This document shows, piece after piece, positions 1 to 26,579 of a stretch of DNA of 26,579 nucleotides. Position 1 is the first letter of the stretch; every line of letters starts with the position of its first letter. Source of the stretch: an uncultured Methanosarcinales archaeon (GTDB lineage Archaea > Nanobdellota > Nanobdellia > Woesearchaeales > WJKL01); contig CAYXHN010000001.1 of NCBI GenBank assembly GCA_964464955.1, positions 1 to 26,579 on the forward strand. The letters are read 5' to 3'. Position numbers and translations under genes: made by a program. A model generated the notes under the pieces. It did not search any database. It was not told where the DNA came from and saw only the letters and a program-made list of their open reading frames with translations.

Positions 1-72
1 CCATAGTTAGCAAATTTTTGGAATTGAAAATTTTACCATGGATGAATTCCCTACTAAAAGTTTCAATAATAA
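1..72. repeat. Dispersed repeat, copy 1 (cut by window edge, centre deleted)
   Basis: TAGTTAGCAAATTTTTGGAATTGAAAATTTTACCAT...AATTCCCTACTAAAAGTTTCAATAA matches both arms of the copies at 10067-10169 and 22258-22387. Confidence 0.85.
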
Positions 73-109
73 AAAAATTTAAATATTTAAAAAGTTAATC
101 TATACAGAA

Positions 110-502
110 ATGCTAAAGAAAATTTCTATATCTACAGAAAAAAGAAATGAGCTTGTTGATATCACTCCTAAAATAGAAGATGCCGCCTCTGATATCAAAG
201 ACGGGTTATGCATGATCTACTGTCCTCATACGACTGCAGGCATAACTATAAATGAAGGTGCAGATCCCGATGTGAAAAGCGACATCCTGCATCACCTTAA
301 CAAGATGGTCCCTGAAAATGAAGGGTTTGATCACAGTGAAGGAAATTCTGATGCCCATATCAAATCTTCATTGGTCGGGTGTTCTGAAACAGTGATTATA
401 GCTGGCGGAAAGCTTAAACTGGGAACATGGCAGAAGATTTATTTCGCTGAATTTGACGGTCCCAGGGAGAGGAATATTCTCATAAAAATAAAGGAGGATT
501 AA
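110..502 (+). CDS. yjbQ: YjbQ/UPF0047 family protein (secondary thiamine-phosphate synthase-like)
   Basis: Motifs PHTTAGITINE, HSEGNSDAHIKSSL and LGTWQKIYFAEFDGPRER; TTTAAATA TATA box upstream. Confidence 0.93.
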   Translation: MLKKISISTEKRNELVDITPKIEDAASDIKDGLCMIYCPHTTAGITINEGADPDVKSDILHHLNKMVPENEGFDHSEGNSDAHIKSSLVGCSETVIIAGGKLKLGTWQKIYFAEFDGPRERNILIKIKED

Positions 503-503
503 G

Positions 504-968
504 ATGCAATGCGATATGTGTGGTAAAGAAGAGAACAGATTGTTAAAAACTGTTGTTGAAAGCACTGATATGAACCTATGTAGGGACTGCTCCAGCTATG
601 GAAAAGTCATAGGAGATGTTAAAGAACAGTCTCCTGAAAAGAAAAAGAAAAAAGAGGATGTAAAAGAGCCTGAGGAAGAGGTTATCGAGATTATCTCTGA
701 TAATTTCAATGAAAAGATAAGGAAGAAAAGAGAAAGCATGGGCCTTAAACAAGAAGAGTTCGCAAAGCAAATAAACGAAAAAGAGAGTGTTGTCCATAAA
801 TGGGAAACCGGAGAACTCACTCCAGGTATTGAAAGGGCAAAAGAACTCGAAAAAAAGCTTGATCTGGATATCATAGAGGAATTTGTTGAGAAGCATAAGA
901 AAAATAGCCCTGGAAAAACAGAAGCGGTTACTATCGGCGACATAATCAAAGTAAGGAAAAAAGATTAG
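504..968 (+). CDS. mbf1: Archaeal multiprotein bridging factor 1 (Zn ribbon plus HTH_3)
   Basis: N-terminal CDMC...CRDC, HTH segment GLKQEEFAKQINEKESVVHKWETG, C-terminal TIGDII; GGAGG RBS upstream. Confidence 0.92.
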   Translation: MQCDMCGKEENRLLKTVVESTDMNLCRDCSSYGKVIGDVKEQSPEKKKKKEDVKEPEEEVIEIISDNFNEKIRKKRESMGLKQEEFAKQINEKESVVHKWETGELTPGIERAKELEKKLDLDIIEEFVEKHKKNSPGKTEAVTIGDIIKVRKKD

Positions 969-1987
969 CTTTTAGCAGGGCTTAAGAGTTTATTCAGCGT
1001 ATCAATTATTTTTCGATTGTTGTATCTTTTATAGTTTCTTAGATTATCTTTATATTTATCTATATTTGATAGAAATTCTATGATGTTTCTGCTCGATGCC
1101 CTTTTGCAGTACTTGCCATAACCTGATCTTTCTAGAAATATTGCATTTCTTGTCTGCTCGTATTGCTTTTCAACAGGAACAGACAATACAGGTTTATGGA
1201 GATATAATGCCTCGCTTATGACTGTAAATCCTCCGTTGGTTATAACTGCTCGGCATCCTGCAAGATCATCTATGAATTCTTTTTCACTAAACTTCTTTAA
1301 GGTTACATTCCCTATCTTTTTTTCTTTATTTCTGCTGTAAAGGATAAATTTCTGGTCTATCTTTTTAAGTGCAGGCACCAGCCTTCTATCACTTTTAGAT
1401 GTCTGATAGACAAGTATATGACCTTTATCTTTTGGCTTCTTTTTCTGGATCTTTTTCCTGATTACAGGTGGAAAGAGCATAGTCTTCTTGTCTCTTAGTA
1501 GAGGATAGAAAAAAGTAGTGACAAGATAATTATCTGCCTTTGGCACTAATGCAATGGACACGAGCTTATCTATCATGAAATCTGTTTTTTTGTCAAGTTT
1601 AGCGTTGAAGATATGCTGGTTATCTATAGATATGCATCTTTTCCTAAAAATGTAAGAATAATAAGCTCCGAACGGCTCAACATCTGTAATGACTACATCT
1701 GGATCAAAATTAAAAAATATCTTTATCAGCTTAAGGCTGTGGATAAGGATAAAAGGAGATTTCAGTATGTTGTTTATCGTTGTAAGCAGATAATTCACTG
1801 AATTGTTCCTGTATACTATGTTGAATAATCCTACTCTTGTAGAAGGATATCTTTTTGAAAAAAAATCATATGATTTTCCTGAGGCGACAATGTAGACACT
1901 GTGATGCTTCTTTAGCTCATCGATGATAGCTTTGCTTCTTATCGTGTGCCCCATCCCTTCCCCATTTACACAATAAAGGATTTTCAT
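965..1987 (-). CDS. MJ1255/VC2487-type GT-B glycosyltransferase (GT28-like)
   Basis: MKILYCVNGEGMGH start, PDVVITDVEP, ITNGGFTVISEALYLHKPVLSVP and QYEQ motifs. Confidence 0.88.
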   Translation of the reverse strand: MKILYCVNGEGMGHTIRSKAIIDELKKHHSVYIVASGKSYDFFSKRYPSTRVGLFNIVYRNNSVNYLLTTINNILKSPFILIHSLKLIKIFFNFDPDVVITDVEPFGAYYSYIFRKRCISIDNQHIFNAKLDKKTDFMIDKLVSIALVPKADNYLVTTFFYPLLRDKKTMLFPPVIRKKIQKKKPKDKGHILVYQTSKSDRRLVPALKKIDQKFILYSRNKEKKIGNVTLKKFSEKEFIDDLAGCRAVITNGGFTVISEALYLHKPVLSVPVEKQYEQTRNAIFLERSGYGKYCKRASSRNIIEFLSNIDKYKDNLRNYKRYNNRKIIDTLNKLLSPAKS

Positions 1988-2087
1988 GGAAAAAAGATTA
2001 AAGGCGGTGGCTTAAAAATCTTTTCTAATTTTGAGGTTATGAAGAAAAACAGAAAAATATAAATAACCAAAAAAACACCAAGGCCTC

Positions 2088-2348
2088 ATGAAAACAAAGC
2101 CAAAGAAAAAAAGCAAAGATGCATGGGCTGCATTGGCATTATCCTTGTTTTTCTGGGTCCCTCTGCTTAATGTCATATTTTTCCTTCCCGCAGCTATATT
2201 TCTAAGCTCAAAACAGATAGCGATGTCCAGAAAAAGGCCTGATGTGTACGGAGGGGTGATCTTGTCTGTAATTGTCCTATTTCATGCCTCTATAAGCTTT
2301 ATATTGAGCCTAAGGATACTGGTTCTCAGCTATTTTGGGATATTATGA
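2088..2348 (+). CDS. Small two-TM membrane protein (DUF4190-like)
   Basis: Basic N-terminus, two hydrophobic helices flanking KRPDVYGG, upstream ATATAAAT box about 24 nt before ATG. Confidence 0.6.
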   Translation: MKTKPKKKSKDAWAALALSLFFWVPLLNVIFFLPAAIFLSSKQIAMSRKRPDVYGGVILSVIVLFHASISFILSLRILVLSYFGIL

Positions 2349-2402
2349 TTTGTAGCATGTAAAAAAGAAAGATTTAATTAATAATGAATTTATTTTCAAT
2401 AT

Positions 2403-3659
2403 ATGGCGCATGATCTGATAATGTTTTTAGGAAGTTGGGTATTTGCAGTGCTTTTCTTATTTCTCCTGGGCATATTTGCTGCTGCATTTGTATCTTTTTT
2501 TAAAAAAGAAGAAAGAAAGGATTTTACGCCCCCAGTAAGCGCAGTCATTCCCTGCTATAATGAAGAAAAAAACATAGCAGGATGCATCGAGGCTGTATAT
2601 AGTTCTGAATATCCTTCCAAGATAGATGTGTTGGTTGTTGATGATGGCAGTACTGACAGCACGCTTAATGTTCTTAAAGAATGCCAAAAAAGACACTCTG
2701 GATTGAAGATCATTAGTGCTGACCATAAAGGAAAATCAGAAGCCCTGAACACAGGAATAAAAAAGACAAAAAATGAGATTGTATTTGCTGTTGATGCAGA
2801 TACAGTAATAGAAAAAGATACTCTTAAGAAGCTTGTGGCCCCTTTCAAGGATAAGAAGGTCGGAGCCACAAACGGCTCATGCATAGTCCGGAACAAGAGA
2901 GGATTTTGGGGCCTTTTCCAGAATATAGAATACCATTACAACAACCTGATAAGAAAAAGCTTTTCTGTATTGTTCAATGATGGTATCTGGTTTTTTGGTG
3001 CATTTGCCTGCTACAGGAAAGATGTACTTAAAAAAGCAGGATATTTCAAGAAAGACGCACTGACAGAAGATGCTGACATGGCTTTGGAGATATATTCTCT
3101 TGGGTACAAAGCTGTCAATGTTTTTGACTCCTACGGCCATGTGCTTGCCCCTTCAGGGATAAAAAGTCTAATAGATCAGCGCACCAGGTGGTGGATAGGG
3201 GTATTACAATCATTAAAAAAGAACAGGCACCTTTTCTCACACAGGTCAAGCCCGTCTATCCTGTTCCTTTTTGTAAATCAATACTGGTGGTCTGTTTATT
3301 CTGTGATTTCTCTGCCCCTGATAGTATATCAGTTCATCTATTGGCTGCCTTTTGGTTCAGGCACAGTTTATGAATTGTCAGCATATACATTTCGATGGTT
3401 TAGTGCATCGGGTCCTGCCTATGTGATCTATATGATCCCTGTGTGGGGCATATCCATGTACAACATATTTGGCGTGATGTCCGGCCTGATTACCACCCTG
3501 CTGCTGATAGGCGCTCTTCTTATATTTAAAGAAAAATTTAGTTTTAGAAGCCTGGTGGGCATATTTTTCTATTTTCCTTACACGATAGTTTTAAATAGTA
3601 TCATTGCAATCAGCTTGATTAAGATGAGGTTTTTAAAGAAGCGATATTTTATAAGGTAA
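2403..3659 (+). CDS. Processive GT2 glycosyltransferase (PgaC/cellulose-synthase-like), multi-TM
   Basis: IPCYNEE, DDGS, DADT, TED and QRTRW (D,D,D,QxxRW set); N- and C-terminal TM helices. Confidence 0.9.
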   Translation: MAHDLIMFLGSWVFAVLFLFLLGIFAAAFVSFFKKEERKDFTPPVSAVIPCYNEEKNIAGCIEAVYSSEYPSKIDVLVVDDGSTDSTLNVLKECQKRHSGLKIISADHKGKSEALNTGIKKTKNEIVFAVDADTVIEKDTLKKLVAPFKDKKVGATNGSCIVRNKRGFWGLFQNIEYHYNNLIRKSFSVLFNDGIWFFGAFACYRKDVLKKAGYFKKDALTEDADMALEIYSLGYKAVNVFDSYGHVLAPSGIKSLIDQRTRWWIGVLQSLKKNRHLFSHRSSPSILFLFVNQYWWSVYSVISLPLIVYQFIYWLPFGSGTVYELSAYTFRWFSASGPAYVIYMIPVWGISMYNIFGVMSGLITTLLLIGALLIFKEKFSFRSLVGIFFYFPYTIVLNSIIAISLIKMRFLKKRYFIR

Positions 3660-3672
3660 AAAGGTTAGGTTT

Positions 3673-5007
3673 ATGCCAGGCATATTTGAGATAATAAAAG
3701 GATTATGGGTATCAGATCCAGAGATAGTAAGTTGGTATGTTTCCCAGGGAAGATTACTATTAGATTATTTGCATCTGATATTTGACAGCATGTTCTATTT
3801 CTTTCTTTACATAGCTATAATCTTTACAAGCGTGTATCTGGTCCTCTCTATATTTACTATGTTTTACAAGCACGATAAGAAAGAAAGGGAATTTGATGCA
3901 AAAAAAGCTCCTTTTGTTACTATACAGATACCTACAAGAAATGAGCTTGTCGCATTAAGGTGTGCCAAAAAATGCCTGGATTTTGATTACCCAAAAGATA
4001 AGTATGAGATACTTATCGGAGATGATAGTGACAAGAAGCACATATCTGACAAACTAAAGGCCTTTGCTGAGAAATATGACCCAGTCAAGGTGATAAAAAG
4101 GGCAAAGAATATTGGATTCAAGCCAGGTAATCTTAATAAGATGCTTGACCATTCAAGAGGGGAAATCCTGGTCATATTTGACTCTGATTTTACGCCTGGA
4201 AAAGATTTTTTAAAAAGGATAATCAATCCATTCATATATGATAAAGATGTTGCAGCAGTACAGGCAAGATGGAAATTCTCAAATTTTAGCCAGAATATGG
4301 TGACTGTGCTTGCTTCTACAATAGTATACATATTCCACCAAATTGTTCTTATCTTCCTAAGCTATTTTGGTACAGGAAGCCTATGTGGCAGTGCAGAAGC
4401 CATAAGGAAAAAGGATCTTATTGGCCTTGGAAGATGGAAATCCGGAAGCCTTACAGAAGATATAGAATACAGCTTAAGGCTTCATAAGAACAACAAGAAG
4501 ATACTTTATCTTCCTAAGCTGGAATGCTACAATGATGCACCTCATATTGCTAGTGATCTTTACAAGCAGCAGATGCGGTGGGCATACGGAGTCATTACAT
4601 CCTATAAGAACAATATCAGAGGTATACTCTCTGATAGTGCTCTCCCTGCAAAAAGAAAGATACTGAGCTTGTTTGCAGGATTTGGTTATGTGATGCCTAT
4701 ACTCATCCTTTTTATGTTTTTTACAGGAACTCTCAGTTTCCTGACCCATACCCCTGGCCCGATAGATCTGCCGAGATTCTTTTCAGAACTTGGGATAAAT
4801 ATAGTTCTTACTTCAGGGATACTGATAGCTACTTTTGTGTCCCTTTACAGAGAAAAAAAGATGAGATATGGGCTTAAGACACTTGTGGCGTCTTTCAGTG
4901 TTGGAGTCATCACGACATATTATGTAAACAAAGGGATATTCAGATCGATAATGGGCAAGCCGATGAAGTGGTATCTTCTTAACAAAAATTCCAATGATGT
5001 TCAATAG
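3673..5007 (+). CDS. Processive GT2 glycosyltransferase (CslA/BcsA-like), multi-TM
   Basis: VTIQIP, DDS, GFKPGNLN, DSDF, VQARW, TED and QQMRW. Confidence 0.9.
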   Translation: MPGIFEIIKGLWVSDPEIVSWYVSQGRLLLDYLHLIFDSMFYFFLYIAIIFTSVYLVLSIFTMFYKHDKKEREFDAKKAPFVTIQIPTRNELVALRCAKKCLDFDYPKDKYEILIGDDSDKKHISDKLKAFAEKYDPVKVIKRAKNIGFKPGNLNKMLDHSRGEILVIFDSDFTPGKDFLKRIINPFIYDKDVAAVQARWKFSNFSQNMVTVLASTIVYIFHQIVLIFLSYFGTGSLCGSAEAIRKKDLIGLGRWKSGSLTEDIEYSLRLHKNNKKILYLPKLECYNDAPHIASDLYKQQMRWAYGVITSYKNNIRGILSDSALPAKRKILSLFAGFGYVMPILILFMFFTGTLSFLTHTPGPIDLPRFFSELGINIVLTSGILIATFVSLYREKKMRYGLKTLVASFSVGVITTYYVNKGIFRSIMGKPMKWYLLNKNSNDVQ

Positions 5008-5058
5008 TTATATTTTAGTATAGAAAAAGATTTAATTTAGGGTTGGTTTTTTCTTATT

Positions 5059-5694
5059 ATGATATTAAAAGACAAGACCTCTGGCATATTTTTATTTTTC
5101 ATAGGTTTTTACGGGATACAGATGGTTGCCTCTTTTTTCATAGATGGGCTTGCTCCTGTATGGGACATCGCTGCAGCAGTTTTCATTATTGCACTGTTTT
5201 TTATGGTCCATAAGCTGTCAGGGTTAAAGCCTGCTGTCCCTTTGTTGATAGGCGCAGGATTCTTTCCACACATCATCGGATTATATGGGTTCTTTGGTCA
5301 TGGTGTGACTCTTTACGGCTCAGAAATTTTTAATTATCATTATGATTGGTTGGTGCATTCTTTCGGGATGTTCTGCTATTCTGCCGCCTTTTGTTCGATA
5401 AGCTACAGTTACCTAAAAAAAGGCCTGAAAAGCAGGATCCTTGTTTTTGTTTTCATCCTGTTCTTTATGAATGGAGTAGGTGCATTTAATGAGACCATGG
5501 AATACGTTGGGTTTGATGTCTTGGGTTATGGAGAAGGATTTCTGGAATATGGAGACGGCGATTTTTCCCCTGTAGGTGGACCATGGGAAAATTCAAGCAT
5601 GGATATGGTCGCTAATCTGTTGGGGATACTCCTAGGAATCGGAACTTTCTTTTTGATTCGTATCGATTTTCCAGATCTCGATACCGTTCTTTGA
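5059..5694 (+). CDS. Polytopic membrane protein, DUF2238/YjdF-like
   Basis: HYDWLVHSFG, GAFNETMEY and DMVANLLG motif spacing within TM helices. Confidence 0.6.
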   Translation: MILKDKTSGIFLFFIGFYGIQMVASFFIDGLAPVWDIAAAVFIIALFFMVHKLSGLKPAVPLLIGAGFFPHIIGLYGFFGHGVTLYGSEIFNYHYDWLVHSFGMFCYSAAFCSISYSYLKKGLKSRILVFVFILFFMNGVGAFNETMEYVGFDVLGYGEGFLEYGDGDFSPVGGPWENSSMDMVANLLGILLGIGTFFLIRIDFPDLDTVL

Positions 5695-7017
5695 ATATAC
5701 TTTCTCAAATGTTTCCTTGTTCCGAAATAAGAACAAGATGCCCTGTTGAGGTTCTTTCCAGACTGTATTTTCCCTCATCTCTAAAGTGATATAGATATAG
5801 TCTATCTGATATTGCATGAGAAGGTTTCTTGTTTTCTCAAGATTTCTTGAATAGAATATCGTATTTATGTCTTTTTTTATCTCTTCAGACTTAGGCTGAA
5901 AAAATTGGTTATTGTCAAGGACAGTCTTTCTTTTTGCAACTGTCTGGATCCAAAAGCTGTTGGATGTTTCTGAAAGTATAGTTGAGCTGTTTCCTGAATT
6001 GTTTTTTAGCCATTCTAATGAAGAGATTATATCCCTTGAAGGAGAGGAATTTGCTAAAGACATGACCTGCACAGGTGCAGGAAACAGCAATCCGATAAAT
6101 AAGATGGTAAATGTAGCTTTCTTTACTGTGCTTAATGCCCAGTCTCTTTTTATCAGTGCAACAAGAGCATAACTTGCTACGATTGTGAGAATGATGTTAA
6201 GGAACATGGTGGTGCTGGAAAGATAAAAAGAGATTATCAACATGACTAAAAATAAAGAATAGCCGGTTATCTGTTTTTGTTTTTTCCAGACAATGTAAAG
6301 TCCGGGTATAAATAAAAGAAATGCAAAAGTGCTATAGCCTATCGGATTGCCCAGCTCAAATATCATGTTAAAAGATGGCTCAGGTATGTTGGGAAAGCCC
6401 CTCATTGAAAATATCCTGACATAATTGATTATGGCAGGGATTATGACTGCAAGGCTGTAGAATCTTTTTGTTTTCCTGTTCATATAGATAAGAAAAGATA
6501 CTGTGATCGCCAGGTTCATTATGCTGTAGAAAGCTGTGCCTGTCATGATCAGGAAGGATATGAGCCTTGAAAATGCATCCTCTCTTGTGTACATATAGAA
6601 AGCTAGGAGCAGCAAAAACATAGAAAGAGAATACGGATTGATAATAGTAAACATATAGATAAATGCAGGAGATATCACTATTAGGGCTGCAATTATGGTC
6701 TTTTGTTGATCTTTGAATCCAAGATTTGACAGCAGTGCATAAAAGATTATCAATGAAAGCATCCCCAATAAGAATGGAAGGATTGCAGCAGACAAAGAAA
6801 GGCTTAATACTGTCCCAAGATATGCAAGAAGATAGTGGAAAGGGTTAAAGATATAATCCTCTGGAAGATTTGATTTCTGTATGTGCTCTGCAGCATTAAG
6901 ATGATAATAAGATCCTTTTCCCGGAAGGATAACATCCTGATGTACAAATCTCATTAAAGGGACTGTCGACAGGATAAGTGCTGCAGTGATCATCACGATG
7001 TAAAATTTTTTGTTCAT
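5632..7017 (-). CDS. GT-C fold (STT3/AglB-like) membrane protein, paralogue 2
   Basis: SYYHLNAAEHI near the N-terminus, about 10 hydrophobic segments, C-terminal LEWLKNNS...ILSETSNSFWIQTVAKRKTV. Start moved to ATG 7017, which forms an ATGA overlap with the upstream stop. Confidence 0.72.
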   Translation of the reverse strand: MNKKFYIVMITAALILSTVPLMRFVHQDVILPGKGSYYHLNAAEHIQKSNLPEDYIFNPFHYLLAYLGTVLSLSLSAAILPFLLGMLSLIIFYALLSNLGFKDQQKTIIAALIVISPAFIYMFTIINPYSLSMFLLLLAFYMYTREDAFSRLISFLIMTGTAFYSIMNLAITVSFLIYMNRKTKRFYSLAVIIPAIINYVRIFSMRGFPNIPEPSFNMIFELGNPIGYSTFAFLLFIPGLYIVWKKQKQITGYSLFLVMLIISFYLSSTTMFLNIILTIVASYALVALIKRDWALSTVKKATFTILFIGLLFPAPVQVMSLANSSPSRDIISSLEWLKNNSGNSSTILSETSNSFWIQTVAKRKTVLDNNQFFQPKSEEIKKDINTIFYSRNLEKTRNLLMQYQIDYIYITLEMRENTVWKEPQQGILFLFRNKETFEKVYSKNGIEIWKIDTNQKESSDS

Positions 7018-8492
7018 CTTAATTCCTCTACTCTGCATAATGACCTGTATATCTTTACGTCTTCATCATACACTTTTTCAAAACAGTCATCATCAGCATA
7101 TCTTAACTCTTCCACGCCATATTTTTGTTTTGCCTGGTCTGAAAAAAAGATATAATCCACACCATATCTGTTCAGCAGGTCTATAGCTTCTATCTTATAT
7201 GGTGTCTTGAATATCCTTTCTATGTCTTTCAGCCTCTGAGATGGATTTTCTATAAGGATAAAATTTTTGTCAGCCACATTTTTTCTTTCAGCCACTGCTG
7301 TTATGGCATACCCCTGCTCAGGTGTAGCCAGGACCGTATCGTTCTCATCAGAGTTTTCTTTAAGCCAGTTCAAGGCATCTATCTCTGATTCTTCAGGAGA
7401 GTTTTTTATAGTATCTTTAGTTATATAGAAAGAAGCTGTAACTGAACTCAATATAAATACTATCATCAGGATAACCATAATGTGTTTCTTGTAGTCTTCA
7501 AACAGTGTTCGTTTAAGGTATTTTTTCATGTCCTTGAATGTTTTTGCTGAGAGAACTGTCATTGTAACTCCAAGCACCATATAGCCCACCTCAGGGGTTA
7601 TAAGCTTAAACCATAGTAACGCTAAAGAAGACAATGCAAAAGATATCAGCATGTAAAGATTTTTATCTTTTTTCTTCAGGAGATAATTGTATATTGTATA
7701 TGTTCCTGCACTGAATGGTATGACTCCTATGAAAACAATTGCTTCTATCATGCTTAATGGAGTAAAATAAGAGGAGAGTATCTGTTTAGGGATATTCTGC
7801 CAGATTACTGTCGGCCCATGTACAAGAAAAGCCTCTCTGTATATGGCGAGCTGTATGAACGCTGTCAGAAATATGGAAAAAAGAAAAAGCTCTGTCTCAG
7901 ACTTCCCTATCTCTATATGTTCTAGTTTTGCAAGGACAAGGTAAACGATTATGCTTATCGCAAATATGAATGAGGATGGATGCAGGACAGAAAGGAAAAA
8001 TATGCATATTATGGCTGAATTCGTCTTTTTAGTGTCCATCAAAAAATACAATGTGAGAAACATCAAAGGTATGACAAAAGAATAGATAGACAGCTGGTTT
8101 ATGGTCTCTGCAGCATATATTGGGATGAACGCTGAGATGAATGAAGCTGCTAGGGAGATGTTATCATTTTGGGTTATCTTTTTTGATATCAGGTAAGTTA
8201 GGATTATTATAGAAGATGCTATCAGGTTAGGAACTATCTCAAACACGATAGTATCTGATAAGGGTATATTGAGGATTGCAAGGGCATAATGGAACAAGGG
8301 AGAAAATAGATTCGTTCTTCCCCCAAAGCTTAATTCGTCTTTTATGATCGGGAGACCTTCGTCTTTTATGTGTTCTACCTGCCTTATAGTATCATAAGCA
8401 TCATAATCAGGATTTTCCGGCTCCAGCTCAAAATGACCTCTAAAAGAAAATGCAAGCAGGAATATCAATGCTAAGATATAATATCTTTTCAT
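7014..8492 (-). CDS. GT-C fold (STT3/AglB-like) membrane protein, paralogue 1
   Basis: DYDAYDTIRQVEHI, many TM helices, ALNWLKENS...VLATPEQGYAITAVAERKNV and YGVDYIF. ATG 8492 lies about 24 nt after a TTTAAAT box. Confidence 0.72.
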   Translation of the reverse strand: MKRYYILALIFLLAFSFRGHFELEPENPDYDAYDTIRQVEHIKDEGLPIIKDELSFGGRTNLFSPLFHYALAILNIPLSDTIVFEIVPNLIASSIIILTYLISKKITQNDNISLAASFISAFIPIYAAETINQLSIYSFVIPLMFLTLYFLMDTKKTNSAIICIFFLSVLHPSSFIFAISIIVYLVLAKLEHIEIGKSETELFLFSIFLTAFIQLAIYREAFLVHGPTVIWQNIPKQILSSYFTPLSMIEAIVFIGVIPFSAGTYTIYNYLLKKKDKNLYMLISFALSSLALLWFKLITPEVGYMVLGVTMTVLSAKTFKDMKKYLKRTLFEDYKKHIMVILMIVFILSSVTASFYITKDTIKNSPEESEIDALNWLKENSDENDTVLATPEQGYAITAVAERKNVADKNFILIENPSQRLKDIERIFKTPYKIEAIDLLNRYGVDYIFFSDQAKQKYGVEELRYADDDCFEKVYDEDVKIYRSLCRVEELR

Positions 8493-8565
8493 CGGCTTAT
8501 ATGGTGTATACAGCATTTAAATAAGTTTAGCAAAGCTTTTAAAATAAAATTATTTATTGTTTTTT
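8493..8565. promoter_or_regulatory. Divergent TATA promoters (GT-C pair / radB), probably leaderless
   Basis: TTTTAAAA at 8537-8544 lies 21 nt before the radB ATG; minus-strand TTTAAAT at about 8516-8522 lies about 24 nt before ATG 8492. Confidence 0.6.
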
Positions 8566-9261
8566 ATGAGAAGATCTTCAGGAAATAGCGATATAGACAA
8601 GCTGCTTGAAGGAGGATATGAGACAGACATCATTACAACTGTTTATGGTCCTGCCGGTTCTGGAAAGACACTCTTCTGTCTTCTTGCTGCTATCAGATGC
8701 GTTAAAGAGGGGAAAAAGGTTGTCTTTATAGATACAGAAGGTGGTTTTTCTGTAGAAAGGCTTAAGCAGCTTAGCGATGACTATGAAAGGATTCTTGACA
8801 ATATTTTTTTCTTAAGGCCAACTTCTTTTAAAGAGCAGAAAGACTCTTTTGAAAAGCTAAAAGGGTTTGTCAATGAAAAGATAGGCCTCATAATCATAGA
8901 TACGATCTCCATGCTTTACAGGCTTGAGCTCGGAAAGTCTGATAATGTATATGATGTTAATCGGGAACTTGGACAGCAGATAGCATATCTTAATGAGATA
9001 GCGAGGAAAAAAGAGATTCCAGTGATAGCTGCTAACCAGGTGTATGCTGACTTTAAGAAAAAAGAAGGAGTCAAGCTTGTAGGGGGCGATCTTCTTAAAT
9101 ACGGGAGTAAGTGCATGATGGAGCTCCAGTTAAGCGGAAACAACAGGGTCGTAAGCTTAAAGAAGCACAGAAGTATAGAATCAGGAAAAAGTTTTCTTTT
9201 CAGGATAGTTGAAAAAGGGATAGAAAAAATAGAGAGAAATTCAAAGAAAATTATGTTATAA
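8566..9261 (+). CDS. radB: DNA repair and recombination protein RadB
   Basis: GPAGSGKT Walker A, FIDTEGGFS, IIIDT, GGDLLKY and the RadB basic patch KHR; no N-terminal HhH domain. ATG 8566 preferred over TTG 8557. Confidence 0.92.
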   Translation: MRRSSGNSDIDKLLEGGYETDIITTVYGPAGSGKTLFCLLAAIRCVKEGKKVVFIDTEGGFSVERLKQLSDDYERILDNIFFLRPTSFKEQKDSFEKLKGFVNEKIGLIIIDTISMLYRLELGKSDNVYDVNRELGQQIAYLNEIARKKEIPVIAANQVYADFKKKEGVKLVGGDLLKYGSKCMMELQLSGNNRVVSLKKHRSIESGKSFLFRIVEKGIEKIERNSKKIML

Positions 9262-9291
9262 TTTTCTAGGTTAAAAATCCAGGATTTTTAA

Positions 9292-9897
9292 TTATTCCTC
9301 TGTAAAATCTTCAAGTTTTGCCTTGAATTCGCTTTCTTCTTTGATAAGTCCTTTTTTCTTCATATATTCCTTTGTCAGGATATAGAACAAAAGCCCCAGA
9401 GATTTCTTTCCTTTGTTGTTGCACGGCACGACCAGATCTATCTTATTTGACTGGTTATTTGTGTCGCATAACGCTATGACAGGAATCCCTACCTTTAATG
9501 CATCATCCACTGCATTCCGGTCAGGCCAGGAGTCTGCAACAAGGACAATATCTACTTCCATAAAATCTTTAAGGTTTGAATTTGTCAGGATGCCTGGAGG
9601 ATATCTCCCTGCAAAGAACTTGAATCCTGTGAGTTCTCCAAACTTCTTGACCGCTTTCCAGCCGTTCTCTCTTCTGGATACTATCAATACTCTTTCTGGA
9701 TCATACTGGGCAAGCATGTTTGCTGCAAGCTTAAGCCTCTCATCTATCTCCTGAAGGTTCAGGACTGAAAGACCGTCCGGTCTTGTCTTGTAGATGAACT
9801 TGTTCATGTATCTTGTTCTGAATTTGGTACCGATATGAATTCCTGATTTCAGATATTGTTCCTGTGGAACCAAAAATTCTGGATTGTTTTCTGCCAT
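9292..9897 (-). CDS. rps2: 30S ribosomal protein uS2
   Basis: YLKSGIHIGTK, GRYPPGILTN, PVIALCDTNN and VPCNNKGKKSL; AGAGGT RBS before ATG 9897. Confidence 0.97.
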   Translation of the reverse strand: MAENNPEFLVPQEQYLKSGIHIGTKFRTRYMNKFIYKTRPDGLSVLNLQEIDERLKLAANMLAQYDPERVLIVSRRENGWKAVKKFGELTGFKFFAGRYPPGILTNSNLKDFMEVDIVLVADSWPDRNAVDDALKVGIPVIALCDTNNQSNKIDLVVPCNNKGKKSLGLLFYILTKEYMKKKGLIKEESEFKAKLEDFTEE

Positions 9898-9990
9898 ATT
9901 TTTTACCTCTAGCAATAAGAACTGACATCTTACTGCAATTATTATCACCCTTGCAGTGTGTTATTCAATTTTGAATAACTGGGTAATATC
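9898..9990 (-). promoter_or_regulatory. Structured 5' UTR of rps2 (H-type pseudoknot, candidate r-protein leader)
   Basis: P1 9988-9981 pairs with 9950-9943; P2 9957-9951 pairs with 9938-9932; hairpin 9979-9960; TTTATAAA box at 10010-10017. Confidence 0.65.
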
Positions 9991-10066
9991 ATTGATTATT
10001 TTTAGGTTGTTTATAAAGTTTGTGGAAAAACTTATAACAAAACTTTACTGATGATCATTGCTCTCC

Positions 10067-10169
10067 CTATCTCTGCACTATAGCTGGCAAATTTTTGTAA
10101 TTGAAGATTTCACCATAGATAAATGAGTATTTAACCCTCTGAAAATTCTCTGCTGGGATTTTCAATAAA
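10067..10169. repeat. Dispersed repeat, copy 2
   Basis: Against copy 3: 4 mismatches in the first 43 nt from GCACTA and 4 in the last 34 nt, with a variable centre. Confidence 0.9.
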
Positions 10170-10379
10170 GAATGTATTCTTGCATCCCTGTATGGCATTA
10201 ACCTTGCCTGGTTTGGGATATATTTGTTCCAGCTATGATCTGAGAGGCTGTGTGAAGGGATTTCCCTTTGAAAATGCGGAAGAAACAAGCAGTTATGGTT
10301 CATCTGTATATTTGTCCTTAATACTCTTAGGATATTACCTCTTGTTTATCTGCTGTTTTTCCAGAAAAATAGGAAGTGA
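10170..10379 (+). pseudogene. DUF5652-like small membrane protein pseudogene
   Basis: Reconstruction across frameshifts and TGA stops gives ...IFVPAMI*EAV*(K)GISL*KCGRNKQLWFICIFVLNTLRILPLVYLLFFQKNRK, matching the remembered W-x3-WKG-x-ALWK...WF...NT-x-GILP family pattern. No intact start. Confidence 0.7.
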
Positions 10380-10380
10380 T

Positions 10381-10899
10381 TTAGGAGAATGTTTCCATAT
10401 CCTTGTAGATTGGCCCTTCTGATGTTAATTCTGAGCTTAAGAGTTTGAATTCTTTTACTTGGAATTCTTTATTTTCGAATTTTATCTTTTTTAGTTCTTC
10501 AATGAATGGCTGCTTTTGTTCTGGAGCAAGGAATTTGATTCTTGCTAAGGTTATATGCGGATGGAAATCGAAATCTTTTTTGAAATTGAATTTTTCTAAA
10601 GCTTTTTCTATGTCCTGCTGGAGTTTTGTCAATCTTTTATTTTCCTCTAATCCCAGCCACACTACCCTGATGTAATCCTCATTTGGAAAAACTCCCAGAT
10701 GGGTTGTTTTTAGTGTAAAGGGCTGGAATTTTACCTGTTTTAGTTCTTTGATTATCTCATCTTTTTTCTCTGTGTCTCCTAGAAACTTAAGCGTGAGATG
10801 AAATTTAGAAGGATAAGTAGCATTTGCTTTTGGGAGCTGTTTTTGGATCTCTTTAAAGTGATCTTCATTATCCGGGTCTATCGCTATGAACAATCTCAT
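10381..10899 (-). CDS. thpR: RNA 2',3'-cyclic phosphodiesterase (2H family, LigT/ThpR)
   Basis: MRLFIAID start, two HxT motifs (FHLTL, PHITL), LGVFP, and SSELTSEGPIY; own TTTTATAA box 23 nt upstream. Confidence 0.93.
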   Translation of the reverse strand: MRLFIAIDPDNEDHFKEIQKQLPKANATYPSKFHLTLKFLGDTEKKDEIIKELKQVKFQPFTLKTTHLGVFPNEDYIRVVWLGLEENKRLTKLQQDIEKALEKFNFKKDFDFHPHITLARIKFLAPEQKQPFIEELKKIKFENKEFQVKEFKLLSSELTSEGPIYKDMETFS

Positions 10900-10936
10900 G
10901 ATAGCTATAGAAGAGTTAAGATTATAAAAATTTATC

Positions 10937-12334
10937 CTAAAGGAGCTTTTTCTTTATATCTTTCAGAGCATTTTTTCCAGCCCTGTTTTCACTGTCTGTA
11001 CTGCCTAAGGGCCAGCTTCTTGATTCGTGTCCCGGAATGTATATCTTATGGTGGTCTGCCCTGTCAAGTGCAAATCCAAGATTATTGAGTCTTTTTTCCA
11101 TGCCGCTTCCGATCTTCCGGTCTTTTCCCTTGAATAAAGAACCCAATATTTTCACAATCTTTTCATATTTGCCTGTCTGCTTGTTTACCGAGATTATATC
11201 TTTTATGAGATCATACCTCCTGCTGTCATGAGGGATATTATCTGCATATCTTTTTAATGCGTCTATTGCCTTGTCTCTTATCTCTCCAGGGTAAAGCTCT
11301 GCTGATTTAGGAGACCTCAACAGGCTTGCATCATTATCTATTGATCTTTTTGCATCTTTTACAGCTTCTCCGTGCATCCTTCCTATAGTCTCTCTGAGCT
11401 CTTCTATCTCTCTGTCTTTTGCTGAAATGTCTTCCAAAGCCATCCGCAGCACCTCATCTTTTTCATATGCAGTCTCTTGTTTAAGTTCGTCCATCCGGTC
11501 ATATGCTTGCATGCTTCTAAGCCCCTCAAAAGTCAGCGATCTTGGAAGGACAAGATTGAGAGAGTATTCCCTGATAGTGTTATATATTTCAGAGATTACA
11601 CCATATTCTGATTCAGGAAATGTCTTTTTTACCATCCCGTTTGGCCAATATATGCCTATGGCTCCATTATATGTATTTTTGTTTGTGTGTTTTTTAAGCT
11701 CAAAAGAAAAATCTCTTGACGGTTCTACAAGCACGTGAGCCATCCCTGCCATAAGGGTTGCACAGCTGTGTATCTGTTTGTTGGATAATGGCATCTCATC
11801 CATATTATCTCTGCTAAGATATATTATCGGAAGAGTATTGTCTGAATCATTGTTTATGATTTCTGCTACAAAATCTATAGAATCATGGTTCAAAAAATAA
11901 GGCCTTGTCTGGGTCTTTAGAACCTTTCCATCGTAGTCGCCCCCTTGGCTGTTGATGATGTCTGTAAGTATCCTTGGTTTTTGTGGCTCATCTATTTTAG
12001 GACCGATCTTATTGGCCTCATAATTTAAAGCCATTGAAACCATGAATTCTCCCTCTTTGTGTTCGCCCACCAGTTCTGAATAGAAAGTTTCTGTTTCTGC
12101 CTTTTGGGCATATCTCATCCCCCAGTTATCCCCCCCATCAGAAACCCTCCTGAGAGTATTCACTGACACATTTCCTTTTTTCAGGTCAAACTTATCTGAA
12201 CTCATGCCTTCCAGATCAGAGTATTCCACCCTGTGATGAGGGCTTCCTGAAATCCATTTCCTTGCTGTTTCCCCAAGTTCTTCTATCCCTGACGCACTGT
12301 CTATGGGGAACACTGATGAAAATATCTTTCCCAT
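10937..12334 (-). CDS. Uncharacterised 465-aa protein with coiled coil and C-terminal HicA-like domain
   Basis: Long ORF with its own TATA box (TTTTAAAA at 12357-12364). Motifs WISGSPH, LPIIYLS, AHVLVEPSRDFS and GAIGIYWP; C-terminus LGF-x6-HHK...STDSENRAGKN. Confidence 0.8.
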   Translation of the reverse strand: MGKIFSSVFPIDSASGIEELGETARKWISGSPHHRVEYSDLEGMSSDKFDLKKGNVSVNTLRRVSDGGDNWGMRYAQKAETETFYSELVGEHKEGEFMVSMALNYEANKIGPKIDEPQKPRILTDIINSQGGDYDGKVLKTQTRPYFLNHDSIDFVAEIINNDSDNTLPIIYLSRDNMDEMPLSNKQIHSCATLMAGMAHVLVEPSRDFSFELKKHTNKNTYNGAIGIYWPNGMVKKTFPESEYGVISEIYNTIREYSLNLVLPRSLTFEGLRSMQAYDRMDELKQETAYEKDEVLRMALEDISAKDREIEELRETIGRMHGEAVKDAKRSIDNDASLLRSPKSAELYPGEIRDKAIDALKRYADNIPHDSRRYDLIKDIISVNKQTGKYEKIVKILGSLFKGKDRKIGSGMEKRLNNLGFALDRADHHKIYIPGHESRSWPLGSTDSENRAGKNALKDIKKKLL

Positions 12335-12390
12335 GTAGAAACTATAGAAAAAGGCTTTTTAAAAGTGATGAAAAAAAAGAAAAAAGATAA

Positions 12391-13479
12391 TTACATGTCT
12401 TTTAATCCTCCTTCGGTAACATTGAAACAGACTTCGCCGTCCCCTAAATTTGGAGCATCGATAAGCTTTGCAACTCTGCTTCCTTTCTTTCCCTTTCTCA
12501 GATAGATCCTGAATGTGGAAGCATGCGCAACTATGTGTCCTCCGATAGCTGCTGTAGGGTCTCCGAAGAACTGATCTGGCTTTGACATGACCTGGTTGGT
12601 TACGTAGACGCATACATTGTACTGGTCTGCAAGCTTAAGAAGAGTATGCATATGCTTGTTAAGTTTCTGCTGTCTTTCTGCCAATGTTCCCCTTCCTATA
12701 AACTCTGCTCTGAAATGCGCTGTCAGAGAGTCCACTATTATCAGCTTGATATTCTCTCCGTTCTTTATAAGCTCTTCAACCTTCTCTGTAAGAAGCATCT
12801 GGTGGTCTGAGTTGTATGCTCTGGCAACTTTTATAGACTTAAGCACTTCTTCTGGATTTAAGCCTGCACCTTTAGCCAGCTGGATTATCCTTTCTGGACG
12901 AAAGGTGTTTTCAGTGTCTATATAAACTGCTACCGGAGCCTTTGCACCCTTTATCTTCTGAAGGTTTGTTGCCAGGATATGCCCTACCTGGGTCTTTCCA
13001 GAGCCGAACTCTCCAAAGCATTCTGTTATGGCTCCTGTTTCAAAGCCACCCCCCATGAGTTCGTCAAATGTTTCTGAGGTTGTCTTTATCTTCTCTATTG
13101 TATCTCTTTTTTTCAGCAGGTCTGCTCCTGATTCAAAACCCATATCTAGTGAGTTTCTTGCCTCATTGATCATCTTTCTGGCTACTGCTTCTGTAACCCC
13201 TGCTGAATCTGTCATCTCTCCTGGGGAAGATACTGCTATCGACATCATATCTGAATAGCCGGCTTCTTTCAGCTTTTCAGCTGTAGCTGCTCCGACTCCA
13301 GGCAAGTCTGAGATTGACTTTTCTTTCTTTTCTTCTTGTTCTGAACTTTCTATTTTCGCTTCTTTTGTTTCTTCCATCTTTGAATCCTTTTTTGCTTTTG
13401 ATTTTTCCTTAGGAATATCATTCCCGTTTTCTTCTGTGCTCGGAAGCACTTCTTCTTCTGGTTTAGCTTTAGCTAACAT
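12391..13479 (-). CDS. radA: DNA repair and recombination protein RadA (no intein)
   Basis: HhH DLPGVGAATAEKL, GEFGSGKTQ, YIDTENTFRPER, DSLTAHFRAE and GGHIVAH. ATG 13479 follows an AGGTGA RBS (GTG 13488 is part of that RBS). Confidence 0.97.
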   Translation of the reverse strand: MLAKAKPEEEVLPSTEENGNDIPKEKSKAKKDSKMEETKEAKIESSEQEEKKEKSISDLPGVGAATAEKLKEAGYSDMMSIAVSSPGEMTDSAGVTEAVARKMINEARNSLDMGFESGADLLKKRDTIEKIKTTSETFDELMGGGFETGAITECFGEFGSGKTQVGHILATNLQKIKGAKAPVAVYIDTENTFRPERIIQLAKGAGLNPEEVLKSIKVARAYNSDHQMLLTEKVEELIKNGENIKLIIVDSLTAHFRAEFIGRGTLAERQQKLNKHMHTLLKLADQYNVCVYVTNQVMSKPDQFFGDPTAAIGGHIVAHASTFRIYLRKGKKGSRVAKLIDAPNLGDGEVCFNVTEGGLKDM

Positions 13480-13514
13480 AAATATCACCTTTGTATTTTA
13501 ATTTTACTAAAATT

Positions 13515-13540
13515 AAAGAAAAACGAAGCCTGAAGCTTCG
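13515..13540 (-). terminator. Hairpin plus U-tract after the small ssDNA-binding-like gene
   Basis: CGAAGC-TTCAG-GCTTCG followed by TTTTTCTTT on the minus strand. Confidence 0.5.
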
Positions 13541-13556
13541 AATTTCAATAGGAAGC

Positions 13557-13841
13557 TCACATTGCCGCAGCTTCTTGCTGTCCGATGTCTTTCAGCACAA
13601 TATACTCATAAGCTTTGTGCAATACAAGCGCGGCTTTTGGAAGATCATTTATCCGCATAGAATTTGTTGACTTCCATTCCCCGCTTTTATCGGTATACCT
13701 TCTCTGAAGGCTTATTGTTCTGAATTCAGTTTCCTGACCGTCTTTTGATTGGCCTTTGTTTTTCCACACAGTTGCCTGAATCACGCCTGTGCTGAACTTT
13801 TTTTCCGGCATTCCGCCGTTATTTGTGTTTTCTTGTGTCAT
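13557..13841 (-). CDS. Small putative ssDNA-binding protein (PC4/whirly-like beta-sheet family)
   Basis: PEKKFSTGVIQATVWKN...TISLQRRYTDKSGEWKSTNSMRINDLPKAALVLHKAYE pattern; perfect GGAGGTG RBS. Function is inferred. Confidence 0.6.
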   Translation of the reverse strand: MTQENTNNGGMPEKKFSTGVIQATVWKNKGQSKDGQETEFRTISLQRRYTDKSGEWKSTNSMRINDLPKAALVLHKAYEYIVLKDIGQQEAAAM

Positions 13842-13980
13842 TTACGACACCTCCATTGCTTTCGCATCTTGTTTCAAACCTCCCTGTTTGTGGGCTCTTG
13901 CTGCCTTAAACAGCAGCAAGGCCCCAGGAGGTGGAGTTGGCAGTTTTTCTGCCATTGAGCTTGAGTTTGGCCCAAGCATA
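13842..13980 (-). promoter_or_regulatory. GC-rich multi-hairpin 5' leader with anti-SD and decoy SD
   Basis: Hairpins at 13977-13959, 13954-13938, 13924-13892 and 13866-13857; anti-SD CACCUCC at 13933-13927; TATATAAA box at 14010-14003. Confidence 0.6.
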
Positions 13981-14019
13981 AATATATCTAAGTCAGGGTT
14001 CTTTATATATCTCACGCGC

Positions 14020-14106
14020 AGTTGAACAGTGGTCAGTGGTACCTTGATTTTAGAGTTAGAAAGGCTGTACTGCTTAAATTCTTAAGAATAAGAGTTGAAC
14101 AGTGGT
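14020..14106. repeat. 14-bp perfect direct repeat AGTTGAACAGTGGT, two copies
   Basis: Copies at 14020-14033 and 14093-14106, plus a partial CAGTGGT at 14034-14040. Confidence 0.8.
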
Positions 14107-14185
14107 ATTAAAGAATTTTGCAGAATCTGGTCTTAGGAATTTGGTTATAATGTTTTTTAGGGTCTGCTAGCACAGAAAAGAATGT

Positions 14186-14638
14186 TTAAACCAGGATAAC
14201 AACAATGATCGCGATAATGCCTGTCAGAACAACTGTTTCTGCGATTGTGCCTGTTTCTATCGGGCCTGAGAGATGCAGTTTTGTTATTGGGTGTAGGAAG
14301 TTTGTTCCTGCTTTTGTAAAACCATCTATTATCAGGTGAGAAGTGTAGCCTATGAACAATGCTAAGCCAAATGCTTTTCCCAATGTAAGATATAATATAG
14401 CTGAAAATCCGACGGCTAAGAAGATTGAATGGAATATTCCTCTGTGTTTTGTTATCAGCTGGAGAATCTTTGGAACTACAGGGATGTTCTTGCTCATCTT
14501 AGAGTCTGTATGATCTATGTCTGGAAGCAATGCCCCCAACAAAACAAGTCCGAAGAAAATTATCTTGTTTCCACCTATAAGAGGGAATGTAAGGATTCCT
14601 GCCAATATTCCAAATGTGAAATGTGTTTTTGCCAGCAT
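14186..14638 (-). CDS. Membrane-bound metal-dependent hydrolase (YdjM-like)
   Basis: MLAKTH, GALLPDIDH, HRGIFHS, GYTSHLIIDGFT and G-x-N-FLHP motifs. Confidence 0.88.
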   Translation of the reverse strand: MLAKTHFTFGILAGILTFPLIGGNKIIFFGLVLLGALLPDIDHTDSKMSKNIPVVPKILQLITKHRGIFHSIFLAVGFSAILYLTLGKAFGLALFIGYTSHLIIDGFTKAGTNFLHPITKLHLSGPIETGTIAETVVLTGIIAIIVVILV

Positions 14639-14959
14639 AATTATAAAATTGATTTTGAGGTATATTAAATTATTGATTTTGAGTTGATATCTTTTATTAT
14701 CCTCGTTGTATTATCAAATATTTTAGATCCAGATCTATAAGTCAATTGAAATTTTCTGTGATCATTCTTCAAAAAATAAGATTCGATCCTAACTTATAAC
14801 GCTCGCTTGCACTCGCTAACCCTTCCCCTAAAAAGATGTTAAGTTCTGGCTTCGCTTAAAGCAGAGGAAGACATTTGCAGAAGAAAGCAAAGCTTACTGC
14901 TGTTATAGATATTATCAAAGCCTATTTTACTTTTTCAAAGATTGAGAAATAAAGAATTA

Positions 14960-16009
14960 TTATTTAACTTCTTCTTCCTGTACATCTGTTTGGGTTTTTT
15001 CAGCTGAATCTGATTTTTCTTTAAGAGTTTTCATCTCTTCTTCAGGGTCAGGGTCTGTAAAGACTAATTGTGCTGTGAATTCCATCCGGTCAAACATATC
15101 GTTTCTTTTTGCCCTTCCAACTAGCTTGAGCTGGTTGCCTATAAGCTCTGTCTTCATGGGTTCAAATGACTGAGGATTGTCTTTATACTGGAGCATGTCT
15201 TCCTTGCTCTTGTTCAGCAATCTTTCTGCCTGATTCCTGAAGAATGTTGCTCTTATTGTCTCTGTTCCGTCATCCAAAACCGCATTCATGACATAAGAAT
15301 AATCTGGCTGGACTGCATTGTGTGCTGGGCAGACAAATGTATCTCCGTCAGGCCTTGCTCTTTTTCCGCACTGAGGGCATACTTCAAAGAACTTTGGCTC
15401 GAATGCCTGTACAATTGTGCCGAAAATCTCTATGTTCTGTTCATCTTGAGTAAGGTCTGCGATGCTTTTCCTCACAGCCTTTGGAAACTCATTTGATTCT
15501 TTTACATCTCCCACTGACTCTCCTTCTGGATTTATTATTAATTTTGAACGGTCATTAAGATGCACCTCTTTTCTTCCTTGATTTTCACGCACATATCCTC
15601 CAACTAGTTTTACTATATCTCCTTCGTTAAGCTTATTTATATTCTCTGCTTGTTCTCCCCACATTGTCAATCTTATAGTGCCGGTCTCATCTCCTATGAT
15701 CATATTTGCTACTTTTCCTTCTCGGTTTTCTGTCTTAAACTCCCTTAATTCAAATTTTCTTGTGACTTTTCCGACAACTTCAACATTTCTCATGCCTGCA
15801 AGGATGTTCTTTACCTGAAGCTTTCCCTGTGTCTGCTCCAAAAGCTTTACACCCATCTCATTGGCTACTATATGAGCTGCTCCTTCTTTTGAGATAAGGC
15901 CTGATAATTGCTTTAGCTTTTCATCTATCTTTGCATTTAGCTCTTCTTCAGAAATCCCTTTCTCTTTAGTTATCTTTTCTATTATCTGTGGTAATGGTAT
16001 CTTAAGCAT
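14960..16009 (-). CDS. rpa: Replication protein A (two OB folds plus Zn finger)
   Basis: GLISKEGAAHIVANEMG, GDETGTIRLTMW, CPQC-x13-CPAH Zn finger, and LDDGTETIRATFF. Confidence 0.92.
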   Translation of the reverse strand: MLKIPLPQIIEKITKEKGISEEELNAKIDEKLKQLSGLISKEGAAHIVANEMGVKLLEQTQGKLQVKNILAGMRNVEVVGKVTRKFELREFKTENREGKVANMIIGDETGTIRLTMWGEQAENINKLNEGDIVKLVGGYVRENQGRKEVHLNDRSKLIINPEGESVGDVKESNEFPKAVRKSIADLTQDEQNIEIFGTIVQAFEPKFFEVCPQCGKRARPDGDTFVCPAHNAVQPDYSYVMNAVLDDGTETIRATFFRNQAERLLNKSKEDMLQYKDNPQSFEPMKTELIGNQLKLVGRAKRNDMFDRMEFTAQLVFTDPDPEEEMKTLKEKSDSAEKTQTDVQEEEVK

Positions 16010-16076
16010 CGAATAAAACCCCCTAAGCTAAAGTGAGATGGCGCTTATTTAAAAATATTTGTATTTTAGAAAAGTA

Positions 16077-16898
16077 TTATTCAGATGGCAGGAATAAAGC
16101 GAATTTGTAGGTCAGAGGCTTAAGCTCCATGTTCTTGTCTAAAAGCATAGTGCCTGTGGTCTTATTAAAAAGGAAGAACTGGTTGTCAGTAGTGCCTCTT
16201 TTATATTCCAGATGATCAGGCTTGTTGTCTTTTACACACTGCTCTTTGTCTTCAGAAGCATAGCATTTACGTAGGAACGTGCCAGCATCTTTTTTTAAAG
16301 ATTCAAATTCTTCTTCAATGTTTATCCTTAATCTTGTCTTGAAGTCTGGTTTTACAATATATTTCCCTATAGATGCCTGGGATATTCCGATCTCCCCTAT
16401 TTTTTTGGACATTGGAAATATAGGTGTTTCTAGATTCTCATAAGCCAATCCAAAGAGCTTATCTTCTGAGATTGAAAATTCGTATATGTCTGCTGAAAGC
16501 CCCTGCTCTGGGTATGCTGAAAGATATTTACTGAAGTAGTCTTTGAAATGCTTTTTGAGTTCCTGCTTGTATTCTGGATAGCAGGTTTCTTTTCTTATGT
16601 TCCACAGCCTATAGCCTTCGTAAAGACCGCATCCTTGAGTATAAAAGCCTCCATTTTCTGCAAGGTCAAGCAAAGCTTGTTGTGAAGCTAAACTTGCTGA
16701 CTGGTCTATATACAATAATTTATTTTCTGCTTCTTCTTTTGCATCCAGGACTTTTAATGAAAGCTCTCCTGTGAATTCAAACTTTTCCTGCTCTGGATCT
16801 ATTGCTTGTGAATAGAAGGTTGCCACAAAGAAATAAGCTAATCCTATTATAAATCCAGGGATTACTATATAGTACAGTATCATTGATCTTTTGTTCAT
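16077..16898 (-). CDS. Class III signal-peptide (pilin-like) protein
   Basis: Start moved to ATG 16898 (ATGA overlap with the upstream stop): MNKRS/MILYYIVIPGFIIGLAYFFV. Confidence 0.72.
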   Translation of the reverse strand: MNKRSMILYYIVIPGFIIGLAYFFVATFYSQAIDPEQEKFEFTGELSLKVLDAKEEAENKLLYIDQSASLASQQALLDLAENGGFYTQGCGLYEGYRLWNIRKETCYPEYKQELKKHFKDYFSKYLSAYPEQGLSADIYEFSISEDKLFGLAYENLETPIFPMSKKIGEIGISQASIGKYIVKPDFKTRLRINIEEEFESLKKDAGTFLRKCYASEDKEQCVKDNKPDHLEYKRGTTDNQFFLFNKTTGTMLLDKNMELKPLTYKFALFLPSE

Positions 16899-17422
16899 CC
16901 TGCTGCCACCGCATAATCTATTTCCGTCAATGGTACATCTAATCTTATCTCTATGATATCGTCCCCATAAGGAATGTATTGTTTTGCTCCTGAACAAAGT
17001 TTAAGTTTGTTTGAACAAGAATTAAAAGGATATGATGTCTGATCTATACAAACTACGACACAATCTGAACCGTATCTTTTAAGTATTTGTTCTGTCTTTT
17101 TCTCCCATTGTTCTTCAAAATACTCGTCTGATTTTAATAGGGTGATGAGTCCAGCCATGTCTGTATAGGCTAAGTCTATGGGCTTCTCTGTCTGCATCTT
17201 GTTTAAATCTATTTTTACTGGCGTCCTTAAATAATAGTTTAACATCTGTTTTCCATCTATATCCTGTTTGAGGATATCTGCATCTTTTTCTTTGTCATCT
17301 TCTGCATCTCCGGAAAAAACAAGAAATAGAAATATAGCTATGATAAAGAAAAACATAGTTACCATCAATGGGATGAAGTCATCTATCCCTACCGCTTTTT
17401 TTGATCTAAACAGTTTATACAT
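16895..17422 (-). CDS. Class III signal-peptide (pilin-like) protein
   Basis: RSKKA/VGIDDFIPLMVTMFFFIIAIFLFLVF; four C-terminal Cys. Confidence 0.75.
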   Translation of the reverse strand: MYKLFRSKKAVGIDDFIPLMVTMFFFIIAIFLFLVFSGDAEDDKEKDADILKQDIDGKQMLNYYLRTPVKIDLNKMQTEKPIDLAYTDMAGLITLLKSDEYFEEQWEKKTEQILKRYGSDCVVVCIDQTSYPFNSCSNKLKLCSGAKQYIPYGDDIIEIRLDVPLTEIDYAVAAG

Positions 17423-17879
17423 TTTGTATATCCAAAATTAGGTTTGCTTCTGTCAGTTGGTTGTTATAAAAAACCCTTACAGGGATGTCAGGCATCCTTT
17501 TTTCTAATGTGCCTTTCCAGTTTTTTGTCTTGAGTGTTTCTTTTTTGTCTAGATATTCAAGAGTCAATGAAAATGCTGGCTGGTCTGAATCTTCTGCTAC
17601 AGCATAACATTTATCTAATGCTGGCTGGTTGAAGTTCCTTATATCTATAGTATGGGGGATTGTCCTTGCCCCATCATGATAGTTAAAGCAGGAGGATGTG
17701 AATCTTTTTGAGATGACATACCTTTCTAAGCCTTCTGGAATCTCTGCTGTATTTACTGTAAATGAACTTAGGATGTAGATGAATAATATGAACAGAGCTA
17801 CAACTACAAATCCGAAGATAGCGTAAAATGGTGCTGTGTCTCCTGCGTAAAATGCTTTTTTGTCCATCTTAAATCTCAT
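17415..17879 (-). CDS. Class III signal-peptide (pilin-like) protein
   Basis: MDKKA/FYAGDTAPFYAIFGFVVVALFILFIYIL. Confidence 0.72.
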   Translation of the reverse strand: MRFKMDKKAFYAGDTAPFYAIFGFVVVALFILFIYILSSFTVNTAEIPEGLERYVISKRFTSSCFNYHDGARTIPHTIDIRNFNQPALDKCYAVAEDSDQPAFSLTLEYLDKKETLKTKNWKGTLEKRMPDIPVRVFYNNQLTEANLILDIQNV

Positions 17880-18669
17880 TTACTGCTTTTGAAACTGCCT
17901 TGTGTATTTCTGACTTTCTAAGCTCTTCTCCAATCTTTATGCTTATTCCTGCGTTTGCTTCTGAAAGAGGATATTCCTCTGAAATTGAAGTGTGGATTGA
18001 TACTCTTTTATCTGATAATTGGTTTTGTATAAGGCAGGCAAGTCTTCTTGAGTTTGTGTTTGGAAGTAATCTTAATTCCAGTCTGATACCTTCTGCAGCC
18101 TCTTTTTTGAGATGTATCAATAATCCTGTTTCTTCAGGATATTCTTTTACCTCTGCACTATCTATGGATGCTGCTAATGCATCTGAAAGGTCTGAGATAG
18201 GTGTTATGATTATATTTCCTATCCTTCCTGCTCTTTCAGGGCATTCCTGCTTGTTTAGTTCTGATTTAAGTTCTTCTGAAACTATGATAGAATCTCCTGA
18301 TTTTTGGAGATAAAGCGAAGAAGGCCTTACAAATTCATAGTCTAAATTTTGAGGTTGCTTTTTTACAAAAAGATAGCTGCCGAAAGTTGGATCTGCTGCA
18401 TAAGAATATGCTTTTATCTTGTTTTCTTTTATGTCAATATAAAAATCTGAAGTGTTCAAAGGAAATTTAAGATAAGCATTTCCGGGCATTGTGTTCAATG
18501 CATCTAAAGTAAGAGCTGTATCCCTTGTTAGCTGTATCTTCTCAAATACTTCTCCTGTTCCGAATTGTATTCCAGCATAATAGAATATAAAGAATATGGT
18601 TATCCCTGCAACTATCTCTATAAACGGCTTTAAGGTCAATTGTCCTCTTTTTTTTAGGATGGGTTTCAT
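17869..18669 (-). CDS. Class III signal-peptide (pilin-like) protein
   Basis: LKKRG/QLTLKPFIEIVAGITIFFIFYY, a canonical archaeal cleavage motif. Confidence 0.8.
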   Translation of the reverse strand: MKPILKKRGQLTLKPFIEIVAGITIFFIFYYAGIQFGTGEVFEKIQLTRDTALTLDALNTMPGNAYLKFPLNTSDFYIDIKENKIKAYSYAADPTFGSYLFVKKQPQNLDYEFVRPSSLYLQKSGDSIIVSEELKSELNKQECPERAGRIGNIIITPISDLSDALAASIDSAEVKEYPEETGLLIHLKKEAAEGIRLELRLLPNTNSRRLACLIQNQLSDKRVSIHTSISEEYPLSEANAGISIKIGEELRKSEIHKAVSKAVNEI

Positions 18670-18682
18670 AAACTCTTTGATT

Positions 18683-19576
18683 TCAGCAGGTTATACTCTG
18701 ATCAGGGTCAGATTCGCATCCTGAAAGTCCCTCATAACAATATTGGTTTTCTGTGCATAATTCAGGGAGTCTTCTTTCCTGAAGACTTCCAAATGTATTG
18801 CATATACATGGGGAGTTTTCTACAATACATGAACTGTCCACCCGACAGACAGGATTCTCCTTAAGCTCTTCAAGCTTTTCAGGATCTACCCAATAATAAG
18901 GAAAGCAAGGGGGATCTCTGAAGCATGCCGCAACTTTAGAATCTTTTTTTTCTAAGTAGATTGAAACAGTACGGGAAGATGTTCCTGGAAATTTAATTCT
19001 TTGTGAAGAACCCCTGTAATATATAAATCCCCCCCGAAGAGTATATATGTCTTTTAATTCAGGATTTCCCGGGGGGTGCCATCCTGAAAGACTTGGATAG
19101 TAAACCTTAAAATCCTCTGAGTCTATTGAATCTATAAAATCTATTGAATTGAAAGAATTGCAGATTATCTCTTCGCAAACATGTTCATTTTCTACATTAT
19201 GGGGACCATCCATCTCTGCATTTTCCCATCCATCTCTGCAAAGGCAGAGGCATGCCTTGCCTTTTTCGCATTGTGCTGGTCTATAAAAATAACTTTCAAA
19301 GGGATTTTGTCTGGATGAGTGTATAAGTTTTATGAAATCTGCTCCTGAATTAAGACCTATCAGAGCTGTGTTTTCGTCTATTATAAGGGGCTTAGCAATT
19401 ATCGGTTCATCTTGTTCTTTTATTGAGTTGACCAGTTCATAATAGGAGTCTAAAGAAGTATCGCTAAGCCTGAAAAAAGATCTTCCTATCATCACTGCTG
19501 CAGACACAAATAATATTGCAATCACTAGTCTTACTAAAAATTCATACATTATGGCTTTTTTTGAATTTTTTAACAT
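18683..19576 (-). CDS. Class III signal-peptide Cys-rich surface protein
   Basis: NSKKA/IMYEFLVRLVIAILFVSAAV; many Cys in the soluble region. Confidence 0.8.
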   Translation of the reverse strand: MLKNSKKAIMYEFLVRLVIAILFVSAAVMIGRSFFRLSDTSLDSYYELVNSIKEQDEPIIAKPLIIDENTALIGLNSGADFIKLIHSSRQNPFESYFYRPAQCEKGKACLCLCRDGWENAEMDGPHNVENEHVCEEIICNSFNSIDFIDSIDSEDFKVYYPSLSGWHPPGNPELKDIYTLRGGFIYYRGSSQRIKFPGTSSRTVSIYLEKKDSKVAACFRDPPCFPYYWVDPEKLEELKENPVCRVDSSCIVENSPCICNTFGSLQERRLPELCTENQYCYEGLSGCESDPDQSITC

Positions 19577-19586
19577 GGTAGTTTAT

Positions 19587-19952
19587 TCATTTTGCGTAGG
19601 CTTTTTGCATATTTTTTGGACACTCTTTTACATTTTTCTTATAATTTTGTGTGAAGGTCATACTGTCCTTATTAGGACATCCGTCAAACTGCTCTTCTCC
19701 AAACAAGCATGGACACCTGTCAAACATATTTACTATACCATCTCCATCATAATCTCCTAAAGAATCTATCTGTCCCTCTATCTGCTCTTTTTGTTTTCCA
19801 AAGAGACCTGTAAATGCTGCTATTATAATAAATGCTGTAACCAAAAGGATCATCGCTACAATCATATACTGCATCGGCAGTGCTGCTTTTTTTGAATTTC
19901 TTAGAGAAATTCCAAGCCGACAAAAACTTTCAGTTTTTGTAGTTTTATCCAT
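19587..19952 (-). CDS. Short pilin-like protein with one thrombospondin type-3 (Ca-binding) repeat
   Basis: ATG 19952 follows a GAGGTGA RBS; NSKKA/ALPMQYMIVAMILLV; DYDGDGIVNMFDRCPCLFGEEQFDGCP. Confidence 0.8.
   Translation of the reverse strand: MDKTTKTESFCRLGISLRNSKKAALPMQYMIVAMILLVTAFIIIAAFTGLFGKQKEQIEGQIDSLGDYDGDGIVNMFDRCPCLFGEEQFDGCPNKDSMTFTQNYKKNVKECPKNMQKAYAK
19884..19952 (-). repeat. In-frame 68-bp palindrome-containing N-terminal module, copy A
   Basis: 56/68 nt ungapped identity to 22668-22735; contains hairpin GAATTTCT-TAG-AGAAATTC. Confidence 0.8.
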
Positions 19953-19994
19953 TAATATCACCTCTATAGAAAGTTATGATTAAAGGTATATAAA
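19953..19994 (-). promoter_or_regulatory. Internal promoter and RBS of the pilin-array sub-operon
   Basis: TTTATATA at 19994-19987 and GAGGTGA just before ATG 19952. Confidence 0.6.
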
Positions 19995-20007
19995 TATTTG
20001 GATAGAT

Positions 20008-20949
20008 TTATGGTTGAGAACCAGCATTTATTGTGCAGTATGGGAGTTTATTGCTTCTTATGATTTGAGGTATACATGCATCATCTAGTCCCTTTTCTGA
20101 AGGGTTGCATCCAAGCCATCCATCAAAAGTGGGGATAAAGCAGATATGGTTTTCATCTGCATTATATAACATTCCTCCATCTTCAAGATCTGATTCTAAA
20201 GGAAACCCTAAGATGCTGCTACCTTTTATTGATGGCTCATCGTAGTCTGTGCCTTCCCATTCTAAAATTAGATAATCAAAATCATTGTATGTATAAGCTG
20301 TATCGCAAGGGATTGTGCAGCTTGTGTTTTCTTTGATTATGCAATCTTCATCTTCTACTGGGCTGCATTTTTCTACTTCCTCGCAATTATTTGAATTTTC
20401 ATCTGAATTTTTACAAAGCTTATAAGTATAAGGGCTGCAATCCTGGCACAGGGTATTTTTCTCTAAAAAAAGATTATAGAAAGCATATGCTGGTTTCCAC
20501 AATTCTCGTTTGTCAGATATGGCTCCTTCTCCTGCAACTGCACAAGGAAACAATTCTTCTATAAATTCTCTATTGAGTTCTGTTCCTTTTTGATCTATCA
20601 ATTTTATCAGGGTGCCTCCTGATGTAGATAATAGTTCTATATGGTTATTGCCTATATCTCCTACACCTTCATAATTTATTATGCAAGGGCCTTTGTTTCC
20701 TTTGTATTTTTTAAATGATTCCACTAAATTTGAACTGAATGTTTTTTCTGCTTGTTCTGAGACCACTGTTTTTGAAGTTAATTCATCCTCTTGCTGTCCA
20801 GGGAGGAATGTTTCGAATATCTTTGCTTTTTCTGCAACCCTGTTTAGGAATCCAGAAGGTGCAAAGAATACCCCTATAATCAAAAGCGCTGTGATTATCA
20901 AGATAATATATACAATCAATTTCTGCATTGTCAGTGCTTTCTTGTTCAT
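20008..20949 (-). CDS. Class III signal-peptide Cys-rich surface protein
   Basis: Start moved to ATG 20949 (ATGA overlap): MNKKA/LTMQKLIVYIILIITALLIIGVFF; Cys-rich central insert. Confidence 0.8.
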   Translation of the reverse strand: MNKKALTMQKLIVYIILIITALLIIGVFFAPSGFLNRVAEKAKIFETFLPGQQEDELTSKTVVSEQAEKTFSSNLVESFKKYKGNKGPCIINYEGVGDIGNNHIELLSTSGGTLIKLIDQKGTELNREFIEELFPCAVAGEGAISDKRELWKPAYAFYNLFLEKNTLCQDCSPYTYKLCKNSDENSNNCEEVEKCSPVEDEDCIIKENTSCTIPCDTAYTYNDFDYLILEWEGTDYDEPSIKGSSILGFPLESDLEDGGMLYNADENHICFIPTFDGWLGCNPSEKGLDDACIPQIIRSNKLPYCTINAGSQP

Positions 20950-21086
20950 CTTAAATATGTGTTTATGATTGAGATTATAGATGACCTTAATCCTGAATAC
21001 CAAAATATTGCCCAAATGAAAAAGAGCATAACTATGATTATCACGATTATAGTCTTCATAGATAAGTCAGCTTTTTTTGTTTTCAT
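20946..21086 (-). CDS. 46-aa mini-pilin (not in the ORF track)
   Basis: Hand translation MKTKKA/DLSMKTIIVIIIVMLFFIWAIFWYSGLRSSIISIINTYLR; GGAGG RBS; ATGA overlaps with both neighbours. Confidence 0.85.
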   Translation of the reverse strand: MKTKKADLSMKTIIVIIIVMLFFIWAIFWYSGLRSSIISIINTYLR

Positions 21087-22069
21087 TGTCCTCCTGCTCC
21101 TGTCTGCACTTCACAAACTGTATCGACTGAATCAAGATTAGTTATCATTATAGAGCTTGTCCTATAACGGGGTTCTGCTTCTGGGAGTATTAGTTCTGCC
21201 AATTCCACTAATTGGGGTTTTGTTATTCCTATAAAAGTTATGGAATATATATCTTGATTATTGTAATTTCCTAAATATATATAATTTGCACCAGTTCCTT
21301 TATATTTTGTGATATAATCTATATATGAAAAATAATTTTCATCTTCAATGCAGCAGACATAATTGCTGTCTGAGCATGTCCATTCTGGATGATCATACCT
21401 TTCTTCATCCACTCCACAAACAGGCCTGCAATGACCTCCTTTATTCAGGCATTTGTCTTTTTTGTTTTCTGCAACATAGCATTCTTTATTTTGTTTTCTG
21501 CATTTTTGTTCCTGGGTTTCTCTCACTTCTTTAGTAAATGGGTCTACTGGTTCTTCTTGGCAATACCCTCCTCCAAGAGGGTAGCATTTATCTGAAGAAT
21601 CCCTTACTATATATGGTGTTTTGCCCATATGTTTGTCTAATTCTGTTCCTGAAAATTCAATATCTTTTTTTAATGAAAAGGTGTAGCAGACAAAACAGGG
21701 ATCACTCCAAACTTTGATTAAGTGCTTGTCAAGAGCTTCTGGAGATATCCCTTCCAGCCACATCCACCAGCACTTTGCTGAGAGGTCTGCTATGTTTTCC
21801 ATTGCACCCTCTTTTGTCTGGGGATAACCGTCTCCTGGGACTTCCTTGTGGATAGTCTTACATGCGTTTGGAACTACTTTGCCCACTGTGGGGAGATCTG
21901 GAGACTTTATCCTTGCTGCGTTAAAGCTCCTGCAAAGTGATTCTGATGCTTTTTCAGGGGCTTTTGCAAACAACATACTGAAAAGACCGCCTATTATAAC
22001 TAAAGCCAGTGTCAACAAAGATATCTTTATGATTGTTTCCATAAAAAGGAATCCTTTTTTATGGAACAT
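21083..22069 (-). CDS. Class III signal-peptide protein with Cys-rich (beta-defensin-like spacing) modules
   Basis: HKKG/FLFMETIIKISLLTLALVII (Glu at +5); CLNKGGHCRPVC-x13-C-x6-CC. Confidence 0.8.
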   Translation of the reverse strand: MFHKKGFLFMETIIKISLLTLALVIIGGLFSMLFAKAPEKASESLCRSFNAARIKSPDLPTVGKVVPNACKTIHKEVPGDGYPQTKEGAMENIADLSAKCWWMWLEGISPEALDKHLIKVWSDPCFVCYTFSLKKDIEFSGTELDKHMGKTPYIVRDSSDKCYPLGGGYCQEEPVDPFTKEVRETQEQKCRKQNKECYVAENKKDKCLNKGGHCRPVCGVDEERYDHPEWTCSDSNYVCCIEDENYFSYIDYITKYKGTGANYIYLGNYNNQDIYSITFIGITKPQLVELAELILPEAEPRYRTSSIMITNLDSVDTVCEVQTGAGGQ

Positions 22070-22187
22070 TTTCAGCCAACCTCTTCACGACTACAAACAA
22101 GAAGAATCCAAGGATCAAAGCAAGAAGTATCATGACTAAAAACTTGTATGTCATTGCTTTTTTGTAAAATCCTCTTTTTTGCATCAT
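22059..22187 (-). CDS. 42-aa mini-pilin (not in the ORF track)
   Basis: Hand translation MMQKRGFYKKA/MTYKFLVMILLALILGFFLFVVVKRLAENVP; TTTATATA at 22217-22210; 11-nt overlap with the next gene. Confidence 0.8.
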   Translation of the reverse strand: MMQKRGFYKKAMTYKFLVMILLALILGFFLFVVVKRLAENVP

Positions 22188-22257
22188 ATCAGGAATATAA
22201 CTATAGGGATATATAAATCTTATGATAACAAAAATTTGCTAATCATTATTGCCTGTT

Positions 22258-22387
22258 CTATCTCTGCACTAAAGTAAGAGATATTACAGACTCGCACTAT
22301 AGCTGACAAATTTTTGGAATTGAAAATTTTACCATAAATGAGAGGATATTGAACCTCTGAAAATTCCCTGCTGAAAGTTTCAATAAA
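22258..22387. repeat. Dispersed repeat, copy 3 (with 28-nt insertion)
   Basis: Same arms as copy 2; extra segment bounded by a GCACTA duplication (22266-22271 and 22294-22299). Confidence 0.9.
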
Positions 22388-22405
22388 AAAAATAAAAAAA
22401 AGAAA

Positions 22406-22735
22406 CTAATCTTTAGGAACGCAACATTTCATTCCTGGGTGTGAAGGTGCGTCTTTTGCTCCTAATACTGCTCTTTCAGTTTCTCCGCATTCTTCTTTCC
22501 ACGTACCCTGATCTCCGGAAGGAGAAGTGAATTCTGAACAGGTCTGTGTTACATCATCAACCTGGCCTCCGAATCCTGAAAAATAGCCTGTAAATATTGC
22601 AATAACCACCACTAAAACAACTAAAGCTATAGCTGCGATTATTATAGTGTTAACAGAAATTCCCTGGGCTTTTTTTGAATTTTTTGAAAAAATTCCAAGC
22701 CTGCAAAAATTTTTGATTTTTGAATTTTTATCCAT
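22406..22735 (-). CDS. Short pilin-like protein, major-pilin candidate
   Basis: NSKKA/QGISVNTIIIAAIALVVLVVVIAIFTG; own TTTATATA (22788-22781) and GAGGTGA RBS; four-Cys C-terminus ending KCCVP. Confidence 0.82.
   Translation of the reverse strand: MDKNSKIKNFCRLGIFSKNSKKAQGISVNTIIIAAIALVVLVVVIAIFTGYFSGFGGQVDDVTQTCSEFTSPSGDQGTWKEECGETERAVLGAKDAPSHPGMKCCVPKD
22668..22735 (-). repeat. In-frame 68-bp palindrome-containing N-terminal module, copy B
   Basis: Hairpin GAATTTTT-TGA-AAAAATTC plus perfect palindrome CAAAAATTTTTG; encodes MDKNSKIKNFCRLGIFSKNSKKA. Confidence 0.8.
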
Positions 22736-22838
22736 TTAGTTCACCTCGTTTTTTGTTATTATAGTTATTTTGTTTGTGCATATATAAACTTTTTGATAAT
22801 TTTAAGTTGATTTTTTGTTGTTTATGATATCAGCTTAA

Positions 22839-23327
22839 TTAACTGCATATATCTAATCTTATGTTCAAAACTCCTGCATCTGTAGGGATAGAGCAGCATG
22901 GAGAAGAGGATGTCTTCTCTCCTGTGCATACGCCCCTGGTTACATGAAGTGGATCAAACTCTTCATCAAGTTTTGCTGACAACTCAAAGTCTTTGTTTAA
23001 AGGAATAAGTGTTTTGTTCAATAATATGGTCATTGTTTCATTTGCATATTCGCAGGAATATACGCCTTCGCAAGAGATTATCCCCTCTCCACCTTCATCA
23101 TTTGCACAGTCCTGAAGAAGCTGGGTTATTTCAAGGCCTCTGCAGTCAGTTGTTGTCTGTAATGCTGCTCTTAAAAGATTAGAAGCAAGTTCTTTATGGG
23201 TATAATCCTGCTTCAAGGTTGCAGATTCTTTCTGAGCTATTATGAATAACGCAAATAAGATAGCTAATGAGAAAAGTATGACTATTATGACCAATCCTAT
23301 TATCTCTGTCTGGGATCTTTTTTTCAT
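22839..23327 (-). CDS. Class III signal-peptide (pilin-like) protein
   Basis: MKKRS/QTEIIGLVIIVILFSLAILFALFII; several Cys. Confidence 0.78.
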   Translation of the reverse strand: MKKRSQTEIIGLVIIVILFSLAILFALFIIAQKESATLKQDYTHKELASNLLRAALQTTTDCRGLEITQLLQDCANDEGGEGIISCEGVYSCEYANETMTILLNKTLIPLNKDFELSAKLDEEFDPLHVTRGVCTGEKTSSSPCCSIPTDAGVLNIRLDICS

Positions 23328-23797
23328 TCTTGAAGGTAGGTTCTTACATATATCATTCCTAGATTTTTCCTGTTCTCTACTGGATCATATATCAAAGTTG
23401 GAACAGGAGTGAGAAAGCTGCTTTCTCCTCTTGGAAGGTCATAGATAACCCAACCTTCCTCTTTTGGGTATGTTTGGTTGATGGTTATCTTGCTGTTCCC
23501 GAATAAAGTGAAGTAATAAGCTGTATTCTCATTTATAGTCTTGTTTGCTCCGTCTATCTTATACAGATCTATATATCCTTTTGGATCATTGTTGAAAGTG
23601 TATTCAAGTTCAGGAAGATGTGATGCCACCTGTGCTATCTCGACTGCTTTCAGGACTGACTGCTCTCTTTGCTCTGCTCTTGTTGAAGCAGAATGTATAC
23701 GTGCATAAAACATAAAACCTATTCCCAGAAGGAAAAAGAAGACTACTAATATCGCGATTGTCTCAAACATCTTTACCTGGGCTTTTGTAGTTTTCAT
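23324..23797 (-). CDS. Class III signal-peptide (pilin-like) protein
   Basis: MKTTKA/QVKMFETIAILVVFFFLLGIGFMFY. Confidence 0.8.
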   Translation of the reverse strand: MKTTKAQVKMFETIAILVVFFFLLGIGFMFYARIHSASTRAEQREQSVLKAVEIAQVASHLPELEYTFNNDPKGYIDLYKIDGANKTINENTAYYFTLFGNSKITINQTYPKEEGWVIYDLPRGESSFLTPVPTLIYDPVENRKNLGMIYVRTYLQE

Positions 23798-23860
23798 GTT
23801 AATATGTCATAAATCCAATGTGTTGAATTTCTGGAATACTGAAAAAAGATTATTATCTTT

Positions 23861-24835
23861 TTAGTATATTAAGGGGCAGGATTGTTTTAATAGTCTTTGA
23901 TTGTCTTCTGATATTTTGCCTGAAAAAGTATTTATTTGTGCACATAAAGATATATCAGTGCATGTTTGAAGGTGATCGGATAATGCTTCTGTATTTTTAT
24001 TGTAAAAAAAACTGCAACCGTGATCGATAGCATCAAAATATTCAGAAAGATCTGATTCTTTTCTTGCATAGATAGATGCAATAAGTTTATATTTTTCAAG
24101 AAGCTTGTTCATATTGCAGTCATAAGATTCTTTGTCTTCAGAGAATATTGCTCCCAAGGTTGTTGAAGTGTCTATTGTTGTTGAAGTTTCTTCATCTCCA
24201 TTTGAAGCATAGAAAGTTACTTTTGAATCTGAGATTGAGACTGCTGTTATCTTATCTGCATCTAATTGAGAGTATAATGCTGTTGGATTGCCATCAAAGC
24301 TTACTATTCTTTCCTGATCATGACCTTCTGAACTAAGACTGCAAGAGGAAACGCTAGTACATTTGTATTTTTCAATCTCATCTGGAATCATATCATAAAT
24401 ATCCTCATTACCTATTATTATATACCTAACAGTAGGAGAGGTAAGATAGAAAAGATTAGTTACCTTGAAAGGCTTGTTGAATGATTGTGTCCAGGTTATG
24501 AGTTTCTGGCTTTCTATCTCTGAAGGAGCAAAAATTATCTTTGTAGGAGTAGGCTTTCTTGTATTGCCTATTGAATAATATGATTCTTCTCCGTCACAGA
24601 CAAACTGCATTGCAGCAGGAGAGGTTATATCTATCTCATTGAGTGCCTGCTCTTCAAGCTGTGCTCCTGAGAGTATTGGATCCAATTGTTTTAGCAGGGT
24701 TGCTGAAAGCCTTGTCTCTGAAACATCCTTCTGCTTATAGACTATGCCTATAAAGAAAAGCAGGATTATGGCTCCTGCAATAAGTATAAATATCCAAGAG
24801 AACTGTATAGAAACCTGTGATTTTCTTACTGCCAT
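23861..24835 (-). CDS. Class III signal-peptide (pilin-like) protein
   Basis: MAVRKS/QVSIQFSWIFILIAGAIILLFFIGIV. Confidence 0.8.
   Translation of the reverse strand: MAVRKSQVSIQFSWIFILIAGAIILLFFIGIVYKQKDVSETRLSATLLKQLDPILSGAQLEEQALNEIDITSPAAMQFVCDGEESYYSIGNTRKPTPTKIIFAPSEIESQKLITWTQSFNKPFKVTNLFYLTSPTVRYIIIGNEDIYDMIPDEIEKYKCTSVSSCSLSSEGHDQERIVSFDGNPTALYSQLDADKITAVSISDSKVTFYASNGDEETSTTIDTSTTLGAIFSEDKESYDCNMNKLLEKYKLIASIYARKESDLSEYFDAIDHGCSFFYNKNTEALSDHLQTCTDISLCAQINTFSGKISEDNQRLLKQSCPLIY

Positions 24836-26579: not shown

What the first reader, a model, noticed from the sequence alone, without database searches (positions are those of the whole stretch)
9932..10017. Candidate archaeal uS2 (rps2) leader: H-type pseudoknot starting at the predicted TSS
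Seen on the mRNA strand: P1 UAUUACCC (9988-9981) pairs with GGGUGAUA (9950-9943), 8 bp with one G-U. P2 ACUGCAA (9957-9951) pairs with UUGCAGU (9938-9932). The P2 5' strand abuts the P1 3' strand (L2=0), L3 is a 4-nt AUAA, and L1 holds a perfect 8-bp hairpin GUUAUUCA-AAAU-UGAAUAAC. A TTTATAAA box at 10017-10010 places the TSS near 9988, i.e. at P1, giving a ~90-nt UTR in a window where many genes look leaderless. Established: E. coli rpsB-tsf is autorepressed by S2 through a structured 5' UTR. Inference: an archaeal autoregulatory S2 leader, which I do not know to be described.
Basis: partly seen in the sequence, partly recalled or inferred. Interest (0 to 1): 0.78.

Follow-up and report, generated by a model that had tools for sequence, protein, structure and literature searches.

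The report
Conserved pseudoknot leader of archaeal rps2

Summary
The leader folds better than shuffled sequence (z = -4.1).

The element is conserved. A covariance model built from relatives finds exactly one true copy per genome. It hit 62 of 151 sampled genomes of the order, identified as Woesearchaeales from record titles. It also hit 54 of 80 further uS2 loci, and a minimal form sits before 10 of 27 uS2 genes in a second order. Every hit with enough flanking sequence lies directly upstream of rps2.

Both interleaved helices covary:
- All six modelled P2 pairs show double-sided changes.
- The third P1 pair is G-C or A-U in 109 of 110 leaders and never mismatched, with at least 20 switches on a uS2 tree.

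A BRE/TATA box at a fixed distance puts the transcription start at an invariant A, window 9987, the second base of P1.

Downstream there are two layouts. Either the Shine-Dalgarno sequence abuts P2, or a hairpin carrying a conserved UUCU follows and often competes with P2, as in the window.

Nothing matches in Rfam 15, and I found no description in the searchable literature. Autoregulation by uS2 is the best reading but remains an inference (about 0.6). This is a new member of a known kind: a new ribosomal-protein leader family.

An earlier unchecked note of this scan (e1-5109434) reports a similar pseudoknot before rps2 in another genome.

The parts
10010..10024 (-). Promoter: BRE-like CACAAA (10024-10019) followed by the TATA box TTTATAAA (10017-10010).
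   Evidence: Base frequencies over 107 leaders show cRnAAA followed by TTTWTAAA at -30 to -23 from an invariant A. The TATAAA-to-P1 distance is 26-28 nt in 23 of 29 loci.
9987..9987 (-). Predicted transcription start (A), the second base of the P1 5' strand. It gives a 90-nt 5' UTR.
   Evidence: This position is A in 107 of 107 leaders and is preceded by a pyrimidine in 99 of 107. The TATA centre lies 26.5 nt upstream. This matches canonical archaeal promoter geometry, which is established knowledge. It has not been mapped experimentally.
9981..9988 (-). P1 5' strand, UAUUACCC. The consensus is YAUURCC, and the extra C pairs only in the window's subtype.
9960..9980 (-). Conserved A9980 followed by the optional L1 hairpin: GUUAUUCA, loop AAAU, UGAAUAAC.
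   Evidence: The A after CC-N is present in 104 of 107 leaders. L1 is 0-56 nt long. The 94 inserts of 17 nt or more fold with mean z = -3.7 and a median of 9 bp. The same-genus relative L002 keeps the stem through compensatory changes.
9951..9957 (-). P2 5' strand, ACUGCAA.
   Evidence: All six modelled pairs have double-sided changes, and the inner five are 82-99% paired. The MAFFT-only alignment agrees.
9943..9950 (-). P1 3' strand, GGGUGAUA. The consensus is (UGA)GGY-N-AUA.
   Evidence: The GG is invariant. The third pair is GC:39, AU:31, GU:2 with none unpaired in A3, and AU:28, GC:25 in A4. It switches at least 20 times on the uS2 tree.
9939..9942 (-). L3, an A-rich loop: AUAA here, AAAAN in the consensus.
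   Evidence: L3 is 5 nt long in 103 of 111 leaders. The commonest forms are AAAAU, AAAAA and AAAAC.
9932..9938 (-). P2 3' strand, UUGCAGU.
9912..9936 (-). P3 competitor hairpin: GCAGUAAGA (9936-9928), loop UGUCAGU, UCUUAUUGC (9920-9912). It contains the conserved UUCU at 9921-9918 and shares 5 nt with the P2 3' strand.
   Evidence: P3 is part of the minimum-free-energy fold. The isolated hairpin scores -9.4 kcal/mol, against -6.8 for P2 taken as a hairpin. UUCU occurs in 66 of 87 long leaders, against 13 expected. Helices of 8 bp or more that overlap P2 occur in 23 of 86 leaders, against 2.6 expected.
9895..9910 (-). Shine-Dalgarno sequence AGAGGU (9910-9905) and the start codon ATG (9897-9895).
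   Evidence: Read from the sequence. The 16S 3' end in relatives is GGAUCACCUCCU. An SD-like sequence lies within 16 nt of the start codon in 77 of 111 leaders.
9292..9897 (-). rps2, encoding a 201-aa uS2 protein. It is the only gene consistently behind the motif.
   Evidence: ORF list. uS2 homologues of 49-93% identity were found in 39 of 41 related genomes. The next gene downstream is convergent in 36 of 51 loci.

Best explanation
This is a cis-acting leader RNA at the very 5' end of the rps2 mRNA of Woesearchaeota.

**Shown**
- The transcript is predicted to start inside P1.
- It folds into an H-type pseudoknot. P1 is YAUURCC paired with GGY-N-AUA. P2 is 5-7 bp of free sequence. An A-rich 5-nt loop crosses P1. 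An optional hairpin sits in loop 1.
- The helices, their interleaving, their covariation, the exclusive link to rps2 and the two downstream layouts are all shown.

**Inferred**
- Free uS2, when made in excess over ribosomes under assembly, binds and stabilises the pseudoknot and lowers translation of its own mRNA.
- In about a fifth of the leaders the Shine-Dalgarno sequence starts 0-2 nt after P2. A protein-bound pseudoknot there would directly block the small subunit.
- In the others, including the window, a hairpin with a conserved AGA/UCU top lies between the pseudoknot and the Shine-Dalgarno sequence. In many of them it competes with P2 for the same strand. That gives a two-state switch like the E. 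coli S15 leader.
For: **Specific to rps2**
- The own genome has one hit only.
- 62 of 151 genomes of the order are hit, one true copy each.
- All 70 hits with enough flanking sequence lie upstream of uS2 on the same strand.
- The single exception lies inside a coding region and is a false positive.

**uS2 is the only consistent gene**
- rps2 is monocistronic in 36 of 51 loci.

**The structure is under selection**
- Covariation score is 0.544 against 0.166 for shuffles and 0.154 or less for slid partners.
- A second set of 54 leaders gives 0.578 against 0.154.
- A structure-blind MAFFT alignment gives 0.454 against 0.165.
- P1 pair 3 was not modelled as a pair, yet it is never mismatched and switches at least 20 times.

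**Position fits translational control**
- The fixed promoter puts the start of the transcript at P1.
- The Shine-Dalgarno sequence abuts P2 in 24 of 111 leaders.
- The UUCU hairpin competes with P2 in many others.

**Precedent**
- Bacterial uS2 represses rpsB-tsf through a structured, probably pseudoknotted 5' UTR (PMC10931766; PMC3616713).
- Related lineages without the motif have a leaderless rps2, so the long UTR exists to carry the motif.
Against: - There are no binding, probing or expression data, and no RNA sequencing run could be listed.
- No resemblance to the rRNA sites of uS2 was detectable with the model. There is only a weak likeness of RCC...UGA-GGY to helix 36, NCC-GNRA-GGU.
- In the long leaders the Shine-Dalgarno sequence lies outside every conserved helix.
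- uS2 is a late-assembling protein. In E. coli it needs bS1, which archaea lack.
- The three distal A-U pairs of P1 never covary. A 5-nt L3 is short for crossing a full 7-bp P1.
- Several lineages have lost the element, so it is dispensable.
Confidence: 0.6

Rival explanations
1. The pseudoknot is a constitutive 5'-end structure. It protects the rps2 mRNA from 5'-to-3' exonucleases or tunes translation, and it has no ligand or feedback role.
For: P1 includes the predicted first nucleotides of the transcript. In the long leaders the Shine-Dalgarno sequence is not part of any conserved helix. The element has been lost in lineages with a leaderless rps2 without obvious replacement.
Against: A mere stabiliser would not need an interleaved pseudoknot. 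It would not need invariant single-stranded bases (A after CC-N, the UGA junction, the AAAAN loop). It would not need a conserved competitor hairpin. It would also not be confined to one gene in the genome.
Confidence: 0.15
2. The RNA binds something other than uS2. Candidates are a small molecule (a riboswitch), another ribosomal or assembly protein, or a general RNA-binding protein such as L7Ae.
For: Compact H-type pseudoknots with A-rich third loops are typical ligand pockets, for example preQ1-I and SAM-II (general knowledge). The conserved R·A and A·G juxtaposition next to P1 and the GA-rich tops of some L1 hairpins resemble protein-binding motifs.
Against: No riboswitch or other Rfam family matches, even at E <= 10. 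A metabolite or general protein sensor would be expected before several genes, but there is one copy per genome and always before rps2. The L1 hairpin is optional.
Confidence: 0.15
3. The conservation acts on DNA, as a promoter-proximal or transcription-factor site, and not on RNA structure.
For: The 5' part of P1 overlaps the initiator region. Its YA-UU bases are conserved without compensatory change.
Against: P2 has almost no sequence conservation but keeps pairing through all four Watson-Crick types and some G-U pairs. G-U tolerance and strand-specific features (the A-rich loop, UUCU) indicate RNA. The variable-length L1 hairpins preserve pairing rather than sequence.
Confidence: 0.03

Closest known systems
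Bacterial S2-interacting leader of rpsB-tsf (Rfam RF00127, t44; Aseev et al. 2008; Fu et al. 2013, PMC3616713)
   Same: It lies in the 5' UTR of the uS2 gene. A pseudoknot is predicted. The RBS is not obviously inside the operator. It is not an obvious rRNA mimic. It serves autogenous repression by uS2.
   Different: It is unrelated in sequence and fold, with no cmscan match even at E <= 10. It is much longer and controls a two-gene operon with tsf. It needs bS1. It is bacterial only. The archaeal motif is 40-95 nt, starts at the transcription start and controls rps2 alone.
E. coli rpsO (S15) leader (Rfam RF00114)
   Same: A small H-type pseudoknot next to the RBS is in equilibrium with alternative hairpins. 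The r-protein stabilises the pseudoknot. This is the best working analogy for the P2/P3 competition.
   Different: The protein is different, there is no sequence similarity, and the S15 pseudoknot includes the start region. Ribosome entrapment is shown there and is untested here.
Archaeal r-leader candidates of Eckert and Weinberg 2020 (S15 in Halobacteria and in Methanomicrobia, eL15 in Euryarchaeota, L4 in Archaeoglobi; PMC7247131)
   Same: They are covariation-supported RNA motifs upstream of archaeal ribosomal-protein genes, with the ligand inferred from the only consistent gene.
   Different: None concerns uS2 and none is from DPANN archaea. Their models are part of Rfam's coverage (general knowledge), and nothing in Rfam 15 matched the window.
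Pseudoknot riboswitch aptamers (preQ1-I, SAM-II/V, guanidine-III)
   Same: They share the H-type topology with an A-rich loop facing the first helix.
   Different: There is no model match. The gene context is a single r-protein gene rather than metabolic or transport genes.

Membership tests
Ribosomal-protein leader (autogenous cis-regulatory RNA) | Lies in the 5' UTR of a ribosomal-protein gene in many genomes and nowhere else. | tested here: met
   There is one true hit per genome, and all 70 checkable hits are upstream of uS2. A further 54 of 80 uS2-anchored loci are hit.
Ribosomal-protein leader (autogenous cis-regulatory RNA) | Conserved secondary structure supported by compensatory changes. 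| tested here: met
   P1 pair 3 switches at least 20 times on the uS2 tree.
Ribosomal-protein leader (autogenous cis-regulatory RNA) | Binds the encoded r-protein. | not testable with these tools
   This needs EMSA or footprinting with recombinant uS2.
Ribosomal-protein leader (autogenous cis-regulatory RNA) | Represses expression when the protein is in excess. | not testable with these tools
   The organisms are uncultured and no RNA runs could be listed.
Ribosomal-protein leader (autogenous cis-regulatory RNA) | Mimics the rRNA binding site of the protein. This is frequent in such leaders but not obligatory. | tested here: inconclusive
   The leader model finds nothing in five Woesearchaeal rRNA operons (best 10 bits, E = 1.5). 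There is only a short likeness to helix 36, NCC-GNRA-GGU.
Bacterial S2 leader (Rfam RF00127) | Matches the family covariance model. | tested here: not met
   The family does not appear in the gathering-threshold scan or in the scan at E <= 10.
Bacterial S2 leader (Rfam RF00127) | Precedes an rpsB-tsf operon. | tested here: not met
   rps2 is followed by a convergent gene in 36 of 51 loci.
H-type pseudoknot | Two helices, with the 5' strand of the second lying between the strands of the first, and both helices real. | tested here: met
   The order is P1 5', P2 5', P1 3', P2 3' in every leader, and both helices covary.
H-type pseudoknot | Loop lengths able to span the helices. | tested here: inconclusive
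   L3 is 5 nt (4 in the window). That is comfortable for the three or four proven G/C pairs of P1 and short for all 7-8 pairs. This judgement rests on general knowledge of pseudoknot stereochemistry, and no 3D model was made.
Pseudoknot riboswitches (preQ1, SAM-II/V, guanidine-III) | Match to the family model and a metabolic gene context. | tested here: not met
   There is no match at E <= 10. The context is rps2 only.

The most novel reading that the evidence does not exclude
Archaea and Bacteria independently evolved pseudoknotted leaders that let uS2 gauge its own synthesis. The Woesearchaeal version would be a true two-state switch. uS2 would capture the pseudoknot, whose RCC/GGY stem with adjacent R·A and A·G pairs imitates helix 36 of 16S rRNA, against a competing UUCU hairpin. 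That would make it the first uS2 operator with a defined rRNA-like recognition element. To my knowledge, and none turned up in the literature searches, it would also be the first regulatory RNA described in DPANN archaea.
Probability: 0.2. Interest if true: 0.75.

Novelty: new member of a known kind. Interest (0 to 1): 0.62.

Why it matters
Ribosomal-protein leaders are the main known means by which prokaryotes balance ribosomal proteins against rRNA. Very few are known in Archaea. I found none described for uS2 outside Bacteria or for the ultra-small DPANN archaea.

This motif is short (a 40-nt core), strongly supported by covariation and tied to a single-gene transcription unit. That makes it an unusually clean system for three questions:
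- How uS2 recognises RNA away from the ribosome.
- Whether S2 autoregulation evolved convergently in two domains.
- How translation is controlled in organisms whose genes are mostly leaderless.

It could be deposited as a new RNA family and would improve annotation of Woesearchaeota genomes.

Tried and rejected
- **Rfam 15.** The whole window at gathering thresholds gave nothing. The region 9850-10450 at E <= 10 gave only four junk miRNA and snoRNA matches on the wrong strand.
- **tRNA or tmRNA.** None found.
- **P1 5' strand as an anti-Shine-Dalgarno element.** With the transcript started at 9987, the window's minimum-free-energy fold pairs UUACC with the SD region GGUAA. Across 78 long leaders, own-pair duplex energy (-3.07) is no better than cross-pairing (-3.24) or shuffles (-2.59). 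The pairing is not conserved.
- **P1 3' strand as a decoy SD.** GAGGUGAU is complementary to the 16S 3' end. Just over half of the leaders have GGC there, which breaks the match.
- **rRNA mimicry by model search.** No hit in the 16S or 23S regions of five relatives. Helix 26 and helix 36 were inspected by eye, and only a short likeness to helix 36 was seen.
- **Second model hit in genome G020.** It lies inside a radical-SAM-like ORF and is a false positive.
- **RNA sequencing evidence for the 5' end.** No RNA run could be listed.
- **The 360-nt gap upstream of the promoter.** It is a dispersed repeat plus unique sequence with no fold signal, and is not part of the leader.
- **Upstream AUG at 9928.** It opens a 62-aa out-of-frame ORF but is shared only with the same-genus relative. 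It is not a conserved leader peptide.

Full report
**1. The observation**

- P1: UAUUACCC (9988-9981) pairs with GGGUGAUA (9950-9943).
- L1 hairpin: an 8-bp stem at 9979-9960.
- P2: ACUGCAA (9957-9951) pairs with UUGCAGU (9938-9932).
- L3: AUAA (9942-9939).
- TATA box: TTTATAAA (10017-10010).

The gene behind it is uS2 (ATG 9897-9895, 201 aa), with the Shine-Dalgarno sequence AGAGGU at 9910-9905.

The 96-nt leader folds at -24.7 kcal/mol, against -13.8 +/- 2.7 for shuffles (z = -4.06). That nested fold contains P1 and the L1 hairpin. It uses the P2 3' strand in another 9-bp hairpin, here called P3 (9936-9928 with 9920-9912). In the window, therefore, P2 and P3 are mutually exclusive.

**2. Conservation**

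uS2 loci were fetched from 30 related genomes, covering 25 GTDB families of the same order, with uS2 identity of 60-93%. All show the same layout upstream of the gene:
- a TATA box;
- about 27 nt further on, UAUURCC;
- a variable insert;
- a 4-9 bp helix of free sequence that encloses UGA-GGY-N-AUA-AAAAN.

A covariance model was built from 28 of these. Only P2 was modelled as pairs, so P1 remains an independent test. The model was then run over whole genomes.

| Search | Result |
|---|---|
| Own genome | 1 hit, the rps2 leader |
| Order, 151 genomes from more than 130 families | 62 genomes hit at E <= 0.01, one true copy each |
| Same class, outside the order | 1 genome hit (G216) among roughly 130 |
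| Phylum sample | nothing new |

- All 70 hits with enough flanking sequence lie directly upstream of uS2 on the same strand.
- One hit was cut off by a contig end.
- One hit lies inside a radical-SAM-like ORF and is a false positive.
- Record titles identify the group as Candidatus Woesearchaeota / Nanoarchaeia.
- In 80 further uS2 loci from that search, 54 match the model.
- At least 13 of the 26 that do not match carry a recognisable variant, mostly the window's own subtype.
- The strict-filter scan missed four of 23 leaders known from the first set whose genomes were in the order sample. The 62 of 151 figure is therefore an underestimate.
- Around G216, in a second order, 10 of 27 uS2 genes have a minimal form without the L1 hairpin. 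In most of the others the TATA box lies about 25 nt from the ATG, so those mRNAs are leaderless.

**3. Structure**

| Alignment | Covariation score | Shuffled | Best slid register |
|---|---|---|---|
| A3, 72 leaders, model-fitted | 0.544 | 0.166 | 0.154 |
| A4, 54 further leaders | 0.578 | 0.154 | 0.121 |
| A1, structure-blind MAFFT | 0.454 | 0.165 | 0.136 |

- All six P2 pairs show double-sided changes.
- Examples of P2 variants are CUGCA/UGCAG, CCCGUG/CACGGG, UUGUCC/GGACAA, CUACG/CGUAG and CCAUC/GAUGG.
- In P1, the two C-G pairs are invariant.
- The third P1 pair is G-C in 58 leaders, A-U in 51 and G-U in one, and never mismatched.
- That pair changes state at least 20 times on a uS2 protein tree.
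- The fourth P1 position pairs in only about half of the leaders.
- The distal U-A, A-U and U-A pairs are conserved but never compensated. They may owe their conservation partly to the initiator.
- Next to P1, CC-R-A faces G-A-GG in most leaders, which could form R·A and A·G non-canonical pairs.
- In the window's subtype the A of the junction is G. It is then always opposite C or U (11 of 11).
- L1 is 0-56 nt long and folds as a hairpin when present (94 leaders, mean z = -3.7).
- L3 is 5 nt and A-rich in 103 of 111 leaders.

Because P1 and P2 interleave and both covary, the pseudoknot is real at the level of secondary structure.

**4. Promoter and 5' end**

Over 107 leaders, a BRE (cRnAAA) and a TATA box (TTTWTAAA) sit at -30 to -23 from an invariant A, which is preceded by a pyrimidine. 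This is the canonical archaeal promoter geometry. In the window that A is 9987, which gives a 90-nt UTR beginning inside P1. No RNA data could be found to confirm it.

**5. Downstream region**

There are two layouts.
- **Short leaders (24 of 111).** The Shine-Dalgarno sequence begins 0-2 nt after P2, and the start codon follows 9-16 nt after P2.
- **Long leaders (87 of 111).** A further element follows. UUCU occurs within 35 nt in 66 of the 87, against 13 expected. It forms the 3' side of a hairpin with an AGA/UCU top.
  - The 5' strand of that hairpin overlaps the P2 3' strand in a subset. Helices of 8 bp or more occur in 23 of 86, against 2.6 expected.
  - This 3' strand changes together with P2. 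Examples are CAGCG with UGCUG, and AUGG with UCAU.
  - The window belongs to this subset.

**6. Function**

rps2 is the only gene consistently behind the motif, and the next gene is convergent in 36 of 51 loci. Bacterial uS2 is an established autogenous repressor acting on a structured, probably pseudoknotted 5' UTR. The E. coli S15 leader is a precedent for a pseudoknot/hairpin equilibrium that is captured by the protein.

The best reading is therefore an autoregulatory uS2 leader. I put it at about 0.6, because binding and repression are untested and several points count against it:
- The model shows no rRNA mimicry.
- The Shine-Dalgarno sequence is unpaired in the long leaders.
- Pairing of the P1 5' strand with the Shine-Dalgarno sequence, which appears in the window's fold, is not conserved.

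The rivals are a ligand-free 5' stabiliser, a different ligand, and a DNA-level signal. They are listed with their odds in the rival explanations.

**7. Comparison with what is known, and novelty**

- No Rfam 15 family matches.
- The survey of r-leaders in bacteria and archaea lists archaeal candidates only for S15 (two), eL15 and L4 (PMC7247131).
- Text searches for DPANN or Woesearchaeota regulatory RNAs found nothing relevant.
- The element is not a member of the bacterial S2 leader family. It fails the model match and has a different operon context. It may nevertheless work like that leader.
- I class it as a new member of a known kind, a new ribosomal-protein leader family.
- An earlier, unchecked first-reader note of this scan (e1-5109434) describes an H-type pseudoknot before rps2 in another archaeal genome. 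It agrees with this finding, but I could not inspect it.

Noticed in passing
window 10034-10170 (also 22225-22390): A dispersed repeat of about 135 bp lies just upstream of the rps2 promoter. It has about 59 matches (69-93% identity) on more than 25 contigs of the same genome, often head-to-tail in tandem. It looks like a MITE or REP-like element. Folding the enclosing 10030-10375 stretch gives no signal (z = -1.0)..
   Followed up: partly
window 10040-10350 compared with L002: The same-genus relative has only about 75 nt between the thpR stop and the rps2 TATA box. The window carries about 270-310 extra nucleotides there, made of the repeat above plus unique sequence. This is a recent insertion that left the promoter and leader intact.
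   Followed up: partly
L017 (G029), about 60-190 nt upstream of the uS2 start: There is a tandem partial duplication of the 3' half of the leader (P1 3' strand, L3, P2 3' strand and the UUCU hairpin). The copies are separated by about 130 nt of GC-rich structured sequence, possibly an inserted element.
   Followed up: no
promoters of 107 rps2 leaders, -11 to -8 from the predicted start (window 9998-9995 does not fit): A pyrimidine-rich T-Y-C-T stretch is conserved between the TATA box and the start site in most relatives. It would be a DNA-level promoter element rather than RNA.
   Followed up: no
L1 hairpins of relatives, e.g. L012, L050, L061, L070 and L023, L083, L086: The apical parts of the optional L1 hairpin fall into recurrent types. 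One is ...GGCUAUAGG/CUAUGG.... Another is CUGAUACUUGAAG, which could form tandem G·A pairs. They may be sub-family-specific protein or tertiary contacts.
   Followed up: no
L185-L211 (second order of the same class): Most rps2 genes there have the TATA box about 25 nt before the ATG, so the mRNA is leaderless. One family keeps a 40-nt minimal pseudoknot. Gain or loss of the leader therefore tracks the switch between leadered and leaderless rps2.
   Followed up: partly
window 9928-9740, minus strand: An AUG in the P3 loop opens a 62-aa ORF that is out of frame with rps2. It is shared only with the same-genus relative, so it is probably not a conserved leader peptide.
   Followed up: partly

What the first reader, a model, noticed from the sequence alone, without database searches (positions are those of the whole stretch)
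13842..14010. Two-state, riboswitch-like translational leader upstream of the ssDNA-binding-like gene next to radA
Seen: a ~138-nt GC-rich leader with hairpins GCUUGGG/CUCAAGC, UGGCAG/CUGCCA, a 12-13 bp GGGC-CUUGCUGC/GCAGCAAG-A-GCCC stem and a UGC-GAAA-GCA GNRA loop. CACCUCC (13933-13927) is the perfect complement of the real SD GGAGGUG (13854-13848). It can instead pair, as ACCUCCUG, with a decoy CAGGGAGGU (13886-13878), and that decoy can alternatively be closed into a CAAAC/GUUUG hairpin. Mutually exclusive ON (anti-SD:decoy) and OFF (anti-SD:SD) folds are therefore possible. A TATATAAA at 14010-14003 puts the TSS near 13980, at the first hairpin. Established: T4 gp32 translationally autoregulates via its structured leader. 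Inference: autoregulation by the encoded nucleic-acid-binding protein, or a ligand/damage-responsive switch.
Basis: partly seen in the sequence, partly recalled or inferred. Interest (0 to 1): 0.76.

Follow-up and report, generated by a model that had tools for sequence, protein, structure and literature searches.

The report
Conserved ribosome-site-hiding leader RNA
This is a real, apparently undescribed folded RNA leader, kept by compensating mutations in well over a hundred tiny archaea (Woesearchaeota and relatives), that locks the ribosome-binding site of a small putative DNA-binding-protein gene next to radA into a short helix; what opens that helix is not known.

Summary
The leader folds far better than shuffled sequence (z -6.4). 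It is one member of a conserved RNA family not in Rfam 15.

The family fold is a three-way junction:
- P1: an anti-SD word, CUCC or CCUC, paired with the SD.
- P2: a helix of variable length.
- A near-invariant junction, UGAAAYAARA.
- P3: a 2-3 bp hairpin with a GNRA-like loop.
- Usually also a 5' hairpin (P0), and often a hairpin around the AUG (P4).

Covariation supports every helix in two independent sequence sets. The model matches 112 of 151 sampled genomes of the order, usually once per genome. It lies almost always directly upstream of one gene family, a 94-aa beta4-alpha protein that is probably a PC4-like ssDNA binder, in a conserved rpa-ydjM-X-radA cluster.

The "decoy" is simply the 3' strand of P2. 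The longer CACCUCC:SD pairing is specific to this lineage, and both states hide the SD.

My best reading, which is inferred, is a translational operator used for feedback by the gene's own product, as with T4 gp32. An unknown-ligand riboswitch remains a live rival. No transcript or binding data exist.

The parts
14023..14038 (-). Promoter-proximal DNA word CACTGACCACTGTTCA (a putative operator). Relatives have CACTGGACA or CACTGGACACTGGACA at the same place.
   Evidence: The word starts 20-22 nt before the TATA start in most related loci. The same arrangement occurs before two other genes of this genome, one of them MCM. The 16-mer is enriched in the order, with 80 sites against 0 for the reversed control.
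14003..14010 (-). TATA box ATATATAA. The predicted TSS is near 13980.
   Evidence: Read from the sequence. A TATA box at a comparable distance is seen in relatives. The TSS is inferred, not measured.
13959..13977 (-). 5'-terminal hairpin P0a (GCUUGGG/CUCAAGC). It is specific to this lineage.
   Evidence: Present in the MFE and in the congener L003. A similarly placed 5' hairpin occurs in a few same-family relatives (L019, L021, L024); most relatives lack it.
13938..13954 (-). Hairpin P0 (UGGCAG/CUGCCA), which abuts the anti-SD word.
   Evidence: Present in the MFE. A hairpin of at least 4 bp ending within 4 nt of the anti-SD occurs in 90 of 121 leaders, against 46 expected from shuffles, and its sequence varies between leaders.
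13933..13936 (-). P1 5' strand: the anti-SD word CUCC.
   Evidence: Pairs with GGAG at 13854-13851 with probability 0.99. It covaries with the SD word across relatives.
13878..13932 (-).
   Evidence: All 7 base pairs and all 4 P2b pairs show changes on both sides. The apical part ranges from a plain loop to long stems.
13867..13877 (-). Junction J2/3, UUGAAACAAGA. The family consensus is UGAAAYAARA, which is near-invariant and predicted single-stranded.
   Evidence: Column frequencies of alignment A4. Unpaired in the MFE.
13857..13866 (-). P3 hairpin UGC-GAAA-GCA.
   Evidence: The inner pairs swap G-C to C-G in 8-9 relatives. Loops are GAAA, GAAAA, GAAUA, GAUAA or GACAA. Three relatives carry large insertions inside the loop.
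13848..13856 (-). Junction J3/1 (AU) and the SD GGAGGUG. GGAG is the 3' strand of P1.
13835..13850 (-). P4: hairpin GUGUC/GACAC with the start codon (13841-13839) in its loop and 3' stem.
   Evidence: Present in the MFE. A comparable hairpin, built from other sequences, occurs in about 20 of 52 relatives.
13557..13841 (-). Gene for a 94-aa beta4-alpha protein, probably a PC4-like ssDNA/RNA binder. Many relatives have an acidic C-terminal tail.
13515..13540 (-). Terminator-like hairpin CGAAGC/GCUUCG followed by UUUUUCUUU, just after the stop codon.
   Evidence: It suggests the gene is transcribed on its own, ahead of radA (12391-13488).

Best explanation
Shown: window 13980-13835 (minus strand) is a member of a conserved family of structured 5' leaders.
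- A three-way junction joins three helices: P1 (a 4-bp helix between an anti-SD word and the Shine-Dalgarno sequence), P2 (variable length) and P3 (a short hairpin with a GNRA-like loop).
- The junction itself, UGAAAYAARA, is almost invariant.
- A 5' hairpin (P0) and often a start-codon hairpin (P4) flank P1.

Inferred:
- The folded leader keeps the ribosome off the SD and AUG, so it acts as a translational operator.
- Because the leader is tied almost exclusively to one gene family, the effector is most likely that gene's own product. That product is a small, dimeric, probably single-strand nucleic-acid-binding protein encoded in a recombination gene cluster.
- When the protein is in excess over its normal ssDNA substrate, it would bind the purine-rich junction and fold and hold P1 shut. 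When ssDNA accumulates, the protein would be titrated away and translation would rise. This is the logic of T4 gp32.
- Transcription of the same gene appears to be controlled separately, through an upstream DNA word shared with MCM and other genes.
For: Structure:
- z -6.43 for this copy.
- Genome set (alignment A3, 52 distinct rows): all 18 modelled pairs change on both sides and 87% of cells are paired. The covariation score is 0.42, against 0.18 shuffled and at most 0.13 with partners slid.
- Independent metagenome set (A6, 76 distinct rows): 92% of cells are paired. The score is 0.47, against 0.15 shuffled and at most 0.12 slid.

SD pairing:
- The anti-SD word CUCC goes with GGAG in 18 of 18 cases, and CCUC goes with GAGG-only SDs in 11 of 11 (genomes).
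- In the metagenome set the counts are 8 of 8 and 31 of 33.
- Thermodynamics alone pairs the SD bases in 91% of 117 leaders. The P1 region is the main partner in 93 of 117.

Spread:
- 112 of 151 sampled genomes of the order match, mostly with one copy.
- 92 of 151 genomes match in a phylum sample, including 9 from other orders.
- Only one credible copy exists in this genome.

Gene specificity:
- Of 80 metagenome loci with the exact core, 72 have the PC4-like ORF just downstream, 4 are cut by a contig end, 3 are chance matches and 1 (L149) has no callable ORF.
- Extra copies within a genome mostly precede paralogues.

Protein:
- Predicted beta4-alpha fold at pLDDT 85.
- Relatives in AFDB at TM 0.78-0.81 carry the automatic name 'PC4 C-terminal domain-containing protein'.
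- The homodimer model scores 0.58, with a best control of 0.00. That mark was reached by 20 of 30 proteins solved as pairs and by 1 of 23 solved as single chains.
- radA lies directly downstream in 51 of 53 loci.

Precedents: gp32 autogenous repression (PMC535899, PMC3014915) and RNA binding by proteins of PC4-like fold (PMC7549692).
Against: - There is no transcript, TSS, binding or reporter evidence of any kind.
- The protein's nucleic-acid binding is inferred. Pfam and NCBIfam give no hit, and matches to solved PC4-family structures are weak (Pur-alpha Z 3.0-3.6).
- A few leader copies precede other genes: a 59-aa ORF, a tyrosine integrase, a DUF1016-like ORF and a Lon-like ORF. This fits a shared trans factor but not strict self-control.
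- Some genomes have the protein but no detectable leader, for example G026 and G035, which are 99-100% complete.
- A three-way junction with an invariant junction and the SD in P1 is also typical riboswitch anatomy.
Confidence: 0.45

Rival explanations
1. A riboswitch for an unknown small ligand (metabolite, ion or nucleotide signal). The ligand would bind in the conserved three-way junction and stabilise or destabilise P1, so controlling access to the SD.
For: - The anatomy matches: a covarying three-way junction, a near-invariant junction sequence and a P1 that contains the SD.
- It is conserved over more than 100 families.
- Occasional copies lie before unrelated genes.
Against: - It is tied almost wholly to one gene family that has no obvious metabolic or transport role. 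Riboswitch classes usually control several genes of one pathway.
- There is usually one copy per genome.
- P2 and P3 tolerate large insertions and the aptamer-like core is very small.
- No Rfam riboswitch model matches, even at E up to 10.
Confidence: 0.25
2. A constitutive structural leader with no dedicated effector. It would set a low, fixed translation rate, protect the 5' end from decay, or act as a simple RNA thermometer through the short P1 and P4 helices.
For: - P1 is only 4 bp and P4 is optional.
- The 5'-terminal hairpin P0 is common.
Against: An 11-nt single-stranded junction and the P3 loop are kept almost unchanged across more than 100 families. A mere stability element or thermometer does not need this. 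The element is also restricted to one gene family.
Confidence: 0.17
3. CACCUCC would toggle between the SD (OFF) and the decoy CAGGGAGGU (ON), with the decoy alternatively closed by CAAAC/GUUUG.
For: - Both folds exist in this window, 4.2 kcal/mol apart.
- Their order flips when the AUG hairpin is left out.
- The congener L003, and L026 and L039, show the same competition.
Against: - The 'ON' fold still pairs the SD with the adjacent CUCC.
- The alternative partner dominates in only 6 of 117 leaders.
- In many relatives P2 is not SD-like, for example CGACCC/GGGUUG and CACACG/CGUGUG.
- P2 itself covaries as a helix.
Confidence: 0.05
4. The conserved element is read as something other than a cis-acting RNA fold: a short upstream ORF or N-terminal extension, a DNA-level site, or a docking site for a trans-acting anti-SD small RNA.
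For: - This window has two tiny uORFs that end at the main AUG (13867-13838 and 13856-13842).
- An ORF of 57 codons covers the leader.
- Earlier notes of this scan (unchecked) describe anti-SD small RNAs in Woesearchaeota.
Against: - 23 of 39 leaders have stops in all three frames, and leader lengths are spread evenly over the three residues mod 3.
- The upstream AUG is absent in 17 of 46 leaders, where P3 starts with something other than UGC.
- Compensatory changes and frequent G-U pairs point to an RNA helix on this strand.
- A trans sRNA is neither needed nor excluded.
Confidence: 0.05

Closest known systems
Translational operator of bacteriophage T4 gene 32 (gp32 autogenous repression; PMC535899, PMC3014915)
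   Same: - A single-strand-binding protein of replication and recombination would control its own mRNA.
- A folded 5' element lies next to an A-rich single-stranded tract that reaches the ribosome-binding site.
- The predicted logic is titration by ssDNA.
   Different: - The domain of life and the protein fold differ. gp32 is an OB-fold protein; this one is beta4-alpha.
- The gp32 operator is a pseudoknot plus an unstructured tract. Here the SD sits inside a helix of a three-way junction.
- Binding is not shown here.
Archaeal L7Ae 5'-leader k-turn (PMC5539422, PMC6298567)
   Same: An archaeal RNA-binding protein whose own mRNA leader carries a small structured motif close to the SD, used for feedback on translation.
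   Different: By inspection I find no k-turn signature (a 3-nt bulge followed by tandem G-A pairs across two strands). The regulated protein and the motif are unrelated. The L7Ae leader is described as unfolded without the protein, whereas this one is predicted to be stably folded.
MS2/PP7 coat-protein operator hairpins. These coat proteins are grouped with PC4-like folds in PMC7549692.
   Same: A small beta-sheet dimer that binds a specific RNA hairpin carrying the translation start region of a gene and represses it.
   Different: The coat proteins repress the replicase gene, not their own. The operator is a single hairpin. No homology is claimed.
Translational riboswitches with the SD in the closing helix of a three-way junction (for example the purine class; from general knowledge)
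   Same: A three-way junction, conserved junction nucleotides, a variable peripheral helix, and a P1 that overlaps the ribosome-binding site.
   Different: - No known ligand.
- No match to any Rfam model.
- One gene family instead of a pathway.
- P3 is only 2-3 bp.
SD-hiding GC-rich hairpin leaders on Woesearchaeota pyrimidine genes
   Same: The same group of archaea and the same basic device, an anti-SD paired with the SD in the leader.
   Different: That element is described as a simple hairpin in six genomes. This one is a multi-helix junction with an invariant core in more than 100 genomes and before a different gene.

Membership tests
Any Rfam 15 family | Score at or above the family's gathering threshold | tested here: not met
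   There are no matches in the whole window at gathering scores. In 13400-14300 at E up to 10 there is only noise, with the best at 20.9 bits against a gathering score of 80.
Riboswitch (generic) | Conserved structured sensor domain supported by covariation | tested here: met
   In sets A3 and A6 all four helices have pairs with changes on both sides; in the subset A4 14 of 18 pairs do. Controls by shuffling and by sliding the partners score far lower.
Riboswitch (generic) | Expression platform that overlaps the SD or a terminator | tested here: met
   The 3' strand of P1 is the SD.
Riboswitch (generic) | Found before several genes of one pathway or transporter set | tested here: not met
   72 of the roughly 73 usable metagenome instances precede one protein family. 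There is usually one copy per genome.
Riboswitch (generic) | Direct, specific binding of a small ligand | not testable with these tools
   This needs in-line probing or ITC.
Autogenous translational operator of an ss-nucleic-acid-binding protein (gp32 type) | Structured element in the gene's own leader that reaches the ribosome-binding site | tested here: met
Autogenous translational operator of an ss-nucleic-acid-binding protein (gp32 type) | The element travels with the gene, including its paralogues | tested here: met
   There are a few exceptions and some genomes have the gene without the leader.
Autogenous translational operator of an ss-nucleic-acid-binding protein (gp32 type) | The product binds single-stranded nucleic acid | tested here: inconclusive
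   - The topology is beta4-alpha.
- AFDB relatives are automatically named PC4 C-terminal domain.
- The gene lies in an rpa-radA cluster.
- There is no HMM hit, and matches to solved structures are weak.
Autogenous translational operator of an ss-nucleic-acid-binding protein (gp32 type) | The protein binds its own mRNA and represses translation | not testable with these tools
   This needs EMSA, toeprinting or a reporter assay.
PC4-like / Whirly / Pur-alpha superfamily (the protein) | Match to Pfam PC4 or related HMMs | tested here: not met
   No Pfam family at E up to 0.01 for this protein. None of 51 relatives matches a PC4 model at E up to 1.
PC4-like / Whirly / Pur-alpha superfamily (the protein) | Four antiparallel strands followed by a helix | tested here: met
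   The AF2 model has pLDDT 85.5, with strands 12-18, 21-31, 37-50 and 56-59 and a helix at 64-93.
PC4-like / Whirly / Pur-alpha superfamily (the protein) | Homodimer through the sheet edge and the helix | tested here: met
   The predicted homodimer scores 0.58, with a best control of 0.00. That mark was reached by 20 of 30 proteins solved as pairs and by 1 of 23 solved as single chains. The interface covers residues 40-45, 60-68 and 70-82. This is a prediction only.
PC4-like / Whirly / Pur-alpha superfamily (the protein) | Clear structural match to a solved member | tested here: inconclusive
   - Pur-alpha: Foldseek E 0.27; Z 3.6 and Z 3.0-3.2.
- WHY1: Z 2.5.
- The best hits overall are YbaB-like proteins at Z 5.3-6.0.
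- None of these stands out from the background.
k-turn leader (L7Ae type) | Three-nucleotide bulge followed by tandem sheared G-A pairs between two helices | tested here: not met
   Inspection of the consensus only. The strand opposite the junction GA carries CUCC-A and no GA. No k-turn-containing Rfam model matches.

The most novel reading that the evidence does not exclude
The leader is a new riboswitch class native to DPANN archaea. Its invariant junction would sense a small molecule tied to DNA metabolism or stress, such as a nucleotide, a second messenger or an ion. It would gate translation of a recombination-associated ssDNA-binding protein. That would make it one of very few archaea-specific riboswitches and the first linked to the recombination machinery.
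Probability: 0.2. Interest if true: 0.85.

Novelty: new member of a known kind. Interest (0 to 1): 0.62.

Why it matters
Structured cis-regulatory RNAs are well catalogued in bacteria but scarce in archaea, and essentially unknown in the uncultured, genome-reduced DPANN lineages. Here there is a compact element of 55-110 nt with strong covariation, found in most sampled Woesearchaeales. It sits in front of a gene embedded in the RPA-RadA cluster.

What it offers:
- A concrete, cloneable object for asking how these organisms regulate translation.
- A functional handle on a large family of 'hypothetical' proteins (3895 clusters at 50% identity).
- Together with the upstream DNA word shared with MCM, a first sketch of a replication/repair control circuit in this group.

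If the effector is the protein, it would be a gp32-type feedback loop in archaea. If it is a ligand, it would be a new riboswitch class.

Tried and rejected
- Rfam, at gathering scores and at E up to 10: no family matched.
- Public RNA runs: none holds the stretch. One DNA run (a microbial mat metagenome) holds part of it, so the strand, TSS and expression could not be checked.
- Viral contigs: no exact match to the conserved core.
- Naming the protein by sequence:
  - Pfam, NCBIfam and a PDB profile search gave nothing usable.
  - Sources call every relative 'hypothetical'.
  - The Atlas gave only unnamed clusters.
- Naming the protein by solved structures: Foldseek on the PDB, VIA-align wide and a second look gave only weak, non-distinctive matches. 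The Swiss-Prot AFDB library was also weak.
- MAFFT alignment of short-P2 leaders (A1) was not structure-aware and was dropped as a seed.
- Coding reading of the leader (uORF or N-terminal extension): rejected on stop codons, length classes and the non-conserved upstream AUG.
- k-turn reading: rejected by inspection only.
- A GNRA loop docking into the P2 internal loop (the CAUAAUUAAGG side resembles, but does not match, the 11-nt receptor): considered but left open. Relatives with a plain P2 hairpin keep the loop.
- The two weak model hits in low-GC DNA, G000:C50:1474-1533 and L065, have no SD or ORF behind them and were treated as chance.

Full report
**What is there**

On the minus strand, a 285-nt gene (13841-13557, 94 aa) follows a 138-nt untranslated stretch. 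That stretch begins about 25 nt after a TATA box at 14010-14003.

The 156 nt from 13985 to 13830 fold to -64.3 kcal/mol. Two hundred dinucleotide-preserving shuffles give -41.0 +/- 3.6 (z -6.43). Rfam 15 has no match in the window at gathering scores, and only noise around the site at E up to 10.

**Context**

- The window comes from a 1.09-Mb, 89%-complete archaeal genome. The titles of related records place it in Woesearchaeota/Nanoarchaeota.
- Downstream lies radA (Rad51 Pfam domain, 1.9e-82). Upstream lie a YdjM-family membrane protein and an RPA-like OB-fold protein.
- The order rpa-ydjM-X-radA is old: radA follows the small gene directly in 51 of 53 related loci.
- A hairpin plus a U-run sits just after the small gene's stop codon (13540-13515). 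The gene is therefore probably transcribed alone.

**The leader is a conserved RNA family**

The 94-aa protein was found in 37 of 41 related genomes, spread over about 30 families. Reading the upstream regions side by side showed one plan in nearly all of them:

- a hairpin of variable sequence (P0);
- then CUCC or CCUC;
- then a helix of variable sequence and length (P2);
- then UGAAAYAARA;
- then a short hairpin such as GCGAAAGC or CCGAAAGG (P3);
- then AA(N), the SD, and the AUG.

I built a covariance model from ten of these leaders (A2, R1). It found exactly one strong hit in front of the gene in 50 of 52 sources searched, the window included. L022 had no hit and L031 only a marginal one at E 0.11, which the rebuilt model R2 later scored at 1.5e-4. 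A rebuilt model (R2, from 47 sequences) gave these results:

- 112 of 151 genomes sampled across the order, mostly one copy each;
- 92 of 151 genomes in a phylum-wide sample, including nine from other orders of the same class;
- one credible copy in this genome.

**Covariation**

| Set | Distinct rows | Cells paired | Pairs with changes on both sides | Covariation score | Shuffled | Partners slid 1-3 columns |
|---|---|---|---|---|---|---|
| Genomes (A3) | 52 | 87% | 18 of 18 | 0.42 | 0.18 | 0.08-0.13 |
| Metagenomes (A6) | 76 | 92% | 17 of 18 | 0.47 | 0.15 | at most 0.12 |

- The subset A4 behaves like A3.
- The metagenome loci were fetched only by an exact match to the junction-plus-P3 core. 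P1 and P2 were therefore not selected for.
- Both alignments were fitted to the model, which leans towards the structure. The slid controls and the raw-sequence test below are free of that bias.
- Many cells are G-U pairs. On the other strand these would be C-A mismatches, so the RNA is read from the gene's strand.

**The SD is in a helix**

Without any alignment, the 4-nt word before P2 predicts the SD type:

| Set | CUCC with an SD containing GGAG | CCUC with an SD that has only GAGG |
|---|---|---|
| Genomes | 18 of 18 | 11 of 11 |
| Metagenomes | 8 of 8 | 31 of 33 |

Relatedness inflates any p-value, so I give the counts only.

Energy folding alone pairs the SD bases in 91% of 117 distinct leaders. 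The P1 region is the main partner in 93 of these, the P2 5' strand in 6, and the SD is mainly unpaired in 14.

**Accessory parts**

- A hairpin of at least 4 bp ending within 4 nt of the anti-SD word occurs in 90 of 121 leaders, against 46 expected from shuffles.
- A hairpin enclosing the AUG occurs in about 20 of 52 leaders and is built from different sequences.
- The P3 loops are GAAA (21), GAAAA (13) and GAAUA, GAUAA, GACAA and similar. Only the two inner P3 pairs are reliably Watson-Crick.
- Three relatives carry 40-60-nt insertions inside the P3 loop.

In the full-length context the family fold is the MFE at -64.3. It consists of P1 CUCC:GGAG, an intact P2 and P4. An SD-free fold is 10.7 kcal/mol worse.

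Without the AUG hairpin the alternative fold wins. The competition is therefore real in this lineage (window, L003, L026, L039). Three things count against it as the mechanism:

- Both folds bury the SD.
- The 'decoy' is the 3' strand of a covarying helix.
- Many relatives have a P2 with no SD-like sequence at all.

The switch is therefore a local by-product of a pyrimidine-rich P2 strand lying next to the true anti-SD word.

**Not a coding element**

- 23 of 39 leaders have stops in all three frames.
- Leader lengths fall evenly into the three classes mod 3.
- The AUG formed by A plus the UGC of P3 is missing in 17 of 46 leaders.

**Which gene, and how exclusively**

Of 80 metagenome loci with the exact core:

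- 72 have the same protein family just downstream (one uses a GUG start);
- 4 are cut by the contig end;
- 3 are chance matches without an SD;
- 1 (L149) has a good model hit but no ORF I could call.

Second copies within a genome mostly precede paralogues. The exceptions are few:

- a 59-aa ORF in tandem with the normal gene (L058);
- a reduced copy before a tyrosine integrase (L069);
- a copy before a DUF1016-like ORF that also carries the upstream DNA word (L071);
- a weak copy before a Lon-like ORF (L073).

Some complete genomes have the protein but no detectable leader (G026, G035).

**The protein**

- There is no Pfam or NCBIfam match, and all relatives are named 'hypothetical'.
- The family is large: 3895 representatives at E up to 0.001.
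- The AF2 model (pLDDT 85.5) has four strands and a long helix.
- In the AlphaFold cluster library, relatives at 30-53% identity and TM 0.78-0.81 carry the automatic name 'Transcriptional coactivator p15 (PC4) C-terminal domain-containing protein'.
- Matches to solved structures are weak and not distinctive.
- A homodimer model scores 0.58 with a best control of 0.00. That mark was reached by 20 of 30 proteins solved as pairs and by 1 of 23 solved as single chains.
- Many relatives end in an acidic tail.

I therefore call it 'probably PC4-like'. Members of that fold class bind ssDNA and RNA, and the T5 phage member is linked to recombination-dependent replication (PMC7549692, PMC3575825).

**Mechanism**

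Shown: a conserved fold that places the SD in a short helix between two junctions.

Inferred: it limits translation initiation, and a factor recognises the invariant junction. I think the gene's own product is the most likely effector (0.45), for three reasons:

- The leader is tied to one gene family.
- That gene already shares a transcriptional signal with other genes, but only it carries the leader.
- The product is plausibly a single-strand binder.

This gives gp32-like feedback (PMC535899, PMC3014915). An unknown-ligand riboswitch (0.25) and an effector-less structural leader (0.17) are the main rivals.

**Novelty**

I found no description of this element in Rfam or in the paper library. 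The scan's own index has no look-alike by sequence. Earlier notes of this scan on other Woesearchaeota DNA describe a different SD-hiding leader and anti-SD small RNAs, but not this element.

It is a new family within a known kind of element: a structured, SD-sequestering translational leader.

Noticed in passing
window 14023-14038 (-); G000:C19:6857 (-); G000:C102:842 (+); loci L198-L227: A DNA word lies just upstream of the TATA box of this gene. It reads CACTGACCACTGTTCA here and CACTGGACA or CACTGGACACTGGACA in relatives, starting 20-22 nt before the TATA start. The same arrangement precedes MCM and a small ...QFSDQWF protein in this genome. The exact 16-mer occurs 80 times in 31 of 121 genomes of the order and never in the reversed control. 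In 30 loci the downstream ORFs include the PC4-like gene (6), MCM, DUF1016-like, KilA-N/Bro-N-like, a DNA methylase and small acidic ...EEGFMxGYxxA proteins (named by eye). This looks like an operator of a replication/repair/mobile-element regulon.
   Followed up: partly
window 12391-16009 (-) and loci L003-L055: The gene order RPA-like, YdjM-like, small beta4-alpha protein, RadA is conserved. radA lies directly downstream in 51 of 53 loci, ydjM upstream in 38 and rpa in 29, within the flanks held.
   Followed up: yes
window 13838-13867 and 13842-13856 (-): Two tiny upstream ORFs lie in this leader. The first is 9 codons long, starts at the A+UGC of P3, and has a UGA stop that overlaps the main AUG (AUGA). 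The second is a 4-codon AUG-GAG-GUG-UCG-UAA that ends right against the main AUG. They are not conserved in the family.
   Followed up: partly
L058:287-348, L069:290-336, L071:735-803 (-), L073:212-309, L095:3521-3585: Leader copies occur in front of genes other than the PC4-like one: a 59-aa ORF placed in tandem, a tyrosine integrase (copy without P2), a DUF1016-like 90-aa ORF, a Lon-like ORF and a 348-aa Cys-rich ORF. The promoter-plus-leader cassette may be captured by mobile or accessory genes.
   Followed up: partly
L152:2070-2199: Two leader-like units lie head to tail (2070-2136 and 2139-2199) in front of one PC4-like gene in a low-GC metagenome contig.
   Followed up: no
L022 (G026:C1:763209 region): In a complete genome, one copy of the protein has only a reduced leader: UCCUC, one A-rich hairpin, then GGAGGA. 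There is no junction or P3 and no model hit.
   Followed up: no
L095, L117, L146, L152: A second, more divergent branch of the protein family (PIKKWRSG...IWxN...FKT.SL.RS.KKKGEDIWRSE) in low-GC contigs carries the same leader core.
   Followed up: no
window 13842-14015 (-): A mechanical 57-codon GTG ORF covers the whole leader and ends just before the real start codon. It is an artefact of the GC-rich structured region, not a gene.
   Followed up: yes
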